Shown one piece after another: positions 1 through 36,680 of a stretch of 36,680 bases of DNA. Numbering within the stretch: position 1 is the first letter of the stretch; the number at the start of each line of letters is the position of its first letter. Position numbers and translations under genes: made by a program. The stretch is from a virus. Lineage: Duplodnaviria > Caudoviricetes. The stretch spans positions 1 to 36,680 of the IMG/VR virus record IMGVR_UViG_3300043171_000189; one strand, written 5' to 3'. Below the pieces are notes generated by a model. It was not told where the DNA came from. It did not search any database and worked only from the letters and a program-made list of their open reading frames with translations.

Positions 1-739
1 TTATGGATACAAAACCAAGATCAGCATCTTGAGTAGAACTAAAACGCTGAAGATTCTGAAGTGATGCCATGTAGAATTTCCAATACTCGTTATCCACAAT
101 GATCATATCCGGTCTATCCATACCACGAACAAGACTTGCCCAAATGGTATTAAAGTATTCCTGGATATTATCCTTAGTGGTAGCACCACCACCATCGGCA
201 ACAGCTTCAAACTTCTGGTTACGCCAGAAAGGAAAAGCAGCACGATCAATACCACCAACAGTACCGGTTGAAGGATCATCAGCAACCTGAAGAGCAAGAC
301 CAGTGATTTCTTTACCGCCAGAACCTGTACCATCAGAGTAAACACCCTGTGCAACAAGGTTGTTCATGGTTGATTCGGCAACCGAGATACGACCTTCCAT
401 AAGATCGATGATACGCTCTCGTCCGGCATTCTGAAGTTGCTCAAGGCCGGAGATAGTTACAGGAACAGCACACTGCTTGATGTCATAGTTTGCTGCAGAA
501 ATGACATCCTGAGCAGCAACAGGAAGAGTCTCATACCCTGAGTACCAACCTGCGTTTCCGTTTTCGGCAAAAGAGAGTTCTTCAACAATCTCATTACCAC
601 CGGAGAATTTTTTTACATTACCACGCTTCTTCAAACGAGAAAGAAGGGCATTGTTTTTGGTTACGTTATCGGCAATAACACCAGACCGACTTTGAATAGT
701 AGTTGCGATAATATCGCTATACGATGGATTTGCTCCCAT
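1..739 (-). CDS. Major capsid protein, N-terminal 246 codons (runs off the left edge, continues at the right edge)
   Basis: Not in the ORF track. Manual translation from ATG at 739 (GGAGG RBS upstream) gives MGANPSYSDIIATTIQSRSGVIADNVTKNNALLSRLKKRGNVKKFSGG...DADLGFVSI with no stop. It lies directly after the scaffold gene and resembles podophage major capsid proteins. Confidence 0.92.
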   Translation of the reverse strand, partial: MGANPSYSDIIATTIQSRSGVIADNVTKNNALLSRLKKRGNVKKFSGGNEIVEELSFAENGNAGWYSGYETLPVAAQDVISAANYDIKQCAVPVTISGLEQLQNAGRERIIDLMEGRISVAESTMNNLVAQGVYSDGTGSGGKEITGLALQVADDPSTGTVGGIDRAAFPFWRNQKFEAVADGGGATTKDNIQEYFNTIWASLVRGMDRPDMIIVDNEYWKFYMASLQNLQRFSSTQDADLGFVSI

Positions 740-900
740 TTAGGGCCTCCGTTTTGATGAATTATTTGGTTGTTTGCTAACCTTTTCATCCACAGGCTTC
801 GATGGTGTGTCCTTTCGAAAACGGTGCGGGACAGGGTTTTCATCTTCCATCACATGACCAATACCAAAGATTCCTTTGCTTATGGTTGAGATGTTAGTTG

Positions 901-2076
901 TCATACACGTTGTCCTCCGTTATCGAGTTGACTACTGATCAAACTGCGAAGATCGGTGTTTTGCGATGGGGGAGTGCCAACCGAAGTTGGATTACCGGAA
1001 ACGCTCACTGAAGCTCCTTTGGCTTTTTGAGCCTCTTGGTGGGCATTCAGTGCCAACTGAGTGTCGGCTTGTGCGGATTCTCGGGTATCCACTGCAGCAG
1101 CAGTCTTCCCATTAATTAAAGTAGCTTTATCATAAGCGTCTTTCAAGGAAATATCAACACCTCTTTTAGCCGACATTTCAATGATATCTGCCATATCTTC
1201 CCTTACATCATTAAAATAAGGGTAATTTGTAGCGTCAACAGCCAACCCTTCGACTGCTGCTATAACTTGATTTTGTCGTTCCTGGGCAACTTGTTGCTCA
1301 CGCTGACGTTGTTCATTCATATACTCGTTGACAGGTGCCATACGAGCATCAAGTGCACGATCAAAGTCGCTCTGCTGTTTGATTTCCGGTGACATTTCTC
1401 CACCAGAAAGAAGAGCATCAAGGGCATTAACATCAATACCAAAGTTTTGAATAATCTTGGCAACGATTTGTGCCTTGGTTGCAACATTCCCACTGGTCAA
1501 TGCTCGTTCCACGTTCAGAAGACCACTGACTGCCTGCATCGGATTTCCACCATAATTGGCTTGAATCATGTCCATGTGTGGTTGAAGAACCTCTGACACC
1601 TCACTGACACGTTTACGATCTAAGGCAGTGTCATTAAGAACCTGCTGAGTTTGCAACTCTCTGCGAGTAATCTCCTCTCTCGCTTTAGGTGGGAGATCGT
1701 TCCACAACTCCTTAGCATCTCCTTTCCAGGAAGCAGGGGCATTGACAAGTTTCTTTTCAGGTACAGGTGTTCGATCTTCAGCGTCAACAGGAGCATTTTC
1801 AGCAGGCACTTTGTCGAGTGTTTCACCAACAACCTCCTCAATACTTTTTGGCTTATCTCCCGAAGGAGCGTCCACACCCTTGGAAGGGTCATCGGCAACG
1901 GGTGTGGACGCATCCTGAGATGCTGTGGTCTCAGGAGTTTGTTGATCCGATGTTTCAATATTTGTTTCAGTCGGAGTCTCAACAGGTGTGGACTCAACAA
2001 CTGGTGTTTCTACAGCTACAGCAGCATCTACTTCATCTGCAGCAGCTTCTAAAGATTCTCTTAAACTATCACCCAT
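901..2076 (-). CDS. Capsid scaffolding protein
   Basis: 391 aa with an acidic low-complexity N-terminus, an APASWK...WNDLP...EEITRRE motif and a coiled coil; located between portal and capsid. Confidence 0.8.
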   Translation of the reverse strand: MGDSLRESLEAAADEVDAAVAVETPVVESTPVETPTETNIETSDQQTPETTASQDASTPVADDPSKGVDAPSGDKPKSIEEVVGETLDKVPAENAPVDAEDRTPVPEKKLVNAPASWKGDAKELWNDLPPKAREEITRRELQTQQVLNDTALDRKRVSEVSEVLQPHMDMIQANYGGNPMQAVSGLLNVERALTSGNVATKAQIVAKIIQNFGIDVNALDALLSGGEMSPEIKQQSDFDRALDARMAPVNEYMNEQRQREQQVAQERQNQVIAAVEGLAVDATNYPYFNDVREDMADIIEMSAKRGVDISLKDAYDKATLINGKTAAAVDTRESAQADTQLALNAHQEAQKAKGASVSVSGNPTSVGTPPSQNTDLRSLISSQLDNGGQRV

Positions 2077-2091
2077 GGTTCACCCCTCCGG

Positions 2092-2412
2092 TTATTTGTT
2101 ATATACTTGTCGCACTAACTCTTCTCTGATAGCAGCCCTATCAGGTTTATACTCTTCTACCGCATGTTTCGGTGGAAGTCCCTCTAATTCTCTTGTTGGA
2201 ACAACACCATGATCTTGACAGTGTTGTCTGTAGGCTTTTCTGCCCGAAACAACAGTACCATCGAGTGGTGAAACAAAAGATTTATAATCTTCGAGTACCA
2301 TCGCACTACGACCATAAGTTGTTGGCTTTTTGTTCAACGGTTCAACACCAGGGGGGAAATGTCCCTCCTGGTACAGCTTTTTATCATCACCAAAGACGAA
2401 TCTGGTTCTCAT
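2092..2412 (-). CDS. Conserved head-module protein of unknown function
   Basis: DYKSFVSPLDGTVVSGRKAYRQHCQDHGVV motif typical of small genes between portal and scaffold; start overlaps the portal stop. Confidence 0.7.
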   Translation of the reverse strand: MRTRFVFGDDKKLYQEGHFPPGVEPLNKKPTTYGRSAMVLEDYKSFVSPLDGTVVSGRKAYRQHCQDHGVVPTRELEGLPPKHAVEEYKPDRAAIREELVRQVYNK

Positions 2413-4460
2413 TACTCTCTCCCTTCCACAGGTTTACTGTTACTCAACATCATGTCGGTTTGCTTCTTGATAGCATCCATCATGTTCTGTTGCTTCTTGT
2501 TCTGCAGTTCCATATTATCCATCATTGCCTGATGGCGAAGGTCCATCTCATGAAGTTTTTGTTTGTATTGAATTTCTTCTTGCTTTTTGGCAGAATCCAT
2601 TTGGGCAGACTGTTGCTTGTTCTGCATATCCATCTGAGACTTCTGTTGTTCCATTTGCATCTTGATCTGCTCAGGTGTAGGAGGTGGAGGCTGATTCTTA
2701 GCCTGTTCTTCCTTCTGCTTGGCCTCAGCCATCATTTTTTCAATGGTTTGATCAATCATACCTTCTAACTCAGATGCACCTTTAAAGCCTGATATGGTGA
2801 ATTTAAGAGTATTCATCATGATTGGTGCAAAACCTGGTTGAGCTTGCATCATTGAAGCTGCAGATTGCATGAAGGTGGCAACAGCATTAATAAACTCAAC
2901 CTTCTCTTGCTTGAGCATTTGTTGATCTGCCATGGCAAGAGAGTCAGCTTGTACCTTTACTCTCCACTGAAACTTCTCGTACTCACCTTTGATGAGTTCT
3001 ACTGCTTGACCCATCAATGGCTGATTCTGTGCATCGAGATAATATTTGAAGTTCGATTGTTCTATGATTTGAGCAGGAGTGAAATGCTTACAGATGATCT
3101 CTGCTTTCATGTTCAAAATTTCTTGAGCAAAGAGTGCGATTTCATCTTGTTGTTTCTGGATTCGAACTGATGCGAACTGAGCTTTGATTTGTTGAGCACC
3201 GAGTGTTTCAGATGCCTTGGTGTTACCACGAACAATGTCGGAAATACCAGTGAGTTCATAAATCTGACCTTTGATGTCTTCCCTGGCCTGGCGAAGTTTC
3301 TCAAGTGCCTGAATGACCTCATTGAGAGGAATCCAATCTATAACACCTTTGATACCACCTTTTTCAGAGAACATTGCCCAATTTTCTACAGGAATAAGAG
3401 TATTATCCTCACCCTCTTCCAACATTCTACCAATCGATTTACTAGCAGATGAATCATAAACACCAACAACTTTACATGCCTTAACAAGCATTGAAATGCG
3501 GTTATTCACCTCATCTAACTCACCGTACTGATCCTGAAGCATAGCATAATCAGATTTAGGGATAACATTAGACGTAGTTTGGGTGGCGAATATTGGTCTC
3601 GGACAAGGGTCGAATGCGTCAAGACCAAGTGGGTCCTCTTTGACATCGAGTAACTTAGGGTAACCTTTGGTGATCCAAATAACTTCTTTTTTAACTCTGT
3701 CCCAAAGCTCATAAACAATAGCCTTTTCAACAATATTGTTTTCAGGAGAATCGTCATCATCCTCTTTGGCATTGTAGTCAAGTGAAATCTTTGCACCAAC
3801 TTCCTCACCAAAACGCTCTGTGAGGTCATCACGACCCATGTAGACTTTTCGTCCAACCCATCGTCTTTCTTCGTATGTGCGACATGGTGAAATGAGGAAA
3901 TCATTCCAATGAACATAATCAATGCAAACTTCCTGTCCGGTTATCTGCTCAAAAGTTGACGCTTCTTGGATCACTTCACCAGTGAGCTCATCAGTAATTT
4001 CCTCAAGAGTCATCTCTTCGGTTTCAGTTTCAAGGCGTAACCATGCATGGCCCCAACCAGGAACAAGGCGGTCCGTAATCGCATATTTCATAACCTGAGC
4101 GAAGTTACAGTTTTCATCCTCCATATCCTGCATCACAGAGTTCTGAATCATCATGGAGGCTACTCGGGCAACATCATCCATGTTCTGCCCAAAACGTCGC
4201 TCAACCGATACTTTAGGGATATTAGCAAACAAGGATGACTGCATGATGCCAATGTTCGTCCAAAACACATTGAACTTTTTAACACCTGAATCATTGTCTT
4301 TACGCTCGTCTTTGTAACGCTCGTAAACTGTGTTACCACCTTTAATAAAGTCCTCAAGCTCTTTCTCAGCCATGTTAACTTCAGTTATCCATCGCTTGTA
4401 TTTTTTCGCAGGGGATGTGTCGGAATCTTCCAATGATTGCAATTTGTTTGTGTCAGCCAT
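2412..4460 (-). CDS. Portal protein
   Basis: 682 aa directly after terL, with a long Gln/Met-rich C-terminal coiled coil (P22-like barrel) preceded by a PPPP linker. Confidence 0.88.
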   Translation of the reverse strand: MADTNKLQSLEDSDTSPAKKYKRWITEVNMAEKELEDFIKGGNTVYERYKDERKDNDSGVKKFNVFWTNIGIMQSSLFANIPKVSVERRFGQNMDDVARVASMMIQNSVMQDMEDENCNFAQVMKYAITDRLVPGWGHAWLRLETETEEMTLEEITDELTGEVIQEASTFEQITGQEVCIDYVHWNDFLISPCRTYEERRWVGRKVYMGRDDLTERFGEEVGAKISLDYNAKEDDDDSPENNIVEKAIVYELWDRVKKEVIWITKGYPKLLDVKEDPLGLDAFDPCPRPIFATQTTSNVIPKSDYAMLQDQYGELDEVNNRISMLVKACKVVGVYDSSASKSIGRMLEEGEDNTLIPVENWAMFSEKGGIKGVIDWIPLNEVIQALEKLRQAREDIKGQIYELTGISDIVRGNTKASETLGAQQIKAQFASVRIQKQQDEIALFAQEILNMKAEIICKHFTPAQIIEQSNFKYYLDAQNQPLMGQAVELIKGEYEKFQWRVKVQADSLAMADQQMLKQEKVEFINAVATFMQSAASMMQAQPGFAPIMMNTLKFTISGFKGASELEGMIDQTIEKMMAEAKQKEEQAKNQPPPPTPEQIKMQMEQQKSQMDMQNKQQSAQMDSAKKQEEIQYKQKLHEMDLRHQAMMDNMELQNKKQQNMMDAIKKQTDMMLSNSKPVEGRE

Positions 4461-4461
4461 G

Positions 4462-5961
4462 TTATACCCTTGCTACTCTTTGTTTAGGTTGAGAACCCCA
4501 CAATTCTTCCAAACACATCTCTTGTGTAGTCTTCAGAGGTTCATGCATTACAGGTGCATTTGGTATACTTATAACAGAAAGTCGCCTACCTATCAAGGAT
4601 AGTGTATCGACACCGTCATCCACGCCCTGCCCTGTAGCGTTGGGAAACAGGATAATCTCAGTGGTGAGCCACTTTGCCCATGGTGCATCCGCAGGCATGA
4701 ATATGAGTCCTCGTTTATACATACCTCGTAACGCAGCTGCCCTAGTTTCCTTATCTTGCCCACGCATGGGCATAGGTTTCCAGTTAACCGGTGTACCAGT
4801 ATTACGAGCTTCACTTGCAACAAGATGTACAAAGACCTTAGACGCATTATCATCATCGATTAACCACTCCACAGGTTTGTAGATTTTAGCAAGAGCAACA
4901 AGGTTCTTACTAGATTCATTAGGGTCAACTCTGTCACGTACCATCTCAATAATATCACAACTACCATCAGATGCAACAGCAAGTATTGCATGAACTGTGT
5001 AATCACCTGTATTGACCGATAATGCAATATCCGTCATACCGTATAGAACAGTGTTAGATGTGATCGTAGGGCTAGGCCTGAAGCGAATATCCTCGGTGTT
5101 TGCCCAGGCACCATCATCTGCAGGTGGCTCCTGCTGATACATTGTACGCCAGATGAAGTCATCACGCTTGAAGGTTCTCACCATCTGTGCTGTGTACCAC
5201 TCAGGCCACAGACGATCACCCTCTAGCCGACCAAGTGGATCAACAGCTGAATCCAAACACTCCATCTTGATATTTAACACTTTCAGTCTGCGTATCGGGT
5301 CTGCCTTATGCTGATCGATTATGTGACCGGCAAGGTCGTTACGGGCCAGACGCTGACAGATGAGCACAGTCTTGGCACCAGGCTTGAGCCGTGAGGTGTA
5401 ATCCGTATCGTACCAATCATGAATCTTTTTCAGCTGAGTGAGACTGTTCGCCTGCTCCCAACCAGATATCGGATCATCGATTACACCAAGGTCGCAACGT
5501 CTACCAAGAGCAGCACCTCCAACACCAACACCAAAGAACCCACCACCCTGTGTGGTCTCCCACTCAGCAGCTGCCCTGGTATCGGGTGATAGCTTCACAC
5601 CATCGGACGCAGCATCGAATGTAGGACTGTTTATGATGTTCCTCACCTTCTTACCCCATCGCTCCATCAAGGGGAAACTATGTGAGGCACCAAGGATAAC
5701 CTTGTCGGGATATTTACCAATGAAGTATGCAGGTAGTGCGATTGATGCGTAGGTGCTCTTAGCGGAGCCTGGTGGGGTGTTTATGATCAGATCGTCATAG
5801 TCATCAGCAAGTAACCTATCGATCTCGTAGCAGATGACCTTGTGGTGCAGTGCAGGGATTACTTCAAGAAACTCTTCAGCGAAGGTGGCAAGCGTGCTGA
5901 ATGAACGCTTCCTCCGATCAAGCTCCTTGAGGATTTTATCCATCTGAGGATTAGATGTCAT
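4462..5961 (-). CDS. terL: Terminase large subunit
   Basis: Walker A PPGSAKST, GVGVGG..GRR motif, Walker B VIDDP, and C-terminal nuclease acidic motifs (MTDIALS, DDGVD). Confidence 0.95.
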   Translation of the reverse strand: MTSNPQMDKILKELDRRKRSFSTLATFAEEFLEVIPALHHKVICYEIDRLLADDYDDLIINTPPGSAKSTYASIALPAYFIGKYPDKVILGASHSFPLMERWGKKVRNIINSPTFDAASDGVKLSPDTRAAAEWETTQGGGFFGVGVGGAALGRRCDLGVIDDPISGWEQANSLTQLKKIHDWYDTDYTSRLKPGAKTVLICQRLARNDLAGHIIDQHKADPIRRLKVLNIKMECLDSAVDPLGRLEGDRLWPEWYTAQMVRTFKRDDFIWRTMYQQEPPADDGAWANTEDIRFRPSPTITSNTVLYGMTDIALSVNTGDYTVHAILAVASDGSCDIIEMVRDRVDPNESSKNLVALAKIYKPVEWLIDDDNASKVFVHLVASEARNTGTPVNWKPMPMRGQDKETRAAALRGMYKRGLIFMPADAPWAKWLTTEIILFPNATGQGVDDGVDTLSLIGRRLSVISIPNAPVMHEPLKTTQEMCLEELWGSQPKQRVARV

Positions 5962-6161
5962 TTAGTACTAATCCTATCAACTCGTTGGTTGAGAATATGA
6001 AGGTAATGGTACATTGTAAAAAGTTGGTTTAATAATAAATCCCTATCTTTTCTATCAATCGCTACACAAGCAGGAGAGTCAAGAAATAACTCCAACTTTT
6101 CAACCTTATCTTGTAATTCATTCTTCTCATCAATTAATCGCTCTTCCCATGTTTCACTCAT
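5958..6161 (-). CDS. Small helical-hairpin protein, crAss001_48 / T4 Y16Q-like (candidate Sequestin-type sponge)
   Basis: Pattern R-x3-E-x2-EL-x2-K-x2-KL-x2-F ... LL-x2-Q-x3-M-x2-Y-x2-IL-x2-R recognised by eye; RBS-like GGAG upstream; stop overlaps terL start. Confidence 0.7.
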   Translation of the reverse strand: MSETWEERLIDEKNELQDKVEKLELFLDSPACVAIDRKDRDLLLNQLFTMYHYLHILNQRVDRISTK

Positions 6162-6198
6162 CGCTCATCTCCATTAAGGTTAAATGTTTTCAGTCGAA

Positions 6199-6744
6199 TT
6201 AGAGGTCATCCCCATCCTCCCCTAGACCAACACTGTCAGGGTCGATCCCTGCCTGCTCTATGTACATCTTCTTGAGGTCATCGCTTGATAGAGTCTTGAG
6301 CTTGTTGTCATCGAGACCATTAGAAGTAAGCTCGACATGCTTGTTGTTACCGTACTTCTTCTTGTTCCAACTCCCGGCTTTATACTTCAGCACCTCAAAG
6401 TTAAACTTCTGCTGATCAACTGCCATACCATCGTTCGTCATCTTATCGATGAGGTGGTCCATCTTATCCACCAGTATCTCAGCTGCAATCTCTTGAGCTT
6501 CACAGTACCGTTGATGTCTAAGCGGATTCTTCTTTATCCATCGAAGGAACCGAGCATAGTCAATATTCCTCGGATCGTTGCTGAGGATACTGGTCATAGG
6601 TGTTCCCGAAGCGATGTAGTCGAGGGCATACTCGAAGATGTGAGTGTACGTCATCTCACGCAGCTCCATCTCCGCTTTGCTTGTAGGGAACCTCGGCACT
6701 TTGGCAAGCGAGGTTGATATATCTAGTTCTTCAGGATTATTCAT
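6199..6744 (-). CDS. terS: Terminase small subunit (Sf6-like)
   Basis: N-terminal HTH (YIASGTPMTSIL...FLRWIKK), Y-x-EAQE helix and KYKAG..NKKKYG motif; upstream of terL. Confidence 0.8.
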   Translation of the reverse strand: MNNPEELDISTSLAKVPRFPTSKAEMELREMTYTHIFEYALDYIASGTPMTSILSNDPRNIDYARFLRWIKKNPLRHQRYCEAQEIAAEILVDKMDHLIDKMTNDGMAVDQQKFNFEVLKYKAGSWNKKKYGNNKHVELTSNGLDDNKLKTLSSDDLKKMYIEQAGIDPDSVGLGEDGDDL

Positions 6745-6978
6745 TTATTCACCACCAACCACATCATAATCGTCTGAGGATACGGTTGGATTGGTTGGTG
6801 CCGGTTTATCACACAACCATTCATCAGGTGATTCAAGATATACAGGGTCAACATCTTCGATAACAGCAAGTGCCAATATCATACCATTAGCCATACCGAA
6901 CATGTAAGGGTCATAGTTCCAATTACCATCACTTAATTGAGTTTTGATAAGGTCTTTGAGTTGTTCAGTTCTTTTCAT
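6745..6978 (-). CDS. Small conserved protein (Q-x3-GNWNYDPYM-x-GM-x-NG motif); candidate Lockin-like sponge
   Basis: First gene after the leftward promoter, abutting terS. The CDS is well supported; the family assignment is from recollection only. Confidence 0.6.
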   Translation of the reverse strand: MKRTEQLKDLIKTQLSDGNWNYDPYMFGMANGMILALAVIEDVDPVYLESPDEWLCDKPAPTNPTVSSDDYDVVGGE

Positions 6979-7028
6979 AATTTGTCACCCTTCCGAGGTT
7001 TATTGAGGCGTAGTATACTATATAATGT

Positions 7029-7057
7029 ACTGTAACCGATCTGTTGAATGGTGTCAA
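7029..7057 (-). promoter_or_regulatory. Sigma70-like leftward promoter for the packaging/structural block
   Basis: Minus strand TTGACA (7057-7052), 17 nt, TACAGT (7034-7029), about 50 nt upstream of the first late gene. Confidence 0.55.
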
Positions 7058-7169
7058 TTTCCCTTTAAGAGAGGTGAGGTGGTGGGGATGCTGCACAGTG
7101 GAGTATGGCACTAGAATATAATTAGTGCAGACATTAGGAGCGTTACATTAGAATCTTGTAAGTCGTTTC

Positions 7170-7252
7170 TGAGTATAATTTTGAAAATATGAGGGTGTAA
7201 AACAATGTAATGTATTGATATTTGAGTATAATTTTGAAAATATGTGGGTGTA
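7170..7252. repeat. 30-bp direct repeat pair
   Basis: TGAGTATAATTTTGAAAATATG(A/T)GGGTGTA at 7170-7199 and 7223-7252, 29/30 identical, 23-nt spacer. Confidence 0.95.
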
Positions 7253-7336
7253 GTATTGGCCCCTTACCGCACCCCCCACTCCGTTGACCCCGGGGGTGGT
7301 CTTCACCTTTTCACAATCCAGGTGTCACAGGGTGGT

Positions 7337-7407
7337 ATACCACAGCGTGGTGCTTCCATGAGTTTCCACCACAGAGTAGGATACCACAACGTGGTGCATC
7401 AATGAGT
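7337..7407. repeat. 27-bp imperfect direct repeat pair with internal dyad ACCAC-N3-GTGGT
   Basis: ATACCACAGCGTGGTGCTTCCATGAGT (7337-7363) and ATACCACAACGTGGTGCATCAATGAGT (7381-7407), 24/27 identical. Confidence 0.9.
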
Positions 7408-7841
7408 ATACACCTGCCGACCCTGCCTGCCACATTGTAGTGCCTCCGCAATGAAGCATCAACCAGGCACATCGATGTGATCCAGGCAGCAAACTGCACA
7501 ACTATCTCTTGTCAAATGGTAGCAGCTGCATCATGATCTTGTGTCGAATGATGATTGCAATACTTTAATGTGTTGTGCGGTAGGTGATATGGCAAGCGAT
7601 TGTTTTGTAGATCATGCTATTCGGCAATGCTTTGTTGTGTGTCAACATCGTAATGTGTAATGTCAAACAGGTTACAACATCATACTATCGATGGTAATGG
7701 TCTGATTAGCCTTTACGATATGCTTATTTCTCTATATTATATTATATATTTTGTATGAATAATCTATACACATATTACTCAAAGGGATATCGGAACTATC
7801 CACTATAAAGTTATACACAAAACAATTTAATGTAATAATAC

Positions 7842-7870
7842 TTGACATCATATTCTTGTACGTGTATAAC
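7842..7870 (+). promoter_or_regulatory. Strong sigma70-like early promoter
   Basis: TTGACA (7842-7847), 17 nt, TATAAC (7865-7870), with AT-rich upstream DNA, just before the first plus-strand ORF. Confidence 0.8.
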
Positions 7871-7909
7871 TAGAGGAACAAACAAACCCAAACCCAAAAG
7901 GTGCAGACA

Positions 7910-7999
7910 ATGACAATAGAACTCACAGACCTTGAAATACTCCAAGCACTCGCAGCTATCGATTATTTTACTAACCTTGTAAACCAGGAGAAAAACTAA
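7910..7999 (+). CDS. 29-aa first early peptide MTIELTDLEILQALAAIDYFTNLVNQEKN
   Basis: Manual translation; AAGGTG RBS upstream; fills the gap between the promoter and the 8001 gene. Confidence 0.5.
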   Translation: MTIELTDLEILQALAAIDYFTNLVNQEKN

Positions 8000-8000
8000 G

Positions 8001-8321
8001 ATGAAAAAGACAACCAAGAAAACAATGGCAATCACTAAGAGACTTTTATCCGGTAAGTTTAGTTCAGTATCAAACATGCGGAGTAGTGCTGGCAACGATG
8101 TACCTAATCAGTTTATTGTTTACACAGATCGTTCGAGAATCTTTCAATCATATAGTTCTGTAATATGTGTTGTCGGCAACGGTGTAACAATACTTGGCAG
8201 AGACTACGACTACTCAAACACCACAATGAAATATCTTTCGGCCTTTCTCGGTCATGGTGTTGCTGAAACAAGAGCACGTATTGATTCAGGTGAATATCTT
8301 TTTAACGATAATTTAAGATAA
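8001..8321 (+). CDS. Conserved early phage protein of unknown function
   Basis: AGGAG RBS; NQFI...FQSY-x-S-x-I...DYS-x-TT-x-KY...FLG motif familiar from phage early genes. Confidence 0.8.
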   Translation: MKKTTKKTMAITKRLLSGKFSSVSNMRSSAGNDVPNQFIVYTDRSRIFQSYSSVICVVGNGVTILGRDYDYSNTTMKYLSAFLGHGVAETRARIDSGEYLFNDNLR

Positions 8322-8391
8322 CTATTGAACTATAGCACCGAGTAGCTGACTATTTCACATACATTTAAAACCAAACCCAAAAAGGAACATC

Positions 8392-9006
8392 ATGCAAAAA
8401 TTAAACGTACAACCTACCAAGACACAAGCTGCAAAGATAACCGATAAACTCTTGTGTGCTGATCATGTCCTATCGGATCATGACAAGTCAATATTGTATT
8501 CTTACTTTGCATACTATGCAAAAGATGAAAAGAGCGAGACTGCACGGTTAAAGCGTTTCACTAAGCACCTATTAAGAAAACAGGATAACATTTACACCTT
8601 GACACACTTTGTTGTCGAAAACGGATTCGCTTTGATCAGTAACGGTCATTTTCTTGCAAAGATCAAAACAACACTTGTTGATGGTACGTACAATAAAAAG
8701 ATTGAAAAAGTAGAAGTAAAGAATTTTGAATATCCTATTTTACAGCGTATTATTGACGTTTGCGAAAAACACGTTGCTGTAAACGATTGCAAGTTTGAAG
8801 TAATTCCTGGCGATAATTTTGCAAAAGAATATTGTCACATCTTCACTGACTATGAGCGTGTAACACTCGATAATAAATATATGTCATTATTTGACCTTGA
8901 AAAGCCTTTGTATGTGTCAAGCGATAATGCAGCACATAACCCTATTATGCAGAAAATTAATGATGATGTGGTTATCATTATGCCTATTCAGTATGATAAG
9001 GAATAA
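8392..9006 (+). CDS. Hypothetical early protein with beta sliding-clamp-like motifs
   Basis: AAGGA RBS; SNGHFLA, EYPILQRII, LDNKYM and terminal IIMPI resemble DnaN domain II-III motifs. Confidence 0.55.
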   Translation: MQKLNVQPTKTQAAKITDKLLCADHVLSDHDKSILYSYFAYYAKDEKSETARLKRFTKHLLRKQDNIYTLTHFVVENGFALISNGHFLAKIKTTLVDGTYNKKIEKVEVKNFEYPILQRIIDVCEKHVAVNDCKFEVIPGDNFAKEYCHIFTDYERVTLDNKYMSLFDLEKPLYVSSDNAAHNPIMQKINDDVVIIMPIQYDKE

Positions 9007-9022
9007 AACATTAAAACTTTGA

Positions 9023-9042
9023 TGCACCTGGTAACGGGTGCA
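9023..9042 (+). other. Intergenic GNRA-tetraloop hairpin
   Basis: TGCACCTG-GTAA-CGGGTGCA, 8-bp stem with one G-U pair, no U tract. Confidence 0.55.
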
Positions 9043-9053
9043 ATGGTGAAATC

Positions 9054-9200
9054 ATGATTGAAACATTACTCATTATCGTTTTGTTCCCCATTGCCTGCAG
9101 TATAGTGCTTTACATGATCGGTTTGATCCTGGCAACACTGTTTGCCATTGGCCAGGCAATACAAGACACAATATACGACATTTATGATAGGTGGTTTTAA
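9054..9200 (+). CDS. 48-aa membrane peptide MIETLLIIVLFPIACSIVLYMIGLILATLFAIGQAIQDTIYDIYDRWF
   Basis: Manual translation; long hydrophobic stretch; stop lies 1 nt before the next ATG. Confidence 0.6.
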   Translation: MIETLLIIVLFPIACSIVLYMIGLILATLFAIGQAIQDTIYDIYDRWF

Positions 9201-9201
9201 T

Positions 9202-9399
9202 ATGAAATATTATATAATGCAGCTAGGACCGAACAGGAAACGACGATACGCTGTCCGGGCCATATCAAGACACGACGCAAATAAAAAAATGGTATCCTGG
9301 TTCGGTTACGGTGGTTGGTCAATCGTAGGACACACAGAAGTCAAACAGGATGTGTACAAGAAGTATAAATGCCATGTAATATCGGATGTGACACTATGA
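9202..9399 (+). CDS. Basic hypothetical protein (65 aa)
   Basis: Start revised to ATG 9202 (AGGTGG RBS); ATGA overlap with the next gene. Confidence 0.65.
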   Translation: MKYYIMQLGPNRKRRYAVRAISRHDANKKMVSWFGYGGWSIVGHTEVKQDVYKKYKCHVISDVTL

Positions 9400-9596
9400 A
9401 AAGAGAAAAACTTATAACACAGATTACTGACACAATACACAATGAAGTATCTAATCCTGCAGATGTTTACGCCTACTGTGATAACTGTTTGTTGTTCGAT
9501 AGTGTGTCAGGTGCCAAGTTTCATGGTGTATCAGAACAAGAATTTATATCAGCCGTAAATACCGCAGCTGATCGAGTAGTGGAGGCGAACAAGTGA
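9396..9596 (+). CDS. Hypothetical protein (66 aa)
   Basis: Start revised to ATG 9396 (ATGA coupling); GTGA coupling with the next ORF. Confidence 0.65.
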   Translation: MKREKLITQITDTIHNEVSNPADVYAYCDNCLLFDSVSGAKFHGVSEQEFISAVNTAADRVVEANK

Positions 9597-9727
9597 AAAA
9601 GGATATTAAAGAGTTTTGGGCCTGGATCAAAACAGCTGCAGACTATCGCCCAACCTTCTTACAACTTGCTGTGTTCGCATGGGTTGTGTCGTGGTTCCTT
9701 TCATTCTTACTCATAGGTGGAAAATAA
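9593..9727 (+). CDS. 44-aa membrane peptide MKKDIKEFWAWIKTAADYRPTFLQLAVFAWVVSWFLSFLLIGGK
   Basis: Manual translation; GGAGG RBS, GTG start overlapping the previous stop, TAATG coupling downstream; one C-terminal hydrophobic segment. Confidence 0.7.
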   Translation: MKKDIKEFWAWIKTAADYRPTFLQLAVFAWVVSWFLSFLLIGGK

Positions 9728-9942
9728 TGACACCGAAAATAGGAAGTAGGTGGGTTAGATCAAACAATATTTTTAGTCCTGGTGTGGGTGATTATAACGC
9801 ATATACTGTTTTTATAATAACCAATACTGAAAACTCCCATGTTAACCACCCACCGCAAGTAATATACCAAGGTGACAATGGTAACTGGTGGAGTTTACCA
9901 TTGGAGCAATGGCCGGGTAATTTGAAAAAAGAGGTGATATAA
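9727..9942 (+). CDS. Small beta-rich protein, DUF1653-like
   Basis: Start revised to ATG 9727; P-x2-GS-x-W ... YTV ... VIY ... G-x-WWS-x-PL pattern. Confidence 0.55.
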   Translation: MTPKIGSRWVRSNNIFSPGVGDYNAYTVFIITNTENSHVNHPPQVIYQGDNGNWWSLPLEQWPGNLKKEVI

Positions 9943-9995
9943 TGTTGATCGTTCTTTTTTGGTGTGTGGTAATCGTAGCAATAGAAATAACTTAA
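9942..9995 (+). CDS. Possible 17-aa hydrophobic peptide MLIVLFWCVVIVAIEIT
   Basis: GAGGT RBS and TAATG coupling, but very short. Confidence 0.35.
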   Translation: MLIVLFWCVVIVAIEIT

Positions 9996-10066
9996 CTTTA
10001 ACCTGGGAGATATAATCGATTAACACATGATCGTTTGCAACGGATAGCAAGGTAGTTCAACATAAA

Positions 10067-10110
10067 ACACAAAAAAGCTCTTACATTGACTTGTAAGAGC
10101 TTTTTTGTGT
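10067..10110. terminator. Bidirectional intrinsic terminator
   Basis: Perfect 19-bp inverted repeat ACACAAAAAAGCTCTTACA / TGTAAGAGCTTTTTTGTGT with a 6-nt loop and A/T tracts on both sides, between convergent blocks. Confidence 0.9.
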
Positions 10111-10134
10111 CCGGGTATATGATACTATGCTTTT

Positions 10135-12525
10135 TTACTTTTCGAGCAGGTGTTCGCCCCTAACCGGCATAGTTTTAGCGATAACGCCTCTTGTGTTGAG
10201 TACTTTTTCCTCCCGTTCTTTTTTATCCCGGTACTTAGCTTTAACGGTTTTAATACGTCGCTCATTATATCTCTCTCTTATTGTAGGGTTGACCGCATAG
10301 GTGTCGGACCTATTAAGGCCCTTTTCAATCCTCATGATAACACCTGTTTCAGATAGGAAATCAAGGCTTTCCTCCATTCTCCTTTGTTGCTCGAACACTG
10401 TATACTTTTCAAGTTGTTTACGTGCTGACTTTTGAACCACTGCCCGGGTAAAAGATTCTTCTTCACCTGTTATAATCCAATCGAAAACCCATTCGTCTAG
10501 TGGCTGCGTGCCGGATAGCATCGACACATCTCGCAGCGTATAGAACACGTACGATTTCATAAACTCGATTGCTTCTAACATACGCTCAACGGGTACCGTG
10601 ATTGTTTCAGGTGCTGTGGCCAGGTGGAAGATAAAAGCATAGCGACCACATAGGCCAAGCATTTTACCCAAGGCCGATTGGAAACCATAGGGCGATCCTA
10701 TCAGAGCATGGTCCTGCTGCTTTTCGTTTACCCATAGCTCGAACTCTCTAAATGCTTTTGTGGCTTCAGATTCAAGATTGTAATAGGTCGATTCTGTGCT
10801 TTTGATTCTGCGGAGCAGACTTTCCCATAGTGGCGCCACGCTCATAAAGTCTGGAAACTCGCTCGATATATTGGTGCATTTATCAAGCGGTACCACAAAA
10901 GGTGTAAACCGTTGGAATAGGCCATCCTCTTCAAGGTTCTTTATATTCTTCGATAGGACTGCCGGTTGAATATTCACATAGGCAGATACTGCCAAATTGT
11001 CTATTTGAATAGTGCCACGGCCGACACGATCGAATATGTAACTATCTGCCTCATAGGACTGCGTCCAGAATGATCGATCTTCTGACCCTTGAGGATTACA
11101 TATCTTGTCGAACCATGTTTTACCCTCATCAAGTACCAGGGATAAACCATCGGGCCTACGTTCTATAAGGTCAACCACTTTCTGCGATGTTGCATCGGTA
11201 AAGGTAAAACGTAGTGGTAGTGGTGGTATAGGTTCCTTCGGTACGAATGGTAATTGATCCATGCGCATGCCGTCAGCAATCCACTCTGCAGATTCTGACG
11301 CTTTGAGACTATTCTTTTCAGCACTGGCCCATGATGCCAAGTGTGCTTTGTATACCTTAGCTTCAATAAGGTATCTTTCTCGATCTTCAATCTCGAATTT
11401 CTTAAAAGCTGCAAACATCGGTTTGGAGGCCGGTGACTTCTTGGCTGCAGGTGGTGCAACGACGATGTTCCAGGCTACAGGTGGGACGGTATAACCTGGT
11501 TGTAGTTCTAGCTCGGCATTACTGTTTGCTGCTGTACAGATGGCAGTGAGGCCGGCTGCGATAGGCACGATGGGGTTGGCACCGATCTTGTGTGCGAGTT
11601 CTTCAGCATAATCGCATAGCACCTTTGGTATAATGTGCATAGGCATATCTGGTATAAACCGCTTCTCGAAGATCATATCATCATCGGTCTCGCAGGCGAT
11701 CTCTCTGAATACCTCTAGTGCCTGCTCAAGTGATGGTCCGTAACCACCTTTGACTGCATAGAAGTATAACGACTTCCCTGAAATACCATCGGTTCTAGTC
11801 TTGAACGATTGCCACTGGCCAAGGCAGTCTTGTTCACTTATGTACTTACCCTTCTCGGTTGCCCGGGCAGACCACTCATGCCATATAGGGAAATACTGTG
11901 GGTTGAAACTGTGAAGAGCGAAACCAATGTTAACCCATGTCATGCGATCACAGTCAGGGTTACAATGGTTGAGTAACTTCCTTACTTCTTCTGCACCAGG
12001 ATCGTCAGCAGGTGGTGCGGTCATCGGCACTACCGCAGGCTTTAACAGATCGAGGTGCCACTCCAATAAATCATTCGGATAGAAGGGTATATTTCTAAAA
12101 TCACCGATCCAGAAATATGGTTCATTTGTGTCTGGATGTATCGAGGGTGGGAGTACATCTTGGTTCCCAATGCAGCGAAAGTTAATAACATCCTTTCCAT
12201 TCTGCGACACTTTCTTAGACTGCATAGCGAACGGAAGTCGATATATGAGTTTACCATGGTTTGATACTCCCGAGCATATTTGCACACCGGTCATTAGATA
12301 CATATCGATGTTGATACCACGCTCTAATGCTAAAGCTCTTGTGGCCTCAAGGTTATCGATGTCTATTGCTATGGTGCCTGAATGCTCATGTAATAATCCG
12401 TGAGAATAACCATCGATTGGTTCATCAAGTGGATTCTTTTGCCACTCTGTGCCGATGGGCTTTTTGGTGCCTGGTTCAATAAGGCATAGTTTGAGATGCC
12501 CAATGTAGTCACTGAATTGGGTCAT
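10135..12525 (-). CDS. Primase-helicase: Prim-Pol + PriCT-2 + DUF3987-like ATPase
   Basis: K-x-P...WQ, AIDID, H-x2-IY and VLPPSIHP-x-T-x2-PY-x-W (Prim-Pol); DRMTWVNIGFALH...W-x2-WS (PriCT-2); DAT, LDEG and DGLFQRF (DUF3987-like). Confidence 0.88.
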   Translation of the reverse strand: MTQFSDYIGHLKLCLIEPGTKKPIGTEWQKNPLDEPIDGYSHGLLHEHSGTIAIDIDNLEATRALALERGINIDMYLMTGVQICSGVSNHGKLIYRLPFAMQSKKVSQNGKDVINFRCIGNQDVLPPSIHPDTNEPYFWIGDFRNIPFYPNDLLEWHLDLLKPAVVPMTAPPADDPGAEEVRKLLNHCNPDCDRMTWVNIGFALHSFNPQYFPIWHEWSARATEKGKYISEQDCLGQWQSFKTRTDGISGKSLYFYAVKGGYGPSLEQALEVFREIACETDDDMIFEKRFIPDMPMHIIPKVLCDYAEELAHKIGANPIVPIAAGLTAICTAANSNAELELQPGYTVPPVAWNIVVAPPAAKKSPASKPMFAAFKKFEIEDRERYLIEAKVYKAHLASWASAEKNSLKASESAEWIADGMRMDQLPFVPKEPIPPLPLRFTFTDATSQKVVDLIERRPDGLSLVLDEGKTWFDKICNPQGSEDRSFWTQSYEADSYIFDRVGRGTIQIDNLAVSAYVNIQPAVLSKNIKNLEEDGLFQRFTPFVVPLDKCTNISSEFPDFMSVAPLWESLLRRIKSTESTYYNLESEATKAFREFELWVNEKQQDHALIGSPYGFQSALGKMLGLCGRYAFIFHLATAPETITVPVERMLEAIEFMKSYVFYTLRDVSMLSGTQPLDEWVFDWIITGEEESFTRAVVQKSARKQLEKYTVFEQQRRMEESLDFLSETGVIMRIEKGLNRSDTYAVNPTIRERYNERRIKTVKAKYRDKKEREEKVLNTRGVIAKTMPVRGEHLLEK

Positions 12526-12528
12526 GAT

Positions 12529-12708
12529 CTAGTCCTTTTCGGATTCGAGGTATTGGGATAATGCTTCAATAAGATAGTACGGTCCTTCTGTTGCATCTTC
12601 TGAGTTATACCAGTTGTACAACCTATAATATGATATGTTTGTTTTCCTGGCCACGGCACTCAGGTTTCTGTCTTGCAGCTTCTTCTTTATCTCTTCTGGG
12701 TGTAGCAT
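12529..12708 (-). CDS. 59-aa Cro-like HTH protein MLHPEEIKKKLQDRNLSAVARKTNISYYRLYNW...
   Basis: Below the ORF-track cutoff; AAGGAG RBS; HTH pattern LSAVARKTNISYYRLYNW; immediately upstream of the primase. Confidence 0.85.
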   Translation of the reverse strand: MLHPEEIKKKLQDRNLSAVARKTNISYYRLYNWYNSEDATEGPYYLIEALSQYLESEKD

Positions 12709-12728
12709 TATGATCTCCTTAGTAAAGT

Positions 12729-12914
12729 TTAGTATATAAGTTTAGCATTTGAATATGTGTCTGATATAAATATAGCAAGCTGTTGTTCTATTGATGTTAA
12801 TGCAATGTCCTTTCCTGCCTTATCCATCAATCCAACAAAAGCATCAGCTTCAACAGGTGTTTCAATTATTATGGTAATAGGTTCAAACTCTGCAGGTTTC
12901 TGTGTGATCTTCAT
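12729..12914 (-). CDS. Hypothetical protein (61 aa)
   Basis: Start revised to MKITQK at 12914 with AAGGAG RBS; FEPITIIIET-x2-EA motif common in small phage genes. Confidence 0.7.
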   Translation of the reverse strand: MKITQKPAEFEPITIIIETPVEADAFVGLMDKAGKDIALTSIEQQLAIFISDTYSNAKLIY

Positions 12915-12943
12915 TATGCTCTCCTTATTAGAGGGTTTATGTA

Positions 12944-13150
12944 TTAACAAACTCGAAAGTAGTTGTTTTGATACACCAATATTATAGGGTATCCATGCAG
13001 TGTTGGGTCGTCACCACACCTATGTTGCCACGCATACTCCTTAGTGTTTCTCAGGTTGTGAAATTCCTCATTACCGAGATATATTGCTTTTGGTGGTTCC
13101 TCATTTTCTTTTATAAACTTACATATCTCGTTTGCTATTTTATCATACAT
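12944..13150 (-). CDS. 68-aa protein resembling the C-terminal A-domain of HK97-fold capsid proteins
   Basis: AAGGAG RBS, first gene after the leftward promoter; PKAIYL...LRNTKEYAWQ...PTLHGYPIILV. Confidence 0.6.
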   Translation of the reverse strand: MYDKIANEICKFIKENEEPPKAIYLGNEEFHNLRNTKEYAWQHRCGDDPTLHGYPIILVYQNNYFRVC

Positions 13151-13180
13151 TTCACTCTCCTTATGTATTGGTGTATTGTC

Positions 13181-13209
13181 TTTATAGATAATATTTTAAG
13201 AATAAGCAA
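13181..13209 (-). promoter_or_regulatory. Leftward sigma70-like promoter
   Basis: Minus strand TTGCTT (13209-13204), 17 nt, TATAAA (13186-13181). Confidence 0.55.
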
Positions 13210-13238
13210 TAAATATTTCACAATGGTTAAAATAATTG

Positions 13239-13266
13239 TTGCAATGATAAAAATACGTGATATAGT
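13239..13266 (+). promoter_or_regulatory. Rightward sigma70-like promoter for the replication block
   Basis: TTGCAA (13239-13244), 16 nt, extended -10 TGaTATAGT (13258-13266). Confidence 0.6.
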
Positions 13267-13321
13267 CTTATCAACATCAGGAACGAATCCTGAAACCAAA
13301 ACCCTTTAACAGGAGAAACAA

Positions 13322-13822
13322 ATGTCCCAATTGAATGTAGACTTAAACGATTACGAATCCCGAACCCTTGCATTACGAATCCTCAACATGATTGAAGAAA
13401 CAATTCTGTCTCCCTCGGCACCAGTAGTAGAAACAAACGCTGTTCATCCTCTCCCAACTCAACCAGTAGTAGAAACACCTGCAGTAGTTATTACTGGACC
13501 AACACCTGAGCAGGTTGCTGCTAAGGCACTTGAGGTTCAGCAAGCAAACGCTGCTCTTGCTACCAAACAAGCTGCTGAAGCACTTGCTGCCCAAACAACT
13601 CAAACCGTTATAACTCAAACTGTACCTGCAGCAGGTTGTCCTATCATTGATCAGGCATCACTTGTTAAGTATGTGATGGAATCCTTCCAGGCACTTGGTG
13701 CTGTAAAGGGTGCGGGCATTCAGACAGTTCTTGGTGAGTTCGGTTATACTCACATGAACCAGGTTACTGCTGAAAATTACGCAGGTTTTCACGCTAAAGT
13801 TGAAGCACTCAAGGTGGCTTAA
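13322..13822 (+). CDS. Conserved replication-module protein with Pro/Ala/Thr linker and small helical C-terminal domain
   Basis: AGGAG RBS; usual position upstream of DUF2800-type nucleases; internal PVVET duplication. Confidence 0.7.
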   Translation: MSQLNVDLNDYESRTLALRILNMIEETILSPSAPVVETNAVHPLPTQPVVETPAVVITGPTPEQVAAKALEVQQANAALATKQAAEALAAQTTQTVITQTVPAAGCPIIDQASLVKYVMESFQALGAVKGAGIQTVLGEFGYTHMNQVTAENYAGFHAKVEALKVA

Positions 13823-13823
13823 T

Positions 13824-13997
13824 ATGCCTGCTGAATTTATCGATAAGCGAAAACCTGCTCGCCCCAACTGTGGAACATTTAATATTCAATGTCATAATTG
13901 TGGTAGTTGGGGTGTAAGGGTAAGTAATTTTAGTAGGGATGGTGAAGAGGGCATTCGCCTCACTTGTACAGAATGTAACAACAAGGAGGAATTATAA
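13824..13997 (+). CDS. Small Zn-ribbon protein
   Basis: CHNC...CTEC; start revised to ATG 13824; TAATG coupling downstream. Confidence 0.65.
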   Translation: MPAEFIDKRKPARPNCGTFNIQCHNCGSWGVRVSNFSRDGEEGIRLTCTECNNKEEL

Positions 13998-15274
13998 TGA
14001 GCACTCATTCCAAACTAAGCCCTTCTAAACGGGCCCGATGGAGTGCTTGTCCTGGCTCTATCCGAATGTGTGAGGGTATCCCAAGCAAAGCAGGTAAAGC
14101 TGCTATCGACGGTACCAAAACTCACTTTGTACTTGAGTTGTGTATTCTCGGTGTCAAAGCACCTGTAACCGGTGAGCTTTACACTCACCCTGAACTTGGC
14201 CCATTCGTTCTTGAGGAAGATCGAAGAGAGCGTGTACAGTTCACTCTTGACTACATTGCTAAACGAGTTGAAACACTTGGTGGAGCACAAGCCGTCAAGG
14301 TAACTGCTGAGACCTATTTTAATAACTCTGAGTTGTTTGGTCGTGATGACCTTAATGGTACTGCTGATGTAATTCTTGAGTCTGCTGACTTCCTGGAAGT
14401 TATCGATCTCAAGGATGGTATGAGCCCTGTATCTGCTGTGAACAACAAGCAGGCTGAACTGTATACTGTAGGTGCCTTGTTTATGGCAGCTGATACTGTG
14501 CAGAATGTTCGCATGACCATCGTTCAACCTAAGATGCGGTTCAACGGTGAGAGTGGTATCTCTATATGGGATGTTGATGCAGCCTACATTGGATCACTTG
14601 TGAAGATTATCGGTGATGAAGCTGATGCTACTGATGATCCTGAAGCACCTTGCGTATCTGGTGAAGAGCAGTGTAAGTGGTGCCCGGCTAAAGGTGGATG
14701 CTATGCTGTTCACAATGCAGTCACTGCAGCTATCGGTGTTAGTTTCCAGGCAGTAGACATACCGAAGGAAGTGGCTACCATAAACCCCGAGGTTGTCGAT
14801 GACGAGAAGCTACGTGATATGGTGCAAGCACTACCTCTTCTGCGTCAACTTGCTGATGTAGTCGAGATAGAAGCACTCAGACGCTTCGAACTTGGTCAAG
14901 CTGTTCCTGGACTGAAAGTAATTCGTGGTCGAGGTTCTAAAACCTGGGCAAAAACGGATGAAGAGGTTATAAAGAAGTTGACCTCATTAAAAATTCCAAA
15001 AGATAAACGTACCAGTAGTAAACCAATCACTTCTACTCAGACACTTAAAATTAAGTGGACCAACAGTAAAGGCGAAGAGTGTGCACTCACACCGAGACAA
15101 ATCAAAGTCCTGACCGACGATTATATTTCTCTCAATGAGGGTAAGCTCAAGGTTGTATCAGAGAATGCACCAGGCAAACCTGTGGTAATGGTAATACCTG
15201 ATGCGTTTAAACCCGTAATCGCAGAAACCGAAACAGTAGCGGAAATCGAAATCCCTGAATGGATGAAAATGTAG
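13997..15274 (+). CDS. Cas4-like PD-(D/E)XK exonuclease (DUF2800 family)
   Basis: HS-x-LSPS...RW-x2-CPGS, GT-x2-H, GTAD...VIDLK-x-G, N-x-Q-x2-LY, TIVQP and C-x2-C-x5-C. Confidence 0.88.
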   Translation: MSTHSKLSPSKRARWSACPGSIRMCEGIPSKAGKAAIDGTKTHFVLELCILGVKAPVTGELYTHPELGPFVLEEDRRERVQFTLDYIAKRVETLGGAQAVKVTAETYFNNSELFGRDDLNGTADVILESADFLEVIDLKDGMSPVSAVNNKQAELYTVGALFMAADTVQNVRMTIVQPKMRFNGESGISIWDVDAAYIGSLVKIIGDEADATDDPEAPCVSGEEQCKWCPAKGGCYAVHNAVTAAIGVSFQAVDIPKEVATINPEVVDDEKLRDMVQALPLLRQLADVVEIEALRRFELGQAVPGLKVIRGRGSKTWAKTDEEVIKKLTSLKIPKDKRTSSKPITSTQTLKIKWTNSKGEECALTPRQIKVLTDDYISLNEGKLKVVSENAPGKPVVMVIPDAFKPVIAETETVAEIEIPEWMKM

Positions 15275-15303
15275 TTCAATCCCAATCTCAAATGGAGAAA
15301 GTT

Positions 15304-15969
15304 ATGAAATTAGACGGAAATTTAATCATGGTTCAGAACGTGCGTTGTGCTTACCCTAACCTCACTAAGCCATCTCGACCAGATGCATACCCGAATAGCC
15401 CTTTGATGTTTTCACTGGACATGATCATCCCGAATACCGATGCTGTTGTGGCTGAGACCACGGCTATGATTCAACAACTCGCTGCTGATAAGTGGAAAGA
15501 TGCTGTTGTTTATCAGTTAGGTGAAATTGCCAGTAATAAGAAGGCACGTAGTTACGGGCCTAGTGAGGAGAAAGTTGACAAAATGGGTGTACGTAAGGCC
15601 GATATCTTTCCCGATGGTCATTGCATCGTTACTGCTAAAGGTAAAGAAGAGGAACCACCTGCCTTAATTGACTCACAAGGTAAGTCTTTGGATTTCGTTC
15701 GTAACAACAATGAGTGGATGGATATTGCCAAGTCTATCTATGCAGGTTGTCGGGTAAACTGTATCTTTCGCCCATGGTTGCGTCTTGCTAATCCTGGTGT
15801 ATCGTTCACCTTGGTTGCTGTACAGTTTGCAGGTGATGCTGAGAAGTTCGCCTCAGTATCTGCACCGAATGTTGATGGTATGTTCGGGGCTGTTGCCGGT
15901 CCTGCGCCAGTGATGGGGAGTTTCACACCTCCACCTGCTGCCGGTGATGTGCCGGACTTCATGAAGTAA
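15304..15969 (+). CDS. ssDNA-binding protein (DUF2815 / T7 gp2.5-like)
   Basis: NVR-x2-YP-x-L, IYAGC-x-VN, GVSF-x-L-x-AVQF-x2-D-x-E-x-F and a flexible tail ending DVPDFMK; start revised to ATG 15304 (GGAG RBS). Confidence 0.82.
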   Translation: MKLDGNLIMVQNVRCAYPNLTKPSRPDAYPNSPLMFSLDMIIPNTDAVVAETTAMIQQLAADKWKDAVVYQLGEIASNKKARSYGPSEEKVDKMGVRKADIFPDGHCIVTAKGKEEEPPALIDSQGKSLDFVRNNNEWMDIAKSIYAGCRVNCIFRPWLRLANPGVSFTLVAVQFAGDAEKFASVSAPNVDGMFGAVAGPAPVMGSFTPPPAAGDVPDFMK

Positions 15970-15986
15970 AAACCAGTAGCTCCAAC

Positions 15987-16015
15987 ACCTGCAGTGTTTC
16001 AAACACACTGCAGGT
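15987..16015. other. Intergenic hairpin after the SSB gene
   Basis: ACCTGCAGTGT (15987-15997), 7-nt loop, ACACTGCAGGT (16005-16015); perfect 11-bp stem with no real U tract. Confidence 0.65.
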
Positions 16016-16038
16016 TCATAAACTCAAAAGGTGTTGTG

Positions 16039-16227
16039 ATGGGACAGCGACAAATTACACCGCTTGAAATATCAGAGATTCAGATATGGGAATGTGATCG
16101 ATGTGGTGCAACAGCATTAACGTTGGATTATTTACCAGGTTGGAAAAGTGTTACGGAAGATGGTCAATGGGTGGAATGTCCTATTGATGAGTTATTATGC
16201 CCAACGTGTTTAAAAGGAAGGGAATAA
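16039..16227 (+). CDS. Small Zn-finger protein
   Basis: CDRC...LPGW...LCPTC; abuts the polymerase start; start revised to ATG 16039. Confidence 0.65.
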   Translation: MGQRQITPLEISEIQIWECDRCGATALTLDYLPGWKSVTEDGQWVECPIDELLCPTCLKGRE

Positions 16228-18090
16228 ATGAACACTACACCCACTAGAGTAATCTACGATCTTGAGTCATATCCGAACGTGTTCACATTCACAGCAGAGC
16301 ATGTTGACTCCACACTGTCATACCAGTTTGAGATCAGTGATTGGCGAGATGACAGTAAACAGTTATGTGAGTGGTTGTTACGTGCCAAGATGTACGGATG
16401 GGAGATGGTTGGGTTTAATAATGTTGGTTATGATTATCCAATGCTTCATTACTTCTGGTCACATGGTGGGTGTACAGCTGCAGACCTGCACAGGAAAACT
16501 GTGGAGATTATCTTCGCCAGTAATGAAGATCGATTTGCTAACATGATCTGGCCTAAGAACCGCCTGGTAAAACAAATCGATTTATTCAAGATACACCACT
16601 TCGATAACAAGGCAAAGATGACTAGCCTCAAGGCCATTGAGTTCAATATGCGTCTTGACTCGGTTGAGGATTTACCATTCAAACCTAATGAAAGATTGAC
16701 CAAAGAGCAGGTGCCTGTACTGCTCGACTACAACCATCATGACGTTGTGGCTACCAAGGCATTCTATCTTGAAACTCTGCCTGCTATCGAGCTACGGGAA
16801 GCACTGAGTAAAGAGTATAACAAGGACTTCATCAACCATAATGATGTCAAGATCGGCAAACAAATATTTGAAACCAAACTACAAAACCAAGGAGTTGATC
16901 TTTATGAGTTCGGAGAATTTGGAAGGAAACCAAAACAAACCAAAAGAGATTCCATCAACCTTGCCGAATGTGTCCCTAATTACATCAGATTTAAAGATGT
17001 TGGATTTAACAAAATCCTGGATCACTTTCTTACAACAACAATTACGGAAACAAAAGGAGCATTTGATAATCTGTCAACTAGGTTTAAAGGCTTGGGCTTC
17101 GATTTCGGCACAGGGGGATTACACGCCTCAGTCAACAATAAAGTTTTTAAATCAGATGAAGAGTATGTGATAATTGATGCTGATGTTACGAGCATGTACC
17201 CATCAATCGCTATTACCAACAGGTACTTCCCTGAACATCTTGGTGAGAAGTTTATCCAGGTGTACTCGGACCTCAAAGAAGAACGATTGAAACACAAGAA
17301 GGGTACACCTCAGAACGCTGCATTGAAACTTGCCTTGAATGGTACGTTCGGTGCTACCAATGATAAGTTCAGTGTGTTCTATGATCCGAAGTGTACCATG
17401 CAGATTACGATCACCGGTCAACTATGTTTGGCAATGCTTGCTGATATGTTGAGTGATACGATACCTGATATACAGTTCATTCAGGCTAACACTGATGGCA
17501 TCACTACAATAATGAAAAGAAGTGATATAGATTGGTATAATACTGTCTGCAAAACCTGGGAAAAAATCACAGGACTTGATTTAGAATATGTCAACTATGA
17601 CAAGATGTTCATCGCTGATGTGAACAATTACCTGGCAGTCACTGACACAGGTAAGATCAAACGTAAGGGTAAGTATTCATACGAACCACAGTGGCACCAG
17701 AACGCTTCTAAACTTGTGGTACCCATGGTAGCCGAGAAGGTACTACTTGAGGATGTGAGTATATCCAAGACTCTGAATGAGTGGCCTGACATAATGGACT
17801 TCATGTGTCGGGTGAAGGTGCCACGATCATCATATCTTGTTGGTGAGACCGATGGTGCTGAGTATACCTACCCGAATATGTCACGGTATTATGTTGCAAA
17901 CGGTGGGGCAAAGCTCACTAAGATTATGCCACCACTCAAAAAGAATCCTGAGAAGTGGCGTAGAATAGGAGTTGAGTCAGGTTGGAGAGTGAATATCTGT
18001 AACCACGTTAAGGATATCAAACTGCCAATTGACTACAACTATTACTGTCAGGAAGTTGAGAAACTTGTGGAGGGATTTACTGATGGGTGA
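16228..18090 (+). CDS. DNA polymerase, family B-like, with N-terminal 3'-5' exonuclease
   Basis: Exo motifs YDLE, GFN-x3-YD and YN-x2-DV; polymerase motifs DVTSMYPS, K-x3-NG-x-FG, NTDG and KRKG. Confidence 0.92.
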   Translation: MNTTPTRVIYDLESYPNVFTFTAEHVDSTLSYQFEISDWRDDSKQLCEWLLRAKMYGWEMVGFNNVGYDYPMLHYFWSHGGCTAADLHRKTVEIIFASNEDRFANMIWPKNRLVKQIDLFKIHHFDNKAKMTSLKAIEFNMRLDSVEDLPFKPNERLTKEQVPVLLDYNHHDVVATKAFYLETLPAIELREALSKEYNKDFINHNDVKIGKQIFETKLQNQGVDLYEFGEFGRKPKQTKRDSINLAECVPNYIRFKDVGFNKILDHFLTTTITETKGAFDNLSTRFKGLGFDFGTGGLHASVNNKVFKSDEEYVIIDADVTSMYPSIAITNRYFPEHLGEKFIQVYSDLKEERLKHKKGTPQNAALKLALNGTFGATNDKFSVFYDPKCTMQITITGQLCLAMLADMLSDTIPDIQFIQANTDGITTIMKRSDIDWYNTVCKTWEKITGLDLEYVNYDKMFIADVNNYLAVTDTGKIKRKGKYSYEPQWHQNASKLVVPMVAEKVLLEDVSISKTLNEWPDIMDFMCRVKVPRSSYLVGETDGAEYTYPNMSRYYVANGGAKLTKIMPPLKKNPEKWRRIGVESGWRVNICNHVKDIKLPIDYNYYCQEVEKLVEGFTDG

Positions 18091-18568
18091 CATGAGTGAT
18101 TTCTTTATTGACCGAATGATTGATCCTGGGATGGATTGTTACCAATCATCAAGGGTATATCGGGAATTGTACTCAGGATATATTCAAAGTTATGAAGAAC
18201 CATCCCATGAGGAAAAACGTGATTTTGCAATAGCAAATCAAAAAATGATTGTTGAGTATAGTTTCTCAAATCTCAACAAGGAGAATGAGATGCTTGAAAA
18301 AGAGATTGAACGAAAAGTGTGCGAACATGCGAAGAAGAAGAACTGGATAACCTACAAGTTCACTTCACCTTCCAGGAGATCGGTACCTGATAGAATCTTC
18401 ATCTCACCTATGGGTACGGTATTCTTCATCGAGTTTAAGCAGACAGGGAAGAAACCCACTGATGGTCAAGACCGTGAGATTGAAAAACTCTGTAGGCAAA
18501 ACTGTAATGTGTTTGTGGTAGACACCGTTGAAGGTGGAAAATTTCTAGTAGATTTGTTTGGAGAATAG
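18083..18568 (+). CDS. VRR-NUC nuclease (core 18290-18568) with an in-frame 69-aa upstream extension
   Basis: LEKEIE...KF-x-SP...VPDRI...FIEFK...Q motif; two in-frame ATGs each with an RBS (GGAGG before 18083, AAGGAG before 18290). Confidence 0.85.
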   Translation: MGDMSDFFIDRMIDPGMDCYQSSRVYRELYSGYIQSYEEPSHEEKRDFAIANQKMIVEYSFSNLNKENEMLEKEIERKVCEHAKKKNWITYKFTSPSRRSVPDRIFISPMGTVFFIEFKQTGKKPTDGQDREIEKLCRQNCNVFVVDTVEGGKFLVDLFGE

Positions 18569-18570
18569 TT

Positions 18571-19131
18571 ATGAACATTCTGGTTGCCTGTGAAGAGAGT
18601 CAAGCTGTCACCAAAGAGTTCAGGAAGTTGGGTCATGAAGCGTATAGCTGTGACATCCTTGAGTGTAGTGGTGGTCATCCGGAATGGCACATACAAGGAG
18701 ATGTCACAGCTATGTTGAACCTTGGGTGGGATATGATAATTGCTTTTCCTCCTTGTACCGATTTATCGGTAAGTGGGGCGAGATGGTTCAAGGAGAAAAT
18801 TGCAGATGGTCGGCAACAACGATCAATAGATTTCTTCAATTTATTTACCAAACTGAATATCCCTTTTGCTATAGAAAATCCAATTGGTATAATGAGCACT
18901 CACTACAGAAAACCAGATCAAATAATTCAACCTTGGCAGTTTGGGCATGGTGAAACTAAAGCCACTTGCCTTTGGTTAAACAAGTTGTCGAAACTAGAAC
19001 CTACCGATGTTGTTGATGGTAGAGAGCAGCGTATCTGGAAATTACCACCATCGGTGAACAGAGCAAAACTTAGAAGTAAAACATTTTCAGGAATAGCAAA
19101 AGCAATGGCAGAACAGTGGGGTAAAATATAA
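18571..19131 (+). CDS. Short C5-cytosine DNA methyltransferase-like protein
   Basis: ILVACEES (degenerate motif I), SCDI, FPPCT (catalytic PC), ENP, QPWQFGH and RSKTF-x-GIA-x-AMA-x-QW. Confidence 0.75.
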   Translation: MNILVACEESQAVTKEFRKLGHEAYSCDILECSGGHPEWHIQGDVTAMLNLGWDMIIAFPPCTDLSVSGARWFKEKIADGRQQRSIDFFNLFTKLNIPFAIENPIGIMSTHYRKPDQIIQPWQFGHGETKATCLWLNKLSKLEPTDVVDGREQRIWKLPPSVNRAKLRSKTFSGIAKAMAEQWGKI

Positions 19132-20552
19132 TGCTACAGCAAAGTGACATGTTCGATTATCAGAATAATATTGCATTCCACCAGATGACTTGTCCTACAT
19201 CGATGGTATGGGCTGAGATGGGCCTGGGTAAGACGGTTGCCACTCTAACCAGTGTTGATGCACTACTCAAGTCAATGTGGCTCAGGGGTGTACTCATAGT
19301 GGCACCTATTCGAGTATGTCGCTTAGTGTGGCGAAAGGAAGCAGTGAAGTGGGCACACCTTAATCACCTCACCTTCAGTATGGTAGTGGGTACCGCAGAT
19401 CAGCGACTACGTGCCTTGATGGACCCTGACAAAGATATCTACCTGATCAACTATGAAAACCTGCAGTGGCTCAGTACGGTGCTTCAGGACTACTTCATTA
19501 ATCGCAGTCGTGAGATACCCTTCGATGGTCTGGTGTGGGATGAGATCAGCAAGATGAAAAACTCAACATCAAAACGTGCTAAGGCATTCAAGAAGGTTAT
19601 TCACCATTTCAAGTGGCGAACTGGTCTCACTGGTACACCTGCATCAAATGGGTTTAAAGACCTTCATGGTCAGTATCTTGTCATCGATGATGGTAGTCGG
19701 CTAGGTGAGTTCAAAACTAAGTTCATGACCAGGTATTACTGGAAAGAAGGTTTCAAGACTTTGGCATTTAGAAACACTGAGGATGACATCAAGGAGAAGA
19801 TTTCAGATATCACCCTTGAGATGTCAGCTGCAGATTATAACCCATTGCCCGATATGATCGTGAATGACGTAGAGATCGAACTGCAGGGGAAATTCCGTGA
19901 AGACTATGATCGTCTTGAAAGAGAGTTTTTCCTGCAGCTTGACTCAGGCAACGAGATTGAACTTTTCAACAAGGGAAGTCTGCTGAATAAATTGCTGCAG
20001 TATTCCAATGGTGCAGTTTATATCAATCCTGGTGAGCCTGAGTATGAAGTTATCCACGATATGAAGTTGGATGCTCTTGAGTCAATCATCGATGAGGCCA
20101 ATGGTCAACCTGTACTTTGCTCCTATGCTTACAAGTCGGATGCTGAACGGATCATGAAGAAGTTTAAGAAGCTGAAACCGATTAACCTCACAACTTGTAA
20201 ATCAGAGACCTCACTTCGATTAGCTATGGATCGATGGCAGTCAGGTGATTGTGCTTTGATGATTGGTCATCCTGCAAGCATGGGTCATGGTATCGATGGT
20301 CTACAGGATGGTGGAAATATCCTAGTCTGGTATGGGCTCACCTGGTCCCTTGATTTATATGATCAGTTCAATGCCCGAGTCAGGAGACAGGGTCAAGGTA
20401 GACCGGTAATCTGCCATCGCATCTTCTGCCCATCAACAGCAGACTGCCTGCAGGATGTTGCACTGAGGGATAAGGGTCTCACGGAAGAATCATTAAAAAA
20501 GGCTGTAAAAGAATATCGTGCAAGAAAATGTTTGACAGGTGTATCGCATTAG
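19131..20552 (+). CDS. SNF2-family (SF2) helicase
   Basis: EMGLGKT, WDEIS, LTGTP, SMGHGIDGLQ and QFNARVRRQGQ. Confidence 0.92.
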   Translation: MLQQSDMFDYQNNIAFHQMTCPTSMVWAEMGLGKTVATLTSVDALLKSMWLRGVLIVAPIRVCRLVWRKEAVKWAHLNHLTFSMVVGTADQRLRALMDPDKDIYLINYENLQWLSTVLQDYFINRSREIPFDGLVWDEISKMKNSTSKRAKAFKKVIHHFKWRTGLTGTPASNGFKDLHGQYLVIDDGSRLGEFKTKFMTRYYWKEGFKTLAFRNTEDDIKEKISDITLEMSAADYNPLPDMIVNDVEIELQGKFREDYDRLEREFFLQLDSGNEIELFNKGSLLNKLLQYSNGAVYINPGEPEYEVIHDMKLDALESIIDEANGQPVLCSYAYKSDAERIMKKFKKLKPINLTTCKSETSLRLAMDRWQSGDCALMIGHPASMGHGIDGLQDGGNILVWYGLTWSLDLYDQFNARVRRQGQGRPVICHRIFCPSTADCLQDVALRDKGLTEESLKKAVKEYRARKCLTGVSH

Positions 20553-20560
20553 ATTATAGT
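20532..20560 (+). promoter_or_regulatory. Internal sigma70-like promoter overlapping the helicase 3' end
   Basis: TTGACA (20532-20537), 17 nt, TATAGT (20555-20560). Confidence 0.75.
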
Positions 20561-20608
20561 GTAGTTAATGAAGTGAAACACAAGATAATCTATTGCGGAG
20601 GATATAAC

Positions 20609-20836
20609 ATGTTGGATTTTATAGGTGAAATGGGTCTGAAGAACTGGGTAAGTTTGGGTCAAGTGATCAAGAATGTGAGCGAAGAACAATGCCAATCGAT
20701 GCTTGACCATGAAGTTGAAAACGAGAAGCGTGAGAGTTTCGTCATTAGAATACATCAAAAGCTGAGTGCTCTTCGTACCACCAGGGAGCGTGAGGAGTTG
20801 ATCGAATCAATAAAACCAAAACCGGAGGAAGATTAA
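20609..20836 (+). CDS. Conserved helical hypothetical protein (75 aa)
   Basis: Start revised to ATG 20609 (GGAGG RBS); NW...E...R...RIHQ...LR-x2-RER pattern. Confidence 0.75.
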   Translation: MLDFIGEMGLKNWVSLGQVIKNVSEEQCQSMLDHEVENEKRESFVIRIHQKLSALRTTREREELIESIKPKPEED

Positions 20837-21222
20837 TGAAAGAATTTACTGGCGACGAAATCGATTTAATTAGAGAAGCATTGTTGAATAAGAGTCAAGA
20901 CATGTGGAACTATGTTGATCGAAATTCTCGGAAAGATAGTGGAGTTCCAATCAAAACATTACGCCGAGTTATGGATGAGTTGAAAATTGTTGATTCATCT
21001 CTTCGCAAAACAATGAGTGCCCTAATGATACGCAGGAGTAATGTTGAGGAATGCATTGATAGGCTTGATGATGATAAAATTCCTTGCCCTCTAGTTGGTA
21101 AAGAAGATGGTGATGATAGGGAATTTATCAGATGGATACATGATCGACTAGAGTATGTCTATAAGGAAGATACCGGACACAAATATATGACCAGACTTAG
21201 TAAAATGAGTGAGGTTAAATAA
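20836..21222 (+). CDS. Hypothetical protein
   Basis: GGAGG RBS, TAATG coupling on both sides; C-terminal D-x-EFI-x-WIHDRLE-x-V motif. Confidence 0.7.
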   Translation: MKEFTGDEIDLIREALLNKSQDMWNYVDRNSRKDSGVPIKTLRRVMDELKIVDSSLRKTMSALMIRRSNVEECIDRLDDDKIPCPLVGKEDGDDREFIRWIHDRLEYVYKEDTGHKYMTRLSKMSEVK

Positions 21223-21743
21223 TGGCAAACTTTGTAACCAGAAACGGGATAAAAACTATACCAGGTCGAGTGAATGCTGTTGAATATGATGGTGTGTCAC
21301 TCACCTGCATGCAGTTAGCGAAGAAACTTGGAATGCCTGTTACCATGATCAGTAACAGAGTGCACAGGCACATATACAGTGGAATGCCATTTGATGATAT
21401 TTTTAAACAAAGTGTTCTCGTTAAGAAAGGTTGTGATGTTGACGGTGTTACAATGTACTCGACCGAGATTGCTGAAATTACCGGTTGTACCATTACCGCC
21501 ACCAAAGTTCGAATGAAGAAGTATCGAGATAGTCCGGCTTACACCAAAGAAGACCTTCTCAAAAAGACCACCAGTAAAAGACCAAAGCATTTAGCATCAT
21601 GGAAACCTAAAGTTGCTGAAGTCAAAACCAGACTCACCCTGAAAGAGATCGATGCTGAATATTCCATAGCATTGAGAAAACATAAACTGAGCACTCGGAG
21701 CCACTGTCTAGGTTCAAGAGGGAAAGGTGGATGCAATGAGTAA
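21222..21743 (+). CDS. Tandem-HTH DNA-binding protein
   Basis: Two related units, EYDGVSLTCMQLAKKLGM...ISNR and DVDGVTMYSTEIAEITGC...TKVR, followed by a basic tail. Confidence 0.65.
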   Translation: MANFVTRNGIKTIPGRVNAVEYDGVSLTCMQLAKKLGMPVTMISNRVHRHIYSGMPFDDIFKQSVLVKKGCDVDGVTMYSTEIAEITGCTITATKVRMKKYRDSPAYTKEDLLKKTTSKRPKHLASWKPKVAEVKTRLTLKEIDAEYSIALRKHKLSTRSHCLGSRGKGGCNE

Positions 21744-21951
21744 ATTCATAGTTGAAGTTGACAGTGTTGGAAATTTGATAGACAGTCATGGGGCACACGT
21801 TTGTATGATTACGTTACCTCATAACCTAAAACCACTTGAAGCAGAAGTTGCATCGGTTGAACCTGTTTCACTCAACAAAATAATCAAGCTGAAAGAAGCA
21901 GGGTTTGATTCCGATGAAATCCTCAAAATGAATGCAGAGGGGATGATATAA
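21736..21951 (+). CDS. Hypothetical protein (71 aa)
   Basis: AGGTGG RBS; coupled to neighbouring genes. Confidence 0.65.
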   Translation: MSKFIVEVDSVGNLIDSHGAHVCMITLPHNLKPLEAEVASVEPVSLNKIIKLKEAGFDSDEILKMNAEGMI

Positions 21952-22439
21952 TGAGTAGAATATATAAGTGTACCATGTGTGGAAATACGATGGTTGACCC
22001 ATTCCCAGGGCAGCAAATGGGTTGCAGATGTGGTGGTACACATCTGTATGAGAGTGTTGTTGAAGAGGTGGTGTTAAAGCAAGGGCCTTGTTTTGAACAA
22101 TTTCCGGTAACACCAATTGACGAAGATGAGATAGCTCGTAATGATTTGAAATGGGATAATGGTAAATTGAAGTTCAGTTTAATCTTACCCGAATTTGAAA
22201 AGCTAATGGCTGAAATTCTTACCAAGGGGGAGATTAATCATCCAAGGGTAGCCGGTGAACCATCATGGCAACAGGTAGAACCTGAAGCGTATATCAATGC
22301 AATGAAGAGGCATATTAGCTCATTTCAGCTAGGTGAATCAACCGATAGTGATATGAATACACATCACATGGGGCATGTGGCAATTAATGCAATGTTTCTA
22401 TACTGGCTCGACACCGGAGGAAAATCAAATGACAGTTAA
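21951..22439 (+). CDS. dATP/dGTP diphosphohydrolase-like protein (DUF5664) with N-terminal Zn ribbon
   Basis: K-x-D-x-GK-x3-SLI, L-x2-G, W, Y-x2-AM-x-RH...GE-x2-D...H-x2-H-x3-NA-x-FL; CTMC...CRC at the N-terminus. Confidence 0.75.
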   Translation: MSRIYKCTMCGNTMVDPFPGQQMGCRCGGTHLYESVVEEVVLKQGPCFEQFPVTPIDEDEIARNDLKWDNGKLKFSLILPEFEKLMAEILTKGEINHPRVAGEPSWQQVEPEAYINAMKRHISSFQLGESTDSDMNTHHMGHVAINAMFLYWLDTGGKSNDS

Positions 22440-22641
22440 TGAACTGATTGAGAAGTTATTAAACCATCCAAAAGATATGGAAGTTGTTACCGATCACGGT
22501 GAAGGTGAATTTCACCCGGTGATATATCCACAAGTACACCTCGGTAATCCTTGTGAAGAGTGCATTTTACAAAGCAGTTATCCTGAAACAATGGACGAAG
22601 AGGCTCAAGCCAAGATTAAAAAATACTTAGTAATTGGGTGA
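22429..22641 (+). CDS. Hypothetical protein, MTV-x-ELIEKL-x3-P-x-DMEV type
   Basis: GGAGG RBS before ATG 22429; common small phage gene N-terminus. Confidence 0.7.
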   Translation: MTVNELIEKLLNHPKDMEVVTDHGEGEFHPVIYPQVHLGNPCEECILQSSYPETMDEEAQAKIKKYLVIG

Positions 22642-23153
22642 TAAAAATGGGAAAGCGTAGAAGAGAAATAATAATACGACTCATCTTCACCAAGTCTGCT
22701 CTCACCGTTCTGACCGTCTGTGATCAGGCTGAGAAGTGGCAATCCACATTCGCTTACCTGGCAGACGAATGTGACAAGATGATCACTAAGCACCTCAGCA
22801 CTGGTCTTGTAAGCAACAAGGCTATTCATGAGGCCAAGAGTGATGCAAAGTATGTTGATGACTGTGTCGAGTTTACCCGGGAAGAACTGAAAACGGTTAA
22901 AGGGGATAACCCCACCAAAGGAGAACGATCAGATGTCTTCCTTTGTTCAGCTGCAGTAATCCTGCTTGATGACACATACCAATTATCAAGTATCAAGATG
23001 AGAAAGGCTATTAACCACCTAATCTCTCAGGTATCGAAGATTGAGATCGAGATGGATAAGCGTGGTCTGCTTGATGATGTACGGGATGAGGCTGTAGAGT
23101 TTATCAATGAAATCTATGCGAAGGGTGAAGAATATGAGACCACCACTGGTTGA
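22638..23153 (+). CDS. Hypothetical helical protein
   Basis: 171-aa ORF with GTGA coupling to the previous gene. Confidence 0.65.
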   Translation: MIKMGKRRREIIIRLIFTKSALTVLTVCDQAEKWQSTFAYLADECDKMITKHLSTGLVSNKAIHEAKSDAKYVDDCVEFTREELKTVKGDNPTKGERSDVFLCSAAVILLDDTYQLSSIKMRKAINHLISQVSKIEIEMDKRGLLDDVRDEAVEFINEIYAKGEEYETTTG

Positions 23154-23238
23154 TGCATTCTTCATGGGGAAGACGATAACTGCCAGGATGATTAAGGCAG
23201 TTATTCGATATATTATAAGATTAGAATCTAAGCAATAA
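23134..23238 (+). CDS. Possible 34-aa basic peptide MRPPLVDAFFMGKTITARMIKAVIRYIIRLESKQ
   Basis: Manual translation; fills the gap before the convergent holin-like gene; weak RBS. Confidence 0.3.
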   Translation: MRPPLVDAFFMGKTITARMIKAVIRYIIRLESKQ

Positions 23239-23258
23239 AACTGATTTGATGACTAGCC

Positions 23259-23573
23259 CTATACAAGTTGGTCATCAAATCGTCTTAACTCCACACCCTC
23301 TTCTTTAGCTAAGAGTCTTTCTTCTTCTTTCCTGGAAATTATTGTTGTGACAAGTTTGACCTGCTTCATCTCGGCTCTCATCTTCTTTACTGAGAAATAC
23401 AACAGGATACAGGAAACGATGATACCCACTATTGTACCGAACATTCCTATTACAGAAGGTAGCCAAGAATTATAGGTACTAATCCCTGTCACTACCGTTC
23501 CTCCCGAAGCAATCACAGCAGGTATCTTTTGTTCTGCCACATCTAGAGCATTCTCTAGCAATTCTTTCTTCAA
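23259..23573 (-). CDS. Putative holin
   Basis: TTG start with AAGGAG RBS; one or two hydrophobic segments and a highly charged C-terminal tail; last gene of the lysis cassette. Confidence 0.6.
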   Translation of the reverse strand: MKKELLENALDVAEQKIPAVIASGGTVVTGISTYNSWLPSVIGMFGTIVGIIVSCILLYFSVKKMRAEMKQVKLVTTIISRKEEERLLAKEEGVELRRFDDQLV

Positions 23574-24013
23574 CTTGTAGTCTCCTTCTGTAAACGTCTA
23601 TGAAGTAAAGAGCTTTTAAGACGAGAAAAAGAAAAGATATTATTATTGCCACCTCTTGCACAATGCCTCCTCAATATTACATAAATTGATATCGAGTATA
23701 GTAGAACAAAAGCGTTATTGTAACTATACGGCAACATGTAATTATACCAGATCACCCATCCATAAAAGTTAACTAATATTGAGCAAAAAGACAAACTTAT
23801 AAGTGCGGTAACCATTTTATTTGGCTTTGCACTCATCGATACGGCTAAAATAAAGGCAAAATCAAGGGTAGCACCGGATAAATAATACATCCATCCACTA
23901 AAATTAATAGCCATAATATCGTGAGATATGATCAGCATTGCGAACAAAATCGCAACAATATCTTTAGAAATTATGGCAGATATGCAAATCAAAAGAATTA
24001 ATATTGATATCAT
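23570..24013 (-). CDS. Multi-pass (about 4-5 TM) membrane protein in the lysis cassette
   Basis: Successive hydrophobic segments, aromatic loops (GWMYY, YGWVIWYNY-x2-PYSYN) and a basic tail; coupled to both neighbours. Confidence 0.75.
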   Translation of the reverse strand: MISILILLICISAIISKDIVAILFAMLIISHDIMAINFSGWMYYLSGATLDFAFILAVSMSAKPNKMVTALISLSFCSILVNFYGWVIWYNYMLPYSYNNAFVLLYSISIYVILRRHCARGGNNNIFSFSRLKSSLLHRRLQKETTS

Positions 24014-24099
24014 TTTTTGGTTGTTGGTTTCCCTTTACCGCCTTTAGTTGAACCACCTTTCTTCTCAGGAGTACGTGTTCTACCTTTTCCACCTGCCAT
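24010..24099 (-). CDS. 29-aa Lys/Gly-rich peptide MAGGKGRTRTPEKKGGSTKGGKGKPTTKK
   Basis: Not in the ORF track; AAGAGGG RBS, ATG 24099, and TGA overlapping the next ATG (ATGA); fills the gap after the endolysin. Confidence 0.75.
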   Translation of the reverse strand: MAGGKGRTRTPEKKGGSTKGGKGKPTTKK

Positions 24100-24119
24100 G
24101 ATATTACCCTCTTATAGTT

Positions 24120-24464
24120 TTACCAACGAGCTTTACGATGCCTTGTGTCTATATGAACAAAATCGTTATATAAACCTATACCATACTTGTTGGGATATTT
24201 CTCATTCAAATATTTATAAAGTTCTTGAGGTAACACGTTGTTAGTGTGACAATCTGCAGCACGACCTATCAAATGCTGTGAGTCTTCTGATCCACCTTCT
24301 GACTCGTTGTGTTCAGCACATCGACACCCTGAGCTAATATAGATTGGGCCATTAAACTCCCTGGCATCTTCGAGCACATCAAGCAGTTCAGCATCTACTG
24401 TGTCAAAACCACAACCACAGAGACAATCGAACTCCGATCTTTTGAAGTATTTACTTTTCAGCAT
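24120..24464 (-). CDS. Endolysin, peptidase M15 family
   Basis: YF-x3-EF-x-C-x-CGCG, SG-x-RC-x2-HN, SQH-x2-G-x-AAD and GIGLY-x2-FVHID-x-R...ARW. Confidence 0.9.
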   Translation of the reverse strand: MLKSKYFKRSEFDCLCGCGFDTVDAELLDVLEDAREFNGPIYISSGCRCAEHNESEGGSEDSQHLIGRAADCHTNNVLPQELYKYLNEKYPNKYGIGLYNDFVHIDTRHRKARW

Positions 24465-24466
24465 AA

Positions 24467-24865
24467 TTAAATCCTAAACATTCCATTTTTTCTGGCTTTA
24501 CCACCACCACCAAGAAATGTTGCGTATTTCCACCCTTTGCATCTAAAATAATTATACTGTTCTTTTGCCATAACGTCACATAAAACATTGGAGCACTGCC
24601 AATTAGTTAATGGTGTTCCGTCATCCCATTTTCCTCTATCGCAAAGCACATCATGAAACCACCATGCATCACTATCGATGTCCGGGGCACATGTAGCACC
24701 ATCAGAGCGATACGGACCGGTAACTGTCACATACTTGTCATATCGCTCTGAGTAATATTGCACCTTGTTTGTAAACCCACCACAACCATCATGCCCACCA
24801 ATAGCCATATATTTGTATGGACTATCTTCAGATCGAAAGAGTGGAAGGTGCAATATTCTTTTCAT
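24467..24865 (-). CDS. DUF1353-like protein
   Basis: SDGAT...HD-x-LC motif and terminal GG; adjacent to the endolysin. Confidence 0.65.
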   Translation of the reverse strand: MKRILHLPLFRSEDSPYKYMAIGGHDGCGGFTNKVQYYSERYDKYVTVTGPYRSDGATCAPDIDSDAWWFHDVLCDRGKWDDGTPLTNWQCSNVLCDVMAKEQYNYFRCKGWKYATFLGGGGKARKNGMFRI

Positions 24866-24866
24866 A

Positions 24867-25466
24867 TTAAGTCTCGATCAGGGTCCAGAACCACGATGGT
24901 CCTACATACGCATCACCATCAATTACAGCACCTGGTGAAGTAAGATCAATCGATGGTACAGCATACGCTTTGAACCGGACAAGTTCATTAGGTAGCCAAT
25001 CAAATAGCATTGAGAGTTTTGTACCAAACTGGTTCTGATCACGATTCAGTTCAAAAGTTCTCAATGATTCTGAATTAGGTGTCCATGAAAACCCATCGTC
25101 AATGGATCGTTCCGATACGATATATAATGTGGTTGTACCCACAACCGTTTTCGCAGGAGCAAAACTGAATGTACCAGTGAGAACGGGAATAGTTCTACCT
25201 GATGTGTTCTTCACCTCACCATTGGGAATATTAAACAGTTCGCATTCATGTGCCTCGAAGAAGTTTTCCAATGGGAAAAATGATGGATTATTCGGATCAG
25301 CACTGATGGTGATAGTTGCCAAGGAGTTACCGGCAAAATGGACATGATTAGGCCTTAACCGTTGAATGTCATCCTCATCGGTCATCTGATCACCCTGAGT
25401 GACACCACCTTTTAACACCTCAGTGATTTCACCACTGGACAGAATTTCTTGTAAATCTCTTGACAT
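24867..25466 (-). CDS. Putative virion accessory / fibre protein with beta-rich C-terminal domain
   Basis: Start revised to MSRDLQEILSSGE at 25466 (GGGAGGG RBS); late-block position. Confidence 0.6.
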   Translation of the reverse strand: MSRDLQEILSSGEITEVLKGGVTQGDQMTDEDDIQRLRPNHVHFAGNSLATITISADPNNPSFFPLENFFEAHECELFNIPNGEVKNTSGRTIPVLTGTFSFAPAKTVVGTTTLYIVSERSIDDGFSWTPNSESLRTFELNRDQNQFGTKLSMLFDWLPNELVRFKAYAVPSIDLTSPGAVIDGDAYVGPSWFWTLIET

Positions 25467-25476
25467 CTTACCCTCC

Positions 25477-25881
25477 CTAAATGGTGACAAATTCACCGTT
25501 AAAAGTTACAATTTCACCATCGAAAGTCACCTGTTGGAAACTATCCACCCAACCGTTTATAGCGAGTGCTTTGTACAGTATCCATTCACTAAAGTTAGTG
25601 GCATCTTCTACACGAAGATAAAGGTAGACGATATCATTCACCGAGAACACTTCAGGTGTTTCAAGTATACCATCGTTTCTCGGTACGATCACCCTATCAG
25701 TGGATACACCACCCTTCACCCGATAAACACATTTTACCGTTTGACCGGGATGAGATACATCGGTCTCCCACTCAACGGATACTTTATTATCGTACCCGGT
25801 GAGTCTGAAAACGATGAGTGGTGCAAGACCATCCTCAGTTTTAGGGGCAATACACGCCCCATCTGGTACAGGACATGCCAT
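25477..25881 (-). CDS. Putative virion protein, Ig/FN3-like with terminal VTF-x-GE repeats
   Basis: Beta-rich with VSVEW...Y-x-RV...FSEW; ends QVTFDGEIVTFNGEFVTI. Confidence 0.55.
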   Translation of the reverse strand: MACPVPDGACIAPKTEDGLAPLIVFRLTGYDNKVSVEWETDVSHPGQTVKCVYRVKGGVSTDRVIVPRNDGILETPEVFSVNDIVYLYLRVEDATNFSEWILYKALAINGWVDSFQQVTFDGEIVTFNGEFVTI

Positions 25882-26435
25882 TAGATTACTCCTGTGTACT
25901 CAGGCAGCATTGCATCAAACTCTTCTGGTGTTGGTTGTGGAATGACATTAGAAAGAACATCTCTTTTTATATCATCCGTCTTTTCCCACAAATCTTCGTT
26001 CCAATCAAGCACATCAAGAGCGAATTGGTAGTGTGAGTAGGTTGGTCTGCGATTGTACTTCGCCATACCCTCTATGCCAGTGAACGCCAAGTTGTGATCA
26101 GCATTGTACTTGTCGATCTTGGCTTGCACAATGCTCTCAATGTATTCAACAGCGTACCGGGCAGTAGCCAAGTCTATGTCAGCCTCAATCTTGCCCCAAT
26201 CGGCCATATAAATACCGTCAGCGTTAGGTACTTGAAGGTAGTGTGAGTACCTTGTACCGTCTTCTTGCAGACTATACTCAAGGAGGATAGGAAACCCTTC
26301 ACTATCAAAGGCTCTGTCGTATTTCACAAGGTCAACCTTCTGAAACCACACTTCCACTCTTGGGTCTGTGTCAGGGTAGCAGTCATCGCCACCGATAGTG
26401 CTTTGCCTATATGTCTTTATGTTTAGATATCTCAT
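25881..26435 (-). CDS. Tail fibre assembly-like protein
   Basis: Directly after the fibre gene (TAATG coupling at 26435); C-terminal W-x3-LW...PTPEEF-x-AMLP pattern. Confidence 0.6.
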   Translation of the reverse strand: MRYLNIKTYRQSTIGGDDCYPDTDPRVEVWFQKVDLVKYDRAFDSEGFPILLEYSLQEDGTRYSHYLQVPNADGIYMADWGKIEADIDLATARYAVEYIESIVQAKIDKYNADHNLAFTGIEGMAKYNRRPTYSHYQFALDVLDWNEDLWEKTDDIKRDVLSNVIPQPTPEEFDAMLPEYTGVI

Positions 26436-27412
26436 TATTTCCATCTCCCTATGGCGAAAAGTTCTAATCGGTCAACTTGCCCGGTTGTGAAAGCAACAGC
26501 CCTTTGAACATACACCACCCATACATCAGAACCTAAGGAAGCGTATCCGTTAGCAACGTATGCAGCTCCGATGTCATATACTATTACTGAGGCTACAACT
26601 TGACCGACTGTAGCACATGGGTAACCAAAGTTATTATCAGGGCTTCTTGACTGACCGTCGATAATAGAACTCGTCCCGAATTGGTGGTTCTGTTCGTCAA
26701 AGTACATCAGGAGCGTACCGTCCGGAAACTTTGTGTAAAACCCCTTATCCGTGCTACCCATGACGGTGCCACCTGGGTAAATCTTAGCTGTTGGACTACC
26801 TCCAAGGGAATCTGGATCTACATAGGCCACACCAGCCCAATCTTGACCAGATATCAAAACCTCTGATGTTATCTTTACTGCTAAGTCTTCTAGTTCATTT
26901 GGTAATCCACTCCCTGTTGTGTGTATTGTTGTCAATGGGTTTACGCTGTCAGCGTATCCTTGCGCTCTGTCTGCTTCATCCTCTGCCCGGTCAGCATCTT
27001 CACCTGTTGCAATTCGATCCAATGCTGTTTGATCAGCGTCTGCTGAGGCAGATACCGCTGAGTCGAAAGCAACTTGCTTACAGTTCGCAGCATCTTGTGC
27101 TGAGTCGTAAGCATTCGTTTCACTGATACCTGCAGCTTCAGCAGCTGCCTCAGCTTCATCCCTGTATTCAATAACCTCATCTGTAAGTTCTGTGAACTGT
27201 TGAAGAGGTACCGCTTGGAGACCTACTGTGGCGTTACCTGGTAGCACCAATGGTCCTGTCATAGGAGCACTACCATCTCTAGGTAACGATGCTGTAATTT
27301 CATTACCTATATCAGGCATTGTACCGTTTGCCCAAGTCGAGGTGATGGTTGTTCCAGTTACAACTGGATTGCCCACAGGCAGGCTGTAAACACCCTGATC
27401 ATTTCTTGGCAT
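26435..27412 (-). CDS. Tail fibre / receptor-binding protein
   Basis: N-terminal anchor MPRN-x2-G-x-YSLP-x-GNPVVTGTTI-x-STWAN, Ala-rich helical stalk, C-terminal G-x-Y-x-KFPDGTL...AIGRWK domain. Confidence 0.8.
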   Translation of the reverse strand: MPRNDQGVYSLPVGNPVVTGTTITSTWANGTMPDIGNEITASLPRDGSAPMTGPLVLPGNATVGLQAVPLQQFTELTDEVIEYRDEAEAAAEAAGISETNAYDSAQDAANCKQVAFDSAVSASADADQTALDRIATGEDADRAEDEADRAQGYADSVNPLTTIHTTGSGLPNELEDLAVKITSEVLISGQDWAGVAYVDPDSLGGSPTAKIYPGGTVMGSTDKGFYTKFPDGTLLMYFDEQNHQFGTSSIIDGQSRSPDNNFGYPCATVGQVVASVIVYDIGAAYVANGYASLGSDVWVVYVQRAVAFTTGQVDRLELFAIGRWK

Positions 27413-27417
27413 CTTTT

Positions 27418-29373
27418 CTACTCCTCTATGTTCCTAGATTGTTCGAGCCTAATTGCACCACCTACATTCTTACCATATCTATTGAATTGATCTCTAAATA
27501 TGCTTGCAACTGTTGCTCTTTGTTCTGGATGAATACCTTGCATGAAATCAGCTAACACTTTAGGATCAAGGGTAGCCTTATCCAACATTGCTTCCATCTT
27601 GCCTGCCTGCTTACCACCAATAGTTTTCATCAATCTCTTAAATCCTGTCACCATAGGACTCAAAAGAGGAGGTGTATACTTATCGATTTGCTGACCAAGA
27701 GTTTCAACACCCTCAACCTTATTGCCCATAGATTGACTGAGTGAAATATCTCTTTGTGCCATATCTCTCAGAGCATCTATCTTATCGATTGCTTCTTGAC
27801 CGCCTGCAACACTAGGTCTCATTGCCTGAGTTGTGCTGTCAATTTGTATCGGTAAACCTGCTCTTCTGGCAGTACCTGTTGCATCATCAAGAGCATTTAA
27901 AAAGGCTACAGGGTTTTCACCTGCATTCTGATTATACGCTTTCTTCAATTGATTAACATAATCGGCACGATTCTGAGGTGTAATCTTTTCAACAAAAGTT
28001 TCCTCAGCAGTTTTAAACTCATCTGATGAACCCTTCATCCAATCCGTGAGACCTCTTCTGGTTTTGAGAAGTTCCTCTGTGGCTTGAATATCTGATGGGT
28101 CAATGGCATTCCTACCTTGACGAATTGTCTTATCAATGGCCTTTCTTTTATTCTGCAAAGAACCAATCGATTCTGTAGGGAGAACAGATGCAATAGACGT
28201 TTCATGCCTCATTGTTGGCATTCCAGGTTCTTCAATGCTGACCACACCCTTCACATCTCTTCCTGGCACACGACCTCTGTTTGTACGACCATTACCAAAT
28301 GCTTTGGTATTTAACAGTTCCTGTGTGAGGATATCTTCACCAGTTAATGATGCTTTTATTGCCTCGGGACCACGCAAAGCATCAGTAATTGTATCAGGTA
28401 TATGAACAATCTCTTTTCCTGCAGCATCATACATTGGACCAACTTCAGCAGCAACAGCCTCTTCAAAATCGGTCTTAATTGATTTACCCGAGCTATCATA
28501 CTTCTTAGCTCCACCACCAATCATTTCATCGAATTGTCTGAGAGCAGCTTCTTTGTTCTGAGCATCACGAAGGTTAAAATCACCTGCCTGTAAACGCCCT
28601 CTTGCCTGCTTCTCAAGGCTTATTAGCTCAGGGTATCTACCACTTTGTTCAACACCAATCATGCCTACAGTAGGCTGTTCTCCTGCTATTTTAGGAGAAT
28701 AACGTCTGAGTTCATCAGCAACAGCATCTGCCTTATCACCAAAGGTTTTCTGAAGATGTTTGGTCACACCACCTTCAACATCACCAACCTGTGATCTGCC
28801 GAAGTCGTATACTTTACCACCAGTATGTGCAGCTGTGGTCATACCGGCACCCAGTACACCACCCAGTTTAGCCCTTTCCTTCTGAGTTTCCCAGTAATCA
28901 GCCTCAGGGTCAACGGGCATTAATGTAGACTGACCTGCGCCAATAAGACCCATTCTAGCAATATCTGCAGCTTTGCTTGCAGCTGTGAGCTTACTTGCAG
29001 GATTAGCCCATGTAACAGGATTGACCATTGTGCCGGCCATTCTTGCCATATCGAATCCTTCAGGTGTAGGATAATCCTCTTGTGCCTCAGCATATCGTGC
29101 TTCACTTTCTTTGGCCCATTGTGGCTTATCACCTGTCATCTTTTCGATGGTCTTACCTAGAAGCTGTGTTGTACCGAAAACAGGATCAAGGGCACCTCTA
29201 AGCATTCGCTCGGGTATAGTTGCAAGATCGGGACTGTTATCAGCTCTAACACCAGAAGCACCACCTCGAACATCAGTGACCTTGAGGCCACCCCACTTCG
29301 CCCGGAGTTCTTCCTGAGTTGGTTGTGAAGCAGGAGCATTCCACTTCGCTCGGAGTTCTTCCTGAGTTGGCAT
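27418..29373 (-). CDS. Large internal virion / DNA ejection protein
   Basis: 651 aa, Ala/Gly-rich helical, last of four genes between nozzle/GNAT and fibre. Confidence 0.7.
   Translation of the reverse strand: MPTQEELRAKWNAPASQPTQEELRAKWGGLKVTDVRGGASGVRADNSPDLATIPERMLRGALDPVFGTTQLLGKTIEKMTGDKPQWAKESEARYAEAQEDYPTPEGFDMARMAGTMVNPVTWANPASKLTAASKAADIARMGLIGAGQSTLMPVDPEADYWETQKERAKLGGVLGAGMTTAAHTGGKVYDFGRSQVGDVEGGVTKHLQKTFGDKADAVADELRRYSPKIAGEQPTVGMIGVEQSGRYPELISLEKQARGRLQAGDFNLRDAQNKEAALRQFDEMIGGGAKKYDSSGKSIKTDFEEAVAAEVGPMYDAAGKEIVHIPDTITDALRGPEAIKASLTGEDILTQELLNTKAFGNGRTNRGRVPGRDVKGVVSIEEPGMPTMRHETSIASVLPTESIGSLQNKRKAIDKTIRQGRNAIDPSDIQATEELLKTRRGLTDWMKGSSDEFKTAEETFVEKITPQNRADYVNQLKKAYNQNAGENPVAFLNALDDATGTARRAGLPIQIDSTTQAMRPSVAGGQEAIDKIDALRDMAQRDISLSQSMGNKVEGVETLGQQIDKYTPPLLSPMVTGFKRLMKTIGGKQAGKMEAMLDKATLDPKVLADFMQGIHPEQRATVASIFRDQFNRYGKNVGGAIRLEQSRNIEE
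29293..29370. repeat. 30-bp coding direct repeat (PTQEELRAKW twice)
   Basis: 29293-29322 and 29341-29370, 29/30 identical, period 48 nt (in frame). Confidence 0.95.
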
Positions 29374-30581
29374 TACTCACCTCCTTCTACTGGAACAATC
29401 ATGCCGTTTTCTTCTTTATATAATATACCATCGATCATTTGTGTCTTTGCATCATCAGGTGTTTCCTTACCCATCATTTCTTTGATCATTTCTTGCTGAC
29501 CTCGGGCATATTGCTCAAGATTATAATCTCCATCTTGCTCAAGGTCTTTCGAGGCAAGGTCCATAAATCTCTGAAGCTGTACCTTGAAACGTGCAAGTTG
29601 TTCATCAAACTCAGGCGAAGAAGGGTTAAGGTTTGCTGCAGCTTTTTCAACGAATGTCCATTCCTGAACAGCCATGTTGCCAAGTTTACCTTTATCACCC
29701 ATCGTTGCAACTCTCTTACCGAAAGTCTTCACTTTGTTGGTGATACCCTCAAACTGATCTGCACCGGTACCCTGTTTAGTGAGACCTGCTGCAGCACCAC
29801 CAATAGTGTTGGTCAATTTGCCTGCTACCGGTCCAGTGGAGGCATCAAAAAATTCACCTTCCTGGAAGTCGAGAATGGTTTCATAAATATCACCCATCTC
29901 GTAAAGGACACTGTCAGCATTGGCTTTTTTGGCAGCGTTCTTGGATGTAGTACCTTTTCCTGCATTCAATCCTCTTTGTTTGGCAACATCCATAGTACTC
30001 AATCGATCAAGTCTTTGCTGTTCCAACAATGCAGCTGCCTTGATTCTTTCTCTCTCGGCTAGTCGATTGTTAGCTGTGGTGGCAGAAAGTACGTTTCTAT
30101 CATCAGCAGTAGTAGCGGTCTGAGTGGCGTAGTTGTTAGCCTGTGCCTTACCCATCATCGATTGTGGGAGTTTTGAGGTCTGACCTAGACCCTGTTTAGC
30201 TTGTTCTGCACCCATTGGTAGATTACTCATCTGACCGTAAATCGCAGCCTGACGAGCATTCTCAGCCATCATAGCATTCGGGTCTTGCATGTTAACCGGT
30301 GTAGTCGGAGTAAGCTGACCACGAAGAGCACCTAATCTACTAAGCTGTTCGGCACTGAGGCCACGCATAGCATCTTCGGTACGCCTCTGATCAATGCTAC
30401 CAGATGTCTTATTCATGGCATTAGCAATCGATCTGCCCGCAGACCACGGTGCAACATTCCCACCGATTTGGCGAATGGTTTCTTGTGGTGCCTGCTGTGC
30501 CTTATTTCTGAGAAATTCAGCTTTCATAAGCTGTTCCTCAAGGCTAAAATCTAAGTTGGGGTCATTCAAATTATACGGCAT
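29373..30581 (-). CDS. Internal virion / DNA ejection protein
   Basis: Gln/Ala/Met-rich; LGNMAVQEW motif; positional context. Confidence 0.65.
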   Translation of the reverse strand: MPYNLNDPNLDFSLEEQLMKAEFLRNKAQQAPQETIRQIGGNVAPWSAGRSIANAMNKTSGSIDQRRTEDAMRGLSAEQLSRLGALRGQLTPTTPVNMQDPNAMMAENARQAAIYGQMSNLPMGAEQAKQGLGQTSKLPQSMMGKAQANNYATQTATTADDRNVLSATTANNRLAERERIKAAALLEQQRLDRLSTMDVAKQRGLNAGKGTTSKNAAKKANADSVLYEMGDIYETILDFQEGEFFDASTGPVAGKLTNTIGGAAAGLTKQGTGADQFEGITNKVKTFGKRVATMGDKGKLGNMAVQEWTFVEKAAANLNPSSPEFDEQLARFKVQLQRFMDLASKDLEQDGDYNLEQYARGQQEMIKEMMGKETPDDAKTQMIDGILYKEENGMIVPVEGGE

Positions 30582-30590
30582 AATTTCTCC

Positions 30591-31469
30591 TTAAATACCT
30601 TTCCAAATAGTGTTAGCCATGTTTCCTGCAGCAGTACCACCACTAGCCCATGCATCACCAGTAACCTGCCCTGCAACATTCCCCGCAGTATTAGCACCAC
30701 CTGCGATATTACCAAGGCCAGGTGCAGAAACATTACCCACCTCACCTTGGAGTGGGATGCCCATTTGATTGAAACCTGGTGCAGCAATCGCATTCTGTTG
30801 CCAAGTAGTACCAAGATCAGCCATTGTACCAAGATTCGATCTGAGATTACCTTGACCTTGTTGCCATGCAGTATTACCGGCACCGATTGCCTGAAGGTCA
30901 GCACGACTTCTATTATCACTGAGGGTCCGTTCACCACGATCCATAGCGGTACTTTGAATTGGTATACCCATTGCAGCATAACGTGCTCTCTGAGCATTTT
31001 CGGTGTCAGCCAGGCCAGGTTCTTGCAATCCACGGATGGAGTTCATAACATCGTTATTTACACCAAAATCACCCATGTCAAGATTACCAACACCCTCGCT
31101 ATAGTTGCCCCTCAGTACACCAAGAGCTTCTTGAAGTTCGGGTGCGATTTCATTTCTCTGAGTGATATTGCCCTGATCATCTTGTTCCCATCTTGTACTA
31201 CCGAAGTCGGAAATCTGATCAGGTCGATTGTAACTCAAGCCACCAATACTACGAGCTAGGTTCTCATTAGCGATTTCTCGGTTTTGATCCCGAGACCATG
31301 CCATGTTATCTCGATTCCAATCTTGCTCTAATTGTGCGAGACCAAGAGCATCCTGCTGATATTCGGAAGCAGCTTCGGCTCTAGCATCATCTGCTTGACC
31401 TTGCCCATAGATTGCACCTGCAGCACCAATACCACCACTTATTACATCACCCCAATCAGTATTTCCCAT
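30591..31469 (-). CDS. Internal virion / DNA ejection (pilot-like) protein
   Basis: N-terminal glycine zipper (ISGGIGAAGAIYG), NRPDQ-x3-FGS motif, Gly/Ala/Asn-rich tail. Confidence 0.65.
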   Translation of the reverse strand: MGNTDWGDVISGGIGAAGAIYGQGQADDARAEAASEYQQDALGLAQLEQDWNRDNMAWSRDQNREIANENLARSIGGLSYNRPDQISDFGSTRWEQDDQGNITQRNEIAPELQEALGVLRGNYSEGVGNLDMGDFGVNNDVMNSIRGLQEPGLADTENAQRARYAAMGIPIQSTAMDRGERTLSDNRSRADLQAIGAGNTAWQQGQGNLRSNLGTMADLGTTWQQNAIAAPGFNQMGIPLQGEVGNVSAPGLGNIAGGANTAGNVAGQVTGDAWASGGTAAGNMANTIWKGI

Positions 31470-31472
31470 TAT

Positions 31473-32654
31473 TTAACCTCGTCTTCCCCATGGATTAATT
31501 CTACCATACATTTCCGATCCATCACCACCACCTTTATAAAGGTCTCGCAACCACGTAGGTATTGATTTTTGTGCATATCTTGGATCACCCTCAAAAGATG
31601 TAGGTTGTGTGGGTACCTGTGGTGCAATTGATACTGGCACACCTGCCTCACTAAAACCAACATTTCTATTATCGTTTCCACTGCCAACACCGAGTCCATA
31701 ATTATTCTCAGCATTGAAGTCAGCAGGACCATAACTACCACTTTCAATCGAATTTGCTATGTTCTCTGCAATGTTGCCACCATACCATTCACCGGCTTTA
31801 CTTCCTAGCTTGTTGCCAACAAGGCTTCCTAATGGGCCGAGGAGGGCATCACCAAAAGCACCACCAAGCATCCCGGCAGCATCACCAAAGGTATCGGTTG
31901 CCCAGTTTGATGGTTCGTCTTGTACAGCCAGTGCACGATCACTGTTACCAAATACATCACTGGTAAAGTCTCGTCTGTCATAAGTGTTCTCGGGTGCCTC
32001 TTCTCGGGTGTCAAGCAAACTACCAAGAAATCCTAAACCTGCTCCACCAACAAGGCCTGCACCAGGGCCACCTGCGACATTTCCTGCAACATTTCCTATG
32101 GTGTGACCTAAATCACCCCATGTGGTGCCCATTGGAAAGTTATTGGTTTGAGTGGTTTCAACATTATCCCATGGTGTTCTACCCATCGATAATGAGCTAT
32201 TTGCTGCTAAATTTTGTGGTTGTGTGTTGGGCGCCGAACCTGCCCAAGCAGATCGTGTATTTGGTGCAGCTTGACCAAGTGACCCTCTGAGAGCATCTGA
32301 GAGAGAAATACCACCATTCTCCCAATCGGTTGATATTAGACCAGTTCTAGCCTGAGTATCTTCAATCAGCTTAACCCTAGCTGCTTCAACTGCTTTGGCC
32401 TTGTTAACTCTTTCTGCCTCTGCTCTTGCAGTTTGCTGTGCTCGGGTTTCAAAGCTATTAGCTCTACCACCACTACCGCTTTGAGATGTAGCAACATCGC
32501 CCCAGTAATTACCAGTAAGGCCAGTGTTTCGATTTCTACTAGCAACAGAGTCACGACTATTCCAACTATTGCCAGAATTACCACCACCTCCACCACCGTA
32601 ATTGCCACCACCTCGATCACTACCGCCTGAACTTTCACCACCATAATTTGGCAT
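31473..32654 (-). CDS. Gly-rich internal virion protein
   Basis: Gly/Ser/Asn-rich N-terminus and two glycine-zipper segments; follows the GNAT gene. Confidence 0.6.
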   Translation of the reverse strand: MPNYGGESSGGSDRGGGNYGGGGGGNSGNSWNSRDSVASRNRNTGLTGNYWGDVATSQSGSGGRANSFETRAQQTARAEAERVNKAKAVEAARVKLIEDTQARTGLISTDWENGGISLSDALRGSLGQAAPNTRSAWAGSAPNTQPQNLAANSSLSMGRTPWDNVETTQTNNFPMGTTWGDLGHTIGNVAGNVAGGPGAGLVGGAGLGFLGSLLDTREEAPENTYDRRDFTSDVFGNSDRALAVQDEPSNWATDTFGDAAGMLGGAFGDALLGPLGSLVGNKLGSKAGEWYGGNIAENIANSIESGSYGPADFNAENNYGLGVGSGNDNRNVGFSEAGVPVSIAPQVPTQPTSFEGDPRYAQKSIPTWLRDLYKGGGDGSEMYGRINPWGRRG

Positions 32655-32657
32655 AAA

Positions 32658-33083
32658 TTACACCTTTAGAAATTTACAAAATTCGGGACGCATTACTGAT
32701 AAATAGACGTTTTCTCGCTTCTCAGTGACACCTCTCAGAACACCCTCAAGTTTAAATCCTACCCCCTGAGTCAATCGAATTGATGCAGTATTGGCACCAA
32801 CTATGGAGTTTGAAAGTCTTTCTAACTTGAGTGTAACAAAAGCATGATGAAAAGTCTTCTCAATTAACCCTCTCATCATTTGGTGAGGAGTTAACATTCT
32901 CACCTGAATAAAGGCATTTATACCATTCGAATTGACAAGTGTTATTCCACCAACAAGTTCACCATCTTTCTCAATAGCAAAGGCACCTACAATATTATCA
33001 ATATTTGTATCGTATGGTATCCCATCATTAACCCATTTGACGATACGCTCATAATGCTTGCTATGAGTAAGATATTGACTCAT
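32658..33083 (-). CDS. GNAT-fold acetyltransferase-like morphogenesis protein
   Basis: FHHAF-x2-L-x-L-x-RL, N-x-ASIRL-x3-VGFKLEG-x-LR (RimJ/RimL-like); position between nozzle and ejection genes. Confidence 0.8.
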   Translation of the reverse strand: MSQYLTHSKHYERIVKWVNDGIPYDTNIDNIVGAFAIEKDGELVGGITLVNSNGINAFIQVRMLTPHQMMRGLIEKTFHHAFVTLKLERLSNSIVGANTASIRLTQGVGFKLEGVLRGVTEKRENVYLSVMRPEFCKFLKV

Positions 33084-34651
33084 ATTGGGCCACCTGCTTC
33101 AAAAAGCCAGTTCGTTGATAACCAGGTTACTTCACTTGTTGAGGTGAAAGTCATAATTAATGAGGCAGTAAACCCGATGCCCACAACACCAACCCAATCA
33201 GCACTAGCATTTGTACCACCCGACCAGTATGCATCGTCCCAATCAGAATTATCCCACATACCGTAATTTATGCCTGCTTGCTGTTTCGGAGCATCAACTG
33301 TGTCAAACTGATAATCAGTGTTTATGCCGATATTATAATCAAAATTACCATCTGTGAGGAAAGTAGGTCGAACCATCTTAAAATGCTTATCTTGACTCAG
33401 ATTGTCGAAGAATGAGAACGATTGTTGAACACTAGCAGTAATGGGATTACCACCTTCATTATTATATTCAACCTTATCTTTCGTCCCTTCCCATGCTCGG
33501 TAGACAGCACCAATCGTACCGAATAATAAGTTTTCCCTGGTAGTCATCCAACAGGAAGCAGGCATACCGGTAAAAGTACACCATGCCTGGCGAACAGTGT
33601 TAAAAGCTAGTTGTGCATTTTGGCTAGTTTCAACACCCGGAACATTCACCAAAACCATATTTGCAGCAGGATAATTGACTAACTGCCACCCTTCTCTTGA
33701 TGAACCTTCTGTGGTGAGTTCTGAAATAAGGTTTTGAATTTTTATAGAAAGTGCAGATGAGAATGGTGAACCATCTTGAGATTGTGCCACACCATTCATC
33801 GAGATGAGACCGTATTGAGTGAGAATTGCAACATCACCACCATACTTCATGAAGCATCTGCGATTGAATGTGGCACCGATAAAGTAGACACCCACAAGAC
33901 TCCAATTAGCAGGTGCATCATTAACATCTATTCCTTGATAAACTGCTACTTCACCTGAACTGGAAATAGCCAACAAATAATCATCCGAACCATCACCACT
34001 ATCTCTAGTCCATGTGGTGAGTGCCTGCAGGTAACCACCACGACTAAAAACAGGCCCAAAGTCGAAGTTACTAGCTATACCAAAAATTTGATTTGGTGGA
34101 AGATACCAACCGATTGCACTGTCCTTCTCAATGGCCCACAGTCTACGCTGATGGATTGTACAATGAATAAGGTCAGCAGGGTCAACACCATTCCATGTAC
34201 CCACATCAACACCATCGCCTGCAGTCAATCGTTGCCATCCTGTGTCAGAATACCAAATGCCATCATCTACACCGTTAAAGCCGATGAGGTGGGTACCTGC
34301 GTCATTTCCCATTGAAACGTGCTGTACTTTAGGTTCAGTGAGAAGAACATCAGGGGGAGCAGTAACATCACCAGGAAGAGTGATATCGTAGATACCATCT
34401 TGGTCAATAGCAAATATGGTTTCGACACCAGTGTTTGACTTCCAAACCATACCGGTCTCAACTTCACCATTAAACCCATCAGCATGTTTAACTGTGCCTT
34501 TTCTGAGCACGCAACCATAGGATGAAGGGTACCAATTACGAAGAATAATGGCATCTTCCTTACCCATCGATGATAGAGCGTCATAGGCGTTAAGCCCACC
34601 AATGGGGCAAACAACAGTGGTAGATTCAGATATTTGTCTCATACTCTCCAA
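33080..34651 (-). CDS. Tail nozzle / DNA stabilisation protein (P22 gp10 / T7 gp12 position)
   Basis: PIGGLNA-x-D...A-x2-L-x-NW-x-P N-terminus, beta-propeller-like composition, follows the adaptor. Confidence 0.8.
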   Translation of the reverse strand: MESMRQISESTTVVCPIGGLNAYDALSSMGKEDAIILRNWYPSSYGCVLRKGTVKHADGFNGEVETGMVWKSNTGVETIFAIDQDGIYDITLPGDVTAPPDVLLTEPKVQHVSMGNDAGTHLIGFNGVDDGIWYSDTGWQRLTAGDGVDVGTWNGVDPADLIHCTIHQRRLWAIEKDSAIGWYLPPNQIFGIASNFDFGPVFSRGGYLQALTTWTRDSGDGSDDYLLAISSSGEVAVYQGIDVNDAPANWSLVGVYFIGATFNRRCFMKYGGDVAILTQYGLISMNGVAQSQDGSPFSSALSIKIQNLISELTTEGSSREGWQLVNYPAANMVLVNVPGVETSQNAQLAFNTVRQAWCTFTGMPASCWMTTRENLLFGTIGAVYRAWEGTKDKVEYNNEGGNPITASVQQSFSFFDNLSQDKHFKMVRPTFLTDGNFDYNIGINTDYQFDTVDAPKQQAGINYGMWDNSDWDDAYWSGGTNASADWVGVVGIGFTASLIMTFTSTSEVTWLSTNWLFEAGGPI

Positions 34652-35358
34652 TTCCCATCAGGCACATTATCACCTGTAATATATCTACCATAGTGTTGAT
34701 GAGATAAATTGAGCACTGGTGCACCTTTATCCCCACTGGTTATAGCATCATATATTCTAGCAAGATCAGTATCGTAAGCTGTTGTGTTAAGACCTTTGGC
34801 CTGCCACATTTTCACTTTGAGATACTTAATTAACAAGTATTTATCGAAGAGTGGAATATCACCGTCGTTGATAATTGTTGCCCTGTAGACATCAGGATCA
34901 TCAAACGCTTGCACCCATCCATTAGATATGTACTCAAAATTGTAGATTTCACCGTCATCACCAGGAACAGGGTCAACAATTAGCTGACTTCCTTGGATAC
35001 GGAAACTTTGATATACAGGACTTCCAAGACTACCATTTTTGATCGATTGCCATACTTGAGGAGACATTGGCCCACGAACAGGAGTCAGTTCTAAACTACT
35101 TGACCATAATGTTTGGTTGATGATTTTTTCGAAGTCTGAGGGCAGATCGTAAGCGTCCTGATCTGCTACGGTTGTGATGATGCCCAAGCGGTCAAGGAAT
35201 TGCCACTGAAAGGTCTGTGCCAACTCATAACCTGCTGCATTCAGCAAGGCTACAAGTTGCACATTATTGCTATCCTTTGAGGAGACCGCTTCATTTGGGA
35301 CAGGTAGACCAAGTTCTGCACAGGTCTGTTGAATAATCTCTAAAACGGTTCCTCTCAT
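34639..35358 (-). CDS. Head-tail adaptor / tail tubular protein A
   Basis: TVLEIIQ-x2-C-x-ELGL-x2-P, W-x2-L, Y-x-LP-x-DF and FEYIS-x2-W motifs. Confidence 0.78.
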   Translation of the reverse strand: MRGTVLEIIQQTCAELGLPVPNEAVSSKDSNNVQLVALLNAAGYELAQTFQWQFLDRLGIITTVADQDAYDLPSDFEKIINQTLWSSSLELTPVRGPMSPQVWQSIKNGSLGSPVYQSFRIQGSQLIVDPVPGDDGEIYNFEYISNGWVQAFDDPDVYRATIINDGDIPLFDKYLLIKYLKVKMWQAKGLNTTAYDTDLARIYDAITSGDKGAPVLNLSHQHYGRYITGDNVPDGNWRV

Positions 35359-35367
35359 GGGACACCT

Positions 35368-35970
35368 CTATTTTTTAGAAGGAGTTTTGGCCTCAGTCTT
35401 TTGAGAATTTAAACCTTCAATAAGTTGTTCGATTTGTTGTTTCAGGCTTGCAATCTCACCATCACGCTTTTTGAGTTCTGATGCGATTTTACTGTTTACC
35501 GCCTCACCTTTGGCAGCTTCAAGGAATGCCAATGCTCTACGCTTCAGATCATTAAAATCTGGAATCTGTTGACCATGGGTATCACTAAGTTCAGCAAGAT
35601 GCTCAACAGTCGAAATGTTGAGATATTTCAACTCAGCAACACGACCAACAGTCATCTGAGGCCATGCTTCAAGAGGAGTACCAGACTCAGACTGTTTGGA
35701 GTTTTCTTCAAATCGTTTCCATCTGTCAGCAAAACGGTGCATGTGTATCTTCTTCACAGGCTGATCAAGATTTGAATTACGATCACCGGGAATCAATATT
35801 CGAACATAAGGTTTTTCATCAAAGATTGGTCTACCTTCTTGATCTGATTTGAAGTTGTTTTTAACAGCCTTCATATAAAATGTAACACGAAGTTTTTCAT
35901 CACCTGCAAATCTTGCACCAGGACTATCATCCATCACAGCGGATTCACCGTAGCCATTTAACCCTTCCAT
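35368..35970 (-). CDS. Conserved podophage protein between capsid and adaptor
   Basis: S-x2-EGRPIF, IPGD, GTPLE-x-WP, L-x-I-x-TVE-x-LA-x-LSD (HhH-like) and a C-terminal coiled coil. Confidence 0.75.
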   Translation of the reverse strand: MEGLNGYGESAVMDDSPGARFAGDEKLRVTFYMKAVKNNFKSDQEGRPIFDEKPYVRILIPGDRNSNLDQPVKKIHMHRFADRWKRFEENSKQSESGTPLEAWPQMTVGRVAELKYLNISTVEHLAELSDTHGQQIPDFNDLKRRALAFLEAAKGEAVNSKIASELKKRDGEIASLKQQIEQLIEGLNSQKTEAKTPSKK

Positions 35971-35983
35971 ACTTACCTCACTT

Positions 35984-36019
35984 AAAAAATAACCCTCCGA
36001 TAATCAATATCGAAGGGTT
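35984..36019 (-). terminator. Intrinsic terminator after the capsid/decoration genes
   Basis: Minus-strand RNA AACCCUUCGAUA-UUGAU-UAUCGGAGGGUU followed by AUUUUUU. Confidence 0.8.
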
Positions 36020-36023
36020 TAGT

Positions 36024-36374
36024 TTATGCCAATACTGCCCAAAACCATTGGTCAGCGACAACACCACCTATGACAAAACACTCATGTGTGGTACCTGCAG
36101 CAGTTACACCTGCAACTATATCAAAAGCACCACCTTCAGCAATTGTTCCACCTGCTTGTACCCATGTAGCATCAGAAGAGGCCACATCGCTAGTAACAGG
36201 TGCTACAAAACCTGCAACATTATCTTCTTCGATAACATTGGTGTCCCATGCTGTAGTGGTATTTACACCAGTATAGTTGGTATTTCCTGTAGGGAACAGT
36301 GCGTCTTGAACATAGGCACCGATTGGTGGCTGAGTTCCGACAATCCCTATTGTTGATCCTGCTTTTCCTGCCAT
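36024..36374 (-). CDS. Putative capsid decoration protein
   Basis: AAGGAGG RBS, small Ala/Gly/Thr/Val-rich protein directly after the capsid gene and before a terminator. Confidence 0.6.
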   Translation of the reverse strand: MAGKAGSTIGIVGTQPPIGAYVQDALFPTGNTNYTGVNTTTAWDTNVIEEDNVAGFVAPVTSDVASSDATWVQAGGTIAEGGAFDIVAGVTAAGTTHECFVIGGVVADQWFWAVLA

Positions 36375-36390
36375 AATATACCTCCTTGAA

Positions 36391-36417
36391 ATGGTGGGGC
36401 CAGTAGCACCCCACCAT
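36391..36417 (-). other. Hairpin between capsid and decoration genes
   Basis: ATGGTGGGG (36391-36399) / CCCCACCAT (36409-36417) 9-bp stem, short U run, immediately before the next RBS. Confidence 0.65.
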
Positions 36418-36434
36418 CAAGTTTAAGATCAATA

Positions 36435-36680
36435 CTACTCGATCATCTTACCTTGGAATTGGAGGCCACAAGAAGTCAAGTTGCCTGCCCAAGCGAGAAT
36501 CTGAACCTCAGCATCCTGGTTCACTGAGTAACGTGAGTTAGGGCTAAGGGGCACCATGTCACGAGCAGAATGAGGACGATACTTGATGTACTTGGTGTTC
36601 AAGAAATATGCTTCCTTGGAACCCATGAAACCACCAATACCACCATCGAGAACAACATCAGCATCCATAAACTTTATGGA
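36435..36680 (-). CDS. Major capsid protein, C-terminal part
   Basis: Open from the right edge: SIKFMDADVVLDGGIGG...YFLNTKY...GNLT...QG; joins the 1-739 fragment in frame to give 325 aa. Confidence 0.92.
   Translation of the reverse strand, partial: SIKFMDADVVLDGGIGGFMGSKEAYFLNTKYIKYRPHSARDMVPLSPNSRYSVNQDAEVQILAWAGNLTSCGLQFQGKMIE

Follow-up and report, generated by a model that had tools for sequence, protein, structure and literature searches.

A Sequestin gene and a second accessory gene, a candidate for counter-defence, flank terS in a tailed phage

Arrangement of the locus and comparison with sister phages

The terminase small subunit gene (terS) of the phage analysed here lies between two very small genes, and the question arose whether these belong to the packaging machinery or form a counter-defence cassette built into the packaging module, as had been proposed from the sequence alone. 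Within the window (the whole stretch of DNA analysed, 36,680 nucleotides) both small ORFs, terS and the terminase large subunit gene (terL) are encoded on the minus strand. The original prediction had placed the 77-aa ORF directly against terS and the 67-aa ORF over the start of terL, as first and third genes of the operon, and this layout was borne out by the coordinates (Table 1). A spacer of 37 nt separates terS from the 67-aa ORF, and terL is followed by the genes for the portal, a 391-aa protein, which reads as the scaffold from its position, and the major capsid protein. Each small ORF is preceded by a Shine-Dalgarno-like stretch, and both are lower in GC (33% and 39%) than terS and terL (47-48%). 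Homology marks both as real genes: the 67-aa protein matches PF21825 with E 1.2e-16 and the 77-aa protein falls into an unnamed family with 2,224 clusters (E <= 0.001). No further anti-signalling genes were recognised by Pfam across the window.

Table 1 Features at the head of the packaging operon (positions in the window)
Feature	Position	Strand	Evidence or remark
Sigma-70-like promoter candidate, packaging/head operon	7057-7029	-	TTGACA-17-TACAGT, 10/12 consensus
Ribosome-binding site of the 77-aa gene	6985..6994	-	sequence
77-aa ORF	6978-6745	-	stop codon abuts terS ATG (6744)
terS, terminase small subunit (Sf6-like)	6744-6199	-	PF20901, E 1.2e-12; phrog_1482
67-aa ORF, Sequestin	6161-5958	-	4-nt overlap with terL start; PF21825
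terL, terminase large subunit	5961-4462	-	phrog_38, E 5e-77; PF17289

The promoter candidate lies 50 nt upstream of the ATG of the 77-aa gene with no gene in between, and both small genes are likely to be transcribed together with the packaging operon. A scan for sigma-70-like sites gave 10 sites versus 7.0 +/- 2.8 in shuffled sequences, so the candidate is not significant by count alone. Repeats and a palindrome were seen near the promoter, and these could be binding sites for a regulator.

The codons that abut or overlap those of terS and terL would also suit accessory factors of packaging, and relatives of the 77-aa protein were found directly before terS in L044, which is unrelated, and no more than three genes away from terL in L046. 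This reading was addressed with contigs of sister phages from two runs (X2 and X3) of one study, in which uncovered bins over either ORF were counted only where a joint spans them. In both runs the 67-aa gene was skipped by a joint 5961/6211 that leads from terS straight to terL. The 77-aa gene was skipped by a joint 6744/7000 in X2 and 6725/7020 in X3, which lead from the promoter straight to terS; the sister contigs cover positions 7000-7078, joined to terS, and carry a similar purine-rich site before terS, its letters lying within the joint 6744/7000. Since each gene is omitted exactly, both are accessory and not packaging parts: close sister phages lack these insertions near the front of the packaging operon. 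Furthermore, the 77-aa family was found in 0/47 related records, and most loci of both families are far from a terminase gene, so that it is highly improbable that one or both proteins serve packaging.

The 67-aa protein and the Sequestin family

The match of the 67-aa protein to PF21825 covers positions 1-61 of the 61 in the profile with 60.8 bits (curated cut-off 24.8). Its residues R8, E12, Q46 and R60, which are invariant in 7/7 aligned homologues, correspond to pocket residues R8, E12, Q47 and R61 of SequestinA, as judged by eye against the printed sequence; E12, Q47 and R61 are essential in SequestinA (Tal et al., 10.1101/2025.07.12.664507). Indeed, three entries in supplementary file 7 of that study are identical to the 67-aa protein, two of which were confirmed letter for letter. 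Judged by its sequence, the 67-aa gene is a known, already catalogued Sequestin, and the match to PF21825 also led us to reject an assignment as Acb2. In profile, stand-alone size and the four pocket residues it resembles SequestinA-M and T4 Y16O, but this allele is not one of the 13 named and tested members, of which 10 inhibited type I Thoeris and 3 were inactive (Tal et al.). The protein is thus predicted to be a sponge for the type I Thoeris signal 3'cADPR; most probably it would act as an antiparallel dimer that strips the 3'cADPR which ThsB produces once capsid proteins are present. A Sequestin structure was not found in searches of PDB sequences. The text of Tal et al., in which the word "terminase" has 0 occurrences, does not mention a location between terS and terL.

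The 77-aa protein: family, fusions and possible function

Both small proteins had been thought to resemble sponge families directed against Thoeris signals, and this held for the 67-aa protein, whereas no characterised family was matched by the 77-aa protein. The latter matches phrog_23796 (E 2.8e-9) and is 44% identical over 50 aa to the C-terminal half of gp34.22 of the model phage SPO1, a member of this group that differs by an N-terminal extension of 60 aa and whose gene, unlike the 77-aa gene, is located downstream of sigma genes 33/34. The core (residues 2-57) carries the motif Q14, G18-N-W-N-Y-D-x-Y25-M-x-G28-M-x-N31-G32, P45, P51 and W54, and about ten positions are 85-100% conserved across phages of Bacillus, Brevundimonas and Octadecabacter. 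The protein gave no match in Pfam at E <= 0.1, PDB sequences yielded nothing at E <= 1, whether searched with the protein itself or with a profile of 38 sequences, and the family did not match sponges in Pfam, NCBIfam or PDB sequences. The ESM Atlas returned unnamed clusters only, with scores under 0.9, and tblastn returned 25 records, none of them T4-like. Literature searches revealed no function for gp34.22, and those papers that were listed for the family motif were unrelated. Nine family motifs had matches only in the Sequestin table among the seven supplementary files of Tal et al. (one in part), with none in the Lockin table, and six motifs had no match in four supplementary files of Hadary; such motif searches overlook diverged members.

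The monomer was modelled as two helices without a strand (pLDDT 85.5), connected by a conserved, exposed loop. Foldseek found nothing at E <= 0.001 for the monomer, the best VIA match had Z 4.5 over 47 residues, the matches being weak, generic hairpins, and the only match in the viral structure library at E <= 0.001 was an unnamed protein of 124 aa. Tandem copies of the domain occur naturally; a natural repeat was modelled as two confident domains of undefined packing (pTM 0.50), and the tandem-copy model gave no fold match. Such absences of matches do not establish a new fold. Small size and two modelled helices are shared with TadIV-1 (T4 Vs.3), a two-helix dimer with a basic N-terminal loop (PMC13243611), and with Acb2/Tad1, but tblastn and PF24729 showed no match in sequence. 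Tad1 was rejected because PF24729 and the sequences of solved Tad1/Acb2 were not matched, Tad2, Acb4 and Sequestin because PF11195, PF13876 and PF21825 were not, and Lockin because the two-helix model contrasts with the mostly beta-sheet protomer of its cog-like hexamer.

A link to counter-defence came from fusion proteins. Among 120 long fusions of the family, three carry a known anti-signalling partner, namely Acb4 (P0050), Tad2 (P0148) and Acb1 (P0116), and in two loci (L075 and L084) the domain forms the middle of a triple fusion between Acb4 and Sequestin; these two proteins are 69% identical and thus represent one lineage. In the fusion proteins the domain lies outside the regions matched by the Tad2, Acb4 and Sequestin profiles. 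Stacked sponge modules are known from Ab09 gp59 (Acb4-Sequestin; Fedorova et al., 10.64898/2026.06.04.730250) and from Tad2/Acb4 fusions (Tal et al.), and Sequestin itself was discovered through fusion with known sponges (Tal et al.). Unlike in gp59, the two modules of the window are separate genes split by terS, and the Ab09 hotspot, unlike the locus here, has primase on one side and virion RNA polymerase on the other (Fedorova et al.). We consider the 77-aa family a good candidate for a new group of counter-defence proteins, which may overlap Tad3-Tad8 or Acb3, and a counter-defence function of some kind is somewhat favoured for the 77-aa protein. That the locus comprises an accessory Sequestin and a second accessory counter-defence candidate flanking terS is our preferred reading, to which we assign a probability of roughly 0.55. 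A nucleotide sponge in particular is conceivable at a little below even odds, a case that is indirect because it rests on the fusions to known anti-signalling domains.

The fusions can also be read as chance joinings of a promiscuous domain that belongs to nucleotide metabolism or is a general accessory module. The commoner partners among the 120 long proteins are DUF5662 (5), dNMP kinase (4) and dGTP diphosphohydrolase (3), a nucleoside deoxyribosyltransferase-like protein and an RNA ligase occur once each, MazG fusions were found (L070, L088) and 93 of the 120 have no Pfam match; none of 62 mid-size members has a known anti-signalling domain. Neighbourhoods are varied and often replication regions, a known sponge lies within three same-strand genes at only 1 of 49 loci, and Sequestin is also present in only 1 of 42 records with the family (two fusion records lie outside the 42). 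Against this stand the four different anti-signalling families among the partners, the clean gain or loss beside a Sequestin at one gene and, by the model, a 57-residue helical hairpin that appears to lack a catalytic-looking set of residues. We regard this reading as rather unlikely.

Conserved Lys or Arg residues are absent from the family, the cores have a median net charge of -5 and are negative in 287 of 326, whereas the pockets of known sponges are almost always positive; however, the 67-aa Sequestin itself has a net charge of -4, which makes net charge a weak argument against a sponge. The acidic core and the strongly conserved exposed loop would also fit a protein that blocks a defence protein by direct contact through its aromatic loop and binds no signal, with Sequestin acting as described above. 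Loop insertion is reported in a review for Tad4, 6, 7 and 8, and Tad3-Tad8 are described as targeting ThsB/ThsA directly. Yet the place between two sponge domains and the fusion to the signal-cleaving Acb1 fit a signal-binding module at least as well, and conservation of 85-100% across very different hosts would be easier to reconcile with a small-molecule ligand than with a protein target that varies. Direct contact is thus judged improbable. If the 77-aa protein is a sponge, its pocket may be formed where protomers adjoin, by the conserved Asn/Gln/Trp/Tyr/Gly loop that lies between two of their helices, and its ligand may be a signal other than, or additional to, 3'cADPR. The fuller proposal, doubtful at present, is that the family is an eighth type of sponge without a conserved basic pocket residue for a signal that differs from the anionic ones known so far, and that these podophages keep sponge genes in the head operon in order to make antidote and capsid trigger from a single transcript.

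Binding of a signal without basic residues would point to a type of ligand or pocket that is overlooked by screens for positive pockets. The value of the finding lies in the family itself: it is large, conserved and unannotated, SPO1 has a member, and four anti-signalling families occur as its fusion partners. Its SPO1 member and its partners make it open to immediate testing in published sponge screens.

Placement in the operon, triggers and timing

The position of sponge genes was compared in 47 related records fetched by their portal. Sequestin directly follows terS in three of 45 distinct relatives (L135, L138 and L153), which fall into a supported clade different from that of the window in a quick portal tree, so that, with the window, 4/5 genomes of the group with Sequestin carry it after terS, in two separate clades. 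Of ten sponge genes in the 47 records, six are in the head operon and four outside (binomial P 0.02-0.08). Together with the accessory nature of both insertions, this recurrence and the other head-operon sponges argue for a counter-defence element in the packaging module, whereas the proposed resemblance of the 77-aa protein to a reported sponge family is not supported. A check proposed with the cassette was whether relatives swap anti-defence genes in the two slots. About 35 of the 45 leave no space for a gene in the terS-terL slot, and unrelated inserts there (L058, L112, L140 and L145) matched no anti-defence family; among the relatives Sequestin was the only known anti-defence family in the terS-terL slot, and none was recognised before terS. 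Swapping is therefore not demonstrated.

Placement at the head of the operon may be favoured because the genes would be strongly expressed alongside the capsid trigger, a reading that we put forward tentatively. To a similar degree it is conceivable, and compatible with the sponge reading, that insertions are simply tolerated where the packaging operon begins, behind a strong promoter of host type, with expression that is not specifically late. The sigma-70-like promoter, which by its near-consensus sequence could be used at once by the host polymerase, and the unrelated inserts in the same slot are in line with this, as are a Sequestin in the replication module of a phage of the same group (G058) and three Acb2 genes of related records on the opposite strand. 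The recurrence of Sequestin after terS in two clades and the candidate regulator site near the promoter speak against it. A precedent for a sponge in a late operon is, by analogy, Sf6 gp66: gene 66 (Acb4 family, PF13876) follows the annotated late promoter and precedes terS by three genes, but differs in belonging to a lambdoid Q-controlled late operon, in its place between lysis genes and terS and in its sponge family.

Terminase, portal and capsid proteins had been named as the triggers that such placement would anticipate. Capsid, capsid vertex and tail fibre are reported triggers of Thoeris, which agrees with the capsid part; terminase is reported to be sensed by Avs. Avs is not known to use a diffusible nucleotide signal. 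Natural sister phages that carry or lack each gene, together with the head-operon placement, make it possible to test whether counter-defence is timed to its trigger. In SPO1, Acb4 activity is early (~15 min), and in the Bacteroides phage BC669P1 Sequestin directly follows terL.

Packaging operon of the window

The window record is podophage-like, of class linear, 36,680 bases long and 93% complete. Its two ends, which have 7 bases in common, each hold part of the major capsid gene (1-739 and 36435-36680), so the window, a near-complete genome, is circularly permuted; none of the scanned ORFs was recognised as an integrase gene. A leftward operon begins near 7000 with the order terS, terL, portal, 106-aa gene, probable scaffold and capsid, and rightward small genes start at 8001. 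The candidate promoter looks usable by the host polymerase, judged from its sequence; sites of this kind occur 10 times in the window vs 7.0 ± 2.8 times in shuffles. GC contents of the 77-aa and 67-aa ORFs, both short, are 39% and 33%, compared to 47-48% for terS and terL. The palindrome and the repeats are candidate regulator or packaging sites.

Features of the window around terS and elsewhere
Feature	Position	Strand	Remark
77-aa ORF	6978-6745	-	ends at the base immediately before the terS ATG
67-aa ORF (Sequestin)	6161-5958	-	begins 37 nt past the terS stop; 4-nt overlap with the terL start
Candidate promoter TTGACA-17-TACAGT	7057-7029	-	consensus-type match
Major capsid gene (phrog_9953)	2-739 and 36435-36668		split over both window ends
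10-bp palindrome	7011-7020		close to the predicted transcription start
Direct repeats, non-coding, upstream of terS	7170-7252, 7326-7413		two of 30 nt, 97% alike; two of 44 nt, 82% alike
Cluster of small unknown genes	8001-9942	rightward	no Pfam anti-defence match
Gene with dATP/dGTP diphosphohydrolase domain (PF18909)	21951-22439		same domain fused to the 77-aa family in some long relatives

Sequestin and its placement in relatives

Both small genes had originally been predicted to be sponge-like, which held for one of them: the 67-aa protein matched profile PF21825 over its full length (E 1.2e-16) and by this match is a Sequestin, whereas the 77-aa protein matched nothing in Pfam, NCBIfam or PDB sequences. 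According to the accessible text of Tal et al. (10.1101/2025.07.12.664507), who named the family, type I Thoeris was inhibited by 10 of the 13 members and four other systems by none; one purified member captured 3'cADPR and let it go again, and activity depended on E12, Q47 and R61 but not on R8. By-eye comparison revealed that R8, E12, Q46 and R60 of the 67-aa protein match the spacing of the SequestinA pocket residues; they are invariant in 7/7 aligned homologues. The window allele is outside the 13 named members but catalogued in the homologue table (PMC12265669, file 7), where an identical sequence occurs three times. In the accessible parts of two further papers, Fedorova et al. (10.64898/2026.06.04.730250) describe a Sequestin dimer solved by crystallography, and Hadary et al. 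(10.1101/2025.08.24.671296) show that specificities differ inside sponge families, so that ligands need measuring.

Searches by portal, terL or terS yielded 84 loci, of which 54 (45 distinct) show both terS and terL. The two genes touch in about 35 of the 45, Sequestin immediately follows terS in three (L135, L138, L153), and the seven remaining loci have gaps, in part with unrelated ORFs. The idea that relatives swap different anti-defence genes in these slots was not supported, although Sequestin recurs after terS: the other scanned terS-terL inserts matched no anti-defence family, and the 77-aa family was found in 0 of 47 relatives searched as whole records (12 at least 90% complete). A portal tree built by a quick method groups the window with L058 (support 99), whose inserts are different, and the three Sequestin-bearing loci form a separate clade (99) with another terS type; Sequestin appears in the slot in at least two separate places of the tree. 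The 47 relatives contained four Sequestin, two Acb4, one Tad2 and three Acb2/Tad1 genes, 6/10 of them between terS and the scaffold gene; outside the head module were one Sequestin in the replication module and the three Acb2 genes (near relatives) on the opposite strand. Enrichment in the head operon (26-34% of sequence) had P 0.02-0.08, or 0.02-0.05 at 5/7 lineages; the test was post hoc, the numbers were small and the records had been selected by their portal. Late placement also occurs elsewhere: outside the group, Sequestin follows terL in BC669P1, and Sf6 gene 66 (Acb4 family) sits upstream of terS within the annotated late operon. A basic ORF of ~55-80 aa recurs between terL and portal (L098, L099, L100, L111, L125, L139, L168), and LPD23 polyvalent proteins adjoin terL in other relatives (L145, L160).

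The original prediction also held that such a cassette is timed with the terminase, portal and capsid proteins. As far as the accessible texts go, the trigger of staphylococcal Thoeris is the major head protein (PMC12578639), the capsid vertex is required for type IV (PMC13243611), and alleles of the tail fibre elicit a type II response (10.64898/2026.06.04.730250). Given these triggers, co-transcription with capsid genes would put a sponge where it is needed. In SPO1, by contrast, Acb4 is active early (10.1101/2024.12.30.630793).

Separable insertions around terS

Sister contigs came from sequencing runs X2 and X3 of one study, most pieces being 90-99% alike to the window; run X1 carries the window form and is possibly the run from which the window came. 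One joint, in X2 and X3 contigs, skips 5962-6210 and joins terS to the terL start (sides of 56 and 42 letters). Another, in two X2 contigs, skips 6745-6999 and links the ATG of terS with the promoter side via 34 other letters including a similar ribosome-binding site; an X3 contig has a looser joint, 6725/7020, around this position. The two joints are on separate contigs and none spans both. Metagenome joints below 95% likeness can derive from other organisms, but those found here coincide with gene boundaries. Both small genes are, as read from these joints, accessory and separable insertions. They could instead have been lost in the sister phages, but as most relatives are without both, it is simpler to suppose that the window's lineage gained them. 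An X3 contig matches the core motif of the 77-aa family alone (window 6911-6944), unlike the window on both flanks, and probably carries another member in a different context.

The 77-aa family

The sole profile match of the 77-aa protein was phrog_23796, the family of SPO1 gp34.22, which comprises 2,224 clusters at 50% identity (38-sequence profile). In 347 aligned domains Q14, G18, N19, W20, Y25, M26, G28, N31, G32, P51 and W54 were 91-100% conserved and no Lys/Arg exceeded 32%; cores were acidic (median charge -5; negative in 287/326). The predicted model (pLDDT 85.5) has helix 2-14, a loop, helix 24-40 and an extended arm. No known sponge was recognised: none of the seven families listed in the accessible text of an October 2026 review (PMC13712596) matched by profile or fold. 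The family may still overlap with Tad3-8.

The survey of fusions covered the top 120 of 136 long relatives (224-2,000 aa; 88 clusters). Acb4, Tad2 and Acb1 occurred once each, DUF5662 five times, dNMP kinase four times and dGTP diphosphohydrolase (PF18909) three times, and 93/120 had no Pfam match; 0/62 mid-size members had a sponge domain. The domain is promiscuous, leaning to nucleotide-handling partners. In the Sequestin table of Tal et al. one protein carries the domain flanked by Acb4 and Sequestin, on which the accessible text is silent; it was recovered as L075 among 23 motif loci, along with a 69% identical relative, L084, and the architecture was confirmed in both. Neighbours were surveyed in 49 loci (289 same-strand ORFs), the copy in the window and 6 duplicates having been removed from 56: within three genes were Acb2/Tad1 in 1/49, Lar in 1/49 and terminase in 2/49, a member followed a MuF-like head gene in 2/49, and Sequestin was also present in 1/42 records bearing the family. 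Gene neighbours are uninformative.

In sum, the window carries a Sequestin that is known and catalogued and, on the other side of terS, a gene from a large family as yet unnamed; the two are separable insertions. The 77-aa protein is a fair candidate for a new counter-defence protein; we put this function of the family at a probability of about 0.55 and a sponge role somewhat lower. No published description of the arrangement was found, though closed supplements or subscription papers may hold one.

Immediately upstream of the L075 fusion lies a 68-aa gene (3539-3745, minus strand; phrog_1761, no Pfam match), possibly a further counter-defence gene. In P0049 the family domain is joined to WDGH (PF25311), another uncharacterised domain, whose name is absent from the accessible text of Tal et al. 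and Fedorova et al. Natural tandem duplications of the domain occur in P0163 and in L046 (4701-5498, P0161), the latter three ORFs before terL.

What the first reader, a model, noticed from the sequence alone, without database searches (positions are those of the whole stretch)
23259..24464. Cationic micropeptide plus multi-pass membrane protein inside a spanin-less lysis cassette
Seen: endolysin, then an unannotated 29-aa peptide MAGGKGRTRTPEKKGGSTKGGKGKPTTKK (8 Lys, 2 Arg, 1 Glu, 8 Gly, no large hydrophobic residue after Met) with its own RBS, then by ATGA overlap a 147-aa membrane protein of about 4-5 TM segments, then by overlap a holin-like gene. No lipobox spanin is visible. The peptide is not amphipathic like phiKT gp28 disruptin. 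Inference: a two-gene peptide/membrane-partner module, either a lysis-timing or signalling pair, or a new outer-membrane disruption device. I know no described system with this layout.
Basis: partly seen in the sequence, partly recalled or inferred. Interest (0 to 1): 0.75.

Follow-up and report, generated by a model that had tools for sequence, protein, structure and literature searches.

The report
Phage peptide-receptor switch beside holin
Between its wall-cutting enzyme and a likely holin, this phage carries a four-gene unit shared by many unrelated phages (a tiny peptide with a fixed seven-residue core, a predicted five-helix membrane protein, a hidden overlapping one-helix gene and the likely holin), which would let a peptide spilled by bursting cells tell neighbouring infected cells when to burst, although this has not been tested.

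Summary
The 29-codon ORF belongs to a family of 19-50 aa peptides with the core GG[RNK]G[KR]xR. It lies directly upstream of the 5-helix protein in 30 of 37 independent lineages (controls 0/37, 0/30), is often repeated, and varies freely at synonymous sites. In one phage it has moved to the opposite strand, so it acts as a product. A hidden single-helix gene lies in the +1 frame of the membrane gene's tail (33 of 33 lineages, 0 of 33 in +2; window 23479-23661). A class II holin-like gene follows (30 of 30). The outer-membrane reading fails: relatives carry ordinary spanins. The membrane protein's conserved residues face the predicted periplasmic side, while the peptide has no export signal. 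Best reading (0.45): a lysis-released peptide is sensed by neighbouring infected cells and shifts holin timing. A same-cell timer is the main rival (0.25). No binding or function is shown. No paper describing the unit was found. This scan noted like peptide/5-helix/holin layouts on other DNA before (e1-10014263, e1-10030877); whether they are the same family was not checked.

The parts
24120..24464 (-). Endolysin, Peptidase_M15_3, 114 aa (context; exchangeable among relatives)
   Evidence: Pfam E 2e-23; phrog_894 E 1e-36
24107..24113 (-). Ribosome-binding site of the peptide gene (AAGAGGG)
   Evidence: sequence
24010..24099 (-). Peptide gene, 29 aa, member of the GG[RNK]G[KR]xR family
   Evidence: 30 of 37 lineages; synonymous variation; reverse test 15 of 15
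24073..24093 (-). Conserved core GGKGRTR (codons 3-9)
24028..24042 (-). Second, partial copy of the core (GGKGK, codons 20-24)
   Evidence: repeats are common in relatives
23570..24013 (-). Predicted 5-helix inner-membrane protein, 147 aa (phrog_15451); candidate peptide receptor
   Evidence: 744 clusters at 50% identity with E<=0.001; model pLDDT 90.8; conservation; loop charges
23666..23672 (-). Ribosome-binding site (GAGGAGG) of the hidden gene, inside the membrane gene
   Evidence: sequence
23479..23661 (-). Hidden overlapping gene, 60 aa, GTG start, one predicted membrane helix and a basic tail; +1 frame of the membrane gene's tail, running into the holin-like gene
   Evidence: 33 of 33 lineages in +1, 0 of 33 in +2; 20 of 33 under a strict RBS rule
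23259..23573 (-). Class II holin-like protein, 104 aa, TTG start (phrog_13707): small-residue first segment, hydrophobic second helix, basic charged tail
   Evidence: directly downstream in 30 of 30 lineages
24467..24865 (-). DUF1353-like gene just upstream of the endolysin (context, not part of the conserved unit)
   Evidence: 9 of 88 aligned sequences hit PF07087; invariant H71-D72

Best explanation
This conserved four-gene phage unit likely works as a peptide-controlled lysis switch, in which the peptide, likely spilled when an infected cell bursts, would bind the predicted outward-facing pocket of the five-helix protein in neighbouring infected cells and so would shift the timing of the likely holin through the hidden one-helix protein. 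Shown: the four genes, their order and coupling, the peptide core, its action as a product (moved gene in L019), co-occurrence with spanins. Predicted: five helices, N-out/C-in topology, conserved residues on the periplasmic side. Inferred: translation of peptide and hidden gene, binding, release by lysis, passage through the outer membrane, holin identity of the last gene, and the direction of the effect (a delay, as in lysis inhibition, is my guess).
For: Peptide core directly upstream in 30 of 37 lineages, 26 of 30 among lineages not used to define the motif; controls 0/37 and 0/30. All four Gly and all six Arg codons are used, and the core ends 5-122 nt before the next start; 1-3 copies per peptide with unrelated flanks. 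All 15 GGRGKQR matches in RBS-led short ORFs have the membrane family nearby, 1 of 89 other matches does. In L019 the peptide sits on the other strand at the end of the tail fibre-endolysin operon while membrane gene and holin-like gene follow the DNA polymerase. Loops 1-2 and 3-4 carry almost no K/R (0.15, 0.09 per sequence) and are acidic, the other loops are basic; the best-kept residues (G40, Y43, N82, G85, W89, Y92, P95, Y98; also H31, D51, Y106) lie in or towards these loops or in mid-membrane. Most peptides have no hydrophobic stretch (median 8% large hydrophobic residues). Last gene: nearest named Atlas clusters are class II holins (0.88, ten of ten in one clan); in KpV52, PEi21 and L020 an endolysin with a hydrophobic N-terminus and spanins lie beside the unit, with no other holin identified within 2.5-3 kb. 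A PHROG endolysin is among the scanned neighbours in 17 of 37 lineages. A one-helix protein that activates a two-helix lysis protein is reported in mycobacteriophage D29 (10.64898/2026.08.27.747656, abstract).
Against: Two peptides (L115, L131) start with a hydrophobic anchor followed by lysines, which would hold the core in the cytoplasm. CP-T1 and six loci of one Jedunavirus-related group keep the membrane gene without an upstream peptide, and KpV52's peptide is degenerate. The core is nearly the same across very distant receptors, unlike a kin-specific signal. The last gene is below every Pfam holin cut-off (PF04971 E 0.054 for 1 of 23 members) and the Atlas score is under 0.9. Several phages have another holin-like gene beside it (phrog_1356 in L018 and AeroV_348; phrog_3427 in L015, L019, L066, L067). 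No endolysin is annotated within 2.5 kb in phiPLPE, 4_L372X, VP16C or CKB-S1. How a 20-50 aa cationic peptide reaches the periplasm is unexplained.
Confidence: 0.45

Rival explanations
1. Same-cell lysis timer: the peptide builds up late and acts on the five-helix protein inside the cell that made it (from the cytoplasm, or through the first holin lesions), releasing or holding the holin pair.
For: No export signal; membrane-anchored versions in L115 and L131 would face the cytoplasm; in L019 the peptide is in the late operon and the membrane genes in the replication operon, which fits a clock; some cytoplasm-side positions are kept too (Q16, R17 column, G123).
Against: The strongest conservation is on the predicted outer side; a plain timer does not need one fixed core across receptors that are mostly 20-45% identical.
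Confidence: 0.25
2. The unit is a membrane sensor-effector for another job (superinfection exclusion, shut-down of membrane potential, counter-defence), and its place near lysis genes reflects late expression only.
For: Other holin-like genes co-occur; the unit sits away from any annotated endolysin in four sequenced phages; holin evidence for the last gene is weak.
Against: Endolysins of several unrelated families are neighbours in 17 of 37 lineages; class II holin-like anatomy.
Confidence: 0.17
3. Outer-membrane disruption device that replaces spanins.
For: No spanin in this window; peptides are cationic, median net charge +8.
Against: Two-component spanins in relatives that carry the unit; no amphipathic hydrophobic face, which defines phiKT gp28 (10.1101/515445); an exact sequence core rather than bulk charge is conserved.
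Confidence: 0.07
4. Leader peptide that controls translation of the membrane gene in cis (ribosome stalling or coupling).
For: Short ORF overlapping the next start; the core ends in a basic-x-basic triplet.
Against: Core-to-start distance 5-122 nt and several copies per ORF; gene moved to the opposite strand in L019.
Confidence: 0.03

Closest known systems
Lysis inhibition by antiholins: T4 T/RI/RIII, ICP1 TeaA/ArrA (PMC7182436, passages), BSPM4 ORF52 (PMC11657625, abstract and section 25), N4 gp63/gp62 (10.1101/2025.11.12.688109, abstract and Discussion)
   Same: Small membrane proteins beside a holin that are thought to adjust lysis time to phage density; N4 also has two holin-type genes with a SAR endolysin and spanins.
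   Different: In the parts I read the cue is superinfection or unknown; none has a dedicated peptide with a conserved core or a five-helix partner. No ICP1, T4, N4 or BSPM4 record was among the 70 tblastn hits tallied.
Arbitrium (AimP/AimR of Bacillus phages; recalled, seen only in search listings)
   Same: Phage-made short peptide gene next to its proposed receptor, used to read infection density.
   Different: AimP is exported, processed and re-imported, AimR is a cytoplasmic TPR transcription factor, the output is lysogeny. Here there is no export signal, the partner is a membrane protein, the hosts of the named relatives are Gram-negative, no integrase was found in the window, and the likely output is a holin.
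Caulobacter HmrB-HmrC (PMC11481889, passages) and the like-looking phiCbK pair D865_gp130/gp129
   Same: HmrC is a predicted five-helix membrane protein thought to sense a signal, next to a small gene. A 166-aa phiCbK protein matches the model by fold (TM 0.61, E 0.11); the only 166-aa multi-helix ORF in bases 1-215000 of phiCbK follows an 86-aa ORF ending in a GG-x-x-K-P tail.
   Different: HmrB is 108 aa and proposed to be a phosphotransferase; the output is a kinase, not a holin. No sequence link to the phiCbK protein (hhalign probability 0.1). HmrC itself could not be fetched. That the fold hit is gp129 is assumed from its length.
Mycobacteriophage 1-helix/2-helix lysis regulators LysA2b/LysA2a, LysF1b/LysF1a (10.64898/2026.08.27.747656, abstract)
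   Same: A one-helix protein paired with a two-helix lysis protein, like the hidden gene and the holin-like gene here.
   Different: Actinobacterial hosts, no peptide or five-helix partner in the abstract; homology not tested.
phiKT gp28 disruptin (10.1101/515445, passages)
   Same: Small cationic peptide without export signal in a spanin-less genome.
   Different: gp28 is a 56-aa predicted amphipathic helix that binds membranes and has almost no homologues; this peptide is Gly/Lys/Pro-rich, has a fixed core and a fixed membrane partner, and occurs with spanins.

Membership tests
Disruptin (phiKT gp28 type) | Small cationic peptide near lysis genes | tested here: met
   29 aa, net +9; family median +8
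Disruptin (phiKT gp28 type) | Amphipathic helix with a hydrophobic face | tested here: not met
   No large hydrophobic residue after Met; median 8% in 45 peptides
Disruptin (phiKT gp28 type) | Stands in for spanins | tested here: not met
   Spanins in relatives carrying the unit
Disruptin (phiKT gp28 type) | Complements a spanin-null lysogen | not testable with these tools
   bench test
Class II holin / pinholin (gene 23259-23573) | Two N-terminal membrane segments and a basic, charged C-tail | tested here: met
   Alignment of 23 members; the first segment is rich in G/A/S/T and only weakly hydrophobic (calls only the second)
Class II holin / pinholin (gene 23259-23573) | Profile match above a holin family cut-off | tested here: not met
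   PF04971 13.9 bits against cut-off 26; phrog_4237 holin E 6e-4 here and 1e-6 in L015; Atlas 0.88 is a lead only
Class II holin / pinholin (gene 23259-23573) | Timed membrane permeabilisation | not testable with these tools
   bench test
Arbitrium | Peptide precursor with an export signal | tested here: not met
   No hydrophobic stretch in the window peptide; only 2 of 45 peptides have an N-terminal one. Family definition recalled.
Arbitrium | Cytoplasmic TPR receptor controlling lysogeny | tested here: not met
   Partner is a five-helix membrane protein; no integrase or repressor among 44 window proteins scanned
HmrB-HmrC | Five consecutive membrane helices with short loops | tested here: met
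   against the description in PMC11481889
HmrB-HmrC | Sequence homology to HmrC | tested here: inconclusive
   HmrC not at hand; only chance-level partial hits in two samples of 401 proteobacterial genomes each, which overlap a little; phiCbK look-alike unlinked by profile
HmrB-HmrC | Adjacent hybrid histidine kinase and a 108-aa helical-hairpin partner | tested here: not met
   No kinase among 126 neighbours or 44 window proteins; upstream ORFs are 19-50 aa
T4/ICP1-type antiholin systems | Homology to RI, RIII or ArrA | tested here: inconclusive
   No named PHROG or Pfam antiholin hit for the membrane or hidden gene; no direct pairwise test
T4/ICP1-type antiholin systems | Lysis delay at high phage density | not testable with these tools
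   bench test
Leader (attenuator) peptide | Acts in cis at a fixed distance from the controlled start | tested here: not met
   5-122 nt spread; moved gene in L019

The most novel reading that the evidence does not exclude
Lytic phages of Gram-negative bacteria run a cell-to-cell peptide signal: every burst releases a GG-R/N/K-G-K-x-R peptide that a phage-made periplasm-facing receptor in nearby infected cells reads and passes straight to a one-helix/two-helix holin pair, with no transcription step. Because the core is shared across distant phages, unrelated phages would hear each other's lysis.
Probability: 0.4. Interest if true: 0.93.

Novelty: categorically new. Interest (0 to 1): 0.8.

Why it matters
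Lysis inhibition is known in a few phages, and the cue is superinfection or unknown. Phage peptide signalling is known (recalled) from temperate phages of Bacillus. A ligand-like peptide, a receptor-like membrane protein and a holin pair in one small unit would give a defined, synthesisable cue for lysis timing in lytic phages of Gram-negative hosts. Cultured carriers exist (phiPLPE, PEi21, Jedunavirus, Vibrio and Aeromonas phages), so it can be tested at once; some are therapy candidates, where burst timing matters. Even if the signalling reading fails, the work defines an unannotated peptide family, a large membrane family (744 clusters) and an overlapping gene absent from all nine annotated GenBank tables viewed, and points to the probable holin of Jedunavirus-like phages.

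Tried and rejected
Direct searches with the window protein found no relatives; relatives came from tblastn on phage records and profiles. Pfam gave the membrane family no consistent match (best MASE8 in 4 of 150); no solved-structure sequence match; fold searches gave only generic helical bundles (Foldseek no E<=0.001, VIA best Z 9.7), which neither supports nor excludes a known fold. An intramembrane protease (AgrB-, Rce1- or exosortase-like) was considered: single weak Pfam hits only and H31 is lost in the Jedunavirus group that still has peptides; not excluded, not favoured. A DNA or RNA motif was rejected by codon use. The TM-motif scan of species genomes gave 38 matches, none a family member, and two samples of 401 genomes gave only chance-level hits: not found in those searched. 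The one GGxGKxR match in CP-T1 lies inside its head protease gene. A tree of 65 receptors (quick method, careful search unfinished) shows motif variants clustered, as kin would; it is no evidence of co-evolution. The complex prediction of receptor and peptide did not run because the queue was full, so there is no result on binding. Promoter and terminator scan: no excess over shuffles. Paper searches found no description of the unit; 'GGRGKQR' occurs in no paper of the library. Subscription journals are mostly missing and no supplements were read (bioRxiv ones are closed), so a description could exist there.

Full report
Context. The window is a 93% complete virus record of a tailed phage with portal, capsid, tail, polymerase, helicase and primase genes and no integrase among 44 proteins scanned. 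The finding lies at the end of the late (- strand) gene block, facing the replication genes.

Observation. Endolysin: Peptidase_M15_3. Membrane protein: phrog_15451; last gene: phrog_13707, weakly holin phrog_4237. A lipobox scan found five candidates, none a plausible gene, so no spanin is seen in the record.

Relatives. tblastn on phage records gave 70 hits for the membrane protein and 78 for the last gene, side by side in Jedunavirus, PEi21, CP-T1, Vibrio and Erwinia phages; phiPLPE and Aeromonas phages have the same order. A profile found 744 clusters at 50% identity with E<=0.001; the 150 best, which were listed, are stand-alone proteins of about 125-170 aa apart from a few fragments. To get unbiased neighbourhoods I scanned three collections with a DNA pattern taken from the membrane protein only (the metagenome scan stopped at 119 of about 180 stretches). 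Of 211 sequences, 94 had a hit at E<=1e-10; 23 were dropped for short upstream flank or missing N-terminus; the other 71 form 37 clusters at 60% identity. None of the 38 species-genome matches was a family member, and two samples of 401 proteobacterial genomes gave only chance-level hits, so the family is seen here only in phage and metagenome contigs.

The peptide. In 30 of 37 clusters (first member scored) a short ORF ending at the membrane gene holds GG.G[KRQ].[RK]; controls were 0 of 37 (opposite strand) and 0 of 30 (1 kb further upstream). The motif was defined on the window and eight GenBank loci; among the 30 clusters not used for that, 26 have it. The seven misses: CP-T1 (none), phiPLPE (copies split over two frames at an A run; cluster mate L021 is intact), KpV52 (degenerate; two cluster mates intact, six without peptide), L015, L023 and L067 (variant cores), L019 (moved). 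Peptides are 19-50 aa, median net charge +8, with 1-3 copies of the core at any position. All Gly and Arg codons are used and the core ends 5-122 nt before the next start, so selection is on the peptide. In L019 the peptide ends the tail fibre-endolysin operon on one strand while the membrane and holin-like genes follow the polymerase on the other: the peptide acts as a product. In reverse, of 104 distinct GGRGKQR matches in viral contigs, all 15 in RBS-led short ORFs have the membrane family nearby and 1 of the 89 others does; 13 of the 15 were already known from the first scan, and 40 of the 120 loci had short flanks.

The membrane protein. The model has five helices (pLDDT 90.8) and a weak tail. 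Loops 0-1, 2-3 and the tail are basic; loops 1-2 and 3-4 are acidic and almost free of K/R, which predicts N-out, C-in. The best-kept residues among 150 members (G40 92%, Y43 98%, D51 88%, N82 98%, G85 99%, W89 86%, Y92 87%, P95 84%, Y98 100%, Y106 94%, H31 74%) lie in the outer half or mid-membrane. That suits a pocket for a cationic ligand arriving from the periplasm (inference). No Pfam family, solved relative or telling fold was found; viral models match only unnamed phage proteins.

A hidden fourth gene. The membrane gene's tail carries a second ORF in the +1 frame with a start codon, one hydrophobic helix and a basic tail (consensus about MWE..QWIAG.L.F..I..H, then Y/HER.R), running into the last gene. 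It is present in 33 of 33 clusters with a complete 3' end (4 dropped) against 0 of 33 in +2; +2 has a stop in 31 of 33, +1 in none; +1 is better conserved than the host frame there (21.4 against 15.5 shuffled; 15.4 against 13.8). A stricter rule with an RBS passes 20 of 33. In the window it is 23479-23661, GTG start, GAGGAGG four bases upstream. It has no PHROG family (best E 0.008 to a holin for 1 of 9) and is absent from the nine annotated tables viewed.

The last gene. It follows directly in 30 of 30 clusters with enough flank (profile built partly from these loci) and all 26 submitted copies hit phrog_13707. Its anatomy is that of class II holins (comparison with the phage 21 pinholin is recalled); the Atlas lists only class II holin clusters (0.88, a lead); Pfam cut-offs are not met. 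PHROG endolysins of several families are among the scanned neighbours in 17 of 37 clusters (126 neighbour ORFs scanned, nearly all from the 143 picked, many flanks short). Against: other holin-like genes co-occur, and four sequenced phages have no annotated endolysin nearby.

Spanins. KpV52, PEi21, AeroV_348 and L020 have Rz-like genes beside the unit (lipoboxes in KpV52 and PEi21), and PMC6139136 lists phiPLPE, JD001 and MSW-3 with two-component spanins (table passages). The unit is therefore not a spanin substitute. How this phage crosses the outer membrane is open; the DUF1353-like gene before the endolysin is one lead.

Mechanism. The parts read as ligand, receptor, regulator and effector. 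The peptide has no export signal, yet the receptor's conserved face is predicted to be outside, so the simplest meeting is after lysis, in a neighbouring infected cell. I put this at 0.45, a same-cell timer at 0.25, a non-lysis role at 0.17, outer-membrane disruption at 0.07 and a leader peptide at 0.03. The membrane-anchored peptides (L115, L131), peptide loss in two lineages and the near-universal core are not explained by the best reading. Binding, translation and direction of effect are untested.

Comparison. It would work like lysis inhibition (T4, ICP1, BSPM4, N4) in output and like arbitrium (recalled) in logic, but fails the membership tests for arbitrium and disruptin and shows no homology to the antiholins. 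The one-helix/two-helix pair recalls D29 LysA2b/LysA2a (abstract). An earlier scan note pointed to Caulobacter HmrBC; the paper describes a five-helix HmrC, and phiCbK has a like pair with a GG-x-x-K tail, linked only by a weak fold match. Two earlier notes of this scan describe proline-rich peptide/5-helix/holin cassettes on other DNA; sequence look-ups found no look-alike and the core word was in no note, so these may be sister families. Nine paper searches found no description of this unit.

Verdict. Real, conserved, larger than reported, not a spanin substitute; likely a peptide-controlled lysis switch. Interest 0.8.

Noticed in passing
window 24467-24865 (-): DUF1353-like gene directly before the endolysin, invariant H71-D72; model pLDDT 90.8; a fungal phospholipase A2 is among tied weak fold hits (Z 4.5, rmsd 3.2, 68 aligned). 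A lead for outer-membrane passage in this spanin-less genome.
   Followed up: partly
L019 1641-5422: Unit split over two facing operons: peptide at the end of the late operon, membrane, hidden and holin-like genes behind the DNA polymerase.
   Followed up: partly
L115 422-562 (-), L131 491-625 (+): Peptides with an N-terminal hydrophobic anchor and a C-terminal GGHGK core; the two receptors group together on the quick tree.
   Followed up: no
L014, L017, L026, L031, L045, L064, L088 peptide C-termini: A second shared motif, about (Q)AAVPVK at the very end, in several lineages; possibly a degradation tag or second binding site.
   Followed up: no
L009 415-1641 (CP-T1 head maturation protease): CP-T1 lacks the peptide gene but has DMGGRGKVR inside its head protease/scaffold; PEi21, Erwinia and phiPLPE peptides have D just before AGG. 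Could hint at release of the core by the prohead protease, or be chance.
   Followed up: no
L004 2251-2365 (phiPLPE): The peptide's two core copies lie in different frames across a run of seven A; the record annotates other ORFs here and a short membrane gene. Close relative L021 has one intact frame.
   Followed up: partly
L346 13564-14335 (phiCbK D865_gp130/gp129): 86-aa ORF ending in a GG-x-x-K-P, Pro-rich tail followed by a 166-aa multi-helix membrane gene, far from the lysis genes; HmrB/HmrC-like layout.
   Followed up: partly
L001, L002, L015, L016, L019, L031, L045, L066, L067, L118: gene just before the unit: A phrog_1544, phrog_3427 or look-alike membrane gene often sits between endolysin and peptide in loci where no spanin was seen among the neighbours; whether it is a holin or the outer-membrane step is open.
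   Followed up: no
P0034: A database protein reads as the membrane protein running into the hidden gene's frame; assembly error or natural fusion.
   Followed up: no
window 21951-22439 (+): dATP/dGTP diphosphohydrolase domain (PF18909) in a genome where no base-modification synthase was noticed among the proteins scanned.
   Followed up: no
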